Positions 1 to 64,000 of a DNA stretch of 64,000 nt are shown here, in pieces (within the stretch, counting starts at the first letter, position 1; every line of letters starts with the position of its first letter). The notes beneath the pieces were generated by a model, which did no database searches, was not told where the DNA came from, and saw only the letters and a list, made by a program, of their open reading frames with translations. Source of the DNA: Bdellovibrionales bacterium (GTDB taxonomy: Bacteria > Bdellovibrionota > Bdellovibrionia > Bdellovibrionales > JAGQZY01). The translations under genes were made by a program, and so were the position numbers. The DNA lies in contig JANPLN010000059.1 of the NCBI GenBank assembly GCA_031426555.1, positions 1-64,000 of the forward strand, in the 5' to 3' direction.

Positions 1-306
1 CTCTCGAAAACAAGCTCAAAAGCCTCGGACAGTCCTCGCCCCTTCGGGTCTGCGGAACTCGTTTTTGAACTTGTTTTCGAGAGTACTTTTTCTAATGAAC
101 TTCTCAAGCTGGATAAAAGCTGGACACTAATTAGTACTTAAGAAAAAACGATTTAATGTCTGCCAATTAAAGGCTAGCGCTGGTTAAAAAGGAATGGCTT
201 ATTCTTTAATAGAAGGTTTTTGCGGATTTCTCGGAGTTATTTCCGAGAACTACTAGGTCTTGAAGTCTGCCCTTAAGACTGGTCAGCAGCCAGCTCACCA
301 GTGGTT
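1..306. repeat. Structured dispersed element, copy 1 (left end may be cut by window edge): long hairpin plus conserved stem-loop body
   Basis: Arms 1-23 and 61-83 are inverted repeats (21/23 Watson-Crick). Colinear similarity blocks with 26456-26894 extend to CAGTGGTT (299-306). Confidence 0.75.
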
Positions 307-673
307 ACTGAAGTACTGGTTTTGAGATTAAACAGCTGCTATTCGTTTGTTTAACTGTTGTCTTGTAGGTGTACTGCTTAAATTCTTCAAACCCATCTCC
401 GTTTGAGCCATAATATGTAGCCTCAAATACAGCTTCATAAGCACCGTAGGCGAGAGCAATGTTTGTTGTGTGCACTATTTTGGGGTGATTAACTTCAAAA
501 GACAGCCTGAAATCCTCTAAAAAAGAAAGAAGGGTCTCGGATTTAGCAAGATGGTTACAGAGTTCCGTATTAGAAATCTCTATTCTATCGGTGTATTCGA
601 AAATACCTGCTGAAGCAGCCGTTACAAAAGGTAGGGATAATACGATAAACATCGCTTTTGTTATTGTTTTCAT
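305..673 (-). CDS. Secreted hypothetical protein
   Basis: 122-aa ORF with Sec-type signal peptide (..VTAASA); no family recognised. Confidence 0.7.
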   Translation of the reverse strand: MKTITKAMFIVLSLPFVTAASAGIFEYTDRIEISNTELCNHLAKSETLLSFLEDFRLSFEVNHPKIVHTTNIALAYGAYEAVFEATYYGSNGDGFEEFKQYTYKTTVKQTNSSCLISKPVLQ

Positions 674-928
674 TTAACAGCCTTTAGTTAGAGTTCGTAT
701 TTAGATTCCAGTTACAATTCGATCGATGATCTAGTCAATGGCCCAAACGTTTATTGAAATTATTATTCATTTACGAATATGAGGGTTGTTTACAAATTTA
801 CTGTTTGCGAAGTGCCCAATGCAGAGCTGAAGATAACGAGTGACCAGACTCACCCTGAAATAATCCCAGAGCGGCAGACCTCGCCCGTCTATGGAATATG
901 TGCCATTCTTTAATAGAATCAAAGCCGA

Positions 929-1015
929 TCAAAGTGTCGCGGACACCTTGGAGCGGATTTTTATGCAGCGGTCGTCTTCTTGGGGGGAGATTTTTAAGTT
1001 TTTGAGGACGGTTTC
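929..1015 (-). repeat. Displaced, recoded duplicate of the pepN 3' end (direct repeat of 2429-2515)
   Basis: 87 bp with 11 mismatches. Translates ETVLKNLKISPQEDDRCIKIRSKVSATL* versus pepN ETVLKNLKISAQEDDRCIKIRSKVSATL*. Confidence 0.92.
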
Positions 1016-1047
1016 TTGCGGGCGGGTAAGTAGCTTTCCCGATAACA

Positions 1048-1070
1048 ACAGCCTCTTGCAATGAGGCTGT
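1048..1070 (-). terminator. Hairpin downstream of the lipoprotein gene, probable intrinsic terminator
   Basis: ACAGCCTC-N7-GAGGCTGT perfect 8-bp stem; weak U-tract. Confidence 0.5.
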
Positions 1071-1099
1071 CTGTGAATGATGAATTGATTACGAGGAAA

Positions 1100-2320
1100 T
1101 TAAATCCCTGTGGTGAGCATTTCGTCCATGGAAGTCCAAGTGATAGACGGAGCCGTTGTAAAGCTCTGCCACGTAGGTGTCACTAGAGTTGATGCTGTGT
1201 TAAAGGTAGCGGAAGGGCCCGAAACACCTGTTGTGTATGGAATATCTCGACCGCCGGTGCCGCCAGTGCCTGTACATGCAAATGCGTTGCTGGCAGCCGC
1301 TTGGTCTGCAGATGATCCATCAGTCTTCAGCACGCACGCCTCGAAGTTTCCGTCGGCAGCTCCGCCGTTCCAACCATTTAGGTACATTGAAACTGACAGA
1401 GAAGGAAAGGTAGAGCCTACGTTGCCATCAACGATATAGTGAATGCTGTAGTCGGCAGATGTATCAACCGCACTTGAAAATATACTGTCGGTCACGGTGT
1501 AAACGCGTGCTGCGCCAGTAACATCGTCTTTCCACAAGCGGTGAATGACCATGGAGTAGCCGTTCTCTTTACTTTTAAATAAGTACTCTACTTTTAGCAG
1601 ACGGGAGGAAGTGTCATAGACAACCACAGTGCGCGAGCGAGTTGTCGTGTTGTCTTCTGCTGAGGCATAAGCCACAATACCATCAGAAGATCCCCACTTA
1701 AAATACATCGTTTCAATAGTGCCTTCGATATCGATAGTGGCTTTAAGATCAAAAGTTGTCGATGGGGATGCTGCTTCGAAAGTTAAAGTCGCAGAAGCTG
1801 GGAAGTCTGCCAAGTCGGCAGCTTGAAATCCGCACGCGGTGGTTAAGGTCGCCTTTAAAGAGGCTGTAAACGTAATTGTGGCGGGCCCTGTTCCAACAAG
1901 TGATGCAGATGTGGGTGCAGATAATGAATTGGCTACGATGCATGGAATGGCCTGACCACTTTCCATACGACCAAATACGTTGATGGGGGAACCGTCTGGG
2001 CGATAGGCACCATCCTGAAATTCAATACCCATCCAATCTTTAATCGAAATGGGAGGGTTCCCAACATAGCGTTGATCCGAAAGACCAATGTTGGTGGGCC
2101 AGTGCGTGCTAAATCCAACGCCTCGTGCGCCGAGATCTGCGCTGTAAAACGGAACCGGAGTCACCGGGGCCGGGGCAAGACTTGCAATACCCGCAAGTGA
2201 GGTTTGTGCTCTCGAAAATCCAGCGCCGGCAACCGTGCTAGAATTTTCGACATTGCTACTGGAGCAAGAGATTTGAGCTAAACTCAATGCCGTTAAACTC
2301 AATGCCAAATATTTTTTCAT
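1100..2320 (-). CDS. Ser/Thr-rich hypothetical lipoprotein
   Basis: MKKYLALSLTALSLAQISC lipobox-like start with GGAAGG RBS; 406 aa from this start. Confidence 0.75.
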   Translation of the reverse strand: MKKYLALSLTALSLAQISCSSSNVENSSTVAGAGFSRAQTSLAGIASLAPAPVTPVPFYSADLGARGVGFSTHWPTNIGLSDQRYVGNPPISIKDWMGIEFQDGAYRPDGSPINVFGRMESGQAIPCIVANSLSAPTSASLVGTGPATITFTASLKATLTTACGFQAADLADFPASATLTFEAASPSTTFDLKATIDIEGTIETMYFKWGSSDGIVAYASAEDNTTTRSRTVVVYDTSSRLLKVEYLFKSKENGYSMVIHRLWKDDVTGAARVYTVTDSIFSSAVDTSADYSIHYIVDGNVGSTFPSLSVSMYLNGWNGGAADGNFEACVLKTDGSSADQAAASNAFACTGTGGTGGRDIPYTTGVSGPSATFNTASTLVTPTWQSFTTAPSITWTSMDEMLTTGI

Positions 2321-2428
2321 GATAATCCTTCCATTCAAGTTTTTAATACTACGTATACATTACTAAAATAGTGGAAGGTGATCGAACAAGTTTAGGTTTT
2401 TAAGTCCATGGTCGAGTCCTGAATTTAA

Positions 2429-5077
2429 CTACAACGTGGCTGATACCTTTGAGCGGATTTTTATGCAGCGGTCGTCTTCTTGGGCGGAGATTTTTAGGTT
2501 TTTGAGGACGGTTTCTGGCAGCGTTTGGTTTTTTTGCGCAAAGTTTTGCAGCTTTGCTTGGGTTTCAGGATTGCAGAAGGCGGGGGCTAAGCTGACGAAG
2601 GTGGATAAAAATTCAGGAGGCTGCTTTTTGAAGGCTTGGAGTTGGGAGTAAAAGCGATCTTGGAATTTTTGGTGAAGCTCTTCTTGATGGATGGGAAACA
2701 GATTCCACATAATCGGTTTTAGTTTTCCCAACGACATTTCGGGGCGTGGGCCTTGAATGATGGAGGACCATCTGTTTTCCTTCACATCAGAGGTTGGTTG
2801 GGCTGCCAACGCGGCTTCGTAGTTGTTTTCGCCGCGCTGAGAAGGATCTTTTTTCTTTTCTTGCTCGAGGCGTTTTTGAATATCTTTGACGCCGTAGGAG
2901 CTTAAGTACTGCAAAATCTGCCAGCGGCGGTCTTGATCGATGGAAAATTTAAGCCAGGTTGGTTTTTTATCTAACATGTTTTGTGCGATGGAGAGCTCGG
3001 TGGGCGAACTTAAATTATCTAAATAAAAATCGAACCAACGCTTTTGCTCGTCAACGGTTTTAGACGACTTTGTGCGCTCTAGCAAAAATGCCACCCACTG
3101 GGGGTGTAGTTTGGCGTAGGCAGCTTTGCCTTTTTCGTCCGTGGGAAGATAGCGCTCGAGAACAGTGGTAACTCTTGCGGTCACTGCGGTAAGCACTTCG
3201 ATGTCGCTTTCCTTCGCTAAATGTTTAATAGCGATTTCAAAATATTTGGTAGCCACCATTTGTTGATCGCGGACCATTTCCCACAGAGTTCCCCACAGAC
3301 TGATTCTAGTTAACTCGTCGGAAATTTTTCCAAGAGAGGCTTCAACGGCTTTGATGGAAGCCGCATCAAGATTTAATTTTACGTAATCAAAATCGTCTTG
3401 GTTTGCAAAAACCAAGGTGTTATCAGTGCACGTTGTACCATTGAGTACGGACACGGAGGTGGATTCACCTTGATACGTTACATCCACTGTTTTGGCAGTT
3501 TTAAAACCAGAGTTCGTGGGGTTTAAAACAGAAACGCGGGTTTTGTGAGCGCGCAGGGTTGGGAACTGCGGCACCGCCGTTTGTCTGATTTGGAAGTCGA
3601 CAATCTTACCGTTTTGGCATTGATAGACCACTTGCGCGGTATTCACTTGAGGGATGGTGAGCCACATTTTTTGCCACTCTGTAAGATCGATGTTTGAGGC
3701 GGCGCTCATCTCGTTCATAAAGTCGGGCAGCGTGGTATTTTTGTAGGCGTTTTTGTTAAAATAATTTTTCAGACCCATTTTGAAATTGTCGGAGCCGATG
3801 TAAAAATCCAACTGTTTTAGTACCGAAGCGCCTTTGCCGTAGGTGATTCCGTCAAAGTTAGCAAAGACCACATCGGTATTTGCAACGGTGAATTCGATGG
3901 GGTGAGTGGTAATAGATTGATCGGCAAAATAGGCACTGCGCTTGGCCGACGCATAAAAATCTGTCCACGCCTCTTTAAATTGTGTGGCAGACACGAGCCC
4001 CTTAAACGCGGCGAAGGTGGCGAAGCTTTCGTTAAGCCAAATGTCATTCCACCACTTCATTGTCACCAAATTGCCAAACCACATGTGGGCCATTTCGTGC
4101 AAAATGATGTTGGCTAGCATGCGTTTTTCAGCGCGTTCTTTTTGCGTGCGCGAAACCGCGCGCTCGTTAAACGTCACAGCGCCGACATTTTCCATGGCTC
4201 CAGAGTTAAAATCAGGAACAATGAGTTGATCGTATTTTTTGTAAGCGTAGGGATGACCAAAGTAGTCCTCAAAGAACGCGAAGCCGTTGCGGGTGGTTAA
4301 AAACCATTCTTCGGGATTCACATATTTGGCCAGGGATTGGCGAACCATCAAGCGGAGTGGAATGGTTTGGCTTTTAGTTTTTGCGGTATTTTTCCAAATT
4401 TTGTAATCGCCCGCATGGAGTGAGAAGATGTACGTGCTAAAAATTCCCGACTCAGGAAACGACCACTCAGTCGAAGTCGCGGATTTTTGCACAGCGCTTT
4501 CCAGCGTAGAACTCACCACCACCCAGTTTTTGGGAGCTGTGACTTTGGATTGATAAGTCGCTTTAAGATCGGGCTGATCAAAGCAAGGGAACATAAGGTG
4601 GGCATCGTAGGGTTCAAAATCAGAGTACAGGTAAACTTTTTTATCCACAGGATCTACAAAACGATAAAGCCCGCTGCCCGAGGTGCTGTAGGGGTGGGTG
4701 AATTGAATTTCGATGGAGTTATTGCCAGCGACGAGATGCTGTTGGGGAATGGTGATGAAAAATGTATTGTAAGCCACGGGGATTGCCGAGTTGTTCACTT
4801 TTATGCCGGTAACGCTTCCATTATAAAAATCTATGGTGAGCTCTTTGGGTTGGGCTAGCTGAAAAGCTATGTTTGATATTCCAGAAAATGAAGTTTCGTT
4901 GGTGAGGTCGAAGGCGAGGTTGTATTTGACGCCACTGATCAGGGAGGAGCGGTACTCCGCATAGCTTTGCTCAAGATATCTTTGCGCAACTCGTGCTGGG
5001 TTTTTTGCAGTCGTCGCGGACGTGGCGCAATTGGTAATCAGTAATAATAAAAACAGAGCGTTAAATAGTTTGGTCAT
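2429..5077 (-). CDS. pepN: Aminopeptidase N (M1 family), lipoprotein-type signal
   Basis: GAMEN exopeptidase motif, HEMAH-x18-E zinc motif, YGKG, ERAP1-like C-terminus; N-terminal LLLITNC. Confidence 0.95.
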   Translation of the reverse strand: MTKLFNALFLLLLITNCATSATTAKNPARVAQRYLEQSYAEYRSSLISGVKYNLAFDLTNETSFSGISNIAFQLAQPKELTIDFYNGSVTGIKVNNSAIPVAYNTFFITIPQQHLVAGNNSIEIQFTHPYSTSGSGLYRFVDPVDKKVYLYSDFEPYDAHLMFPCFDQPDLKATYQSKVTAPKNWVVVSSTLESAVQKSATSTEWSFPESGIFSTYIFSLHAGDYKIWKNTAKTKSQTIPLRLMVRQSLAKYVNPEEWFLTTRNGFAFFEDYFGHPYAYKKYDQLIVPDFNSGAMENVGAVTFNERAVSRTQKERAEKRMLANIILHEMAHMWFGNLVTMKWWNDIWLNESFATFAAFKGLVSATQFKEAWTDFYASAKRSAYFADQSITTHPIEFTVANTDVVFANFDGITYGKGASVLKQLDFYIGSDNFKMGLKNYFNKNAYKNTTLPDFMNEMSAASNIDLTEWQKMWLTIPQVNTAQVVYQCQNGKIVDFQIRQTAVPQFPTLRAHKTRVSVLNPTNSGFKTAKTVDVTYQGESTSVSVLNGTTCTDNTLVFANQDDFDYVKLNLDAASIKAVEASLGKISDELTRISLWGTLWEMVRDQQMVATKYFEIAIKHLAKESDIEVLTAVTARVTTVLERYLPTDEKGKAAYAKLHPQWVAFLLERTKSSKTVDEQKRWFDFYLDNLSSPTELSIAQNMLDKKPTWLKFSIDQDRRWQILQYLSSYGVKDIQKRLEQEKKKDPSQRGENNYEAALAAQPTSDVKENRWSSIIQGPRPEMSLGKLKPIMWNLFPIHQEELHQKFQDRFYSQLQAFKKQPPEFLSTFVSLAPAFCNPETQAKLQNFAQKNQTLPETVLKNLKISAQEDDRCIKIRSKVSATL

Positions 5078-5150
5078 GGTTGAATCCCCCGTGACCATTG
5101 CTTATCGCGAACACTATTTTTGCACAAGCTCTAATAGAAAGTGCGAGGGC

Positions 5151-5615
5151 TTACAGCGCGCGAATGGCCTGCACCACTTCGCTGATTTTGGTGGGGAACA
5201 AGTAACAACCGAGCTGGCGGCCAGAATTTACCACAAAGCCGGCCTGCACGCGGTAGCATAAAAAGATTTCACCCACTTGATAGGCCTCAGCATAAACTTT
5301 GCCGCTGACGGCGCGCGATAGCATTGCGGTGCTATTGTAAACATAATCTAATTCGGCCATTCGCGCTTCTTGGTTTTGTGCATAATGGCTCAGCGTTGTC
5401 TGCCGAACTTCGCCGTTGTCACTGATTTCGTGAACCTTAATATTGGGTCCACCACTTGAGAATTGATTTGTGGGCATTTCCATAACGTGATCAAAGCCGG
5501 CCTGTCCGAAAGCTTTAAACAGATCGCCCACGGAGTCATACTTCGCCTGCACACTGGTTGGAGTTAAAATGAGGCTGCAGAGACCTAGAATTATTTTAGT
5601 TATACTCTTCGTCAT
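5151..5615 (-). CDS. Secreted hypothetical protein
   Basis: Signal peptide MTKSITKIILGLCSLILTPTSVQA within the 167-aa ORF. Confidence 0.6.
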   Translation of the reverse strand: MTKSITKIILGLCSLILTPTSVQAKYDSVGDLFKAFGQAGFDHVMEMPTNQFSSGGPNIKVHEISDNGEVRQTTLSHYAQNQEARMAELDYVYNSTAMLSRAVSGKVYAEAYQVGEIFLCYRVQAGFVVNSGRQLGCYLFPTKISEVVQAIRAL

Positions 5616-5955
5616 GTAAACCACCCTTTTCCCGCCCATGGCTCTTATTAGCAAATCGGGGTCCTGGTTTTGGCCGGTGTAGAGGCACTAAATTTGATGT
5701 CATTTCAAATTGTAAAAAGGCGCTGACAAGAACAGGCACCATGGGCTTGAGCGACGACGCAAATTGGCTGAAGAATTGGCTGATGAATTGGGCCGACCAA
5801 TTGTTTTTCACTGTCTCTAACCGGGAGAGATTTTGTCTTTAATTGAAACGATTTTTGCTTAAAAAAAAGATTCGCAAAGAAGAGAGTTAACTTTGCAAAA
5901 AAACACCCGATCCATATTCAACTGTAGCGCCAACAATGGCCATCGAAAGGGTGAC

Positions 5956-6219
5956 ATGAAAAAGATGACTGCAAAAAAAACTTCGCCGAAGAAAGCGCAA
6001 CCAAAGAAGAAGGTTGCCGCAAAAAAGTCAGACATTAAAAAGAAACAAAACGTGGTGGCTTTTAAAAAGCCAAAAGAGCAGCCACAAAAGCCAGCCGCTC
6101 CCCAACCCAAGCCGCATCCCTTCGCTGCTTTTATGAAGGATCGCTGGAGTGCGCGAAACTTTTCGGGTCACGTGCGCAAGATGGGGTCACAAGATTCTTA
6201 CCGAAAGAAAGCCGTCTAA
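5956..6219 (+). CDS. Small Lys/Ala/Pro-rich basic protein, histone H1-like composition
   Basis: AKKTSPKKAQPKKKVAAKK; RBS-like AAGGGTG before ATG 5956. Confidence 0.6.
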   Translation: MKKMTAKKTSPKKAQPKKKVAAKKSDIKKKQNVVAFKKPKEQPQKPAAPQPKPHPFAAFMKDRWSARNFSGHVRKMGSQDSYRKKAV

Positions 6220-6242
6220 TTTTCGAGCGGTTTAATATTCGA

Positions 6243-7196
6243 TTAGGGACAATTTAATATTGCCTCTTGATACACCGAACGAAGCTCTGCTTCTTTTTCG
6301 TTGATCAGCCAGCCATAAGGGTTCACCGCGGGATATGTGGACTTCTCGCTTTTCGATAAATTTTTAACCGTTCTTTCGTAGAGCGAGTTTGCGCGTTTAA
6401 CTTCTCGTCCCAAATTATAAAGAGTGGCAACGATCCCTGGGTTTTGTGAAATATCAAAATTGGCGATCTGTTTGTACACATCAATGGCGATGCGATTGGT
6501 GGCGGCCACATAATGAATAGACGTTTGCGGATTTAAAATCGCATCGTAAAGAGCGGGTGGATCGGCAATCGTCAACTCGTCGAATCCCGAAACTGTATGA
6601 ACGTAGTCTGTCACCATCAGCGCGCGCTCTGGTCCGAGTTGGCCAAAACCGTAAGTGTAGCCTGAACCCATTGGATTGAAGAAGTGCCACTTGAGTTGAT
6701 CTTTACCGTCGCCATTGGGATCTTTTTGCCAAACAGAATTGTAGCAGTTCCAGAGACCAAAGTTATTCGAGGTTTCAGCTTCACATTGTTTGTATTCGGG
6801 TTCCTGCAACATTTCGGCAAGATCCACTCCATTATTTTCAAAGCGCGTCACCCAGCGACTGGTCATATAGGCGTAGTTTTCCTGCCCGATGTCCCAAGCG
6901 CTCACGTTATAAGTGTGCTCGCCGACAATGGAGCCCATAATCATTACTGGATCGATGGAATAAAGTTCCGCAGCCTGTTTAACAACGCAGATATTTCTTT
7001 TTTTAGAGATGAGATTCAAGATATTATTGTATTTAGAGGCTTTGTAACTTTTCGATTCGCCATCAATGGTGTTTCCGGCCGGGACAACAATCGCGCCACC
7101 ACTGAGATAGTCGTCAACCGAAAGGCGAAAGCCGTTCGATGTAGCAGCATAGGAATTGAGCGCAAGGGATATAATAAAAAGAAGCATGGGTTTCAT
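6243..7196 (-). CDS. DUF1402-family secreted protein
   Basis: Signal peptide; IVGEHTYNV, YGFGQL and ATLYN motifs that I recall as typical of DUF1402. Confidence 0.75.
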   Translation of the reverse strand: MKPMLLFIISLALNSYAATSNGFRLSVDDYLSGGAIVVPAGNTIDGESKSYKASKYNNILNLISKKRNICVVKQAAELYSIDPVMIMGSIVGEHTYNVSAWDIGQENYAYMTSRWVTRFENNGVDLAEMLQEPEYKQCEAETSNNFGLWNCYNSVWQKDPNGDGKDQLKWHFFNPMGSGYTYGFGQLGPERALMVTDYVHTVSGFDELTIADPPALYDAILNPQTSIHYVAATNRIAIDVYKQIANFDISQNPGIVATLYNLGREVKRANSLYERTVKNLSKSEKSTYPAVNPYGWLINEKEAELRSVYQEAILNCP

Positions 7197-7309
7197 CCTT
7201 AGTGTTTTGATTGCGATTTGCTTGGGCCTGTCTTAACGCGCCTCGCAGGGGTTAAGTAGAGAGAACCGATGCTTTATAAAAAGGTGAGGATGTTAAACAC
7301 TTTTTTTCA

Positions 7310-7924
7310 CTATCGTCTGGTATTGGGAAACCAGATCTGTTCGCCCTTTGCATGATCTAAGGATCTTAGGTTGAGGTTTAATGGGGTAGATTGGAAGCGG
7401 AAGATGTTTTCTGTTTCGATAACTTGCTCCTCCAAATAGTAAAGTTGGGTGACACCCGCCATGTAGTTTCTTGCGTGGACCAGTTCATGGAAAAAATTCT
7501 GGATTTTTGTGAATTCTGTCCATTCCTGTTGAGTTCCTCCAACCCTGTGACTACCGGTGATTGGAATTTCAAAATTAAAAAGGATAACTGCAGAAGCTCC
7601 TCGCCCATCCGACAGAGCACTGGTCATCGGTGCCAATGACTTTCCTGCGAAGGTCACGGCACCCTCAGAGTGAGCAATTAACAATCGCTTTCCCGAATTT
7701 TTAATATCCTGCCAAATTTCTTCCCCGATCGGATACTTTCGAGCTTGTTGGATGAGATGGATAATTTCAAGTTGGTGCAAGGTTGAGCCACAAATGAACA
7801 CGGACTCAAATTTCTGTTCGCAGTCAGAACGGTCCTTGGCGTAGGACAAGGCTAAGTTATTTTCTAAAGCCATGCCTTGAGCGCTATACAAAACGCACAC
7901 TAATATCAAAATAAAAGTTTTCAT
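7310..7924 (-). CDS. Secreted zincin metallopeptidase, M91/NleD-like
   Basis: Signal peptide; FFHELVHA (HExxH) followed by EE..ENIFR. Confidence 0.6.
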   Translation of the reverse strand: MKTFILILVCVLYSAQGMALENNLALSYAKDRSDCEQKFESVFICGSTLHQLEIIHLIQQARKYPIGEEIWQDIKNSGKRLLIAHSEGAVTFAGKSLAPMTSALSDGRGASAVILFNFEIPITGSHRVGGTQQEWTEFTKIQNFFHELVHARNYMAGVTQLYYLEEQVIETENIFRFQSTPLNLNLRSLDHAKGEQIWFPNTRR

Positions 7925-8047
7925 TTTTCCCCACCCCGCAAAGAAAAATGCACCGAATCGTGAGGAGAATAAATTAAATTTTCGTTAAGAGAAAAAGAGT
8001 GATCTTGGAGACGGTTCTGTTTGAAAAGTTTTCAAGAGGGTTAGCGG

Positions 8048-8272
8048 TTATGCTATGTATGTGGGCCTTTGTTCGTAATTATCGCCTACGACCTTATGGA
8101 AACTTTCGCCGACAACTTTATCGTAGCGGAGCGGTAATTTGTGGCATTTTTCGCCGGCTGGGACGTCACGTGCATTTTTCACGGAGTCCGTTGAGTCTTC
8201 GACATAGGTTTTGTCGAACTCGCATTCCTGGGCTAAAATTCTCGCTTCAACTAAAAACCAACAATGTTCCAT
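8048..8272 (-). CDS. Small hypothetical protein (74 aa)
   Basis: Strong AAGGAG RBS just upstream of ATG 8272; no family recognised. Confidence 0.45.
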   Translation of the reverse strand: MEHCWFLVEARILAQECEFDKTYVEDSTDSVKNARDVPAGEKCHKLPLRYDKVVGESFHKVVGDNYEQRPTYIA

Positions 8273-8408
8273 AAAAACTCCTTCTTTAGGAAACCAAAAT
8301 AATTTTGTTGAGATAGATGTAACGAAGTTTTTTACCAAAGGCGTGTTTGGTTTTAGTCAAAGGGGGGGATATGCAAAGATCCAATGGAATCTTGACGTTG
8401 ATCTGACA

Positions 8409-8434
8409 GGTCCTTCGCTTCGCTCAGGATGACA
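8409..8434. repeat. Solo arm of a REP-like palindromic repeat
   Basis: GGTCCTTCGCTTCGCTCAGGATGACA resembles the arm of the widespread TGTCATCCTGAGCGAAGCGAAGGATC intergenic repeats; no partner arm nearby. Confidence 0.55.
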
Positions 8435-8481
8435 CAAAAGGCTACTGGGTTAACCCTGCAGCCTTTTGAAGCTCATCAAAT

Positions 8482-8880
8482 TTATTTACAGATCGCTTCG
8501 ATAAAGGTTTGCTCGTTTTCACAACCAGAAACCAAAAGAAACTTTCCCTTATTAATATCAAGGGACCAAATATGGGAACCTATACGGTCATTTCCTTCAT
8601 CATCTTTCCCGCAAATCACGGTGTCCTTCATCAGCTCTATTTCATTGGCTGTTTCACCACCAGAGTAGACAACGTCTTCCATAGCTTTCCATTGAAAGTC
8701 TTGCCCGTCATGCTCTGATAAGACCAGGTTAAAAGTTAAAGGTGTGGCATTTTCCATCACCCCTTCCGCAATCAAATCAAATCCAGCACATTGCCAATTC
8801 ATCGCAGAGGACTTCATTGCAGAGTCCGCGTTGGCTAGGCCAGTAAATATCGTTAACGTAATAACTGTAAGTAATTTCAT
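8482..8880 (-). CDS. Secreted hypothetical protein
   Basis: Signal peptide (..GLANA), GAGGAG RBS, 4 Cys. Confidence 0.7.
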   Translation of the reverse strand: MKLLTVITLTIFTGLANADSAMKSSAMNWQCAGFDLIAEGVMENATPLTFNLVLSEHDGQDFQWKAMEDVVYSGGETANEIELMKDTVICGKDDEGNDRIGSHIWSLDINKGKFLLVSGCENEQTFIEAICK

Positions 8881-9048
8881 AAATCTCCTCGTTCTAAATA
8901 AAGTTTATTTCCAAATTGCGAATGGAACATATATTTTTAACAAGTGAATGTCTTCAATAAGTTGATTTAAAACTTATTGTTAAAAAAAATGCATCTAACT
9001 TGACGTAACCTGTACAAAATCAAATCTTGTTAACAAAGGCTCCGAAAA

Positions 9049-9124
<76 letters not shown>

Positions 9125-9199
9125 ATCGGAAATAAAGAGACAATATAGCTACAAAAACCGCACTCTTAAGTCAAGGGTGCGGCCTCACTTTGACGGAAC

Positions 9200-10357
9200 T
9201 TATTTCAAAGCTTGTTCAAGATCCCAAAGGAGATCTTGCAGGTCTTCGATTCCCACACTCAGGCGAACCAAATTATCGGAAATTCCAAGGGCTTTACGAT
9301 TTTCAACGGGCACACTGGCATGTGTCATAATCGCAGGGTGCTCAATCAGCGATTCCACTCCGCCCAAGCTTTCTGCCAGCGCAAAAATTTTCACTTTTTC
9401 CAAAAACTCTCGCGATTCTTTCATCCCGCCTTTGATGTAAAAAGTGATCATCCCACCAAAGCCCGACATTTGTTCTTTTGCCAGAGCATGTTGAGGGTGG
9501 CTAATTAAACCTGGGTAAATCACTTTTTCAACGCGGCTGTGGCCTTCCAAAAATGTGGCGACAGCCTTCGCGTTGGTTTCGTGGGTGCGCATGCGAACGG
9601 GCAAAGTTTTTAAACTGCGCATACAAAGAAAAGCATCAAAGGTGGATTGAATTCCACCCATGGAGTTGCTTAAAAAAGCAATTCGCTCTGCCAGATCCTG
9701 ACGGTTGGTCACCAATGCGCCACCCACCACATCGCTGTGGCCGTTGATATATTTGGTGGTCGAGTGAACAACCACATCGGCTCCCAACTCGAGGGGACGT
9801 TGAAAGTAAGGACTCATAAACGTGTTATCGACAACGGAAATGATATTTTTTTTCTGAGCCAAGGCGCAGTGTTTGCGAATATCCACAAGTTTTAACATGG
9901 GATTTGTGGGAGTCTCGATCCAAATGAGTTTTGTGTTCGGCTTGATGGCCTTTTCGAAGTTTTCAGGATTCGTGAGATCGACAAAAGAAAAATCGATGCC
10001 GTTGTGGCGCAAAACTTTATCAAAAAGTCGAAACGTACCACCGTACATATCATCGCAGGCCACAACGTGGTCGCCAGCTTTTAAAACATGCATCACAGTG
10101 GTGGTGGCTGCACAGCCCGAAGCAAAAGCAAAACCGTACTTGCCAGATTCCAAACTCGCCAAGCAATCTTCGTAGGCCTTGCGCGTGGGGTTGCCTGTGC
10201 GGCTATACTCGTAACCCTTGTGAACACCTGGAGACTCTTGCACGTAAGTCGAAGTCAAATAAACCGGCGTCATAATTGCACCGGTGGTGTGATCGTGATT
10301 TTGTCCCGCATGGATAGCGCGAGTGGCGAATTCTACTTTGCGATCGATATTTTTCAT
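9200..10357 (-). CDS. Cystathionine gamma-lyase/gamma-synthase (Cys/Met metabolism PLP enzyme)
   Basis: YSRTGNPT, DNTF, HSTTKYINGHSD (PLP Lys), AESLGGVESL. Confidence 0.93.
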   Translation of the reverse strand: MKNIDRKVEFATRAIHAGQNHDHTTGAIMTPVYLTSTYVQESPGVHKGYEYSRTGNPTRKAYEDCLASLESGKYGFAFASGCAATTTVMHVLKAGDHVVACDDMYGGTFRLFDKVLRHNGIDFSFVDLTNPENFEKAIKPNTKLIWIETPTNPMLKLVDIRKHCALAQKKNIISVVDNTFMSPYFQRPLELGADVVVHSTTKYINGHSDVVGGALVTNRQDLAERIAFLSNSMGGIQSTFDAFLCMRSLKTLPVRMRTHETNAKAVATFLEGHSRVEKVIYPGLISHPQHALAKEQMSGFGGMITFYIKGGMKESREFLEKVKIFALAESLGGVESLIEHPAIMTHASVPVENRKALGISDNLVRLSVGIEDLQDLLWDLEQALK

Positions 10358-10367
10358 AGGTCCTCTG

Positions 10368-11741
10368 TTAATTCAAAAAATGGCTCATGTAATCAAGCAG
10401 GTCAATTTTTGTAATCAAACGGGTTTTTTGCGATGGATCTTTTACCAACGCAATAAAACCTTTTTGGAAATGCGTCGAAAGATGTTCGAGATTGTCTTCC
10501 AGATCCACCCAAATAATGTTTCCCTTGATCAAATGAATGATGGGCTCGGTGGGCTTTAGCTTTCCGGTGGCGAGAGGAAAGATTAAATCCGACTCGTCGA
10601 GAATCCCCACAATTTGCCCGTCAGAATAGACGGGAACTTGTGAAATATTATTGTCCTTTAGCAAACTCACAACTTCCATCACGGTTTGTCCAACTTTGAC
10701 CGAGATTAAATCAGGTTGAGTCATCTTGCCGAGCATATCGCGCACGGAGTTTGTGCGCATCGGTGACGGCAAAAAGTCGTTGTCCTTCATCCAATCATCG
10801 TTAAAGGCTTTGCTCATATAAGCACGCCCGCTATCTGGCATCATTACTAAGAATGTCATCGGTGTTGTAAACTTTTCGGAATATTTAATGGCTCCGGCGA
10901 GTGCCAAGGCACAAGACGGGCCCACGCAAATTCCTTCCTTGGCGACAATTTCACGAACCATGGTGAAGGATTCTTTGTCGGAAACCTGCACAAAGTCATC
11001 GATGATATTTAAATGAACATTATCGGGGAGCATGTCCTCGCCAACACCCTCTACTTTGTAAGGCGCGGCAGGAGTTTTGGCTTCTTTGAAATAAAAAAGA
11101 TCGTACAGAATACTTCCAATAGGATCGGGGCAAAGAATTTTTATTTTTGGATTTTTTTCTTTGAGGTAGCGTCCCACACCCGAAATAGTGCCGCCAGTTC
11201 CTGCGCCCGCGACAAACACATCAAACTTGCCATCGGTTTGTTCCCAGATTTCCGGGCCTGTGGTTTCGTAGTGCTGACGGGTATTGTCGGGATTGTGATA
11301 TTGGTTTGTAATAAAACTGTTCGGCGTGATTTCACCAAGTTTTTTGGCAACATTTAAATAACTGCGAGGGTCGTCGTGATCCACTGCTGTTGGAGTGATG
11401 ACCACCTTGGCCCCGTACGCGCGTAGCACAGCTCGTTTTTCTTCGCTGATTTTGTCGGGCATCACAAAAATAGCTTTGTAACCTTTTACCGCAGCTACAA
11501 GCGCAAGACCCATCCCGGTGTTTCCCGAAGTGGCTTCGATGATCGTGCCTCCGGGTTTAAGTTCCCCACGTTTTTCGGCACCTTCAACTAAAGCCAGCGC
11601 AATGCGATCTTTCACGCTCAAGCCGGGATTAAAATACTCAAGTTTCGCAAGAAACGTGTGCGGACTTCCTTTCGGAATGACTTTATTCAGTTTAACGATA
11701 GGGGTGTTGCCAATGGTTTCGAGAATTGAATTGTAAATCAT
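10368..11741 (-). CDS. cbs: Cystathionine beta-synthase with C-terminal CBS domains
   Basis: NPGLSVKDR, EATSGNTG, GTGGT, then CBS-pair region (ISQVPV..GILDESD). Confidence 0.9.
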   Translation of the reverse strand: MIYNSILETIGNTPIVKLNKVIPKGSPHTFLAKLEYFNPGLSVKDRIALALVEGAEKRGELKPGGTIIEATSGNTGMGLALVAAVKGYKAIFVMPDKISEEKRAVLRAYGAKVVITPTAVDHDDPRSYLNVAKKLGEITPNSFITNQYHNPDNTRQHYETTGPEIWEQTDGKFDVFVAGAGTGGTISGVGRYLKEKNPKIKILCPDPIGSILYDLFYFKEAKTPAAPYKVEGVGEDMLPDNVHLNIIDDFVQVSDKESFTMVREIVAKEGICVGPSCALALAGAIKYSEKFTTPMTFLVMMPDSGRAYMSKAFNDDWMKDNDFLPSPMRTNSVRDMLGKMTQPDLISVKVGQTVMEVVSLLKDNNISQVPVYSDGQIVGILDESDLIFPLATGKLKPTEPIIHLIKGNIIWVDLEDNLEHLSTHFQKGFIALVKDPSQKTRLITKIDLLDYMSHFLN

Positions 11742-11752
11742 TCGTTGTCCTT

Positions 11753-11947
11753 TTAAAGGTCCTGATTGATTTCAGGGCGGGGGTTGAAGGCGAGCACCTC
11801 TGTAAGTCGGTCCACCTTTTCCGCAGTGTATTGCATACCGAGCTTGTGCATCAATTCCTTAACTAATTTTTCATCGCTTGTCTCTTTTAAAAGCTCGTCG
11901 ACAAGCCGCTTATAGGTGGAAAGAGTTTGGTTTTTTTGCTTCGACAT
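11753..11947 (-). CDS. Small hypothetical protein
   Basis: 64-aa ORF with GGGGG RBS, in operon orientation ahead of cbs. Confidence 0.6.
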   Translation of the reverse strand: MSKQKNQTLSTYKRLVDELLKETSDEKLVKELMHKLGMQYTAEKVDRLTEVLAFNPRPEINQDL

Positions 11948-12017
11948 TGGCCCCCCAGGTTGGGAGCACGATAAAAGAGGATGGGGCAGGATTCAAAGGG
12001 CAATGCAGCAACTGGTG

Positions 12018-12587
12018 TTACTGCGTGATGATCTCAACGGCAGTGATTTTGACTGGCGATTTGGGCTTCATCATCGTGTCGGTTGGCACCCGGGAGATTT
12101 TTTCCACAACGTCCATGCCGGATTCCACTTCAGCAAAGATGGTGTATTTCTTGTTGAGGCGTTCATCGGCGGCTGTCGTAATAAAAAACTGACTGCCGAA
12201 GCGATTGTCTTTGGGAGAGAGCTTGGACATAGCGACAAGACCGGGTCGGTCAAAGGTGGACTCGTCGACGTTTTCATCAAAAATATAGTACCCTGGCCAG
12301 CCTCGGCCCGTTCCCCATTGGCAGCCCATGTAAATTCCAAGCTTAGGAGTTACGCGATGAACAATTTGCCCATTGTAAAACGGGCGCATGGCTTTCTTGC
12401 CTTCTGTATCCACAAAGCGCTGCTCGCCCTTGGCAAGCTTTACAAAATTATCCACGGTTTTTGGCGTCTTTTTTGGAAGGAAACGGATTTTAATAGTTCC
12501 AAAACTGGTCACAATTCGCGCATGAGTCTGGGCCTGTGCAACAGTGTGCAGCGACATTAAAAAGAAAACGCACAGAAATAATCTCAT
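12018..12587 (-). CDS. Cyclophilin-type peptidyl-prolyl isomerase, exported
   Basis: TPKTVDNF, FYNG..HRV, GSQFFIT, YTIFAEV..GMDVV. Confidence 0.9.
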   Translation of the reverse strand: MRLFLCVFFLMSLHTVAQAQTHARIVTSFGTIKIRFLPKKTPKTVDNFVKLAKGEQRFVDTEGKKAMRPFYNGQIVHRVTPKLGIYMGCQWGTGRGWPGYYIFDENVDESTFDRPGLVAMSKLSPKDNRFGSQFFITTAADERLNKKYTIFAEVESGMDVVEKISRVPTDTMMKPKSPVKITAVEIITQ

Positions 12588-15019
12588 TCTTCTATTTTAA
12601 GTTGGGCCCGCAAAGGGTCAAGCTTATTCAAAAGAGATTTCTGCGCTAATAGCAGGTCCTTCAGTGTTTGCAGCAAGACTTTAGGACTGGTTTGCAGGAC
12701 CGAGGAAATCTTGTCGATCTCGTGGGAGTCCACTTCGATGCGTGGTTTTGCCGATTGCGAGATTAAAATAAGTAATTGCTGATGGGACCGCAGGCTGACG
12801 TAATTCATCTCGATCTGTGCGCAAAGCTCTGCGGGTTGATGATCTTGCAAAGCCTGGCAAAGTCCGTGCACATTGGGGGTCGTCGGAAAGACACCCTCAT
12901 CCAGAGCAGCCAGTTGCAGGGTGAGTTCGGTATGCAAGAGTCCACCATGATTCTTTTTTAAGTCTAACGATGTTGGAGAGTCGATAAGAAGTTTATTTTG
13001 GATGTCCCTGAGCTGTAGCTTGTCCTGACTTGAAAGAGGGCGGGGGGAAAAGAGCGGGACGGGGGGTGTACTTGGCAGAAAGCGATGACATAAATAGGCT
13101 TGGCGCTCCCAGGCTTCTGCCTTTTCGTTCAGATAATTTTTAAGGTCGTCCACCGATAACAGAAGGGGTCCGGCACTGCCGCTGGGGCGCAGGCGTAAAT
13201 CGATATGGTATAAAGTTTGACCACTATGGGGCGAATTTAAAAAATGAATAAAGCGCCGTGCCGCTTTAAAGTGCGCTTCGGTGAGTTCTTCATTGGTGAT
13301 AAAAATAAAATCAAGATCGGAAGTGAGCCCCATTTCTCCCGAAGCCCACTTGCCAAGGGCCAGAACCTGAACTTTCACCTTAAACTTTTCGCATAAAATG
13401 TTTAATAAAGTCTCAACAATGGTGTCTGCCGTTTTTGATAAATGGGCGGTGAGCTGTTGCGAATCGCGGTGTTTTAAAAAACGCGACGAATGGATCAGAT
13501 CGGAGAGTAATTTATAATCTTGCGCAGAGTTGTAAAACTGATCTTCATCATCGGCGTCGAGTGAAACATTTTTGAGCAAAAAACTATCCACAAGCTCCGG
13601 GCGGTGAATCAAAATTTGCGACAAAAAGGGAGAGCAGGAAAAAATCCAAAGCATTTCTTCGAGGAGCGTTGGGTTTTGATTAAATAGTGTAAAAAAACTG
13701 GTCTTTGCTTTGATCGCTAAAAGAAATTGTTGCAGATGTTTGAGTGTCAGGGCCGGATCGACGGCGAGAGTTTTTAACTGCAACAAAATATTTTTAAAAA
13801 AAAGCTGACGTTCGTGTTCATCTCGCAATTTAGATCTTGATTGAATTTTCGTTTGTACTAACTCTGACCAGGCCCGCAGAGAGTCTTCATTCAAATTTAG
13901 AGCTTTAAAATCGGCATCTAGGTTTTCAATATTTGTTTGCGGCTGGCGGTAAGGCTTTAAAAATTGGTCAACGATGGTGGCAATCCGATCGGCACGAATC
14001 AAGAACTCCTTCTTTAGTTCGGCATTTACTAACTGAGAAGGAGCCAAATCGTAAGTGTGTTGATCATTTTCGGCATGCAAAAGATTTTCGATTTCCCGGA
14101 AAAACCAATAGCTTTCCCTCAGGGTCTCGCAGTCCGTAGCGTCGAGATGTTTGGCGGTGGCCAATTCATTTAATGTCACCGTCATCGAACCCGAAATCAG
14201 CGACTTATTCTTACCGCCGTGGATGAGTTGTAGCGCGTGCACAAGGAGTTCAAGATCGCGAATGCCCCCTTTACGAAATTTGAGGTTGAGCTCGCTGGTA
14301 TTAAATTTGTGGTGTTGAATTTTTTTTCGCATGCCATAGAGATCATGAAAGAGAGTGAGATCGATGTGTTTGCGAAACGCATATTTTTGGCAGAAAGAAA
14401 GAATCTTTTCTTTCAGTGGCGTGGGTCCAAGGGGTATGGACTGACGAATCAGTGCAACACGCTCCCAGGTTTCACCTTGATAGCCGTAATGATTGGTCAT
14501 CGTATCAAAACTGATAACAAGAGGACTCGATGATCCGCCGGGACGCAAATCGAGATCCACGCGATAACAAAAGCCCGAGGCGCGAACCTCGCTAACGTGG
14601 TTTAAAAAGCGGCGAACTTTTTTAAGCATTTCCTTTGGGGGATCTTCATCAGAGACAAAAAAAATATCTACATCCGAGCTCAAGTTGAGTTCGAAAGCGC
14701 CCAACTTTCCCATGGCGATGAGACAAATGTTTTCCTTATCGAGTCCATGCTCGACCCAAATCTGCGACAGGATCTGCACGGTGACCTCAGACCACTCTTT
14801 GCAAACATCCTCTGGCGACTTTGTTTTATGAAAGGTACAAAGTGCGGCGTTAACCCAGGCGGTGTGACGCCTCATTCGCACGGTGTCGGCGAATTTTAAA
14901 TTTTGAGCCTTCGTATGACTTTCGAGAATCCGAACATAACGATCAATTGCGGGCGAGGCATCACGCCCCGCTTGAATCTGTTGTGGCGTCCAATCCTTTA
15001 GCGTAGAAATGGAGACCAT
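12584..15019 (-). CDS. glnE: Glutamine synthetase adenylyltransferase/adenylyl-removing enzyme
   Basis: Two nucleotidyltransferase domains: MGKLG..ELN.SSDVD / RVDLDLRP and LGKW..EM..SDLD / IDLRLRPSG. Confidence 0.88.
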   Translation of the reverse strand: MVSISTLKDWTPQQIQAGRDASPAIDRYVRILESHTKAQNLKFADTVRMRRHTAWVNAALCTFHKTKSPEDVCKEWSEVTVQILSQIWVEHGLDKENICLIAMGKLGAFELNLSSDVDIFFVSDEDPPKEMLKKVRRFLNHVSEVRASGFCYRVDLDLRPGGSSSPLVISFDTMTNHYGYQGETWERVALIRQSIPLGPTPLKEKILSFCQKYAFRKHIDLTLFHDLYGMRKKIQHHKFNTSELNLKFRKGGIRDLELLVHALQLIHGGKNKSLISGSMTVTLNELATAKHLDATDCETLRESYWFFREIENLLHAENDQHTYDLAPSQLVNAELKKEFLIRADRIATIVDQFLKPYRQPQTNIENLDADFKALNLNEDSLRAWSELVQTKIQSRSKLRDEHERQLFFKNILLQLKTLAVDPALTLKHLQQFLLAIKAKTSFFTLFNQNPTLLEEMLWIFSCSPFLSQILIHRPELVDSFLLKNVSLDADDEDQFYNSAQDYKLLSDLIHSSRFLKHRDSQQLTAHLSKTADTIVETLLNILCEKFKVKVQVLALGKWASGEMGLTSDLDFIFITNEELTEAHFKAARRFIHFLNSPHSGQTLYHIDLRLRPSGSAGPLLLSVDDLKNYLNEKAEAWERQAYLCHRFLPSTPPVPLFSPRPLSSQDKLQLRDIQNKLLIDSPTSLDLKKNHGGLLHTELTLQLAALDEGVFPTTPNVHGLCQALQDHQPAELCAQIEMNYVSLRSHQQLLILISQSAKPRIEVDSHEIDKISSVLQTSPKVLLQTLKDLLLAQKSLLNKLDPLRAQLKIEE

Positions 15020-16386
15020 TGGGGCCGGTAGTAAGTGTGCTGATCAAAGGTGAGTCGATATTCATTTTTGCCATCCACACTGACCACGTAGAGTTGATAC
15101 TTTCCGGAGCGGTCGCTACGGAATAGAATAAAACGCCCATCGGGTGAAAACGAAGGGTCTTCGTTGTTCGCTCCGCGGCCACTGGATTTTTGTGCAGAAG
15201 TGAGCTTTTGCAAATTTTTGCCGTCGGCATCGACAATAAATATATCAAAATGTTTTTCGGTACCGCCGGCAAAAGCGATACGTTTTCCATCGGGCGACCA
15301 CGCGGGGCTTGCGTTGTAGTGACCTGCGTAGGTGAGGCGAGTTGTGGCACCGGAGTTGAGATCCAAAACATACACCATGGCTTTTCCACTGCGATCCGAC
15401 GAAAACGCCAAACGGTTGCCATCGGGACTGACGGCAGGCTCCACATTCATGGCGCCACGGGGGCCACTAGTGAGTTGTTTTTTGTCTTTGCCGCCCAGGG
15501 AGATGCGATACAGGTCGGAGGTTCCGCTATTGGGGCTAATTCGAACGACCGCGTTTTTTTGATCGGGCATAAAGCTGGCTGTAGAGTTCGTACCACGTTC
15601 GGAAGAAAGGATCATGCGCTGCTGTGTTTTGAGATCGAAAATAAATAGATCTAAATTTCGCATTTTAATTTTTGAATGGTAGTTGTACGCCGAGTAGGCA
15701 ATGTAACGTCCATCGCGAGACCACGAAGGTGAAACCGAAGCGTTGTTATGACGGGTCATCTGCTGGGTATTGGCGCCATCCCAATCCATGATAAAAATTT
15801 CTTTGGAAGGCGGCTTGGTCGATCGACTTGTCACAATTTTGGTTAAAAAGAAGGGCTTCTTACCGGTGAGTCTCTCTAAAAGATCATTGCAGAACATATG
15901 AGCCACCGAGCGCGTGTCGCGCAAAGGAGCCGAATAACTCTTAGCGATGACAAGCTCCATCCTGGGCACGTTGTAAACGTAACCATCAAAGGTGATGCGA
16001 TCGCCGACAATATTAAAACCGGTTTTGATTAAAAATTCCGTGTTGATCGACTTCCAAGCATCATATAAAAAGCCGTTGGCTTCCACCGGGTGTGGACGAA
16101 GTCCTTTTTCGTTGGATTCTAAAAACGATTTAGAATCTTGAACTTGAAAGTATGAAGAGACTGTTAAGTCTTTTTCTAAAACGTCCTGAAGTTCCTTTTC
16201 CTGCGCAAGATATTGTTTGGCTAAACTTGGGGTGCCCAGAAAGCGAATCTGGGGAATGGCGGCGTTGCTCTTTTTAACCTGCGCCAGGCCCACGTTCAGA
16301 TATGTTGTGCTTGGCTCTTGCGCGTGGGCAACCGTTGTCACTAGCGCAACCGAACACAATAGAAACCACAATTTACACATAATCAC
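14998..16386 (-). CDS. tolB: Tol-Pal beta-propeller protein TolB
   Basis: Repeated PD40 motifs (PSWSRDG, PAWSPDG, PSFSPDG); tolQRA context. Confidence 0.92.
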   Translation of the reverse strand: MIMCKLWFLLCSVALVTTVAHAQEPSTTYLNVGLAQVKKSNAAIPQIRFLGTPSLAKQYLAQEKELQDVLEKDLTVSSYFQVQDSKSFLESNEKGLRPHPVEANGFLYDAWKSINTEFLIKTGFNIVGDRITFDGYVYNVPRMELVIAKSYSAPLRDTRSVAHMFCNDLLERLTGKKPFFLTKIVTSRSTKPPSKEIFIMDWDGANTQQMTRHNNASVSPSWSRDGRYIAYSAYNYHSKIKMRNLDLFIFDLKTQQRMILSSERGTNSTASFMPDQKNAVVRISPNSGTSDLYRISLGGKDKKQLTSGPRGAMNVEPAVSPDGNRLAFSSDRSGKAMVYVLDLNSGATTRLTYAGHYNASPAWSPDGKRIAFAGGTEKHFDIFIVDADGKNLQKLTSAQKSSGRGANNEDPSFSPDGRFILFRSDRSGKYQLYVVSVDGKNEYRLTFDQHTYYRPQWSPFLR

Positions 16387-16389
16387 CTC

Positions 16390-17139
16390 TTACTCTGGAA
16401 ATCTTAACTCAATCCCCTGCGATTTAAAATAACTAATCAAGTTTTCTGGAGGAATGGGAAATGGAACCGAGTTCACGATAGCTTGCAGAGCCTCATTGTC
16501 GAAGTCTTTATTTCCCGACGAGCGGATTAATTTCTTTTCGAGAATTTGACCGTTTTCGTCAAAGCGTAAAAAAATCGCCGCCGTGAGGTTTTTGTCGGTG
16601 AGCCATTCAGGCAGATGCCAATTCTTTTTGATATGCAGATCAAGATCACTGAGATATCGGTTGTATTCGATCTTCTCAACCCCGGTAAGGGAGTTTCCTT
16701 CGCTCACGCTATTGCCCTTTACAGAAACGCCTTCGGGTTTGCTGGCATCGACCGCTTTGCTCTTTTTTATTCGCGAAAGGGCACTCAATCTTTGCAGGGC
16801 CGCACTCTGCTGATCCCTGAGATCGGATTTTTTCGGTTTGTCCGTAGGTTTTTCGCTCGGTTTTTCTGCCGGCTTGTCGGCAACTTTCACCGGCGGCTTG
16901 GGTTCTGGCTTTGCTTCTTTCACAGGCTCGGCTGGTTTTTCTGGAGCAGGCTTTTCCTCACCAGGCGGCCCAAGTTGCGGGTCTACGTCGGGAAGTGCCA
17001 CAAAATCCACGCGCACCGCGCGGATGTGTTCCACCCGCTCCGTGGGAAACAATACGATTTTTACAGCCATCACGAGAAAAAGCGAAAGATGCAGGGCTAA
17101 CGAGATTAAGAAATATTTGAAGTCCGAATTATCTTTCAT
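16390..17139 (-). CDS. tolA: TolA/TonB-family protein
   Basis: N-terminal TM with SxxxH, Pro/Lys/Glu linker, C-terminal SSGN..FD..A..AI domain. Confidence 0.82.
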   Translation of the reverse strand: MKDNSDFKYFLISLALHLSLFLVMAVKIVLFPTERVEHIRAVRVDFVALPDVDPQLGPPGEEKPAPEKPAEPVKEAKPEPKPPVKVADKPAEKPSEKPTDKPKKSDLRDQQSAALQRLSALSRIKKSKAVDASKPEGVSVKGNSVSEGNSLTGVEKIEYNRYLSDLDLHIKKNWHLPEWLTDKNLTAAIFLRFDENGQILEKKLIRSSGNKDFDNEALQAIVNSVPFPIPPENLISYFKSQGIELRFPE

Positions 17140-17172
17140 TGTACTGGCTCATTATTTGGCTCATTTTTTGGC

Positions 17173-17583
17173 TTATTTGGGAAGAGTGACCAAGCCCACG
17201 TTTTCGATTCCAGCGGCTTTCACTTCAGCAATCACTTCGGCGACCAATCCATAATCTACACTTTTATCGGCTTTGATATAAACTTGCTTCTGTTTTTGAG
17301 TTTTAAAATGGGCTTTCAACTTCGTATTTAAGTTTGTGCTCGCCACAGCTGTGGAGCCCCAAAAGATTTTTTTATTTGCTTTGATGGTTAAAATTAATGG
17401 CTCTGATTTGGTTTCAATGCCCGCAGTGGCAGTGCGTGGAAGCTGAATATCTATCCCTTGTTGCATCATCGGTGCTGTGATCATAAAAACGACTAAAAGA
17501 ACAAGCATCACGTCCACAAGTGGAGTGACGTTGATTTCGCTCAAAACCATTCGCGATGAGTTTTTTTGTGGTGCTATTGCCAC
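17173..17583 (-). CDS. tolR: TolR/ExbD
   Basis: EINVTPLVDVMLVLLVVFMITAP. Confidence 0.92.
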   Translation of the reverse strand: MAIAPQKNSSRMVLSEINVTPLVDVMLVLLVVFMITAPMMQQGIDIQLPRTATAGIETKSEPLILTIKANKKIFWGSTAVASTNLNTKLKAHFKTQKQKQVYIKADKSVDYGLVAEVIAEVKAAGIENVGLVTLPK

Positions 17584-17585
17584 GA

Positions 17586-18308
17586 CTAGGCTCCTTTAAA
17601 AAAATTGCGACGGGCAATGTTTAAAAAATCGGAGCTAAAACCATTGAGCTGATTTTCGAGGCGCTTGATTTTGTTGATAAGGTAATTATAAAAAATCACG
17701 GCAGGAATCGCAGCAAACAGCCCCATGGCTGTTGCAAAGAGAGCTTCAGAAATTCCCGGTGCCACCACGGCTAAACTTGCAGAGCCAGACTGGGCAATAT
17801 CCTGAAACGAATTCATAATTCCGATAACAGTTCCTAAAAGACCAATAAACGGCGCCGTGCTCCCAGTGGTGGCGAGAATGCTCAACTGGCTTTCTAAAAT
17901 AGCGACCTCTTCGTCGTTGGCTTTGCGCAGAGTGCGCTCGAGGTTTTCCATTCCAGTCATCATGGCACCCGAGGCCTGCTGAGTGCTGATCACGCGCTCG
18001 ATCTCCTGGTAGCCTGATTCAAAAACTTTGGCGAGAGGGCTTTCGATATGCGGTTCTAGTTGCGAATTGATTTGCTGCAGATTGGGAGCTTTCCAAAAAA
18101 CATCCAGGAAGGCATCGTTTTTTTGCGAGATTTTCGCGAACTGGTTTTTCTTTTTAAAAATAATCAACCAGTTCCACACAGAAAGACCAATCATGGAAAG
18201 CAGAAGCAGTTGCACAACAATGCCTGCGTTGGCAATTCCGTGAAGCAAATGGTTCGTGGTGGGTGTGGTGTCGACGATGGGAGCGGCAAAGGCAGAATGA
18301 ATAATCAT
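17586..18308 (-). CDS. tolQ: TolQ/ExbB
   Basis: PFIGLLGTVIGIM, APGISEALFATAMGL. Confidence 0.92.
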   Translation of the reverse strand: MIIHSAFAAPIVDTTPTTNHLLHGIANAGIVVQLLLLSMIGLSVWNWLIIFKKKNQFAKISQKNDAFLDVFWKAPNLQQINSQLEPHIESPLAKVFESGYQEIERVISTQQASGAMMTGMENLERTLRKANDEEVAILESQLSILATTGSTAPFIGLLGTVIGIMNSFQDIAQSGSASLAVVAPGISEALFATAMGLFAAIPAVIFYNYLINKIKRLENQLNGFSSDFLNIARRNFFKGA

Positions 18309-18391
18309 GCTTTAAGGGTAAACGCTTCTTGCGTCCAGCGCGAGTCGCGGCGCATGATCGCCGCGAATTAAAAAAGTGATCGAAAAATGAG

Positions 18392-19942
18392 CTATCCGTT
18401 AGTGATAAAAGGTAAGAGATCGTTGTGCTCGTTGCGGTAAATAGAAAAGGCATCGGACATTTTTTTTCCAAATTGATCGATGCCCTCTTTAAATTCTCCA
18501 AATCCATTGCCATCACCAAATTGCATGTATTCAGTTCTTGGCACACCCATTCCGTTCATGATGGATTGTAAAAGTTGTTTGTACGGTCGTCCCACTTCTG
18601 TATACGAAAGTTTTCGCGGTTGCGAGTAATCGACATAGTAGCCAGTTTTAAACGCTCCTCCGCCACGACCAAAAAGAATGGCTGGCATGCAGAGAGTGCT
18701 ATGCCCAGTGGTCCAATTGCCAAGTTCGTTGGTGCACAGAACCGTGCTGTTGTCTAAAAGCGTACCTCCCTGAGGATCGGGGGTTGACTGCAGCACTGTT
18801 GCTAGTTTTAACATCTTTTTAATTCCCCATGCCTGGCGATCAGCAGCGAGATCACTAGAAGCACATTCGTGGTGTAGCCCCCCGGCACTCGAAGTGCTAA
18901 TAGGAAGATCAGACCACACACTGTTTTCCATATGAACTATGCGAGTTAGATCGCATAAAAATGCCATTTTAATCATCTCAATATAGTTATCAAAAAGTAC
19001 ACTGGTACTGACAATTCCCCATTTTGTATCGGAAGGAAACTGGTACGTGTTTCCTTGTTGGTTGACTTCGATCGGAAGGGAGGGAACCGTGCATTTAGGG
19101 CCCAAGCCCGCAATGTTAGCTTGGACTTTCTGTTGAACTTCCTGAAAACCTGTCATGTAGCGATCCAAAAGAATTTTGTCACTTGAAGACAAACGTCGAT
19201 TACCCTCAAGACTTTTGAGGTCTGAGTAGACTCTATCTACAATGAGTTTGGAGTTTGTATTGTTTTGTGTGGCGTTACCTGTGTTGGTAACGATAAAACT
19301 TCCAAAAAGCTGGTTAAACACTGCAAGATCGCCTTTGAGGTTTGTAGAGTTGATGCGGACGCCATTGACGCGATCAAAAGACATTCCCGAACCACCAATA
19401 CGCAACGCTTTTTGTTTTATTATTTCACCAGGTTTATAAACACTCGCGGATTGCTCCATGATGATATCGATGGATTTTCCAAAAATGGGATTTCGGAAAC
19501 CTGAGTGGGAACCACAGAGAACCGACGCATTGTGTCCTTGGTAGTTACCGCCAGTGAGCGAGAGGCCCTTAAATAAATTCATGTGGGGATACATAGAAAC
19601 AAATGAAGAGTCCACGACGCGGGAAATACCCCCGCCGAACGAGCTTAAAGTTTTATACCGCGTAGAATGCTCTCCCGGAACAGTAACGAGGCCTGCGGGA
19701 TCAGTAATTGGAACTAGTTGATGACGATCGATTCCCAAGTAACCGATGTAAACAACACTGCGAACCTTTTTTCTCGCAGCTTGAGCGGCTGCTTCGCGAG
19801 GCATCAGAGATAGAAGTGGTGGTAGAGCTAAAAATGTTGATCCTGCACCGACTAAAAATTGTCGACGTGATACGAGTCTGTCTTGGATATTTTTTTTACT
19901 AAGTTTCATAGCATTAGTATCGGTTTTTTTTACCTTATTCAT
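18392..19942 (-). CDS. DUF1552-family Tat-exported protein
   Basis: SRRQFLVGAG twin-arginine signal, LALPPL, AFLCDLTRI, GTLLDNS, H-rich sites. Confidence 0.8.
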   Translation of the reverse strand: MNKVKKTDTNAMKLSKKNIQDRLVSRRQFLVGAGSTFLALPPLLSLMPREAAAQAARKKVRSVVYIGYLGIDRHQLVPITDPAGLVTVPGEHSTRYKTLSSFGGGISRVVDSSFVSMYPHMNLFKGLSLTGGNYQGHNASVLCGSHSGFRNPIFGKSIDIIMEQSASVYKPGEIIKQKALRIGGSGMSFDRVNGVRINSTNLKGDLAVFNQLFGSFIVTNTGNATQNNTNSKLIVDRVYSDLKSLEGNRRLSSSDKILLDRYMTGFQEVQQKVQANIAGLGPKCTVPSLPIEVNQQGNTYQFPSDTKWGIVSTSVLFDNYIEMIKMAFLCDLTRIVHMENSVWSDLPISTSSAGGLHHECASSDLAADRQAWGIKKMLKLATVLQSTPDPQGGTLLDNSTVLCTNELGNWTTGHSTLCMPAILFGRGGGAFKTGYYVDYSQPRKLSYTEVGRPYKQLLQSIMNGMGVPRTEYMQFGDGNGFGEFKEGIDQFGKKMSDAFSIYRNEHNDLLPFITNG

Positions 19943-20021
19943 TATGAAAAATTAGGATAAGTCTCGATATGGCACTGACCAGAGCTCAAAATGAGACATT
20001 CTGTCTGAGAATAGAAAAAGA

Positions 20022-20678
20022 TTAATCAATGACCAGGTAATTGGCATTTTTAGGCAGTGATTGGATTTGGTCGCGTTTGATGGGGCCAATAAATACAGGA
20101 ACGTGCAAACCGACAAATGTATCCGTAAGTTCTTGCGTGCTGCTCTTAAAAATTTCGGGTCGAAGCCAAATTCCACTCATGTTGATGAGCAAAAAATTTT
20201 CCAAAGCAAAACTTTGCAGAGCCCGAAAGCGAATCAAATAGGCCTGACCGGCACCGAGTGCCAATTGGCCGTCATAGTAACGCACGTCTTTTAAAAACCC
20301 ATCGCTGACGGCAAGAACCAGTATGCGCTTGGTTAATTTATTTTCTTTTAAAAAATCGTAGAGGACTTTTGCAAACGTAGGGCCTTGTGCTTCCGTCAAA
20401 AAAATAAGGTTGCCGTCACCGGGTTTGAATTCGTTCAGCAGGAGGAAAGAGTCTCCTTGCTTAACCTTCAAAACACCTTCGTGGGATACAATGTGAGCCC
20501 ACTTCGCGGGTGGCAGAATCTGCCCCGGCGAGCTGACAAAACTTTGAATCCACGGCGTGGGGTCGAAAGAATTGCTCGAGTTTTGTGCAAGGCTGTAAAA
20601 GATAAACCAGGCAAAAACAGGCGTAATTAACGCAATACTAAAGATAAAAAGGGACTTTCCGTAAAATTTAAAGTTCAT
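20022..20678 (-). CDS. Membrane-anchored hypothetical protein, possibly degenerate glycerophosphodiesterase fold
   Basis: N-terminal TM helix; weak GDPD-like pattern. Confidence 0.5.
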   Translation of the reverse strand: MNFKFYGKSLFIFSIALITPVFAWFIFYSLAQNSSNSFDPTPWIQSFVSSPGQILPPAKWAHIVSHEGVLKVKQGDSFLLLNEFKPGDGNLIFLTEAQGPTFAKVLYDFLKENKLTKRILVLAVSDGFLKDVRYYDGQLALGAGQAYLIRFRALQSFALENFLLINMSGIWLRPEIFKSSTQELTDTFVGLHVPVFIGPIKRDQIQSLPKNANYLVID

Positions 20679-20723
20679 AAAGCATTGATTTTCATGGATA
20701 AGTTACAAACTGGGACGGCTCAC

Positions 20724-20756
20724 TAAATACGACTAAAAAATACCTATTTATTGACC
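20724..20756 (+). promoter_or_regulatory. Putative Rrf2/IscR-type operator abutting a -35-like TTGACC for the suf operon
   Basis: TAAATA-N15-TATTTA dyad containing GACTAAAA, upstream of the Rrf2 gene. Confidence 0.4.
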
Positions 20757-20819
20757 AATTGAAAACTTAATGAAATAACTCCTCTATAAATATGGAACCT
20801 ACTAAAAAGCGAGATCTTT

Positions 20820-21302
20820 GTGAACAAGATTCATAGAAAACTGGAATATGCGCTGATCGCCTTAAAGCACATGAATCAAAAACGCCCGGGTGAGCTCACA
20901 ACAGTCAAAGAAATTTGCCAAAAATATGCAACGCCTTTTGATGCCACAGCCCGAGTGATGCAGCAGATGGTGCAGGGGCAATTTTTAAAATCAGAACAAG
21001 GCGCCTACGGCGGCTATGTGATTCAAAGAGATTTGAGTAAGCTGAGCTTACGTGAAGTGATCAGTTGCGTGGTGGGACCCGTGGAAATCGCCAAATGCAT
21101 GGTCGACCCAGCCACTGAATCTCCCTGCGAAATTCGCGAGACCTGTAACATCATGACACCGATCACGCTACTCAACGAAAAGCTGGTGCGCTTTTACGAG
21201 GAAATCAACATTCTTGAGCTTCTTTCAGCAGAAAAGAAATCGACGGAAAAAAAGACCATTGTGACTAGCACGACTCCAACCTTGGTTGAGGCTGCGCCAT
21301 GA
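20820..21302 (+). CDS. Rrf2-family transcriptional regulator
   Basis: EYALIAL, S.QG..GGY, Cys-x8-Cys-x5-Cys; first gene of the suf operon. Confidence 0.9.
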
Positions 21303-22738
21303 GTGGTGATAATCCCGCCTTGGACATCGGCCAGTACAAATACGGTTTTGTCACCGACATCGAAACCGACTCCATTGGCAAAGGCCTTAACGAAGATGTG
21401 ATTCGTTTTATTTCACAAAAAAAACAAGAACCTCAGTGGATGCTCGACGAGCGTTTGAAGGCATTTGATTATTGGAAAACTTTGAGTGTTCCCGACTGGG
21501 CAGAGTTTAAAATGACGCCCATTGATTTTCAGGATATTTCTTATTTTTCTGCGCCTAAAAAGCCCATCGAAAAAAAGAAAAGCCTTGATGAGTTGGATCC
21601 GGAGCTTTTAAAAACCTTTGAGCGCCTTGGAATTCCGCTCTCAGAGCAAAAGCGAATCAGTGGTGTGGCCATCGATGCTGTGTTTGACAGCGTGTCGGTA
21701 GGAACGACTCACAAAGAAGAGCTCGCCAAGCATGGTGTTGTGTTTTGCTCGATCTCCGAAGCTATCAAAACCCACGAAGACATCGTTAAAAAATATTTTG
21801 GCTCCGTGGTGCCCTACAAAGATAACTTTTACGCGGCCCTCAATGCTGCCGTTTTTACAGATGGATCCTTTGTATACATTCCAAAAGGTGTGCGTTGTCC
21901 GCTGGATTTATCCACGTACTTTCGAATCAACGCCGAAGAAACCGGGCAGTTTGAACGAACTTTGATCATTGCCGAAGAGGGCAGTTTTGTGAATTACCTC
22001 GAAGGCTGCACGGCGCCCATGCGCGATTCCAATCAGTTGCACGCGGCGGTTGTGGAGCTTGTGGCCATGGCTGATTCAGAGATCAAATATTCTACGGTGC
22101 AAAATTGGTACACTGGAGACAAGCAAGGGCGCGGAGGTATTTACAACTTTGTTACCAAACGTGGCAAATGTGTTGGGGCGCGTTCGAAAATTTCTTGGAC
22201 GCAGATTGAATCTGGTTCTGCCATTACGTGGAAGTATCCAAGTTGCATTCTGCAAGGCGATGAATCGCAAGGGGCGTTTTATTCCGTGGCGCTCACGCAC
22301 GATTACATGCAGGCCGATACTGGAACAAAAATGATCCACATCGGAAAAAACACCAAGAGCACAATTCTATCTAAAGGAATTGCCACTAATTTTTCGCGCA
22401 ATAATTATCGAGGCTTAGTAAAAATTATGCCAAGCGCCGAAGGTGCCCGAAATTACTCGCAGTGTGACTCTATGTTAGTAGGTGATCGTTCGTCGGCGAA
22501 CACCTATCCGTATTTAGAAGTAAAAAATAACAGTGCGATTTTAGAGCACGAAGCCTCCACCTCGCGAATCAGTGAAGATCAGATCTTTTATTTAAAATCG
22601 CGAGGAATCGAAACCGAAGAAGCAATATCGTTGTTGGTGAATGGCTTTTGTAAAGATGTATTTAAACAGCTGCCACTTGAGTTTTCAGTAGAAGCTGTGA
22701 AGTTGATCGAAATGAAACTCGAAAATAGTGTGGGTTAA
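21299..22738 (+). CDS. sufB: Fe-S cluster assembly protein SufB
   Basis: [34 protein letters not shown]. Confidence 0.97.
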
Positions 22739-22740
22739 AG

Positions 22741-23490
22741 ATGTTAGTAATTAAAGATCTTCATGTTGAAGTTGATGGGAAAGAAGTTTTAAAAGGTATT
22801 ACTTTAACGGTGAAGGCCGGAGAAGTGCACGCCATCATGGGGCCCAATGGCTCGGGAAAAAGTACGCTTTCCAAGGTGATCGCTGGCCACCCTGCTTACC
22901 AAGTGACGCAAGGAACTATTGAGTTTGAAGTGAATTTTAAAATGAAAAATTTATTGGAACTGAGTCCCGAGGAAAGAGCGCGCGAGGGAGTATTTCTTGC
23001 TTACCAGTATCCCATCGAAATTCCTGGGGTGAGCAACTTTGATTTTTTAAAAACGGCCTATAACTCCGTGGCCAAACACCAAGGCTTCGCCGCCGCGACC
23101 GATGAAGACTTTGGTCGACTGTTGAAAAAGAAATTGGACATCGTAAAAATGAACGAATCTTTTATGGAACGACCGGTGAATCTGGGATTTTCTGGCGGAG
23201 AAAAAAAGAAGAACGAAATCATTCAGATGGCTGTTTTATCACCGCGCTTGGCGTTTTTGGATGAAACGGACTCAGGGCTCGATATCGATGCACTTAAGGT
23301 TGTTTCCGAAGGCGTCAATCAGTTGCGCACCAAGGAGAACGCCTTTGTTTTAGTCACCCATTATCAGCGTTTGTTAAATTACATCATACCTGATCATGTA
23401 CATGTGCTAGCCGACGGAAAAATTATTAAATCTGGTGGTAAAGAGCTTGCTCAGCAACTCGAAAGCAAAGGTTATGAGGGGTTGATTTAA
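22741..23490 (+). CDS. sufC: Fe-S assembly ATPase SufC
   Basis: GPNGSGKST, FSGGEKK, LDETDSGLDID, VTHYQR. Confidence 0.97.
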   Translation: MLVIKDLHVEVDGKEVLKGITLTVKAGEVHAIMGPNGSGKSTLSKVIAGHPAYQVTQGTIEFEVNFKMKNLLELSPEERAREGVFLAYQYPIEIPGVSNFDFLKTAYNSVAKHQGFAAATDEDFGRLLKKKLDIVKMNESFMERPVNLGFSGGEKKKNEIIQMAVLSPRLAFLDETDSGLDIDALKVVSEGVNQLRTKENAFVLVTHYQRLLNYIIPDHVHVLADGKIIKSGGKELAQQLESKGYEGLI

Positions 23491-24665
23491 TGGACTTGGT
23501 TTCCACGGCGAGCACTCTAAAAAACTTTTTACAGAATCCTCCTGGGAAGTCCCAGGAAGATTGGAAGTACACAGAGTTTAGTTTTTTTAAAAAACAGGAC
23601 TATGTACTTTCAACAGCTTCGGAGAGTAATTCGGCTCAGTACTTTGCCGAAGAGAAGAAAATTGTTATTACGCTTCGCTCGCCTTTTTCGAAAGAGTGGG
23701 TTTTGCAAAACTTGCCCCAAGGCCTGCGGATTACAACAGACGACTTACAAAAAACTCCAGATCTTGGCGGCTATTTTGATAAAATTGATGCCCAACTTCC
23801 GATCACGCGATCCAAACTGGTCTTCGATGAGACGTTTGATTCTTCCTTGCTCGTAGAACTTGTTTTGCATGGTAAAGAGACCATGGCGCCACAACACCAG
23901 TTTGTAAATAAAAGCGTTCAAGTTGTTTTGAAAAAAAGAGCCAACGTTCAGTTGGTAGAGAAAACCTATTTGAATCAAAAGCAGTTTGTAAACATGAGTA
24001 TTCAGTACTTTTTAGAGGAAAACTCAAAACTCGAACTTTTAAAAGTCGAAAAAGGCCAAGCCGACGGGCGGGGTTGCCAGACAAGCTACTTCTCTTTGTC
24101 GCAAAATTCTGAGGTACAGGCGACAACCGCTATTATTGGCGGTGAGTGGTCGCGCCACAACTTGCATGCTCACCTAATGGGAAAAGATGCCAGAGCCCAG
24201 TTTTTATCTGCCAGTGTTCTCAGTAATTCTGAGTATGTGGATCACCATACCTGGATCGACCACAAGGTTGGTAACACCCAAAGTATGCAAAGATACGTCA
24301 ATGTTATAAATGATGAGGCCCATGCCGTTTTTAATGGTCGCGTTTTTATCCATAGAGATGCGCAAAAGTCGTCGGCTGAGCAAAACAATAGGAACCTTTT
24401 ATTGTCGCAAAAAGCGCGCATCGATACCAAGCCCGAATTGGTTATTGAGGCGGATGATGTGAAAGCGAAACACGGTGCCACCGTGGGTCAGCTAAATGCT
24501 GATGAGCTTTTTTATTTGCGCAGCCGAGGTATCAGTAAAGATCAAGCGCAAAGCATGCTGATGAAAGGCTTTGTAAATGATATCGCAGATCGCCTTTCTT
24601 CGAGATTTAAAGGGATCTTCTTGCACGAGATGGCTTCGGCGGTGAAAGCGACTGTATATGAGTAG
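23490..24665 (+). CDS. sufD: Fe-S assembly protein SufD
   Basis: TKPELVIEADDVKAKHGAT, FYLRSRGI. Confidence 0.93.
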   Translation: MDLVSTASTLKNFLQNPPGKSQEDWKYTEFSFFKKQDYVLSTASESNSAQYFAEEKKIVITLRSPFSKEWVLQNLPQGLRITTDDLQKTPDLGGYFDKIDAQLPITRSKLVFDETFDSSLLVELVLHGKETMAPQHQFVNKSVQVVLKKRANVQLVEKTYLNQKQFVNMSIQYFLEENSKLELLKVEKGQADGRGCQTSYFSLSQNSEVQATTAIIGGEWSRHNLHAHLMGKDARAQFLSASVLSNSEYVDHHTWIDHKVGNTQSMQRYVNVINDEAHAVFNGRVFIHRDAQKSSAEQNNRNLLLSQKARIDTKPELVIEADDVKAKHGATVGQLNADELFYLRSRGISKDQAQSMLMKGFVNDIADRLSSRFKGIFLHEMASAVKATVYE

Positions 24666-25884
24666 TTTTGATGTGCGAAGTTTCCGCGCGCAGTTTCCGC
24701 AGCTTCAATCAAAAATTCAAGGACAGGACTTAGTCTATCTGGATAGCGCAGCCACCTCTTTAAAGCCACTGCGAGTGGCGGACCGCCTGCACAAATATTA
24801 TCTTAACGAAGTGGCCAATATTCACCGAGGAGCGCATTTTTTAAGTCGCCAAGGGACAGAAAACTACGAAGCGGTGCGTGCACAAACAAAAAAACTCATT
24901 AACGGGGACCAAGGCGAAGTTGTGTTCACTCGCGGGGTAACGGAGTCCATAAATCTTTTGGCTTACAGTTTTGGTTTTGAGCATCTCGGTTTGGGTGATG
25001 TGATTTTATTAACGCCCTTTGAGCATCATTCCAATATTATTCCGTGGAAAATTTTATCCGAAAATACTGGCTGTCACATTGAGCTTCTTGATTTTGATAG
25101 CAGTGGCAATATCACCGAGGCCGCTTTGAATCGCGCATTTAGTAAAAACGTAAAGCTCGTATCGATGATGCTCTATTCTAATGTGACCGGTGTGCGCTTA
25201 AATGTGGAGCCGGTTTTGCAAAAAGCCCGCTCTATTGGAGCGCTGACCCTGATCGATGCGGCACAAGCAATGCTGCACGAAACAATCGACGTGCAAAAAT
25301 TGGATTGCGATTTTTTAACATTTTCCGCGCACAAGATGTTTGGCCCCTTTGGTGTTGGCGTGCTCTACGGTAAGAGTGAAATTTTTAACGAACTCCCGCC
25401 GTTTCAGGGCGGTGGCAGTATGATCTCTTCGGTATCGTGGACAAAAACCGTTTACCAAGATGCACCTTTCAAATTCGAAGCAGGCACACCAAATATAGCT
25501 GATGTGATTGCCTTTGGTGAGGCCTTATCGATGCTGGAAGAGGCTTCGGTGGAAACCTGGGTTCAGCACGGAAAAAAATTAGGCTTACAGGCGGAGCAAG
25601 CTCTTAAATCCGACCCACGCGTTCAATTGATGGGCCCCACGTATGCGGAATCTCGCAAGACAGATATTATTTCTTTTTCCTACGAGGGAGCTCATCCGAG
25701 TGACGTGGGTGAAATGTTAGACCAAATGGGTATTGCCGTGCGAGCGGGACACCTATGTGCTCAGCCACTCATGGAGTCCATGGGAGTTCCGGGAACGGTG
25801 CGCGTATCACTGGCCCCTTACAATAATGAAAACGATGTGGAAAAGTTTGTGAATGCCATGGAAAAAGTAAAGGGGATATTATGA
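24658..25884 (+). CDS. sufS: Cysteine desulfurase, SufS type
   Basis: YLDSAATS, FSAHKMFGP, FEAGTP, RAGHLCA. Confidence 0.95.
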   Translation: MSSFDVRSFRAQFPQLQSKIQGQDLVYLDSAATSLKPLRVADRLHKYYLNEVANIHRGAHFLSRQGTENYEAVRAQTKKLINGDQGEVVFTRGVTESINLLAYSFGFEHLGLGDVILLTPFEHHSNIIPWKILSENTGCHIELLDFDSSGNITEAALNRAFSKNVKLVSMMLYSNVTGVRLNVEPVLQKARSIGALTLIDAAQAMLHETIDVQKLDCDFLTFSAHKMFGPFGVGVLYGKSEIFNELPPFQGGGSMISSVSWTKTVYQDAPFKFEAGTPNIADVIAFGEALSMLEEASVETWVQHGKKLGLQAEQALKSDPRVQLMGPTYAESRKTDIISFSYEGAHPSDVGEMLDQMGIAVRAGHLCAQPLMESMGVPGTVRVSLAPYNNENDVEKFVNAMEKVKGIL

Positions 25885-26453
25885 TGTTGTCTTACGAAGT
25901 GATGGTCCGTATCATGAGCACGCCAAACCCTAACGCGTATAAATTTATTGTCAATTGCGGTTTGAAAAACTCGGGCAAAGCCACTTTTAATAACGCCGAA
26001 GAGGCTGCAGGAATCACGCTGATCGAAAGCTTATTTACCGCCATGCCCGATGTGCTTCAGGCGCATGTTTTTGAAAATGTGCTAACGGTGACTTTTAATG
26101 ATGGGGCTCCGTTAGATAAGCTCTCCGCCGATGTGGAAGCTATTTTAAAAACTCGCTTGCCCGTGCATGATCCTGATTTTGTGATGCCATCAGAACGAGC
26201 CGCCAAAGCGCAGAAAACCAACCTCTCGCCCGAGATGCAAAAAATCGATGAAATTTTAGATCGCACCATTCGCCCAGGCCTACAAGCCGACGGCGGAGAT
26301 TTGGAAATCCTCGGCTACGAAAACCACGTACTCACTATCAACTATCAAGGAGCCTGCGGCACGTGCCCCAGCTCCATGTATGGGACGCTTGATGCCATCC
26401 AGTCGATTCTGCAAAATGAGTATGATCCTGAGTTGCAAGTGATGATTGGTTAA
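25881..26453 (+). CDS. Nfu/NifU-like Fe-S carrier (Nfu_N plus NifU_C)
   Basis: TPNPNA.KF N-domain; IRPGLQADGGD, GACGTCPSS. Confidence 0.9.
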   Translation: MMLSYEVMVRIMSTPNPNAYKFIVNCGLKNSGKATFNNAEEAAGITLIESLFTAMPDVLQAHVFENVLTVTFNDGAPLDKLSADVEAILKTRLPVHDPDFVMPSERAAKAQKTNLSPEMQKIDEILDRTIRPGLQADGGDLEILGYENHVLTINYQGACGTCPSSMYGTLDAIQSILQNEYDPELQVMIG

Positions 26454-26455
26454 CG

Positions 26456-26894
26456 TTTTTTTACTTTCTTAAATATTTCGTCTCAGAATTTAGAACGTCT
26501 ACTTTGTGAACGCGGACTCGTGTCCTCGCTCGTTTCGCCTTCGGCGATCGCGTCACGCTAACGAGAGGTTCCCAAAGCAGACGTTCTAAATTCTGAGACG
26601 AAATATTTAAGAAAGTAAAAAAAGAATATACGCTTACCTGGCCTGAAATAAAAAGCTCGATGAGGCGGATTTTTTCCAAACACATGTAGCCAACGAAAGA
26701 GTTTTGAAAAATAATCTCCCGAATTGACGCGACCATTCGGTCGCAGCGACAGTAAACTTTGCTCTTTGCCTCACGAAAGAATGGGTTATTCTTTCGTATA
26801 GGATTTAGTGCGGAGTTCTCGGGGCTATTTCCGAGAATTTCTGGTTAAAAGTCTGTGCAATCTAAACTGCAAGTCGGCAACTAGAGCAGTGGTT
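26456..26894. repeat. Structured dispersed element, copy 2: 45-bp perfect inverted repeat plus conserved stem-loop body
   Basis: 26456-26500 is the exact reverse complement of 26579-26623; downstream blocks are colinear with 109-306. Confidence 0.85.
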
Positions 26895-26901
26895 TATTCA
26901 C

Positions 26902-27417
26902 TCAAACTTGTCGAGCCAGTTGCTGGTACGAAGTTTTTTGAAGCGACCCTTCAGAAATATCAAATTTATTCATCAGTTCGCGCACTTTAAGCTCTTCTAT
27001 TTCACGTTGGGCATCCGTGTCCTGATCATAAACAGCCTCAAACTCAAAAAACTGCCCCACTCCATCGACGTCGTCTAAATGAACCCTCACATTTTCGATA
27101 AGGTATATTTCACGATTCTTCTTAACAACTAAATTAACGCCCATTATTTGCGAAAAAAGATTTTTAATATGTTCCGTATTATCGACTTTTAAACGTCCAT
27201 AGTCGCTCTTCTTTGGGCCTTCTTGATTGGGTCGAACGTACGGGATGAGGTATGAACCGTTCAGCGAAGATTCTCGAAGCTTGAAACGTCCATTTGGGAC
27301 GTTGAAGTAAGTATCAATTTGTCTGTCGATTCCAATAAACTTCGCATTAAGGCGGCGACAAACTTCACGAGCTTTTTCTAAATTGGGATAGATGGCTTTA
27401 ATTTCAATGTTTGGCAT
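26902..27417 (-). CDS. CYTH-domain protein (class IV adenylate cyclase-like)
   Basis: NIEIKA, QIDTYF, KLRE, HLDDV.G.GQFFEFEA. Confidence 0.88.
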   Translation of the reverse strand: MPNIEIKAIYPNLEKAREVCRRLNAKFIGIDRQIDTYFNVPNGRFKLRESSLNGSYLIPYVRPNQEGPKKSDYGRLKVDNTEHIKNLFSQIMGVNLVVKKNREIYLIENVRVHLDDVDGVGQFFEFEAVYDQDTDAQREIEELKVRELMNKFDISEGSLQKTSYQQLARQV

Positions 27418-27620
27418 CTGAGTAACATCAGAGAAACCGCAACAAATGTAAAGACGCGGACTAAAAAATAAGGTTTGCGGCGCAGAAAGTGCCCGCAAAA
27501 GCTCTAAAGACCTAGCCAGTCTACAAAAGAATCCCCCAACCCAAGACCTCGCCCCTCTACTCAACAAGTACCATTTAACCGGCTCTTCGACTGCTGCTTC
27601 GGTATTTAAACTATAAAATA

Positions 27621-28151
27621 CTATTTAACTATTTTTTGGATGTGGCGGGACTTCATGTGGGCGCGGATGATTTCTTGTTTTTCTAGATCTTCAATGGAGG
27701 GATCTAGATTGAAGACTGTGGAGGCGCCGAAAGCGTCCTCTTCGTTGTTTTCCGCAGCTCGCAAGACGAGATGTGGATTTTTTAACGGCCAGTCGACTTC
27801 GACGGTGATTTCACGGTTGTGAACGATTTGTGAATCTGCGGGTTGCTGGATTGTTTCTGAAACGACCCCGTTAATAGCGCGCACACCTTTTGGTAATTTC
27901 CAATTGAGATTAAATTCTGGCAGGGTTGAGCGCACTTGTGCGGTGAGCGTAACTTGATTTCCTGACTGCTCTTTAAACTCAATGCGAACTTGCACCGGGC
28001 CTACGGCTTTGCCCCAGAGACGGGTTTCTTCGTTGAACAGATGTGCAAATTTATTGTCATTGATGGCCGTGGAATGTTTTTGCCAAACAAATACTGCCGC
28101 GACAATGAGAGCTATGGATGTGAGCGATAGTGCGATTTTTAATTTGGACAT
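27621..28151 (-). CDS. Membrane-anchored hypothetical protein
   Basis: N-terminal hydrophobic helix; overlaps the upstream lipoprotein gene by 13 bp. Confidence 0.65.
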   Translation of the reverse strand: MSKLKIALSLTSIALIVAAVFVWQKHSTAINDNKFAHLFNEETRLWGKAVGPVQVRIEFKEQSGNQVTLTAQVRSTLPEFNLNWKLPKGVRAINGVVSETIQQPADSQIVHNREITVEVDWPLKNPHLVLRAAENNEEDAFGASTVFNLDPSIEDLEKQEIIRAHMKSRHIQKIVK

Positions 28152-29863
28152 AGGTTGCTTCCATTGAGGGTCATTGAATAGTCGGCGGGGGATGGCAACC
28201 CACTTGCAGTATCGACGCGAATATTAATCATATACCAACCAGCTGACAGCGACGTGGAGATAGTCTCACTCGCGGAGGTGGTTCCCATGGTCACGTTGGT
28301 CGTGGCCGATGCAGCAACCGAGGAGGAAGAGCTGCTTGTAAACTGATAGGAATTTCGAAAAATATAAACATCTAAATCGGCTGCGGTTGGCGTGGTGGCG
28401 TAATCAATTCTAAAACTGAAAGCTCCGCCGGGGTGGTAATAGCGATAAAAATCGTTGGAGTCGAATTGATTGGATCTTGCAGCTGTACCGTTTTCGGTGC
28501 TTCCACCTGGATTATTGGCTGCTTGGATTGTAACACTTGCTGGAGTGCAAGCACTGGACGAGGATGCTACAGCTCGCGAGTAATCGTTTTGATTGCCGCG
28601 TTGGTTTTCGCCGGTGCGCAGAGAGCTCCAGTTTGTCACACCCAAAGCCTGTTGAAGCGTGTGAAACAACCCCATGTTTCTAAAAACATAACTCGAGTTT
28701 TTAAGGCCCGTGGTCGTGCTTGTGAATATTGTCCACAGTTCGGCAAACGTTCCACTGACCGTATCAACACCGGCGCCTTCGTTAACCACATCAATGGAAT
28801 CCCAAAGTAGACGCGTGATGGAAAATTCGCGAAAATTTCCTTCGCCCATTTGCGTAGGTATGTCGTTTTCTGGAGTTTCTAGATCTTCATCAAAATATAC
28901 CGATGAGGAGCCGCTGATGTTTCCGGAGGTATCGCGGTAGATGGGGTTATTGAGTGTGGCCGCCTGAAAAAAGTTGGCCCAACCTTCGCCCCAGGCCAGT
29001 CGTGCATCGATGATGGCATTACCAGTGTGCGTTCCACCTGGAGAATCTGTGTCGGCAAAAACGTCTTCAATAAAATGCCCGTACTCATGGAGGATGATGG
29101 AGTTATCAAAATGATCGCAGTCGGAGCTGTTGGTGTTGCCGCCGACGCCGCCAAGTATGTAAAGCTCGCGAGCTCCAGGTAAGTAGAAACTGAGGGCGCC
29201 TGCTCCAAAATAACTTCCTGGGTTTACACCGGCATCCCAATAAATTGATACGGCGGGTGCATCTGTAAACGGAGAGCAACCGGTAAAACTGCCCGAGCAG
29301 CCAGCGGTATTAGTTAACAGGTAGAGATTGGCGCCGTAAATTTTATCTAAAATATTAAAAGCACCGCCTTTGATTTCACCAGAGGCCGTTGCGGTGAGGG
29401 TGCCAACTGAGGCACTCGCTGTTCCCGCGAGAGTTGTGGTTATGCTGTGCACATCTTGCTCTGTGGGATTATTAAGAACTCCTGCTTTCATCATGCTGTT
29501 GTAAATGCGAGAGTCGACAGAAACTGTATAGTTGTCCGCAATCTGCGGCACGATCACGCTAAAGTTACCGCTGTCGTTGGTGGAGCCACACTGAATTTCG
29601 CTCCCACTCGAATTATAAATAACGACCTGTGCTTGTCGAATGGGCAAATTGGGGGTGGCAATGGTGCTGTTGATAACGCCATTACCATTGATGCGAAACT
29701 CGTAATTTGCAGAACCCGTGATCGTGATTGTGCTACCGGTAAACGATCGCACAGTTGTGCATCCGGCATCTAAACTTGTGCTCGATGAACTCCCAGATTC
29801 AGAACTGGAACAGGCAGCAAAAAGAAAACTGACAACAACGAGGAGTAAAACATTCAAGCGCAT
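28139..29863 (-). CDS. Lipoprotein zinc metallopeptidase-like protein with PPC-like C-terminus
   Basis: Lipobox FAAC; HEYGH...EGWA gluzincin pattern; DLDVYIF and LSAGWYMI C-terminal beta domain. Confidence 0.75.
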   Translation of the reverse strand: MRLNVLLLVVVSFLFAACSSSESGSSSSTSLDAGCTTVRSFTGSTITITGSANYEFRINGNGVINSTIATPNLPIRQAQVVIYNSSGSEIQCGSTNDSGNFSVIVPQIADNYTVSVDSRIYNSMMKAGVLNNPTEQDVHSITTTLAGTASASVGTLTATASGEIKGGAFNILDKIYGANLYLLTNTAGCSGSFTGCSPFTDAPAVSIYWDAGVNPGSYFGAGALSFYLPGARELYILGGVGGNTNSSDCDHFDNSIILHEYGHFIEDVFADTDSPGGTHTGNAIIDARLAWGEGWANFFQAATLNNPIYRDTSGNISGSSSVYFDEDLETPENDIPTQMGEGNFREFSITRLLWDSIDVVNEGAGVDTVSGTFAELWTIFTSTTTGLKNSSYVFRNMGLFHTLQQALGVTNWSSLRTGENQRGNQNDYSRAVASSSSACTPASVTIQAANNPGGSTENGTAARSNQFDSNDFYRYYHPGGAFSFRIDYATTPTAADLDVYIFRNSYQFTSSSSSSVAASATTNVTMGTTSASETISTSLSAGWYMINIRVDTASGLPSPADYSMTLNGSNLCPN

Positions 29864-29869
29864 ACCGGT

Positions 29870-29897
29870 TTATCGGGATGGCAAGAGTTGAAATGAA
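29870..29897 (-). promoter_or_regulatory. Possible sigma28 (FliA) promoter, leaderless-type
   Basis: CCGATAA 6 nt upstream of ATG 29863; no RBS; weak -35. Confidence 0.4.
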
Positions 29898-29953
29898 GTC
29901 TATATCTGCAAAAATCGAATTAAATCTTGCTTCGACCAAGAGAGTGTTTCATT

Positions 29954-30214
29954 ATGGTATACGACATGGAACTCAGTTTAAATTCAGACATTAATTTAGG
30001 AAATGACAGCTTTCATGTACAAACTGAAGATTGGGGAGTTGCGAGTCCCTATATTGTGAGTCGAATTTATAAAAACGGCGCAGTTTTAAAAAGTATCAAA
30101 ACTCCGTACTCTGAAATCGTTGATGCACCGATTTGGGACAAACAAGCCGTTGAGTTAGCAGTAAAATCCCAACACGATCAGCTCGTAGAACAGCTGTTAA
30201 CGGGTCGAGCGTAA
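29954..30214 (+). CDS. Conserved small hypothetical protein
   Basis: LNSDI..FHVQTEDWG..P.IVSRIY..G pattern recalled from deltaproteobacterial small proteins. Confidence 0.65.
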   Translation: MVYDMELSLNSDINLGNDSFHVQTEDWGVASPYIVSRIYKNGAVLKSIKTPYSEIVDAPIWDKQAVELAVKSQHDQLVEQLLTGRA

Positions 30215-30322
30215 AGCACTAGACCTCTCAAAGGTCCAGATTCAAAACAACTTCCTCGACTAAATAAGGGCCATATCGGGTTCATGTTTGTGGCCTATAT
30301 TGATGTCCATTAAAATTTAAGA

Positions 30323-30991
30323 ATGATACAATTTTCACATGTTTATAAAACATTCCGTGGTGAAATTCATGCGCTTCGCGATGTGAATTTTAAAATCAAC
30401 AAAGGTGAGTTCGTTTTTTTAACTGGTCATAGCGGCGCAGGAAAAACAACTCTCTTCAATTTGCTCGCCGGTTTCGATCGTCCGTCATCGGGAACTGTGA
30501 TGGTTGCTGACTACAACATTCACGAATTGGCAGACAGCGAGGCCCCTTATTTCCGTCGCAAAGTGGGCGTTGTGTTTCAAGATTTTAAACTTTTAAACAA
30601 TCGCACGGTGAGCGACAATTTGCTTCTTCCACTCGAAGTCATCAACGCCAGCGAGCAGATGATGAACGAAAAAAAACTACATATGCTGAGTGCTTTAGGT
30701 CTCCTCGAAAAAGAAAATTGCTATCCCGATCAACTTTCTGGTGGAGAAAAACAACGCTTGGCCATCGGGCGCGCTTTAATCAGTCAACCCGAAGTGATTA
30801 TCGCCGATGAACCCACAGGGAATTTAGATCCACAGCTGAGCCGCGATGTGATGAAGGTGTTCGAACAGTGCAATCGACTGGGAACCACAGTGTTTATCGC
30901 GACTCACGATCAACAACTTGTCTTAGAACAAAAAAAACGAGTGATCAGTTTGAAACAAGGAGAAGTGAACAATGATGCCGCTACTGCGTAA
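30323..30991 (+). CDS. ftsE: Cell division ATP-binding protein FtsE
   Basis: GHSGAGKTT, VFQDFKLL, LSGGEKQR, ADEPTGNLD. Confidence 0.93.
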   Translation: MIQFSHVYKTFRGEIHALRDVNFKINKGEFVFLTGHSGAGKTTLFNLLAGFDRPSSGTVMVADYNIHELADSEAPYFRRKVGVVFQDFKLLNNRTVSDNLLLPLEVINASEQMMNEKKLHMLSALGLLEKENCYPDQLSGGEKQRLAIGRALISQPEVIIADEPTGNLDPQLSRDVMKVFEQCNRLGTTVFIATHDQQLVLEQKKRVISLKQGEVNNDAATA

Positions 30992-31907
30992 GTACTTACG
31001 CTTCTCCAAACGATCCTGGGTGAGTGAAACACGACTGCGGGTTTCCACCCTGGTTATTCTTATTTTTACCTACTCAGTGACTCTGTTTTTAATCCAATCC
31101 GCGTTTAATTTTCAGGGGATTATGAACCGTTGGGGGGATTCCACCAAGGTCACCGTGTACCTGAGTGATGGTCAGACTCCAGAAACACGCGATAAAATTG
31201 AAAAATCGATTCTTGCTATGCAGGAAACTAAAAAGACAAAATTTATATCTCAGGACGAAGCTGTCGCTCAATTTCGATCAAAAAACTCACTGTTTTCGAA
31301 AGATTTTTTAGAGGATCTTAAAACCCAAGAAGTTTTCCAAGAAAGCTTTGAAGTGACTCTAAATGGAAGCTTAAAAGACGAAACCTACTTTGCCAAGATT
31401 CAGGAAACTTCTAAAAAAATCGGTGAGATCGTTGGAGTGGAAGAGGTCTCCTATGGGCAAGGTTGGATTGAGCGTTACGGCGCGTTTTTAAGGGTTACAA
31501 ACTCCTTAGTAACCGTGATCGTTGTTCTTTTTATTCTTGCAAGCTTAGTTATCATTTCGAATTTGATTCGCGTGCTCGTTTACAACCAAAAAGAAGAGAT
31601 CGAAATTCTCGAGCTGATCGGCGAAACCGCACGCAACATTCGTATGCCTTACATTGTGGAAGGACTGATGTTCAGTTTTACGGCCTACGTTGTTGGTATG
31701 TTTGTAAATGTATGTCTTTTCGTTTGGATATCCGAAGAATTTGCCGGTAACTCCATGCTAAGTCATTTGGCAGAAATTGTGGCCTCGCCTTCGTTAGTTT
31801 TTGTAGCTGCGGGCCTAGTTCTTAGTTGCGTCGTGGGGTTAATATCAGGTTTTATAACGATTCGCTCCATCAATACAGGTTGGGCCCTGTCGAATAGGAC
31901 CAATTAG
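30972..31907 (+). CDS. ftsX: Cell division permease FtsX
   Basis: 4-TM pattern, EIEILELIG, IRMPYIVEG; follows ftsE. Confidence 0.88.
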   Translation: MMPLLRKYLRFSKRSWVSETRLRVSTLVILIFTYSVTLFLIQSAFNFQGIMNRWGDSTKVTVYLSDGQTPETRDKIEKSILAMQETKKTKFISQDEAVAQFRSKNSLFSKDFLEDLKTQEVFQESFEVTLNGSLKDETYFAKIQETSKKIGEIVGVEEVSYGQGWIERYGAFLRVTNSLVTVIVVLFILASLVIISNLIRVLVYNQKEEIEILELIGETARNIRMPYIVEGLMFSFTAYVVGMFVNVCLFVWISEEFAGNSMLSHLAEIVASPSLVFVAAGLVLSCVVGLISGFITIRSINTGWALSNRTN

Positions 31908-33019
31908 TGTTTAGAGGGGCGTTGCTTCTTTTTTTAAGTGGTTTTTTGTGCCAAGCTTTGGCGCAAGAAACTGCACTTGAGGAAGAATCAACGGATCTAC
32001 AAGAAAAAAAACAGGAAATTTTATCTGACATTTACCGAATGACTGGGCGGCAAAGAACACTTGCGGCAAAAAAATCTGAGCAACTGCAAAAACGGGAAGA
32101 ACTCGAGGCTGACATGGCCGATTTGCAGGTCGACATTCAGGATGTGAGTAAGCAAATTCAGGATCTGCGTAAAAAAATAATTTTACGCATGCGTAACTTT
32201 CACCGCATCAGTGCGCCTACGATCTTTCAGTCTCTTTTGGGCGCCCACGACCTTGCCGAAATGGATCGCAATGCGCGAATTATGTATAAGATTTCCAAGT
32301 CAGACGTAGAACAGCTGCGCACCTTCAGGGGTTTAAAGAATTTGCTGAGTGAACAGCAAAGTAAACTAGAAAATAAAATCTCTGAATTCGAAAAAACACA
32401 AAAAAACCTAGAACGGCAAGAGTCGCGAATTAAAAAAACCTATGTCGCGCAAATGGATTTATTGAAGAAGCTCAGCGACCAAGATAAAGGTATTATGGAA
32501 AAAATCAATGAGCTCAAAAAACAAAATCGCGGTCTGTTGGGAGATAAAGAGCCTGTGCTCCAAGGCTTGTTTCTGGGTGGTATTTACGAGAAAAAGGGAA
32601 GTTTAAATCTGCCGGTGCAGGGAGTGGTCACCAAACGTTTTGGGCTGCTGCCAATGAACTCCCCGAAGATTCGCGTTTATAACAAAGGTTGGTTTATCTC
32701 TTCGGCGATCACAAGCCCAGTGAGTTCTGTTTACAAAGGACAGGTCGCTTTTGTGGGCGATTGGAGTGATTACCAAAAAGTAGTCATTCTTGATCACGGA
32801 GATCACTTTTACTCGGTCTACGCCAATCTAGCTAAAATCAATGTTCAATTAGGTGATGATATCGAGGCTCTGGTCTCCATTGGAGAGTCGGGAACGTCGC
32901 GGCTTTATGGTATGGGACTTTATTTTGAGATGCGCCATTTTTCTCAATCTGAGGACCCCGCTGAATGGTTTAAAAATTCGAAGTTTAATTTATCTTCCGT
33001 GAAGGAGCAGAGTTTATGA
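31907..33019 (+). CDS. envC: EnvC-like murein hydrolase activator (coiled coil plus degenerate M23)
   Basis: Long coiled coil; M23 domain lacking the HxxxD/HxH ligands (NKGWF, LYFE). Confidence 0.82.
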   Translation: MFRGALLLFLSGFLCQALAQETALEEESTDLQEKKQEILSDIYRMTGRQRTLAAKKSEQLQKREELEADMADLQVDIQDVSKQIQDLRKKIILRMRNFHRISAPTIFQSLLGAHDLAEMDRNARIMYKISKSDVEQLRTFRGLKNLLSEQQSKLENKISEFEKTQKNLERQESRIKKTYVAQMDLLKKLSDQDKGIMEKINELKKQNRGLLGDKEPVLQGLFLGGIYEKKGSLNLPVQGVVTKRFGLLPMNSPKIRVYNKGWFISSAITSPVSSVYKGQVAFVGDWSDYQKVVILDHGDHFYSVYANLAKINVQLGDDIEALVSIGESGTSRLYGMGLYFEMRHFSQSEDPAEWFKNSKFNLSSVKEQSL

Positions 33020-34329
33020 AGAAAAGTTTCGCAGTGATGTTGTGCTTAGTTGTGATGGGATTTTCTCTTGCCAGTTGGAAACTGTTTGCAGCCGAAGATA
33101 GGTATTTAAATTTGCAGATTTTTGCGAAGGTTCTCAATATTGTGCAGCAATACTATGTCGAACCCATTGATACGCAAAAGCTGATCTATGGGGGAATCAA
33201 AGGAATGTTGCGGGAGCTCGACCCACACACTAATTTTTTACCACCTGATATGTACAAAGAGTTCGAAACCGAAACATCTGGAGAGTTCGGTGGGATTGGT
33301 ATCGAAATCACTATGGAAGATGGTTTGCTCACAATTATTTCGCCCATCGAAGACACGCCGGCATGGAAAGCTGGAATCGAACCGGGCGACAAAATTGTCG
33401 AAATCGACGGTGTTTCAACCAAAGGAATGAGCCTGGTGGATGCCGCTCAAAAAATGAAAGGTAAAAATGGCGTTAAAATCCGATTGGGGATTATGCGTGA
33501 TAACTTTGAAGAGCCAAAAACATTTTCTATCGTGCGTGATATCGTTAAAGTAAAGTCTGTTAAGTTTGTGGACCTGGAAGATGGTTATGGATATGTTCGA
33601 CTCACTAGTTTCATCGAAAACTCCGGTGCGGAAATGCGCAAAAAAATTGCCGAATTTAAAGCTAAAAATAAAACTATTCGCGGTTTGATTTTAGATTTAC
33701 GACGCAATCCCGGTGGATTGTTGGATCAGGCAGTTCAGATCAGCAACTTGTTTTTAGACAAAGGTGTCATTGTTAGCACTATTGGTCGCGATAAAAGTAA
33801 GAAAGAAGTGACCTTGGCCAAAGCCACCGGTGCCTACACTGATTTTCCAATTATTGTATTAATAAATGAGTACTCAGCCAGCGCCAGTGAAATTGTTGCT
33901 GGTGCATTAAAAGATAACAAACGGGCGTTGATAATGGGAAAGCGCAGCTTTGGAAAAGGCTCTGTGCAGTCGGTGGTAAAAATGGGCGATGGATCGGGGC
34001 TAAAGCTAACCGTCGCGCGCTATTACACGCCCAGTGGAGTGTCGATTCAGGCCGAGGGAATCACGCCCGACGTAGAAGTTGATGATGTGGATTCTGACTC
34101 CTACGGGAAGGCCGTGATCAATAAGAGTGTGAAGCGCGAGGCTGATATCCAGGGGCATTTACAGGGCGAGGCCGAAAAAATCCCGCGCGGGCAGGGCCGA
34201 TCCACCCAGTGGTGGAAAAAGTTTGATGCAAAGGGCCGGACCGAAAAGACAGATCTCCTCTCGAAAGATTACCAAGCCTCCCAGGCCTACAATTACATAA
34301 AGGCGTGGAAGGTCTTTAAAAGTCTTTAA
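33016..34329 (+). CDS. ctpA: S41 carboxy-terminal processing protease
   Basis: LDPHT, PDZ GGIG, DLRRNPGG, SASASE, FGKGSVQ. Confidence 0.92.
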   Translation: MKKSFAVMLCLVVMGFSLASWKLFAAEDRYLNLQIFAKVLNIVQQYYVEPIDTQKLIYGGIKGMLRELDPHTNFLPPDMYKEFETETSGEFGGIGIEITMEDGLLTIISPIEDTPAWKAGIEPGDKIVEIDGVSTKGMSLVDAAQKMKGKNGVKIRLGIMRDNFEEPKTFSIVRDIVKVKSVKFVDLEDGYGYVRLTSFIENSGAEMRKKIAEFKAKNKTIRGLILDLRRNPGGLLDQAVQISNLFLDKGVIVSTIGRDKSKKEVTLAKATGAYTDFPIIVLINEYSASASEIVAGALKDNKRALIMGKRSFGKGSVQSVVKMGDGSGLKLTVARYYTPSGVSIQAEGITPDVEVDDVDSDSYGKAVINKSVKREADIQGHLQGEAEKIPRGQGRSTQWWKKFDAKGRTEKTDLLSKDYQASQAYNYIKAWKVFKSL

Positions 34330-34357
34330 CTTTCATTTATAACATTCCAGGGCGTGT

Positions 34358-36301
34358 TTGATTCGCGCGCTTTGGAGACCTTTCGTGAGCCAAGAAAACG
34401 CACCATTTCTCCTCTTTGAAGACACCCTCAAGCAGGAAGCATTTTACTTTTCCAATCCTTCGGAAGAGATTGTCGTGTTTGAGCCAGCCATGGTGGCGGC
34501 CGCTTTCGAGCGGCTGGATCAGCTCCGCCGGCAGGGATTTTACGTAGCGGGTTTCGTTGCCTATGAGGCTGGGTACAGTTTTTTTCCTTTAACCGAGACA
34601 CCGTTAAAAAAGTTGAAACTTCCTTTGCTACAATTTTACGCCTTCTCTCAAAAAAACCATGGACGCCCCAAAGACTTCTTTTTGGATCAGCCTTTCCCTT
34701 TTGATCAACCATCCTCGGCAGCTTTGACCGACTTTGCGTGGGATACGTCGTTTGATTTATATTCCAAATTACAAAGTGAAATCCGCGAACACCTATGTAG
34801 CGGGGATATTTATCAGCAAAACCAAACAGTGCAGCTTTCGTTTACCTGCGAGCACAGCGCCCAAGAATTGTATCTCAGTTTGTGCGCATTGCAAAAAACC
34901 CATTACACTGCTTTTTTAAAATTTCCGGAGTATCAAATCTTGTCATTCTCTCCAGAGCTTTTTTACAAAAAAACTGGTGAGAGTATTTTTGTGGAACCCA
35001 TGAAGGGCACCTTGCCAGTTTCGCAAGACGCTGAGGCTTTAAAAAACGACGAAAAAAATATTTCAGAGAATTTAATGATCGTTGATTTATTACGCAATGA
35101 TCTAGGCAAAATCGCGCACGCCGGAAGTGTGGAAGTGAGCGAGCTTTTTAAGGTGCAAACGCTTGAGACCGTGCACCAAATGACTTCGAAAATTTCGGCT
35201 AAGATCGACCGAGAAACCCCAGTTCTAACGTTGTTTCAAAGCTTGTTTCCCTGTGGATCAATCACTGGTGCGCCAAAATGGAGTGCCATGCAGTTTATCA
35301 ATGCCCAGGAAGTATCTGCACGCGGCGCCTACACCGGGGCCATCGGCTTTATAGAACCCAACAATGACCAATGTTTTAATGTGGCGATTCGTACAATCAT
35401 TGCTGCAGAAAACCGTTTCACTCTGGGTGTTGGTGGGGGAATTATCGTAGATTCTGAGGTCCAGTCGGAATTCGACGAAGTTCTTTTGAAGTCGCGATTT
35501 GTTCGAAAGCTGAACAGTTCGTTTTATCTGTTTGAAACTTTCTTGTTTGACGGTGGGACCTGCAGGGATTTGGATTTGCATTTGCTTCGACTTAAAACGT
35601 CGGCTCAAGAACTGGGTTTCGAGATGAAAGGGGATCGAATACGGGAAGCTGTCTTGGCAAGAGTTCAAGACTTGTCTGGCGCGCACAAGGTTAAGGTTAA
35701 GTTGCAGTATGATGGTGAGTTTGGGGTGGAAATTTCCGAGTTGTCATCGGAGTTAGGTCTGAGAGCTTCGCCAGCAACGATATCAGCGCCAGATTTTTCG
35801 CCAAGACTGGGAATGGACTTATCGGTCAAAGAAGACTTTAAACGGGTGCCTGCGAATTCTAGTGGATACTTACATAGTCGTTACAGCATGAATGAGTCGT
35901 CTCAATTAATAAAATGCGAAAAGATTCTACCAATTTCCTTGTCTGCACAAAAAATAAATTCACAAAGTATTTTCCAAAAACACAAAACTTCAAACAGGGA
36001 AGTTTACGATAACGAGTTTGCCCGGGCCCAACAATATGGGATCTACGACTTGGTGTTTTTAAACGAACGGGATGAAGTGGCTGAGGCCAGCCGTCATAAT
36101 ATCTTTGTTAAAATTAGTGGCGAGTGGAAAACTCCACCTTTGTCTTCGGGGGCGCTGCCTGGGATTGCTCGCCAGCAAGCCGTTGCTGAACTAAATGCGA
36201 AACAAGACATTCTTTTTGTTGAAGATTTGCGCGCGGCGGACGAAGTTCTCTTAACTAACTCTGTGCGCGGCATGGTGCGGGTCTCCTGGAGTGAGTTATG
36301 A
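34358..36301 (+). CDS. pabB: Fused aminodeoxychorismate synthase component I / ADC lyase (PabB-PabC)
   Basis: SPELF, PMKGT, ENLMIVDLLRND, GSITGAPK; C-terminal class IV aminotransferase (HLLRL, HKT, LPGI.R, NSVRG). Confidence 0.9.
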   Translation: MIRALWRPFVSQENAPFLLFEDTLKQEAFYFSNPSEEIVVFEPAMVAAAFERLDQLRRQGFYVAGFVAYEAGYSFFPLTETPLKKLKLPLLQFYAFSQKNHGRPKDFFLDQPFPFDQPSSAALTDFAWDTSFDLYSKLQSEIREHLCSGDIYQQNQTVQLSFTCEHSAQELYLSLCALQKTHYTAFLKFPEYQILSFSPELFYKKTGESIFVEPMKGTLPVSQDAEALKNDEKNISENLMIVDLLRNDLGKIAHAGSVEVSELFKVQTLETVHQMTSKISAKIDRETPVLTLFQSLFPCGSITGAPKWSAMQFINAQEVSARGAYTGAIGFIEPNNDQCFNVAIRTIIAAENRFTLGVGGGIIVDSEVQSEFDEVLLKSRFVRKLNSSFYLFETFLFDGGTCRDLDLHLLRLKTSAQELGFEMKGDRIREAVLARVQDLSGAHKVKVKLQYDGEFGVEISELSSELGLRASPATISAPDFSPRLGMDLSVKEDFKRVPANSSGYLHSRYSMNESSQLIKCEKILPISLSAQKINSQSIFQKHKTSNREVYDNEFARAQQYGIYDLVFLNERDEVAEASRHNIFVKISGEWKTPPLSSGALPGIARQQAVAELNAKQDILFVEDLRAADEVLLTNSVRGMVRVSWSEL

Positions 36302-36960
36302 TCTTGGTAGTTGATAACTACGATTCCTTTACATACAACTTGGTGCAGATTCTTTTGAAGAACAAGTTTGCTATGAAGGTGATCAAAAACGATGAGTGGA
36401 CCATCGAAGATATTTGCAAAAAACAGCAACTCATCGAAGCTTTTTTATTTTCGCCCGGGCCTGGACATCCATCGCAGGCAAAGCTGTGCCATCATATCCT
36501 CAAAGAGTTTGCGTCCACCCATCCTATATTGGGTGTGTGTTTAGGCCATCAGGTGATCGCAGAATATTTTGGTGCCCGTGTTGTCCGCGCAGAAAAACCC
36601 ATGCATGGCAAAGTGAGCGTGATCGAACACACCTCGCAAGGTGCGTTTGAGGGACTACCGCTTTCGTCGTTAGAAAACTCATTCTTGCATAAAACTTCAC
36701 TGCCGCAAGGAAACCTCCACACGCAGGGGGTTCACCAGACGCATCTAGTTCACCCAACGCTGAGGGTGGTTCGTTACCATTCACTGATTGTGGATGAATC
36801 TTCCCTACCGGAAACCTTGGAAATCACCGCGCGAACAGCAAATCAAGAAATCATGGGCTTGCGGCACAAATACTTTCCCATCGAAGGGTGGCAATTTCAT
36901 CCCGAATCCATTTTAACAGAGTTTGGCGAGCAACTCGTTGTCAAATTTTTTCGTAGTTAA
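36298..36960 (+). CDS. pabA: Glutamine amidotransferase PabA/TrpG
   Basis: DNYDSFTYN, SPGPG, GVCLGHQ, RYHSL, QFHPES. Confidence 0.92.
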   Translation: MILVVDNYDSFTYNLVQILLKNKFAMKVIKNDEWTIEDICKKQQLIEAFLFSPGPGHPSQAKLCHHILKEFASTHPILGVCLGHQVIAEYFGARVVRAEKPMHGKVSVIEHTSQGAFEGLPLSSLENSFLHKTSLPQGNLHTQGVHQTHLVHPTLRVVRYHSLIVDESSLPETLEITARTANQEIMGLRHKYFPIEGWQFHPESILTEFGEQLVVKFFRS

Positions 36961-37228
36961 AATCTAAGGAACCCACCGCGGCCCTAGGCATCCACGATAT
37001 TGCCGTATGCCGCTACCACAGCTACGCTCTAGCCGTTGCACGGCACCTCAAAGCCATGGCCCAGCCTGCTTTAGTGAACGCTGCTGACGGAATCGCCATT
37101 GTTTATGAAGACGAAAAAGGTTGTGGAAACTGCTCCAAGGCGGAGGTGCAACAAGGTTTTGTAAACAAAGTTTGACTTTTATACCTTCGTTCATGTATTG
37201 ATCTAAACTGCAACCAAGTGAGAAGTAT

Positions 37229-37816
37229 TTGAGCCTTAAGAGACAGTCCGCCGCACAAACAGACCTCTTCCCTAGGAAATCGAAATCCTATGGGGGAGTT
37301 TTGTTAAAGAAGAGCAAAAATAGAACCTACGCTCGTCCCATTTCCACGTCGCAAACCATGCACTTGGTGCTACGCTCATCCAAGGCTGTAGAGGATATGT
37401 CTTTTAAGGCTCCGCAGAATCGCAAGGTGATCGAGAAAATCATTTCTCGCTTTTCGGCAAAGTACGGCATTCGCATTATTTCGTTGGCCAATGTGGGAAC
37501 ACATCTGCACTTCCATGTCAAAATCGCCAAACGCCGCGGTTATCTTTGTTTTATCAGAGCCATTACCGCCGCCATCGCCATGCATGTCTCTGGTAGAAAC
37601 CGGTGGACAGTCGAGAAAAAGGTGAAGGCGACAAGTAAGGACGTGAGACGTCGTGATAGGTTTTGGGACTACCGACCATTCACACGAATTGTGGATGGCT
37701 TTCGAGCGTTTTTAAACTTACGTGATTATATTCAGATCAATCAACTTGAGGGTCTAGGGGTTCCTCGCCACCAGGCGAGATTTATGTTGGCACGCTTGCG
37801 ACCAGCGCGATGTTAA
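37229..37816 (+). mobile_element. RAYT/IS200-like HUH Y1 tyrosine transposase
   Basis: HLVLRS strand, NVGTHLH (HUH), FW..RPFTRIV, YIQIN (catalytic Tyr helix). Confidence 0.8.
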
Positions 37817-37836
37817 AACTTGCTGATCAAGGCATC

Positions 37837-38232
37837 TCAGTCGCGCGGATCAAATCGAACGCCTTGAAAATACCGTTCAGCACGCTGCGAGCTGAGTTTT
37901 GGAAAATCCCAACTGGCTGCTCGTCGGGAAATGCAGTTAGCCACCTCTTCGTTTTTGTACACCGAGCGAGTAGGTTCCAGCTTCATATACTGAAGTTTGC
38001 CGTCGGGTTCGATCATGAAATCAAGCACCATTTCTTGTGTCGCGGGCGGAACTTCTGCTGTTCCTTTCGAGGCATATAAATAACAACGACGAATTGCTTT
38101 TTTGCCTCTTACAAAAAGATCCTGAACGGCTCGTGCTTCAACGTATTTTGCATCAGTTTTAGAATTGTCGAAACCGTGGGCGATAAAAGGAAGACCCATC
38201 ACGATTATAAAAACAGACAAAGTTAATTTCAT
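37837..38232 (-). CDS. Secreted AgmX/PglI C-terminal (TonB_C-like) domain protein
   Basis: IRRCY...FMIEPDG...VANCI......WDFP. Confidence 0.7.
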   Translation of the reverse strand: MKLTLSVFIIVMGLPFIAHGFDNSKTDAKYVEARAVQDLFVRGKKAIRRCYLYASKGTAEVPPATQEMVLDFMIEPDGKLQYMKLEPTRSVYKNEEVANCISRRAASWDFPKLSSQRAERYFQGVRFDPRD

Positions 38233-38336
38233 GTAAGTCTTCTTAATACAAATGCGTTTTGCACAAACTGAGCCGGCGAACCGAATATTCCGTCGGGCGC
38301 CAAAGCTGGGTAAGCTTTTTCATCAGCCGAAGTGAG

Positions 38337-39641
38337 TTAGGCCTTCGCTGCAGCCGAAGCAGTCACTTCGTTCACAGTACAACCATCGAGAATGTATTTA
38401 AACACTTTGTCCTCGGTGATTTGGTACGACATTTTTTGTAGACCTTCTTTTTCTTTGTAGAAACTTTTGATCTTTTCTTTTTCCATATTAAAACGTTTTG
38501 CCATGTCTTCAAACTTTTCATCCATGTCGGCATCAGTGGCGTGAAGTTTTTCTTCCTCGGCAAGCTTGTCGATAAGGAACGCCGACTTCACCATAAACTC
38601 TGCGGTTTTATCAAAATCGTCATTCCACTTGGCTTGGTATTCAGCAAAATTTTCGTCGCTGAGGCCCTGGGACTTGAGGCGATTTTCAAAATCTGCCACA
38701 AGCGCTTTACGCTGCTCCTCCAAAAGGGCCTTTGGAGCTTCTACCGGATTGGCATCCACAAACATCTTCATCACTTGGTCGCGCAGATCCTGCTCGATTT
38801 TTTGTGAATCGCTCTCTTCCATTTCTTTGCGGATTTGCTCTTGCAGGCTCTGCAAATCTGTTTGACCGATTTTTTTGAAAAACTCTTCGTTGAGTTCTGG
38901 CAAAGCTTTGGTTTTGATTTCGGTGAGATTCACTTTGAAAGTCACGGGCTGATCTTTTAAATTTTCAACGTGATAGTCGGCTGGAAACTTGAGCGGTACT
39001 TCTTTTTGCTCGTCCACGTTCATGCCGACCAGCGCTTCTTCAAAGCCAGGGATAAATTGGTTGGCGCCAATTTCTAGCTGATGACCTTTGGCGCTGCCAT
39101 TTTCCAAGGGCGCACCGTTAACGATGCCTTCAAAGTCGATGATGGCAAAATCGCCCTTAGCGAGGGCACGAGCCTCAGTGAGAGTCTGAAAGCTGGAATT
39201 ACTCTGACGAACATTTTCAACCACCGAGCTGATGCGCTCATCGCTAACATTGAGTTTCTCTTTTTCGACGGTGAAGCCGGTTTTCTTTTGAATTTTTACT
39301 TCGGGGCGAATTTCGAAACTGGCAGTAAAAGTAAAAGGCGCGTCTTCTTTAAGGTCTTCGAAATCAATGGACGGCATAGAAACGGGGATGAGTTTGTGTT
39401 CTTTTAAAGCGTTCCAGTAAGTGGACTGAACGATATTTTGCACAACATCACTTTTTACCTTATCGCCGTACATGGTTTTAATGGTTGCGATGGGGGCTTT
39501 GCCTTTGCGAAAACCCTTGATATTGGCTTCTTTTTGGAGGTACTTGAAGGCACGGGAGAACTCGGCGTTGACGGTTTGCGAAGGGACCTCAATTTTTAGC
39601 TTCTTTTCGAGGTTAGAAACGCTTTCCAAGTTAGTTTTCAT
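38337..39641 (-). CDS. tig: Trigger factor
   Basis: GFRKGKAP ribosome-binding motif; FKBP domain IDFEG..FIPGFEE; GGAG RBS before ATG 39641. Confidence 0.96.
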   Translation of the reverse strand: MKTNLESVSNLEKKLKIEVPSQTVNAEFSRAFKYLQKEANIKGFRKGKAPIATIKTMYGDKVKSDVVQNIVQSTYWNALKEHKLIPVSMPSIDFEDLKEDAPFTFTASFEIRPEVKIQKKTGFTVEKEKLNVSDERISSVVENVRQSNSSFQTLTEARALAKGDFAIIDFEGIVNGAPLENGSAKGHQLEIGANQFIPGFEEALVGMNVDEQKEVPLKFPADYHVENLKDQPVTFKVNLTEIKTKALPELNEEFFKKIGQTDLQSLQEQIRKEMEESDSQKIEQDLRDQVMKMFVDANPVEAPKALLEEQRKALVADFENRLKSQGLSDENFAEYQAKWNDDFDKTAEFMVKSAFLIDKLAEEEKLHATDADMDEKFEDMAKRFNMEKEKIKSFYKEKEGLQKMSYQITEDKVFKYILDGCTVNEVTASAAAKA

Positions 39642-39726
39642 GTCTGAGCTCCTTGCGCCACAAGATTTGATATATTTGCGAATTTGCTGGAATATAGGAA
39701 ATTGCGTCGTTAAAATCAAGGACCTG

Positions 39727-40620
39727 ATGAAAAAAACAGCAAGCTTATGCCCAATAATTTTAGTGACTGGAAAAGGCGGGGTGGGAAAATCCTTCACGGC
39801 AGCCCTTTTGGCAAAGAAGCTCTCTTTGGAAGGGCGAAAAACCCTTTTAGTAGATATGGTGCCAGAAAGTTACCTAGCAAACGTGCTCAAGGTGTCTCCA
39901 CCCAAAGGCGTTCAACCACAGGCCACCCGTTTTGGCTTCGATTGGGCCCTCTGGCTGGGTGAAGAGTGCCTGGCTGAGTACATTCATTATTGGGTTCGCA
40001 TTCCCTTTGTCAGTCAGACCTTTTTAAAAAATTCCTGGTTAAAATCACTAATTCATTCGGCTCCAGGTTTGCGTGAGATTGCTTTTTTAGGAAAGCTCAC
40101 CAGCCAAGAGCGAAAACACGGACCGAGTTTATCTTACGATCACATTGTTGTGGACGCTGTAAGCACCGGACATTTTGTGTCGATGATGAAAGCGCCGGGT
40201 GCCTTGGCCCAGACTGTGAAGACGGGACCCATGCGTGAACAAAGTTTGCAAATACAGCGCGTTTTAAGTGATGCCCAGATGACGCAAATCTTTTTGGTGA
40301 GCAATCTGGAAAGGTATTCGTTGCACGAGTCCGAAGAGTTGCAAACGCAAATCAAAGACGTTCTGGGACTGGCACCCAGCTATGTGGCCAACAAAGTTTA
40401 TCCGGTTCCTGCAAATATGGAAAGGCCGGCACAGGCCATGGAGAATCTGCAAAACGAATTTTTACTGGTGCAGGAAAAAATTAAAGCCTACCAAGATAGC
40501 GCCACGGAAATTTTTAAACAAGGTGCCCACGAGCTATTTAGTATCCCCTATTATTTTTCCACCTTGGACACGGTTTTAGAGAGTGAAGATGAATTTAGAA
40601 ACTTATTTGAAAAAATATAA
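39727..40620 (+). CDS. ArsA/Get3-family ATPase, subunit 1
   Basis: VTGKGGVGKS, APGLREI, VDAVSTGH. Confidence 0.82.
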   Translation: MKKTASLCPIILVTGKGGVGKSFTAALLAKKLSLEGRKTLLVDMVPESYLANVLKVSPPKGVQPQATRFGFDWALWLGEECLAEYIHYWVRIPFVSQTFLKNSWLKSLIHSAPGLREIAFLGKLTSQERKHGPSLSYDHIVVDAVSTGHFVSMMKAPGALAQTVKTGPMREQSLQIQRVLSDAQMTQIFLVSNLERYSLHESEELQTQIKDVLGLAPSYVANKVYPVPANMERPAQAMENLQNEFLLVQEKIKAYQDSATEIFKQGAHELFSIPYYFSTLDTVLESEDEFRNLFEKI

Positions 40621-41650
40621 AATTTTTCTGTTTGCCGGTAACGGCGGAACGGGAAAGACCACACTGTCTGCCACATGGGCGCTTGAGGCGGCTCACCGCG
40701 GTCAACGTGTTGGACTGGTTACGATTGATCCCTCCCGTCGCTTGGGCGAGGCCTTTGGTATGAATATTGTCGAAGACTCCTACAAGCGCCATGCCGTGGG
40801 CAATTCGTATGTGGACATTCATTTGGTTCATTCTGCCAAGATCATTAAAGAATTCATCGTCGAAAACTTTTCCGAGCAGCAATATCAAACCATGACCGAG
40901 AACAAACTTTTCAAACAGGTCGTCACGCGCTTGGCAGAAAACCAATCCCTCTCAACAATTTACAAGCTATCGCAACTAATAAACTCAACAGACTACGATA
41001 TCATCGTTATTGATACGCCTCCCGCGGGGCATGCTGTGGATTTTTTTAGATCGCCCGAAAACGCCATTCGTCTGTTTAAAGAAAACATCCTGGCGAAAAC
41101 CGTCTTTGAAGGCCAGGGATTCGCTGCGAAGTCTGCCAAAAAGATTTTTGTGCAAGTGCTTAGTTTTTTAACCGGGGCCGAGTTTGTTAAACAAATGGAA
41201 GTGTTCTTTAAAGGCTTTTTTGCTTTTCAAGAAAAAATCGTCGAAGCCGCGGAACATTTAACAAAAGCCCTGAGCGGAGAAGAGGTTTGCTATTTTTTAG
41301 TTACCTTGCCTGAGCCATCGAAAGTTCAGGAGCTGACCGATGTTTTCGAAAAATTATCGCAACAAGGCTCGCGCACCATGCACCTGATCGTAAACCGTTC
41401 GCACCCTGACTGGTTTAAATTTAAACAGAATCTGTTTTCGGACCACTGGCCGGTGGCAAAGAAATACTATGACAAAGTTTATGATTATTACGATAATCAA
41501 AAAATGAGTCTGCAACAAACGAATCTGCAAAAAACAAAAGACAAGAATGGCGCGAGTTATCAGATCTATTTCATCCCCGAGAAAAACTATTTTTCTAGCG
41601 AGATTTCTTTGGATGAATTGCGCCAAACCTTAAACGAGGTCTTTGTATGA
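40583..41650 (+). CDS. ArsA/Get3-family ATPase, subunit 2
   Basis: GNGGTGKTT, TIDPSRRL, DTPPAGH. Confidence 0.85.
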   Translation: MKMNLETYLKKYKIFLFAGNGGTGKTTLSATWALEAAHRGQRVGLVTIDPSRRLGEAFGMNIVEDSYKRHAVGNSYVDIHLVHSAKIIKEFIVENFSEQQYQTMTENKLFKQVVTRLAENQSLSTIYKLSQLINSTDYDIIVIDTPPAGHAVDFFRSPENAIRLFKENILAKTVFEGQGFAAKSAKKIFVQVLSFLTGAEFVKQMEVFFKGFFAFQEKIVEAAEHLTKALSGEEVCYFLVTLPEPSKVQELTDVFEKLSQQGSRTMHLIVNRSHPDWFKFKQNLFSDHWPVAKKYYDKVYDYYDNQKMSLQQTNLQKTKDKNGASYQIYFIPEKNYFSSEISLDELRQTLNEVFV

Positions 41651-42657
41651 AAATTGTAAGCCTGATCGGACTCTTCGTTATTTCCATCGCCTCCTGCAGT
41701 CACCTGTCCTCGGATTCCATCGGCTCGGTGATCGAATACCCTCCTGAGTTAAAAGAGGCTAACTATTTTTTACGCAATAAAAATACGGAGCGCGCTGAGA
41801 GTGAAGTTCTTAAATACTTGGGTACCAACCGGGATGTTTACTGGCTAGGACAAGCCTATTTGTTGCTTGGGGAGATCCGCGAGGCTGCCGAACAGGAAAC
41901 CTCGGCCCTCGACGCCTACAAGCAAGCCATCAAACACAGCGCTGGCTATAATTCCACAATAACAGCGCAGGGTTTATACAGGATGTCGTGGATTTACGAA
42001 CGCACTCTGCAATACAAAGATTTGCAAATTGCACTGACGGATTTGCTGCATGTTTTAGGCTCTGGCGACAACTTTATCAAACATATCGAAACACCGGCTC
42101 GTCTGGCCAACACGTATTATGTTTTAGGCCAATGGGAGCGCGCACTCAAACAAAGAGATACCATCACTAACGATATGTTTAATCGATACAAATCTCTGGC
42201 GAAGGATGCGAGCAATCTGTTTCAGGCGCGGCTGTATCTCGCCTTTCAAGGGATGAAGCCCATTTCACAAACTCCTTACAAGTCCCAGCAGATCATAAAA
42301 AACTGTCGTCAGGAGCTGCTCGAGGTGACAGAAATGGGTACGCCCGACCTTGCCGAGCAAGCCGTAGAAGTGCTGCGCCGCGAGTATCAAAGATATTTTT
42401 CGCAACTCAAACCACCGCGTATAGGAAAGACCACGGAGGAAACTCTGGCAAACAATCGGCAGCAAATTCTAGCACTCTCTACGTTTGTCGACGAAATCAA
42501 CGAACTGCGCGTGCTTCGCCGTCCTCCCGAGCTGATTTCGAACCAACAATTAAATTTAGATTTTTTCCGCGATTTACAGGCCATGGAGCAGGAAGCTCGG
42601 CAGATCGTTCACAGTTTGGCGTACGGTATTCAAAAAATGCAAAGTACGAAGAAGTAG
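41647..42657 (+). CDS. TPR-like lipoprotein
   Basis: Lipobox IASC; helical repeats (AYLLLGEI, GLYRMSWIY). Confidence 0.7.
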   Translation: MKIVSLIGLFVISIASCSHLSSDSIGSVIEYPPELKEANYFLRNKNTERAESEVLKYLGTNRDVYWLGQAYLLLGEIREAAEQETSALDAYKQAIKHSAGYNSTITAQGLYRMSWIYERTLQYKDLQIALTDLLHVLGSGDNFIKHIETPARLANTYYVLGQWERALKQRDTITNDMFNRYKSLAKDASNLFQARLYLAFQGMKPISQTPYKSQQIIKNCRQELLEVTEMGTPDLAEQAVEVLRREYQRYFSQLKPPRIGKTTEETLANNRQQILALSTFVDEINELRVLRRPPELISNQQLNLDFFRDLQAMEQEARQIVHSLAYGIQKMQSTKK

Positions 42658-42670
42658 TGAGGACTCTCCA

Positions 42671-43438
42671 ATGTCATCTTCCACCCATTTTGTAAAAGGC
42701 CTGTTTGTTCCATTTCGGGGAATTTACTTAATAATGACCAGCTTTCAGCTTTTTATTCTGGCCTTGATTCCATTGTTGTTAGCGATTGGGGTGGGGATTT
42801 TTCTTTTGGTGTCTCTGTGGACAAACACCGCCACCTTTATGGAACTTATTTTGGAGTGGGCGCCTTGGCTCCACCAGATGATGCAATTTCGCATTGGTGA
42901 CATTTCCTTGCTGGGTATGGTTTTTCAGGGCCTTTTTTGGATCTTCATTATTTTGTTTACGATTTATTTTTCGTACCTAGCTTTGATTATTATTGGCGCT
43001 CCTTTTTACTCACTTCTGGTGGATAAAATCCTTGTGCGGCGAGGCCTTCAACCGCCGGTGCAAAATAATGTTATAAGATGGCTTTACACCAGCCTGAAGA
43101 TGCTCATAATCACTTTATTCAAGTTGGTAATATTTATGACCGCTACGGGTTTACTATTTGTTGTTTCTTTTTGGTCTTTGGGGGTTATCCTGGTTCCAAT
43201 ATTGGTTGGTTTTATGATTGCTTACGATTGTATCGACTTTAGTTTGGAGTGTATGAATTTTTCTTTACGAGAGCGCTGGAACTACTTTACAAGCCACCTG
43301 TCGTTTTTTTCGGGCTTAGCACTCGCTATTTTATTTTTTAGTTTTATACCTGGGTTATTTACAATTTCGTTACCATTTTTTATTGCAGGTGGGGCCGATG
43401 CTTTTGCCTCCATCGCTCAGTCGGAGGCAACTACATGA
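42671..43438 (+). CDS. EI24/CysZ-family membrane protein
   Basis: LALIPLL, IIGAPFYSLL, YDCIDF; multiple TM helices. Confidence 0.8.
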   Translation: MSSSTHFVKGLFVPFRGIYLIMTSFQLFILALIPLLLAIGVGIFLLVSLWTNTATFMELILEWAPWLHQMMQFRIGDISLLGMVFQGLFWIFIILFTIYFSYLALIIIGAPFYSLLVDKILVRRGLQPPVQNNVIRWLYTSLKMLIITLFKLVIFMTATGLLFVVSFWSLGVILVPILVGFMIAYDCIDFSLECMNFSLRERWNYFTSHLSFFSGLALAILFFSFIPGLFTISLPFFIAGGADAFASIAQSEATT

Positions 43439-44676
43439 ATGATAAAATTCACCACGCTATTTTACAAAATATGGACTCTCTCTGCAATTGGTTCGAAACC
43501 GAAGCGCAAAAAGTGTTTATTCCTTTTTACTCAAGTTACGACATTCGCGATTCCTCCTTTAAAGTGACCAATGTGGATGCCAATATTTATCCAGCGGGGT
43601 TTAACAATATCTGTCCCACCGACAAAGAACAGTCTCCTGACCTCGCCCAAAGCTATTTTAATACCTATTACCCGGGTGCTAAAAAAATCCTTTTGATCAC
43701 TGAAGATCATCTCAAAAACATGTACTACTGGGAAAACGTAAATGCTATTCAGGCTCTTTTAACCACAGCGGGTTTCGATGTGCGAATTGGGATGCCGGTG
43801 TTAACAGAGCAAGCCACCATGGAATTTGAAACCTATTTGGGGAATAAGGTACTGGCGCATCGAGTTTCGAACCTTGATGGAAAGCTAGTGACCGAGGGCT
43901 TTGTTCCAGATGTCGTGATCAGCAACAATGATTTTTCTAAAATTTATGAGGCTTGGACGGACCTTTCAAAAACTGCGATGACCCCACCCATGGAGTTGGG
44001 TTGGTACCAGCGGCAAAAAAGCATTTATTTTGAATGCTACAACACGACAGCCGCCGAATTCGCCCAGCTTCTTAAAATGGACCCCTGGTTTTTTCAGGTC
44101 CGCACCGAACTCTTTAGCGAGTTTGATGTATCGGACGAGCAGAGCCGCATCCGTTTAGCAAAAGTCGCTGACGATATGCTATTAAAGTTGCAACAAGATT
44201 ATTCGGAACGGGGAATCTCTGAAAAGCCGTATTTATTTATCAAAAACAATTCCGGCACCTACGGCCTAGGCGTGATTCGGGTGGCTGCGGGAGAAGATAT
44301 TCTCAAGTGGACCTACGACTCGCGAAAAAAGATGAAGGCGCAAAAAGGTGGGGGGCGCTTTGACGAAGTGATTGTTCAAGAGGGCGTTCCCACGGTAATG
44401 AAGTCGGGAGCGGCCACGGCCGAACCGACGATTTACATGGTGGGCGATAGTTTGGCTGGAGGATTTTTAAGAACCCACGAGCAGAAAGACGAAAAAGACA
44501 GTCTCAACAGCCCCGGCGCAGTTTATAAAAAATTATGTTTGAGCGATTTAAAAATCAAAGCCGAAGGTTGCCCACTGGAAAATGTTTACGGGTGGGTTGG
44601 CAAGATTGGGCTTTTAGCCATAGGTCGAGAGACACAAAAAATGAACATAAAATATCACGGCTACCATTCAAAATAG
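43435..44676 (+). CDS. gshA: Glutamate--cysteine ligase (ATP-grasp-like GshA type)
   Basis: PFYSSYDIR, DANIYPAGFNN, NNDFS, KNNSGTYGLG, QEGVPT, LNSPG. Confidence 0.88.
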   Translation: MNDKIHHAILQNMDSLCNWFETEAQKVFIPFYSSYDIRDSSFKVTNVDANIYPAGFNNICPTDKEQSPDLAQSYFNTYYPGAKKILLITEDHLKNMYYWENVNAIQALLTTAGFDVRIGMPVLTEQATMEFETYLGNKVLAHRVSNLDGKLVTEGFVPDVVISNNDFSKIYEAWTDLSKTAMTPPMELGWYQRQKSIYFECYNTTAAEFAQLLKMDPWFFQVRTELFSEFDVSDEQSRIRLAKVADDMLLKLQQDYSERGISEKPYLFIKNNSGTYGLGVIRVAAGEDILKWTYDSRKKMKAQKGGGRFDEVIVQEGVPTVMKSGAATAEPTIYMVGDSLAGGFLRTHEQKDEKDSLNSPGAVYKKLCLSDLKIKAEGCPLENVYGWVGKIGLLAIGRETQKMNIKYHGYHSK

Positions 44677-44686
44677 GATATACTCA

Positions 44687-45391
44687 TTGCTAGGGCACGA
44701 AGCCCTTTTAAAAACCCAAGGAACGGGGGTGAGTGTGCAACATTTAAAATCTTTTCTATTTCTTGGACTCCTCGTCACGTGCTCCCTGTACAGTTATTAT
44801 CTCTCAAGTCGCGAGTACGTTTGGATTGTTCCTTATATGACCGCTCGTGCTCCCGCTGCCGTTCGCGAATCCAAAGAATTTCAAGATGTGGTCGAAAAAC
44901 CGATGCGTGTATTTAAGCGCGAAGCCGTGGCGGCCTCACTCGCCATTGATAATTACAAAGGCCAACAAAAATTGAGTTTTGGTCAATTTCCAGTCACAGC
45001 GAGCAATGGTCCCAATCTCATTTGTTTGGAATATCCCTATTTGCGCCTGGTTTGGGTGGCTGAGGGGCGTGCTGTATCTGGTAAAAAAACCCGCCTCCTC
45101 GTGCGAGCGCCCTGTCGCATCCACCCACACAACCGCGATCGAGTGTCTGATATCCCACTTCCCTTTGACGAAATTTATCGTCGACCTGCCCAGGATCAAA
45201 CGTTCCAATGGAATAAACTGGATTTGGACCTCGAGGTGGATGCCGAAAACGTCTACGGCGACTGGCCGCGCTTGTGGGAGCTTGAAAGCATCGAGTTTTA
45301 TAAAGATCCTTCGGGCGAAGGGGAAGTCCTAAGCCTTGCGAAGGAAGAGTTTGTAAAATCCACCGGCGGCCCCATTCTTGTTCGCTTTTAA
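44687..45391 (+). CDS. Membrane-anchored hypothetical protein
   Basis: TM helix followed by RAPAA linker; start codon uncertain. Confidence 0.65.
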   Translation: MLGHEALLKTQGTGVSVQHLKSFLFLGLLVTCSLYSYYLSSREYVWIVPYMTARAPAAVRESKEFQDVVEKPMRVFKREAVAASLAIDNYKGQQKLSFGQFPVTASNGPNLICLEYPYLRLVWVAEGRAVSGKKTRLLVRAPCRIHPHNRDRVSDIPLPFDEIYRRPAQDQTFQWNKLDLDLEVDAENVYGDWPRLWELESIEFYKDPSGEGEVLSLAKEEFVKSTGGPILVRF

Positions 45392-45741
45392 TACCGTAGG
45401 CTCGTAACGTGTAGTTGTTTCGTTAAGAAAACAAAAACAACTAGGTATTCTTACCAAAAGTGATTCCAACATTGCTGCAACCTCTCTCTACGGGTACACG
45501 GATATAGTTCTGAACATTTCGAAATTACTTATAGCAAAACTGCGAAGAGGTCTTTGGCTGTGGGGTTCTTCAATACTGTGTCTTGTTGCTTGCTAATGAC
45601 AGCATTTCGGCAATATTTCCACCCAGGCAATAAAAATGTGTTTTTCCGCTCAATTTTTCTGGGCGCGCAATACGCAATAATGGACAGGGCCGAGTTTTAG
45701 CTTCATACTTTTTAAAGAATAACTTTCAACGAGGTTTGTTT

Positions 45742-46692
45742 ATGAAATGGATTTTGCTATTTTTAATTGCTCTAATCTCAAACTATGCGGCTCATGCTGC
45801 CGCACCTCAAGTCAAAAAACCTGCTCCTGGATTCTTTCGGTTTATGGTAGGCGCTATTGAAGTCACTCCGATCCTAGATGGTCTTTTCGTGATGAAGCCT
45901 GCAGAAGTTTTTAAAGGTATGAAACCCGCTCAGTTGAATAAGCTGCTCGCTCAGAACTACGAGGGACCTGACGTACATACCTCCGTGAACGGGTATCTCG
46001 TCAATACGGGTGAGAAGCTTGTTTTAATCGATACCGGAATTGGCACGAATACTATGATGGGCCGAGGGTTTAATCAACTTCTGGAAAATCTAAAAGCTTC
46101 TGGCTACAAACCAGAGCAAATAGATGAAGTTTACACGACACATATGCACGCAGATCATATCGGCGGCCTAACAGCCAACGGCAAAGCAAATTTCCCGAAC
46201 GCCATACTTCGTTCGGATAAGCGCGACTCTAATTTTTGGCTAAGCGACGAACAGGCCGAAAAGGCGACGCATCCGCTGGTCAAAGGAATGATTGAAATTG
46301 CGAAATTAATGTACGAGCCTTACATATCCGCCAAAAGATATAAGCCTTTTGAAGGTAAAACTGAACTCGTCCCGGGCGTTTGGGCTCATCCAGCCTACGG
46401 GCACACGGCGGGGCACACCATTTACACCGTTGAGTCTCAAGGAAAGAAGCTATGGCTACTTGGTGATTTAATGCATGTTGCAGCCTTGCAGTTCCCGGAT
46501 CCCTCGGCGAAAACAGACTGGGATACGGATGGAAAAGCGGCTTTTCTTGAACGGAAAAAAGCATTCGCCGTCATAGCACAAGCCGGGGATTTAATTGGTG
46601 CCGCACACTTACCCTTTCCTGGAGTGGGTCGCATTCGCGCTGCGGGAAAGGGTTTTGAGTACCGACCTTTGACCTATGGTCCGCTTAAATAG
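45742..46692 (+). CDS. Secreted MBL-fold hydrolase (methyl-parathion-hydrolase-like)
   Basis: THMHADHIGG, GHTAGH, GDLMH, AHLPFPG; signal peptide. Confidence 0.9.
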   Translation: MKWILLFLIALISNYAAHAAAPQVKKPAPGFFRFMVGAIEVTPILDGLFVMKPAEVFKGMKPAQLNKLLAQNYEGPDVHTSVNGYLVNTGEKLVLIDTGIGTNTMMGRGFNQLLENLKASGYKPEQIDEVYTTHMHADHIGGLTANGKANFPNAILRSDKRDSNFWLSDEQAEKATHPLVKGMIEIAKLMYEPYISAKRYKPFEGKTELVPGVWAHPAYGHTAGHTIYTVESQGKKLWLLGDLMHVAALQFPDPSAKTDWDTDGKAAFLERKKAFAVIAQAGDLIGAAHLPFPGVGRIRAAGKGFEYRPLTYGPLK

Positions 46693-46780
46693 GGGGCAGG
46701 GTGAGCTTGCGAACTTTTATAAATGCACTCGGCCTACAGTTCCTCTAGAGAAGTAGCAATTCTTCCGTTAGTGTACTTGA

Positions 46781-47659
46781 ATGAGACACCTAATTCTACT
46801 TTCGATCCAGTTGCTGTGCCTTAATGTTTTTGCCCAAGTGGCTTCGTTTAACCAGCGAGAGTTTCGAATTCACAATGCCAATCAACACCAACTTGCCGCC
46901 GTCTCCGCAGACTGTTTGGAGTGGCACTATCAGGATCACTTAGATTTTTACAATAAATGGGGAATATCTAAATACTACGGCGATCGTCGGACGGATTACT
47001 CCACTCCAGAGGGGTTGCTGGCCGCTTTGCAGTTGTACAATAAGCCTGCCGATCTTGTTTCGCAGCTTGAGGGCATTAGTTGTATTGGTTTGGCAATGAA
47101 ATGCCTTAAGCAAGGCTTTGCCTCCATCGGTTTACCAAGAACCTGGGAAAAAATCGAAACAGTTTTGGGCAAAGATAAACTCGGCACCGTCTTGCAAAAA
47201 AATCTCATCGCTTTGGGTTGGAAGTCTTACTACTGGAATCCAGATCCCAGCATGAACGACACCTGGGACATCGAAGATCGCACTTTGACTCCATTGAAAC
47301 CCGGCAAAGAATGGATGTCCGTTTGGGGAGGCCACGCCACTCGCTACGGCCACGCCCTCAAAGGATTCTATTACGAGCGATCACTCATCGTTCACGACGC
47401 GGTTTCGTTGGTGGGCTACAAAGACGTACAACCGACCTTCTTTAAACAAATCCCTTTCTTTGTAGGCATCGCCCATGCGGGCTACCATGTATTTCCAGGT
47501 CGAAACGGTGACGTGATCGAAGCCCACAGCAAACGCGATCTCAACGCCATCGACAATTTAGAATACAGCGAATTCAATCCACTCAAAGTCGGCGGCGGTC
47601 CCCGCTGGACAGACACAGAACTGTATCGCTCCGGCGTGGTTGTCACACCCAATCTTTAA
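46781..47659 (+). CDS. Secreted hypothetical protein, possible papain-like Cys hydrolase
   Basis: Signal peptide; SCIG ... YHVF ... IEAHS. Confidence 0.6.
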   Translation: MRHLILLSIQLLCLNVFAQVASFNQREFRIHNANQHQLAAVSADCLEWHYQDHLDFYNKWGISKYYGDRRTDYSTPEGLLAALQLYNKPADLVSQLEGISCIGLAMKCLKQGFASIGLPRTWEKIETVLGKDKLGTVLQKNLIALGWKSYYWNPDPSMNDTWDIEDRTLTPLKPGKEWMSVWGGHATRYGHALKGFYYERSLIVHDAVSLVGYKDVQPTFFKQIPFFVGIAHAGYHVFPGRNGDVIEAHSKRDLNAIDNLEYSEFNPLKVGGGPRWTDTELYRSGVVVTPNL

Positions 47660-47730
47660 AGCAATACACCATCCTGGGGTTGCAGAGGTCCCTCTGCCAT
47701 CAGTAATTTTCTAAAAATGTAGGGCACAAT

Positions 47731-48192
47731 TTAAAGTTCTAAAACCATCTCGATGTTGGAACGTTCATAGTCCGGATGGGGCCCGAGGTTCTTAATGACG
47801 AACCCATGCTTTTTGTAGAGCTCAATAGCGGGAGTGAGGATCGTGTTTGAAAGCAGCATGACGTGGTCGGCTTTTTTCAGGCGGGCCCAATCGATGGCCG
47901 CTTTCATCAGTACGTGGCCAAGGCCTTGCCCTTGCGCGCTTGGGCTGACGGCCATCTTTGCAAGCTCGTAACCGGTACCGTGTTTGAGCATGGCGCAGGT
48001 GGCGATGGCACGATCATTTTGGATGATAAAAAAGATCTCACCGCCAGGTTGGATAATCAGCTCTTCCGCACGCGAGAGTTGTGCGCGGTCCATGTCTTCG
48101 ATTTTAAAATATTTTTCGATCCATTCTTCGTTGAGACGGGCAAAGTCCTTCAGCCAACGAGGTGAATACGTGATAATTTGAATTTCCATCAT
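47731..48192 (-). CDS. GNAT N-acetyltransferase
   Basis: ELAKMAV..AQGQGLG, AIELYKKHGF. Confidence 0.88.
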   Translation of the reverse strand: MMEIQIITYSPRWLKDFARLNEEWIEKYFKIEDMDRAQLSRAEELIIQPGGEIFFIIQNDRAIATCAMLKHGTGYELAKMAVSPSAQGQGLGHVLMKAAIDWARLKKADHVMLLSNTILTPAIELYKKHGFVIKNLGPHPDYERSNIEMVLEL

Positions 48193-48197
48193 CGACT

Positions 48198-49685
48198 CTA
48201 CTTGTGGTTTCGGGCCATCTCGATGAAGGTTCTCACGATGGCGCCCGAAGCGCCCTTCGACGTGATATAAGGCAAACGATTGCTCACATTCCACGCTGTG
48301 CCTGCGATATCGAAATGGGCCCACGGGATATCTTTATCTACAAACGACTCCAGGAAAGCTGTTGCTGTGGCACTCCCTGCATTGCGTGACGGCGCAAGGT
48401 TTGTGAGATCGGCGTAGGTTCCACGCATGTCTTTAACGTGATCATCAATCAGTGGCATGGCCCATACGCGTTCGCCACAGGTGTCGGCGGCCACTTCTAC
48501 TTTTTTGCGAAGCTTCTCATCGCGAGTAAAAAAACCAGTGTGCGTATTGCCCAGGGCCACCATCATGGCGCCAGTGAGTGTGGCAGTGTCAAGGATCACG
48601 GCTGGTTTTTGTTCGCAGGCGTAAACTAAAGCATCGGCAAGAATCAAACGGCCTTCGGCGTCGGTGTTGTTCACTTCGATGGTTTTGCCGTTGCGGGCTT
48701 TAAAAATATCTCCCGGCTTCGTGGCTGACGGTCCTGGCATATTTTCGGTGGCAGGAACATAAGCAATGGCATTGATTTTGAGTTTCATTTTTGCAATGGC
48801 ACCCATAACAGCAATCACCGCGGCACCGCCGCACATGTCGAATTTCATTTCTTCCATGCCTGCGCCGGGCTTCAGCGAAATACCGCCGCTGTCAAAAGTG
48901 AGACCTTTACCAACAAAACAGATTGGTTTTTGTTTGGCGCCTCCGCCTTTGTACTCCATGCAAATAAATTTAGGTTCTTGATCGCTTCCATGGGACACCC
49001 CAAGAAACGATTCCATTTTTTCTTTTTCGATGAGTTTTTTATCCCAAACTTGCACTTTAAGTGAGGTGCCCTTACTTAAACTCTCAGCCTCTTTGCCGAG
49101 TTGTGTGGGAGTCATAAAGTTACCCGGGCAATCTCCCAGGTAGCGCGCAAAGTTAACAGCGTCGCCAACAGCCTGCGCGTCCTCAAGAGTTTTCTTAAGC
49201 GGCGCAGAAAACTTTTCCACACAGATTTCTGCCTTTTCCACAGTGAATTTATTTTTCGGTTCTTCTTTAAAGGCTGTGAACTGGTAATTAGAAATGACGA
49301 GGCCTTCGCCGAAACCAGTGGTTGCATCTTGGGACGAAAGTCCAGCGGGGGAGAGAATCGCAACCGATTTGAGTTTTTCGGATTTCATATAACCGAGAAT
49401 GACAGGGCTCCAGCGGCGGGCGTTTTCGGCGGTGAATTTTTTTCCTTCACCTAAACCGAGAAGTAGAAAGTGAGGTACTTGGCTCTGGCGGAGAAAAAGC
49501 ATTTCGCCCTCAGCACCTTTAAAGCGCTCTTCGGAGATGTTTTTGAGATTTTCTGTCACAAGAGTTGGCGTTTTTGGACTGGCGACAAACGTCTGGGTTT
49601 TGTCTTTGTTTGTTTTTGATCCACAAAAGACCACCACCAACTCGGCAGCTGCATTATTTGAAGTTCCTACAACGTTTAATTTCAT
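48198..49685 (-). CDS. pepA: Leucyl aminopeptidase (M17)
   Basis: GKGLTFDSGG, MKFDMCG, NTDAEGRL, ATLTGA, HFDIAG. Confidence 0.95.
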   Translation of the reverse strand: MKLNVVGTSNNAAAELVVVFCGSKTNKDKTQTFVASPKTPTLVTENLKNISEERFKGAEGEMLFLRQSQVPHFLLLGLGEGKKFTAENARRWSPVILGYMKSEKLKSVAILSPAGLSSQDATTGFGEGLVISNYQFTAFKEEPKNKFTVEKAEICVEKFSAPLKKTLEDAQAVGDAVNFARYLGDCPGNFMTPTQLGKEAESLSKGTSLKVQVWDKKLIEKEKMESFLGVSHGSDQEPKFICMEYKGGGAKQKPICFVGKGLTFDSGGISLKPGAGMEEMKFDMCGGAAVIAVMGAIAKMKLKINAIAYVPATENMPGPSATKPGDIFKARNGKTIEVNNTDAEGRLILADALVYACEQKPAVILDTATLTGAMMVALGNTHTGFFTRDEKLRKKVEVAADTCGERVWAMPLIDDHVKDMRGTYADLTNLAPSRNAGSATATAFLESFVDKDIPWAHFDIAGTAWNVSNRLPYITSKGASGAIVRTFIEMARNHK

Positions 49686-49840
49686 AAAAAATCTCCTTAT
49701 TTAGGCCCTGACTGAAGACCTCAGCTCTACCATAGTCCTGTTTGGCTGAGAAGAAGGATTTTCCACTCAATATCACAGGTATATTTCCCGAAGAGACCTT
49801 GTCATAGGAAGAAAAAGCACATATTTACACCGGGAGTTCT

Positions 49841-50476
49841 ATGAGCAAGGATCAAATGAGCACGCTAGTACCAATCGTTATTGAGCAAACACCACGAGGC
49901 GAGAGAAGTTACGATATTTATTCTCGGCTTTTGAAAGACCGTATTATCATTTTGGGCACCGCCATTAACGATGCCGTTGCAAATAATGTGATCGCACAGA
50001 TGCTGTTTTTAGAGGCAGACAATCCAGAAAAAGACATTCAGCTTTATATCAATTCCCCGGGTGGAGTTGTTACGTCTGGAATGGGCATTTACGACATTAT
50101 GCAGTTTGTGAAGTGCGACGTGTCTACGACGTGCATTGGTATGGCGGCCAGCATGGGTTCGCTTTTGTTAACTGCCGGCGCACCGGGTAAACGTTTTTGT
50201 TTGCCGCACGCGCGAGTGATGATTCACCAGCCGTTAATCAGTGGTGGTGGACTTGGTGGTCAGGTGAGCGATATCGAAATTCATGTGAAAGAGTTAGTGA
50301 GAACCAAAAAAACTCTTACCGAAATCTATCAGCATCATACAGGAAAATCTTATAATGTTCTCGATGAAGCCATGGACCGTGATAATTATATGACTGCCGA
50401 AGAAGCTAAAAATTTCGGCCTTATTGATACCGTTGTTGCCTCACGTAAATCTTCTAAAAAGGAAAACAACCAATGA
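49841..50476 (+). CDS. clpP: ATP-dependent Clp protease proteolytic subunit
   Basis: [25 protein letters not shown]. Confidence 0.97.
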
Positions 50477-51768
50477 GCCGACGTGATGGAGCCAGTTTAC
50501 TGAGATGTAGTTTTTGCGGCAAAAATCAAAACGAAGTCAAAAAATTGATCGCGGGTCCTGGTGTTTACATTTGCGATGAATGTATTGATTTATGCACAGA
50601 CATTATCGAAGAAGAAAAAGGTCGCGAAGAAAAGCAGTCGCATCAGTTTAAAGTGCCGAAGCCAACCGAGATCAAGACCTTCCTTGACGAATATGTGATT
50701 GGGCAAACCATGGCGAAAAAAGCGCTATCAGTGGCGGTTCACAATCATTACAAGCGCATCAACAACTTATCTAAAAATCGCAAAAAAGAAGATATCGAAA
50801 TTGCAAAGAGTAACATTCTCCTCATTGGTCCCACGGGATCGGGTAAAACCTATCTTGCGCAAACCATTGCTAAGATTTTAAATGTTCCATTTGCCATGGC
50901 CGATGCCACAGCTTTAACCGAAGCCGGTTACGTGGGCGAAGACGTGGAAAACGTCATTTTGAATCTTTTGCAGGCCGCCGACTACGATATCGAAAAGGCG
51001 CAGCGTGGAGTCATTTACATCGATGAGATCGATAAAATTTCGCGCAAGTCCGAAAACCCGTCCATCACGCGCGACGTGAGTGGAGAGGGTGTTCAGCAAG
51101 CGCTTTTAAAAATTCTTGAAGGCACGGTTGCAAATCTTCCACCCAAGGGCGGAAGAAAACATCCTCAACAGGAATTCATTCAGGTCGACACAACAAATAT
51201 TTTGTTTATTTGCGGTGGCGCCTTTGTGGGTCTAGATAAAATCGTTGAAAATCGCGTCACACAAAAAACGTTGGGTATTGGCGCAGACATTAAAACGCAA
51301 AAAGAAAAAGACGTGCTAGGTCTCACAAGGTCTCTCAAAAATCTAGAGCCGGATGATTTGGCTAAGTTTGGATTGATTCCCGAATTTATCGGTCGATTGC
51401 CGGTTGTCGCTGTTCTTGAAGAGCTTGATGAGCATGCACTGATTGATATTCTCGTCAAACCAAAAAATGCGTTGATCAAGCAGTATCAAAAGCTGTTTTC
51501 CTACGAGAATGTAGACCTGAAATTCACCGAACCAGCCCTCAAAGCCATTGCGAAACAAGCTATGGACCGAAAGACGGGTGCCCGCGGACTTCGTGGTGTT
51601 ATCGAAACTGCAATGCTGGACATCATGTACGAAATTCCTTCCATGGACAACGTGAAGGAATGTACAATTAACGAAGACGTGATCAGCAAAAAAGCTGAAC
51701 CCGTACTAGTGTTTAAAACCGAGGAAGAACTTCAAAAGGCGAAAGCCGCAGGTGCAGAGAGCGCCTAA
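50473..51768 (+). CDS. clpX: Clp protease ATP-binding subunit ClpX
   Basis: CSFCG zinc finger, [24 protein letters not shown]. Confidence 0.97.
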
Positions 51769-51821
51769 AGCATTCGCTAACCGGAACCTTCCTCCATGTG
51801 TCTAAACTAAAGGGGGAAGGA

Positions 51822-54287
51822 ATGGCTCAAATGGAAACTCTCGAACTACCGCTATTACCACTTAGAGATCTAATTATTTTTCCGCATATGATGATGCCGT
51901 TGTTTGTTGGAAGAGAAAAAAGCATCAATGCCCTCGAAGAGGCCATGGCAAAACAAATTGATATTGTTTTGGCCGCGCAAAAAGATGCAAAGACCAACAA
52001 TCCCAATCCCGACGAAGTTTATCAAATTGGAACCTTGGGAACGATCATTCAACTTTTGCGCTTACCAGACGGAACCGTGAAAGTTTTAATCGAAGGCAAA
52101 AAGCGCGTAAAGATCGAAAGCTTTACCGACAACGAAAAATTCTTCAAAGTGAAGGTGAAAGTTTTCGAGGAAGATTTGGGTGATGAGGTCGAATTAAAGG
52201 CTCTTATCCGCTCTGTAAAAATGACTTTTGAAAAATACGTAAAACTCAATAAACGCATTCCACCAGAAATCCTTATGCGCGTTTCGAGCATCGAAACAGC
52301 TGGGGAATTAGCGGATATTATTGTTGCTCAGTTGAATTTGAAATTGGAAGATAAACAAAAGCTTCTCGAGCAAATCAATACATCCAAGCGCCTGGAAGAG
52401 TTGCTCAATATGATGACCAGCGAAATCGAAATTCTCGAAGTTGAGAAAAAGATTCGCAGTCGCGTGAAGAAGCAAATGGAAAAGTCGCAAAAAGAATACT
52501 ATCTCAACGAGCAAATGCAGGCGATCCAGAAGGAGCTTGGCGAGAAAGACGATTATCAAGCAGAACTCATGGAGCTAGAAGAGAAAGCTCGCGAAAAGAA
52601 AATGAGCAAAGAAGCCAAGGAGAAGGTTTTTAAAGAGCTTAAAAAACTCAAAATGATGTCGCCCATGAGCGCAGAAGCTGCGGTTGTGCGTAACTACATC
52701 GACTGGCTCCTCACTTTACCGTGGTTTAACTACTCGGAAGAGAAAAAGGAGCTAGAATTCGCCGAAAATATTTTAAACGAAGATCATTGGGGCCTCGAAA
52801 AAGTAAAAGAGCGCATCCTCGAACACATTGCAGTTCACTGTCTCAGCGAAGAGACCAAAGGCCCAATTTTGTGCCTCGTTGGTCCTCCGGGAGTTGGTAA
52901 AACGTCGTTGGCAAAGTCCATTGCAAAGGCGCTCAATCGCAGTTTCACTCGTATTTCATTGGGTGGAGTGCGCGATGAGGCAGAGATCCGTGGACACAGA
53001 AAAACCTACGTCGGCGCGATGCCAGGAAAAATCATCCAATCGCTGCGCAAAGTAGAACACGGCAATCCGCTGATCTTGCTCGATGAGATTGATAAGATGA
53101 GCAACGACTTCCGTGGAGACCCATCGGCGGCCATGCTCGAAGTTCTTGATCCAGAGCAAAACTCTACCTTCCAAGATCACTATCTCGAAGTGGAATACGA
53201 TCTTTCCAAGGTGATGTTCTTTACTACGGCAAACTCACTGCACAGCATTCCACGTCCTCTGTTGGATCGTATGGAAGTGATTTCGCTCGAAGGTTATATT
53301 GATAGCGAAAAATTGCATATCGCCAAAAAATATTTGCTGCCGAAACAACTTCAGCAACATGGACTTGGACCTTACAAAATTCAAGTTCCTGATCCGGTTA
53401 TTAAAGACATAGTTCAGTACTACACTCGCGAAGCAGGTGTGAGAAACTTGGAACGTCAACTTGCAAACTTATGTCGAAAGCTGGCGAAAGAGATTGTTCG
53501 CGAAGAAGCAATCGAGCGTCACATGAAGAGCAATCAGAAGAAACCGACGCGCTCACAGGTGAGCAAAGCTGGGATCAAAAAAACGTACACGATCACTGCC
53601 AAAAAACTTGTGGAAATGTTGGGGCCGCACAAGTACAAACACGGTAAAATCGAAGAGATCAACGAGATCGGTTTAACAAACGGAATGGCTTACACCGAAG
53701 TGGGTGGAGATCTGTTGCCTATCGAAGTGACGGTGGTTCCAGGTAAAGGAAAGTTTACTGTCACAGGCTCATTAGGTGATGTGATGAAGGAATCCTGCTC
53801 GGCCGCCATGAGTTACGTGCGCTCACGGGGTCCGCTGTTTGGCCTGGATAAAGACTTTTTCTATGCTATCGACATCCATATTCACGTGCCAGAGGGAGCG
53901 ATTCCCAAAGATGGTCCTTCGGCAGGGTGCGCTATCACCACGAGTATTGTGTCGGCGATTACAAAAACGCCGGTTTTACGAACGGTGGCGATGACGGGTG
54001 AGATCACCCTTCGCGGTCGGGTTTTGCCAATCGGCGGCGTAAAGGAAAAAGTCCTTTCTGCCTACCGCGGCGGGATCCGCACGGTGATCCTCCCTAAGGA
54101 GAACGAAAAGGATCTGCGCGATATTCCAGAGGAAGTCGTAAAAGATCTGAAGATTGTTCTGGTGGATCATGTGGATCAGGTGCTTGTGCATGCGTTAGAG
54201 ATTCGCAATGCGAAGGATCTTTTTAAATCAACGCGAGACGCCAACCTCGGTCTTAAAGCCCAATATACGGGCCATTCTTATCACTAA
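51822..54287 (+). CDS. lon: Lon protease
   Basis: LPLRD N-domain, [23 protein letters not shown]. Confidence 0.97.
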
Positions 54288-54301
54288 AGTATTTGAGTTC
54301 C

Positions 54302-54324
54302 GCGTCACCCGTTCTGGGTGACGC
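54302..54324 (+). terminator. Hairpin after lon
   Basis: GCGTCACCC-N5-GGGTGACGC; no clear U-tract. Confidence 0.45.
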
Positions 54325-54462
54325 TCTGACCTTCAAAGACGAACTTTTGTAGTTTTTTTATAGCTCCCGCTTGTAAAATAAAAATCACACGCTAAACTTA
54401 TTTTCCGAACTCCCGTAGGGGGTTCGAACGGTGAAACTGATTTTGCCGTTTGGGGGAGGAAA

Positions 54463-55581
54463 ATGGAGTCTACTTCCATAACGGCCCATGAGATCGGGCG
54501 ACTGTATTATGAGCGTGGAGATATGCTCAAAGCCGTAGCGGTTCTGGAAACAGAAGCTGCGCGACTTTTAAGTATTGAACAAGACGATCAGTTTCTGGAA
54601 GTGGTTCACCTCTTATTCCGCAGTTATGCCGAACTTCTCAATTTTGAAAAAATCCAGTTTTACAAAACTCTCCTTTTAGAGCGTGTGGGTAAACAGGGTA
54701 TTACCGTTACCGGAAAGACCTACTACATTTTGGCGCTCTGTGCTTCGTACAAAAACGAACACGATTTGGCCATTGAGTATTGCCAAAAATCGTTAACGCT
54801 TTCTTTGGCTCAGGAAAATAAAGAAACCGTTTGCTACGCCATCCTCGGCTTAGCGATCTCGTATTATTCTTTGGACCGCATCGACGACGCCTTCAAAGAA
54901 ATCTACAACCTGCAAGTTTTTATGAACGTGCTGCCGCTTCCAGAGATACGCATTTCAATGCAACTTCTCAAAGCACACATTTATCGCAAAATGAAAAAGT
55001 ACGATGCAGCTATTGAGATGCTGTGGGACGGTTACGCACTTTTAAAAGAGCAAAAAAACTTTCATATTTCGCTCTCGCTCCTTTACGGCATGGCTCTGAC
55101 TTATAAAGAGGCAGGGCAAATCACTGAGGCGCGAAACTACGTAAAGCTTGTTCAGCAATCCATCGATAAGAACAACTTAAAGCGCCTGGGAAGTTTTATC
55201 GAAACCTTGGCAAAAGACATCGGAGCCGGCGACGAGCCTCGCTACGATATTATTTTTGATAACTCAGACCACTCAGTTGTTGAAAAAGGGAAAGGGCGCA
55301 TCGACTTTAACAACCAATTTATTCTGATTGATCTGCTTAAACTGTTTCTCACTCATCCAGGGCAGTCCTTTAGCAAAGAGCAACTGGTCAAATTAATTTG
55401 GAAACAATCATACAATCCTGACGTGCACGACAATAAAATTTATGTGACCATCAAACGGTTAAGACAGTTGATCGAACCAGATATCGAAAAACCTAAATAT
55501 ATTTTTAGATCGAAGAGCGGATATTACTTTAATAAAGAATCGAGTGTTGTTGTGAAAGAGCAGATGAGGGAGAGATTATGA
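54463..55581 (+). CDS. TPR plus C-terminal OmpR-type winged-helix regulator
   Basis: TPR-like helices; SKEQL...IW, IYVTIKRLR..IE, GYYF. Confidence 0.82.
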   Translation: MESTSITAHEIGRLYYERGDMLKAVAVLETEAARLLSIEQDDQFLEVVHLLFRSYAELLNFEKIQFYKTLLLERVGKQGITVTGKTYYILALCASYKNEHDLAIEYCQKSLTLSLAQENKETVCYAILGLAISYYSLDRIDDAFKEIYNLQVFMNVLPLPEIRISMQLLKAHIYRKMKKYDAAIEMLWDGYALLKEQKNFHISLSLLYGMALTYKEAGQITEARNYVKLVQQSIDKNNLKRLGSFIETLAKDIGAGDEPRYDIIFDNSDHSVVEKGKGRIDFNNQFILIDLLKLFLTHPGQSFSKEQLVKLIWKQSYNPDVHDNKIYVTIKRLRQLIEPDIEKPKYIFRSKSGYYFNKESSVVVKEQMRERL

Positions 55582-56045
55582 AAAGTATAGCTATGTGTCT
55601 GTTGCTGATTTGCAATGTTGCACTTGCTGGCCCCGAAGTACCATGGCCAGAAGCTAATCAGCGCGAAGTATTTGTGGACGATCTCCAGGGTCTTTGGGGA
55701 AGTTTTAATTTAACCAACCCGCAGCAGGCTTTTAAAATTCAGGTTCAAGAGGCCAATTTTAATTTGTCGTGCCCGTATGTGGTCACGGTAACGGCCATCA
55801 ACCCCTACTCGGGTGAAGTTTCTTCGAAAGACATCGATGTGATTTGCTCAAGTTTCCCGCGAAAAGTGACCTTTATATTGTCCAACGAATCTGACAACAC
55901 GCGCCAGTATGTTGAAATTGTTGGCCTTTGGAAGGATAAGAGCGCCCAAGAGCTCGGCCGCCAATATTTAGGCATAACCGTTTATAATTACGGGGAATTT
56001 AAAGAGAAGGTCTATCAAGACATTTTTTATAAAATCTCACAATAG
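55578..56045 (+). CDS. Secreted hypothetical protein
   Basis: Signal peptide, GPEVPWP; overlaps the upstream stop. Confidence 0.7.
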   Translation: MKSIAMCLLLICNVALAGPEVPWPEANQREVFVDDLQGLWGSFNLTNPQQAFKIQVQEANFNLSCPYVVTVTAINPYSGEVSSKDIDVICSSFPRKVTFILSNESDNTRQYVEIVGLWKDKSAQELGRQYLGITVYNYGEFKEKVYQDIFYKISQ

Positions 56046-56075
56046 CGGAAAATTTCATTTTTCAACTCGACAACA

Positions 56076-56106
56076 AAAGCCTTATCCAATATACGGATAG
56101 GGCTTT
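56076..56106 (+). terminator. Hairpin between 55578..56045 and tRNA-Val
   Basis: AAAGCCTTATCC-N7-GGATAGGGCTTT. Confidence 0.5.
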
Positions 56107-56112
56107 AATTTT

Positions 56113-56188
56113 AGGGAATTAGCTCAGTTGGTAGAGCGCCACCCTTACAAGGTGGATGTCATCGGTTCGAGCCCGGTATTCCCTACCA
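56113..56188 (+). tRNA. tRNA-Val(TAC)
   Basis: 76-nt cloverleaf; anticodon arm CCACC-CTTACAA-GGTGG; GGTTCGA; CCA end. Confidence 0.97.
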
Positions 56189-56211
56189 AATCTTTTTTGC
56201 GCCGTGGGCAC

Positions 56212-57414
56212 ATGAAGCCTTTGCCTCACACTGGACAGCCCATAAAATCGGCGATAAACTTTGCACCTAGTGAACCTTTTCAATCCGAAAGCGCCTGCAT
56301 TTTACCATTTCTCGCCACCGATATTTCTTCGGATGGTCATTATGCTTTATGCTGTGAGGCGGATCGACCGCAGGCGAATACACAGGGCTTAGGTATGTCG
56401 AAATGGTTTATGGGACCAGAAATGAATTCCGCGCGTAACCTAATACGGGCGGGCGCCGTGCCGCTCGAATGCAAAAGCTGCTTTATAAAAGAAGGTCGCG
56501 GGGAAGAGTCGATGCGCCTGCGCATCTGGCGCTACTTTAATGAGGGGCACTATGGCCCGGGTGAAAACCTAGTTACATCTCCAGAGCTTCGGCTCTTAAT
56601 GTACCGCTTCGGAAACTCATGTAACTTAAGTTGCTTGATGTGCAATGCCAACGCCAGTTCCACTTATGGCGAGGAGGCCCGGCAATTGAGTGAGGGCTCG
56701 TGGAGTGTGCATTCTAACCCGGTTGATCTCTCCGATGCAGAACTGGCAAAGCTGCGCGTGCTGTATTTGGGCGGTGGTGAGCCTTCGATGTCGAAGGAAT
56801 GTAACAGCCTTTTGGATCGCATCTGCGCAGTGAAGAATACTGAGCTCACTGTTGTGCTCAATACCAATGGAACCTTACCCCATTCGCCATTTTTTCGTAA
56901 ACTCACTCAGTTTAAATTTGTTTTGGTCGGTTACAGCATTGATGGATTCGGTGATAGCTACAATCTGATTCGCTATCCGATGAAATGGGACAAACTTGAG
57001 CGCAATATTCAAACCATGTTTAACAACTACCCGCAGTTCAACTTTGAGATTTGGTTCACGTTAAACAACTTGAATTTGAGTTCGATCCCATCATTTTTAC
57101 ACTGGTGGCTGGAGCTTTGCGAGGGAAGTCCCACTGGACATGTTCAATTGAATTTCAGTGAAGTCAAAGCGCCTGAGTTTTTGCGTCCAGATTTGTGTGC
57201 GCCTGACGAAATTCAAAGAGTGAAGAGATTAGTGCTGTCGTTATTGTCTGATGAGAGGGTTCAGCAAAATAGTGAGAAGCTGAAGTCCGTGCGTGAGATC
57301 GCGTTGAAACTTTCGTTATTGAATACAAATGAGAATGCGAAGCGACTTTTAACTGAGCGGGATCAGTTTGTGGAAAAGCGAATGTGCTACCGAGCGCAGA
57401 CCCAAGGTGGCTAA
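56212..57414 (+). CDS. Radical SAM protein with N-terminal twitch/SPASM-like Cys domain
   Basis: CILPF..CC..CKSC, then CNLSCLMC, GGEP, NTNG, SIDG. Confidence 0.85.
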   Translation: MKPLPHTGQPIKSAINFAPSEPFQSESACILPFLATDISSDGHYALCCEADRPQANTQGLGMSKWFMGPEMNSARNLIRAGAVPLECKSCFIKEGRGEESMRLRIWRYFNEGHYGPGENLVTSPELRLLMYRFGNSCNLSCLMCNANASSTYGEEARQLSEGSWSVHSNPVDLSDAELAKLRVLYLGGGEPSMSKECNSLLDRICAVKNTELTVVLNTNGTLPHSPFFRKLTQFKFVLVGYSIDGFGDSYNLIRYPMKWDKLERNIQTMFNNYPQFNFEIWFTLNNLNLSSIPSFLHWWLELCEGSPTGHVQLNFSEVKAPEFLRPDLCAPDEIQRVKRLVLSLLSDERVQQNSEKLKSVREIALKLSLLNTNENAKRLLTERDQFVEKRMCYRAQTQGG

Positions 57415-58040
57415 ATGCCGACTCCTCTTTTTCGGAGGACGACATCGCAATACATCTGCGGATGAAAAGCTAGATAAATCAACTCGTAGTCGTACTCTAA
57501 ACAAAACTCGTTTGTAGCATCAACGACGCCCATCCTGTATTTGTTGATATGATCATACAACAAATAATCATTGAGAAGAATTAAGCCATCGGTCTTCACT
57601 TTTCGTTTTGCAACCAGAAGTTCCTTCTTCACATACTCATAGGAGTGATTACCATCGATGTAGATCCAATCAAAATAATTATCTTCAAACTCTTCTAAAA
57701 GGTCATAGGAGTTTCCGATATGAGGAGTGATTTGACCGGGTTGAGCCAAGGGTTCTAGGCGTTCCATGACCTCATTCATAAAAGGTTCATGGATCTCAAT
57801 GAGATGAAGTTTTTTTGGCTGAACGCACTTAAGTATTTCTTCTGAAAAATATCCTTCAAAAATACCGATCTCTGCGCAGATAGAGTTTTTAGGTAAAGTC
57901 TTTAGAAGCTCCTCGCGGCTCACCAACAAACGGCAGTTTTGAATATGCTGTGAGGCCAGCTTTGGAATGTCTATTAAAGTAACGTTGGGTGCAGGAGAAG
58001 TTTGCTTTAAGAGCTTTTCGCGCCAGTGGCTAAGGATCAT
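57411..58040 (-). CDS. Class I SAM-dependent methyltransferase (Methyltransf_24-like)
   Basis: EIGIFEG, FDWIYIDGNHSY, LNDY; start set at the internal ATG. Confidence 0.85.
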   Translation of the reverse strand: MILSHWREKLLKQTSPAPNVTLIDIPKLASQHIQNCRLLVSREELLKTLPKNSICAEIGIFEGYFSEEILKCVQPKKLHLIEIHEPFMNEVMERLEPLAQPGQITPHIGNSYDLLEEFEDNYFDWIYIDGNHSYEYVKKELLVAKRKVKTDGLILLNDYLLYDHINKYRMGVVDATNEFCLEYDYELIYLAFHPQMYCDVVLRKRGVGI

Positions 58041-58195
58041 TGGATCATGATTGGATTCCAAACGTACTTTGTCAAGACACGAAAACACTCTGGTGCGGAT
58101 CTCGCAATCTAGGGTGCTGGGTGGGGTACAAAGCTTGAATTGGGCCAACGAAACGGACTCGAAGTCGTATTGCCAAAATAGTTTTGGCAATCAAA

Positions 58196-58224
58196 AAAGG
58201 ACCCCTACAAAGTAAGGGTCCTTT
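58196..58224 (-). terminator. Intrinsic terminator of 58230..58571
   Basis: AAAGGACCC...GGGTCCTTT with a T-run on the minus strand. Confidence 0.65.
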
Positions 58225-58229
58225 ATTTA

Positions 58230-58571
58230 CTATGACTCCTGATTTTTTACGACTTTACAGGTATAGGTTTGGCCTTCTTCAGCGGAATAAACTTCCACAG
58301 AGATTTCCCAAGAGCCAGCCATTATGTCACCAAAAAGGTTATAACCTTCAAGCTTGTATACGCTGGTGGTGGAAGCTTCGCCCAATTTCATCGACACTTG
58401 CGTGATGGCATTAAATCGCGCCACACCTTTTACGTTGTTTTCAACCACAGAGAGACATTTTTCAACTCCTGGCTGACGGGCCATATTTGCAGCGGTTAAT
58501 ACATCTACAGGTTTTCCCGCCATGGCGAGAGTGGGTAATACAAACAACACGCTAGCGATAAACATTTTCAT
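58230..58571 (-). CDS. Secreted hypothetical protein
   Basis: Signal peptide (..LAMA), GAGG RBS, 2 Cys. Confidence 0.7.
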   Translation of the reverse strand: MKMFIASVLFVLPTLAMAGKPVDVLTAANMARQPGVEKCLSVVENNVKGVARFNAITQVSMKLGEASTTSVYKLEGYNLFGDIMAGSWEISVEVYSAEEGQTYTCKVVKNQES

Positions 58572-58698
58572 AGAGACCTCTTTCGGTTAAATTTTTTTTA
58601 GCACGAAGCGGGAATCTACATGAGGGTGAAGTAAATATACAGCCCCCCCTGTAAAAGGGAAAGGACTGACCAATTTTTAAACACTTCACCAGCAATAA

Positions 58699-59277
58699 TT
58701 AAAAAATGTATCCTAAGCGTGCGATGGTGATATTCAGGTACGCGGTGTCGCCAAACTTATCCATGGCATCCACAACATCTTGATAGTTGGGATCGGTGGT
58801 TGGAACACCGGGGGCGGTGAGAGTGTTTTTTGCGTTCATGGGAATGATGTACGCTAAATCGACGCCAAACCAAAATCCCTTGTCTTGCGCTCCCCACATC
58901 CATCCGAGTTTTGCAATGGCTGTTGCGGCGGTGACTTCGGCGCGCACTTGATTAGGTCCACCAACTTCGGTGGCTGTGACCTCGAGTTTTTCTCTACCAA
59001 GACCGGCTCCTAAAAAGAACGATCCCGAAAAGGGGTGGTAGGTCACAAAAATTTCGGGCATCGTGAGTTTCGCTTCCGCTTCGTCGATGGAGATATCTAA
59101 TATATTGTACACCACCGAAACTCTCAATTGGCTCGAAAAAGTGTAGTTGGCTCCAACCTGTCCTAAGTAAGGGAGCCCAATACCCACATTGACGCCAAAG
59201 CCGCTGTCTGTGTCTTCCTGAGCATAGGCACTTGTTGAAAGCAAAATCACAAACAGAAATAGACCTCGTATTGACAT
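58699..59277 (-). CDS. Outer-membrane beta-barrel protein
   Basis: Signal peptide, amphipathic strands, C-terminal RLGYIF. Confidence 0.75.
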   Translation of the reverse strand: MSIRGLFLFVILLSTSAYAQEDTDSGFGVNVGIGLPYLGQVGANYTFSSQLRVSVVYNILDISIDEAEAKLTMPEIFVTYHPFSGSFFLGAGLGREKLEVTATEVGGPNQVRAEVTAATAIAKLGWMWGAQDKGFWFGVDLAYIIPMNAKNTLTAPGVPTTDPNYQDVVDAMDKFGDTAYLNITIARLGYIF

Positions 59278-59299
59278 GTAAACTCCTTATATTTTTTAA

Positions 59300-59563
59300 T
59301 TACTCAAGCAATTTATTCTTGCGGACGACGGCTTGCACGTAGCCACAAACAGGAACAATTTTTTTAGCCTCTGGCTTGAGCTGAGAAATAACTTCTTTGA
59401 CTAAAAAGTTTCCAACGCCAGTGCCTCTGAAGGCAGGATCCACAAAGGCATAATCGAGAAAAACGGTTTGCTCGTCAAAAGACATATCCATGTGGGCGGC
59501 GACCTGGCCGTCACTGTCCACTACAAACTGCTCTTTACTTTTCCTAATCAATTTCCAATTCAT
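59300..59563 (-). CDS. Small YjdJ-like GNAT acetyltransferase
   Basis: FVDPAFRGTGVG, IVPVCGYV. Confidence 0.82.
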   Translation of the reverse strand: MNWKLIRKSKEQFVVDSDGQVAAHMDMSFDEQTVFLDYAFVDPAFRGTGVGNFLVKEVISQLKPEAKKIVPVCGYVQAVVRKNKLLE

Positions 59564-59741
59564 TTTATTCTTTCTTGTTTCAATTCTATAGATTTGAATA
59601 CCGCTAGAAAATTGTCAATGCATTCTTCTTAATCAAATCCTAACTTTGACTGTGAACTCTTGTCCCCTACGATAATGACAGACGGATTTTACAAACAGCG
59701 CTGGCAGTATTTGATCGCCAGTCAAAACTCATGAGGGATTT

Positions 59742-60581
59742 ATGAGAAGCAAACTTGTTTTAAGCATTTTCTTTTTCTCGGTTGTATCCTTTGCTCAAAC
59801 GGAATTCGCCATCATCGGCGATGCGGGACGGATCAACAAAAACTCACAATCGGTGATGAAGTCGATTCTGAATCACGGAGTGAATCAGCTTATCCTGCCC
59901 GGAGATAATCTCTATAGCTCCACCTACGAAAAAGTTTGGAAGGCGTGGCAAGACAATCAGTTTGATTTTTCGGTGGTGGCCATTGGCAATCATAATTCCG
60001 GTTACGCCGAAGAAGTTAGCTATTTCCAGATGCCCGGAGAGTATTACAAAAAATCCATTGGCTTCGCTGACTTTTTTGTTCTCAACTCCGACAACCCTAA
60101 AAATATTAGCTCCCAAATGGCATGGCTCGACAAAGAGCTGCAAAATACCACGATGAAAAACGTTTTTTTGGTCTACCACCACCCCACGTATACAATTTCG
60201 AAGGTGCATGGCTGGACAGATAGAAAAGCTTTTCAAATTGAGGTGCGGAAACGACTCACAAAATTCAGATCCAAAATCACGGCTCTCATGGTGGGGCACG
60301 ACCATTTAGCAAGTCTCATTCATTTTGGCGATTTACCGGTGATCCTCTCCGGAGCTGTGCAAGAGGTGCGCAAGGATTCGCCCGTTGACTATGTAACAGA
60401 AGGCGTACGCATCAAGACGGCTTGGTATTTTGATCACACTCCGTATTGGGCTCAGCTTGTTGTTACGTCCACGGGTGCCACAGTCCATTTTATTAAGGCG
60501 CAAACCCATCAAGTGCACTGCTCCGTGCGTCTCTACACGGGCAGAATGGCGGAACTGGGCGCCAACTGTGAGCAAAATTAA
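59742..60581 (+). CDS. Secreted calcineurin-like metallophosphoesterase
   Basis: GDAG, GDNLY, GNH, HHP, GHDH. Confidence 0.88.
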   Translation: MRSKLVLSIFFFSVVSFAQTEFAIIGDAGRINKNSQSVMKSILNHGVNQLILPGDNLYSSTYEKVWKAWQDNQFDFSVVAIGNHNSGYAEEVSYFQMPGEYYKKSIGFADFFVLNSDNPKNISSQMAWLDKELQNTTMKNVFLVYHHPTYTISKVHGWTDRKAFQIEVRKRLTKFRSKITALMVGHDHLASLIHFGDLPVILSGAVQEVRKDSPVDYVTEGVRIKTAWYFDHTPYWAQLVVTSTGATVHFIKAQTHQVHCSVRLYTGRMAELGANCEQN

Positions 60582-60660
60582 AACATAAAACAACAGATTT
60601 TCTTTTACTTTTACATTTCAACATAGGATGCTTCCGCGGGGAATTAATGGGGGAGGTCCT

Positions 60661-61284
60661 ATGTTTTTTTTACTATCTTTTATTCTGTCCATTCAAGTTT
60701 TTGCGAGTTCCGATTCAACATGCACAAAAGTTGCAAGTCAGCTCAACGAAGGCGATTTAATATTTTTAGATATCGACAGTGTGATCTTTGAACAAGTGGC
60801 TGTCGCAACCCTCACTTGGACGTCCCATGTGGGAGTGGCTGTTTATGAAGAAGGTTGGTATGTGGCCGAGAGCGCTCTTTTAAAGTCTCGCAAAACACCT
60901 CTTTGCAAATATCTCAGTCGCACGCAGGATGAACGTTTTGAAGTACGCCGCTTAAAAAATTTGCTGTCGGCCACGAAACTGCAAAATCTAAAAGATTATT
61001 TAAACAGCCGCATGGGTATTTTTTACGACACCGGCTTCGACTACGATTCTTCGCAATTGTTTTGCTCGAAACTGGTTTACGATGCTTTCTTGAATATTGG
61101 GATTACTGTTGGCGAAATAAAAACATTCACTCAAGTCCTCGGAGAAAACCCCGAAGGAAGTCTTACCTTTTGGCAGTTTTGGTTTTTCGGAAGCATTCCT
61201 TGGGACCGACGAACCGTCACTCCCAAAGATCAACTGGTGGACAATGATTTTTTCACCGTCCTCAGCCATGGAGTTCGCAATTAA
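60661..61284 (+). CDS. YiiX/YebB-like permuted papain-like amidase
   Basis: GDLIF, SHVG, YD..F, FCSKLV, TP. Confidence 0.85.
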   Translation: MFFLLSFILSIQVFASSDSTCTKVASQLNEGDLIFLDIDSVIFEQVAVATLTWTSHVGVAVYEEGWYVAESALLKSRKTPLCKYLSRTQDERFEVRRLKNLLSATKLQNLKDYLNSRMGIFYDTGFDYDSSQLFCSKLVYDAFLNIGITVGEIKTFTQVLGENPEGSLTFWQFWFFGSIPWDRRTVTPKDQLVDNDFFTVLSHGVRN

Positions 61285-61931
61285 AGCGTTAAAAGTTGCC
61301 CGTTGCCATCGACAAAGTAAGAGCGATGGGATTGGGTTTCCATGACAGGGTTCTTGATTTCCCATTCCAGAGAAATTTCAATCCCTGCTACGGGTTCCTC
61401 GGCACTACCGATGTTGATGGCCTTTGCAGTTTTAACAAAAGCATCAAACGACTGACCCCAAAATAAACGAATATCAACCGGGTGAATGGAGACGTTGGCT
61501 AAGTATGCGCCCTTGCCTTGGTACTTTCCGCCGTACGAGTAAATGATTTTGTAAGTAAAATAAATCATCTCGCCGCCAAATTTATTTTTGTAGGTCATCT
61601 CGAAAGTTTTGGAGCGCGGTGGGCTCCAGTTGGACATTTTAAACGCGCACTCGGCACCCATGGGAATCGCGGTAGCCACTTCGGTGGCAAAGTTAATGGT
61701 CGGAGCTCCGTCCTTAACGATTTGCCAAATTTCTTTGCCGATTGTGATGAGCTGAGACAGGTCAAAACCCTCGCGCTCCACACACTGCTCACGCAGCGTC
61801 TTATCGTAAACGATCAATTCCTCCACCGATAGCGGTCCCTCGGCGATCTGCCGAACCCTAAACGAACCCTCTGCAGCTGTGGCTTGATGACTGAACCCCA
61901 ATAGCAATAATAAGAACACACTTATTTTCAT
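61281..61931 (-). CDS. Secreted hypothetical protein
   Basis: Signal peptide; amphipathic helix followed by a beta-rich domain. Confidence 0.7.
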   Translation of the reverse strand: MKISVFLLLLLGFSHQATAAEGSFRVRQIAEGPLSVEELIVYDKTLREQCVEREGFDLSQLITIGKEIWQIVKDGAPTINFATEVATAIPMGAECAFKMSNWSPPRSKTFEMTYKNKFGGEMIYFTYKIIYSYGGKYQGKGAYLANVSIHPVDIRLFWGQSFDAFVKTAKAINIGSAEEPVAGIEISLEWEIKNPVMETQSHRSYFVDGNGQLLTL

Positions 61932-62084
61932 AGATTTTCCCCCCTATGAGAAAGACTGGCTTTCGTGCGACAAGTTTTCATAGTTGAGGAGTGGCCGTCA
62001 ATGCCATTGCGCGAGGCGCTATGCGATTGCTGCCTTTGCGTTCAGCACAAATTGAGGAATCATATATAGATGGGGGGGTGTAAC

Positions 62085-62687
62085 ATGAAGTTCATCGCAT
62101 TTTTTTTATTTGTGTCAGGGATGGTCAACGCGCAGGCTCAAGGGCCAATAACAGGTACGATTCACGTGATGGGGGATAGTTTGGCCTTTGGAACGGGGGC
62201 GCCGACAACGGCACTTTCGCCAGCCAATTGCTTAAAAAAAGGGTTTCCGCAAAGCGAAGTGATCAACGAAGCTGTGCCGGGAACAAAGTCCGACAAGTTC
62301 TTAGAATCGCTTGCCAGTTGGGTGCCCACCGCAGACTCGCAAATGGTTTTTGTGAGCATGGGAGGCAACGATGTGATCTCGAACGTTTTCAAGCCAGGTG
62401 CATTTTCCGAACAAAAAACCTTGTTGAACATGAATCAAATATTCGATTTTCTTCAGCGGCCAGGATTTGTCGTCGTTTACTTGGGCCTCGATCCACCGCG
62501 ACCAGATTCCGATCGATTGCCATTGATCAGCCTGATGGCCGCGAGCAAAGGGGTCATTATTGTCGATGGAATGGACGGGCTGTGGAACAAGCTTAAATAT
62601 ATGTCGGATCCCGTGCATCCCAACTCAAAAGGTTACGGCCTTATGTGCGATAAAATATTGCAAGCCTTGCAAGAATATGTTCCTTAA
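62085..62687 (+). CDS. SGNH/GDSL hydrolase
   Basis: GDSL, G(T), GGND, DPVHPN. Confidence 0.9.
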   Translation: MKFIAFFLFVSGMVNAQAQGPITGTIHVMGDSLAFGTGAPTTALSPANCLKKGFPQSEVINEAVPGTKSDKFLESLASWVPTADSQMVFVSMGGNDVISNVFKPGAFSEQKTLLNMNQIFDFLQRPGFVVVYLGLDPPRPDSDRLPLISLMAASKGVIIVDGMDGLWNKLKYMSDPVHPNSKGYGLMCDKILQALQEYVP

Positions 62688-62692
62688 GAGGC

Positions 62693-63283
62693 ATGCAGGA
62701 TTTTTTTTCGCATCCGCAAAACCAAAAAGTTATATTAATGAACGAAGACCCCCAAACAGGTCCTGAAGGGTTTCCCTACATGATGCTCTCCACAGAGGGA
62801 GCCGCCACTGAGCCGTTTTTAAACCTCGTCAAATGGGGTGCCGATCGCGGTATTGGTTTGGTGGTCAATCCGCAAAAAGAAACTCCAGATTTGGTTTTAA
62901 CTTATGGGATGTTATGGAACTACGTCGACCGCGGTGAGTTTTTTACGCAAACCCAGATGCAGCCATCAGGAGAAATCAAACTCACGCCCAACGGACAACT
63001 GTTTGCGGGAGTGCCGTCAGAATCTTATTGGCCGGCGACGCGACGAAAGATTTTTAAAGAATTTTTGATTCAACAGGGCGTCATGCAACCGAAAGTTTTG
63101 ATGCTCTCAGAAGTTTTCGAAGGACCCATGGATTTAACTTTCTCTTTGGAGTCCCTCGGAAACCCGCAAAAATCAGAGTGGGCGGGCATTCTCGAGGCCT
63201 TCTCGTGGTTCTTCCCACGACACTATTCGTTATCCATTGTGAGTGAAAAAAACATACTTGGACATTCATTCGTATCGCTGTAA
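62693..63283 (+). CDS. Hypothetical protein
   Basis: 196-aa ORF with GAGG RBS; GPEGFPY and WFFP motifs. Confidence 0.7.
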   Translation: MQDFFSHPQNQKVILMNEDPQTGPEGFPYMMLSTEGAATEPFLNLVKWGADRGIGLVVNPQKETPDLVLTYGMLWNYVDRGEFFTQTQMQPSGEIKLTPNGQLFAGVPSESYWPATRRKIFKEFLIQQGVMQPKVLMLSEVFEGPMDLTFSLESLGNPQKSEWAGILEAFSWFFPRHYSLSIVSEKNILGHSFVSL

Positions 63284-63319
63284 TTATAGCCAAACTAAAA
63301 AACATTTTAAGAGGTGAAC

Positions 63320-64000
63320 ATGAAATTGTTAATCGGGTTACTCGTTGTTTTTATGGGGAAAACTGCTTTTGCAGACGACAGTTCTAAATACGATCTTACG
63401 GGTCGCTGGGGCTTGGGTTTGGGAGCTGGGATGTCCTCCGTCGCTGGTCCAGATGCTTTCACCGAAGGAGCCGGCGAACTGGATAGCAAATTTGCAATGA
63501 GCTTTTGGGGTCGTTATCACGTGAGCTCGCGGATGGCTGTGGAATTCGCATACACCCGCTTGATGTATGAATTCGCCACCACAGGCGCTCCTCTCAACGA
63601 ACTGGATCCAAGCGTTGGAGTTTTTGAAGTGAGCTTGGCGTACCGTATGTTCCCTAAAAAAGTTTATCATATTCTATTACAAGCGGGCGTTGGTTATGTT
63701 CGCTATAAAGATTTCGATGCAACAAACGCCGACGATATCCGCGAAGACGTGGCATTCAAAGGCCGCTTCGGCGTTGAATACATGCTGACACCTGATTTGA
63801 TGTTGGCGCTGCAAACAGATTACTATCGCTTAAATTACGGGAGCAGCGGACCAAACTACATGAGCGTATTTGCACCGATGTTTGCTCTGACCTACTACTT
63901 TGGTAAGGCCAGTGAAGAAGACGCGGCTCCAGTTGTTGCCGCTCCAATGGACTCCGATGGTGATGGCGTTGTTGATGCCGATGACCAATGCCCAGGAACT
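63320..64000 (+). CDS. OmpA-family outer-membrane protein, partial (runs off window)
   Basis: GAGGTG RBS, signal peptide, beta-barrel ending LTYYFG, then TSP3-type DSDGDGVVDADDQCPGT; absent from the ORF track because it has no stop. Confidence 0.85.
   Translation, partial: MKLLIGLLVVFMGKTAFADDSSKYDLTGRWGLGLGAGMSSVAGPDAFTEGAGELDSKFAMSFWGRYHVSSRMAVEFAYTRLMYEFATTGAPLNELDPSVGVFEVSLAYRMFPKKVYHILLQAGVGYVRYKDFDATNADDIREDVAFKGRFGVEYMLTPDLMLALQTDYYRLNYGSSGPNYMSVFAPMFALTYYFGKASEEDAAPVVAAPMDSDGDGVVDADDQCPGT

Follow-up and report, generated by a model that had tools for sequence, protein, structure and literature searches.

The window, the whole 64,000-nt stretch of DNA analysed here, forms the start of contig C59 of a 3.14-Mb assembly (G000) with 46% GC, and carries two single-gene units of the same layout. 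In the first, a left end (L; 189-306, plus strand) consists of an outer half-site (189-194), the core TGGCTT (195-200) and an inner arm which runs to the stop codon of the cargo gene and holds a TTATTTC box about 49 nt inward. The cargo gene (305-673, minus strand) encodes a 122-aa protein with a hydrophobic N-terminus, for which no Pfam family and no Atlas match of 0.9 or above was found (the best, at 0.85, is a lead at most). On the gene's far side lies the right end (R; 789-914, plus strand) with its inner arm, a GAAATAA box, the core GTGCCA (900-905) and an outer half-site (906-911). From core to core the unit spans 195-905, and its GC content is 39.8% against 46% in the genome. In the second unit (26782-27573 from core to core), L (26776-26894, plus strand; core TGGGTT at 26782-26787) and R (27461-27579, plus strand; core GTACCA at 27568-27573) enclose a minus-strand gene (26902-27417, start set from homologs) for a CYTH-domain protein, of which a resident second copy with 68% identity is found on contig C24 of the same genome. 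Elsewhere in the window there are tRNA genes at 9052-9124 (minus strand) and 56113-56185 (plus strand).

Each end combines a palindromic half-site/core/half-site with an inner arm of about 120 nt, in which a box stands at a fixed distance, TT(A/C)TTTC lying about 49-50 nt from the core in both L and R. The cores are near-invariant, the L core being mostly TGG(C/G)TT and the R core GTGCCA in 30-31 of 31 copies per position, and 6-7 outer bases are conserved as well. R, a diverged inverted homolog of L of about 120 nt located upstream of the cargo gene, was discovered as a second conserved end when orthologous loci were compared. The partner ends at 789-914 and 27461-27579 were absent from the preliminary description, which had seen only the L side. 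We are highly confident that L is the left end of a cassette of the form L–gene–R.

The preliminary description took 1-306 and 26456-26894 to be colinearly homologous throughout and the element to be 300-440 nt long. Homology was confirmed only between 186-306 and 26773-26894 (78% identity over 82 nt by blastn, E 5e-9; a score reached by 0 of 1000 dinucleotide shuffles), and the remainder is unrelated. The first two of the paired blocks (within 84-185 and 26619-26772) are no more alike than shuffled sequence, as 792 and 530 of 1000 shuffles reach their scores, and each of the long hairpins at 1-83 and 26456-26618 is a member of a repeat family of its own (467 of 1000), so that the shared part measures about 120 nt. 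When the full intervals were aligned as two sequences in MAFFT, their left parts came out misaligned. Other observations made at the time stand: both copies run to the stop codon of a minus-strand gene or to within 8 bp of it (305-673 and 26902-), and no reading frame is conserved, at most 7 of 31 copies being stop-free in any of the six frames. As no open frame is common to the copies, a decayed protein-coding gene was ruled out. A genome search by iterated nhmmer revealed 11 full copies in this genome, and the view of a multi-copy, undescribed part of a non-autonomous mobile element holds, L being the end of a two-ended gene cassette.

Several repeats adjoin the cassettes and lie outside them. 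Positions 1-83 form a REP-like long hairpin of a separate multi-copy family, 26456-26618 a long hairpin of a second, unrelated one which is present at the same locus in relatives that have no cassette there, and a third multi-copy long-hairpin family is found at about 71850-72000 of contig C57, where the repeat cuts off an R end. Adjoining L of the second copy, 26700-26760 is a fragment of a conserved module that stands about 260-280 nt upstream of eight DUF222-HNH genes of this genome (on C68, C66, C8, C24, C40, C2, C15 and C34); fragments of the module also occur near five L/R sites. An element at about 57100-58250 of C8 and at L023 (contig C59 of G003) shares the same insertion point beside this leader module. 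From its translation we take it to be IS3-like, and remnants of its end lie to the left of L on C49 (24330) and C64 (84480). Near its HNH locus, C8 also carries a 10,891-aa ORF (23290-55960).

A structured non-coding RNA or an ssDNA-folding element had been proposed for the repeat on account of base changes thought to preserve the pairing of two small stems. These changes turned out to be one-sided and of the G-U type only, and among the 11 copies neither stem stood out, as 162 of 500 shuffles reached the observed pairing and 104 of 500 the observed covariation. In the larger copy set, stem 1 gave no signal (3273 of 5000 permutations reach it), and stem 2 gave a weak pairing excess (139 of 5000) which is uncorrected for relatedness. 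RNAalifold returned four pairs with zero two-sided changes for the plus strand of the 11 copies and no pairs for the minus strand of 35 copies. In Rfam, neither window copy had a match at the gathering score, and those below it (E up to 10) were weak and at chance level. The stem 2 excess, two local palindromes within L and the fold energy of copy 2 (z -2.8) speak for folding; copy 1 reaches a z of only -1.0. Complementarity between L and R of one cassette did not exceed that between L and R of different cassettes (permutation p 0.81-0.97), so that long-range L-R pairing was rejected for RNA and ssDNA alike, which fits protein-binding DNA sites and not a stem. With neither a consensus fold nor covariation, L-R complementarity or an Rfam family, the reading of L as a structured RNA or ssDNA hairpin element is largely refuted, and we regard it as extremely unlikely. 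A sigma-54 promoter at the R core was dropped as a candidate, since the -12 element of the consensus is missing as judged by eye, and a sigma-70 promoter scan of 150-1100 and a terminator scan gave chance-level counts.

Cassettes of this type recur in other genomes of the genus. A sequence-only model of L found 3-19 copies in each of five other genus genomes, and in a sample of the order (151 genomes) it gave only six weak single matches in six further genomes. The six genus genomes together hold 60 L matches and 42 L–R units. A convergent ORF lies to the right of L in 50 of the 60, with its stop codon within -15 to +30 of the end in 29 of those, and R was found in the same arrangement at 41 of the 49 matches with at least 1370 nt to their right, four duplicate or partial L matches being left out of this count. 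In the genome studied here, 10 of the 11 L ends are paired with R, at about ten scattered places. The flanks consist of what we take from translations to be chromosomal genes, such as those for tRNA synthetases and Fe-S cluster proteins.

Thirty-six of the 42 units contain a single minus-strand gene running from R to L, while two have two genes, two have one plus-strand ORF and two have none. Only one homologous pair was seen among 47 neighbouring proteins (a few of which are host genes beyond a degraded unit and not cargo), and of the 46 that were scanned, 38 match no Pfam family. Pfam likewise identified no transposase among the 46 cargos; wider collections were pattern-scanned only. The ten cassettes of this genome have 36-42% GC, and by a crude test an N-terminal hydrophobic stretch is present in 36 of 47 cargos versus 1188 of 2621 genome ORFs. 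Two cassettes (C49, 24370-25817; C64, 84515-85178) have inner arms that are 86% and 81% alike around unrelated genes, which hints that genes might be captured between existing arms. Overall, the correlation between L and R subfamilies is weak (Mantel r 0.17, p 0.02). A mirror junction with an inverted partial L arm outside the core occurs on C65 (37434-37594, L007).

G000, G001 and G003 carry different cargo at their orthologous loci, and the boundary of the difference lies at the cores. Across eight orthologous pairs, the five bins outside the L core are 81-90% identical, versus 40-47% in unrelated copies. Inside L, from +20 onward, identity is 66/71/46/45/46%, as compared with 63/68/50/47/46% for unrelated copies, and the R side mirrors this drop in six pairs. 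These eight (L) and six (R) locus pairs come from three related genomes and are not independent. Inside the cores, identity thus falls to the level of unrelated copies, and at the level of sequence this shows the unit from core to core to have been replaced in place. Over the first 20 nt inside L, orthologous loci still share 84% identity as against 71% in unrelated copies, so that the position of the crossover is not resolved to a single base. Cassettes also move between loci, as one of them is found at two different loci in G001 and G003 with 95% identity over 787 nt.

A simple insertion model is less easily reconciled with these loci. No target duplication was detected in 31 copies at cut offsets of -6 to +7, except for a +1 overlap that stems from the palindromic core. 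A comparison of four loci of this genome with their relatives gave no clean empty site, and no circular form of a cassette was seen. At the locus of the second window cassette, five relatives have neither L nor R. The cassette-free alleles of this locus and of the C31 locus contain no cores, and 50-75 additional flanking bases differ, which counts against simple insertion.

A pattern scan for R yielded 35 loci, mostly in Bdellovibrionota; the records concerned belong to Bdellovibrionales, Pseudobdellovibrionaceae, Bdellovibrio and Oligoflexia, with a few isolated pattern matches besides. A looser R pattern gave about one chance or coding match per genome in 301 genomes of the order and, being too unspecific, was used for the core position only. 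Beyond the genus, copies of the outer 60 nt of R stand as direct repeats that separate single genes and toxin-antitoxin (TA) pairs (L113, L120, L133, L136), and L was not detectable in these R-only arrays. The array in L113 ends at a recombinase, whereas the cassettes of the genus are dispersed. Viral contigs gave one unrelated pattern match and no relative of the recombinase described below. Contigs from three sequencing runs contained no joints and only another cassette of this genome, and were counted neither for nor against.

At three of the R-pattern loci there is also a whole or partial tyrosine recombinase, and the intact protein is P0001 at L108. It has the catalytic R, K, HxxR, H and Y residues and is closest to XerD and XerA, with which it aligns over about 220-240 residues, as compared with about 60 for IntI4. 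The integron integrase model TIGR02249 scores 49.5 bits against P0001 (cut-off 265), over residues 281-343 only. Relatives were fetched by protein alone in order to avoid circularity, and 78 proteins match at E 1e-60 or better. Of 13 distinct loci with a close homolog (about 65% identity or more), three have a full R at 63-71 nt downstream of the stop codon and two more have a core or model match downstream (shuffle rate at most 0.15%); upstream, 4 of 11 have a short site whose core is TGGCCA. Between this short site and the recombinase stands a small gene pair that we take to be BrnT/BrnA-like and that has no NCBIfam match. By the patterns used, 8 of the 13 close loci have no site downstream and 7 of the 11 none upstream. 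Distant homologs (34-41% identity) have a full R at 0 of 27 loci and the upstream site at 0 of 3 and 1 of 24. These counts show that the sites are co-located with one clade of Xer-like tyrosine recombinases and almost never with its distant homologs.

The order at L108 is R–recombinase–TA–L–gene–R, two module types alternating there and, in part, at L177 and L180. L178 holds a natural junction of an R arm and an L arm, the left site of an L/R pair which, read in reverse (about 800-4050), spans three genes, one presumably for threonyl-tRNA synthetase, and is followed by the recombinase. By protein or profile search, no close homolog of P0001 was found in G000, G001, G003 and G004, the genomes with most of the cassettes. 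G005 has only a 38% relative, and many of the close homologs are broken. In the genomes of family f21 (L219-L242), a 34-41% relative is present in 72 of 100, mostly once, and may be the housekeeping Xer of this lineage and the origin of the cassette enzyme.

We consider it probable that cassettes are exchanged in place by site-specific recombination at the two 6-bp cores, through a P0001-type Xer-like recombinase; the enzyme and the mechanism are what we infer from the arrangements above. Since the L and R cores differ, L should pair only with L and R only with R, and exchange would take two successive site-specific crossovers, L x L and R x R. Recombination at one site would join the incoming molecule into a cointegrate, and recombination at the other would resolve it, leaving the gene exchanged. 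A passing short-armed module, often with a toxin-antitoxin pair and alternating with the long-armed cassettes, would supply the recombinase in trans, and in genomes with no recombinase of their own, such as the one studied here, swapping would occur only during a visit of this module. Direct repeats of R with no detectable L call for a different route (R x R), by which R-only arrays would move as gene-plus-R circles, much as in integrons. A two-step cointegrate route has been proposed for the replacement of single dif modules, and gene-plus-site circles have been described for integrons (PMC13141974 and PMC8618304, respectively).

The same cassettes could be exchanged by the host XerC/XerD or another resident tyrosine recombinase, with P0001 as a passenger, since the recombinase-bearing module could be mere cargo. 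This genome encodes two Xer-sized recombinases of about 300 aa (on C2 and C8) and no P0001 relative, and a 6-bp core between palindromic half-sites would suit such an enzyme. XerC/D are general among bacteria, yet the sites are limited to scattered Bdellovibrionota lineages, and the genes standing 63-71 nt from R are those of the P0001 clade and not distant relatives. Moreover, the XerD arm consensus (from which a lineage-specific host arm may differ) is absent from the cassette arms, and its only exact copy lies on C47. This absence also separates the cassettes from dif modules, the dif site of this genome not being confidently placed. We therefore judge an exchange by resident Xer enzymes to be unlikely.

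A DUF222-HNH endonuclease might instead cut at or near the sites, the cassette being copied in by break repair using the homology of the arms. The DUF222-HNH genes (Pfam PF02720 and PF01844), which we take to be REP13E12 repeat genes, number eight in this genome and often adjoin cassette ends: they start 250-490 nt outside L or R in G003 (C4, C83), G001 (C185), G004 (C12), G000 (C2), L133 and L139. At 5 of about 12 places, their leader motif, which adjoins copy 2, is close to L/R sites. Most HNH genes nevertheless have neither L nor R, and most cassettes have no HNH gene; in this genome at least 7 of the 8 have no L upstream, and R is found at only one. The arms of one cassette share only about 45-75% identity with those of another, a poor basis for homology-driven repair, and replacement takes in the entire arm as far as the core. 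Where an HNH gene stands between two sites (L133, G001 C185), it can equally be read as a passenger. Copying by break repair is hence quite improbable, and the DUF222-HNH gene is a neighbour or a passenger, not the element itself. That L might be the leader of a DUF222-HNH element was dropped when the L model had no match upstream of the HNH genes of this genome and R was found. A DDE transposase acting on a MITE-like non-autonomous transposon with TG...CA termini and passenger genes is very improbable. MITEs and passenger-carrying non-autonomous IS have inverted ends, dispersed copies and no enzyme of their own, as do these cassettes, whose ends are diverged inverted homologs that begin with TGG and end with CCA and one of which occurs at two loci. 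In contrast to such elements, the cassettes have left and right ends that differ, show no target duplication (the +1 core overlap aside), reuse the same chromosomal site for different cassettes and have a tyrosine recombinase beside their sites, and zero transposases were counted among the 46 cargos.

In its working the system resembles integrons and dif modules, but it qualifies as neither. The four window ends contain no pair of attC terminal boxes on a single strand. The recombinase is not an IntI, a folded hairpin is not conserved at the sites, and in the genus there are two different ends with single cassettes at 3-19 sites per genome. Replacement takes place in situ, whereas cassettes of integrons stack at one attI (PMC8618304). 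Integrons and CALINs, as described in that paper, have in common with the present cassettes highly diverse and mostly unknown ORFs that occur singly, in a fixed orientation and with the stop codon near the site, TA cassettes, arrays beside a tyrosine recombinase in some lineages, and sites in genomes with no integrase.

Acinetobacter dif modules are bounded by pdif (XerC/XerD) sites (PMC13141974). As in the cassettes, a gene or TA pair is enclosed by two sites in inverse orientation, each with a 6-bp spacer, and single modules replace each other with left spacers alike and right spacers alike, in keeping with the two-step cointegrate model given there. The modules are of two alternating kinds, an arrangement seen here at L108 and in part at L177 and L180. 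The inner arms of the cassettes measure about 120 nt, in contrast to pdif sites of 28 bp in Acinetobacter, and the cassettes are dispersed among housekeeping genes, whereas that source places the modules on Rep_3/OrfX plasmids. A dedicated recombinase clade on one module type is a further difference. No description of this system was found in the literature searched, which lay mostly outside the subscription journals, where one may exist.

We tentatively propose, as a plausible reading still short of a probable one, that these cassettes are a third class of bacterial gene cassettes beside integrons and dif modules. In such a class, a mobile Xer-like recombinase would carry out natural recombinase-mediated cassette exchange at 10-20 landing pads dispersed over the chromosome, each with two cores that do not match, so that a large pool of secreted and surface proteins would circulate among predatory bacteria, and the arms would capture new genes. 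As the cassette genes have a low GC content, are mostly unknown and often have products with predicted export, the ends can be used as tags in the search for adaptive genes. A recombinase that naturally performs two-site exchange would be a candidate tool for in-place gene replacement, and newly closed cassettes with near-identical arms may make the creation of gene cassettes testable outside integrons. If true, the system would represent an undescribed engine of accessory-gene turnover in Bdellovibrionota.
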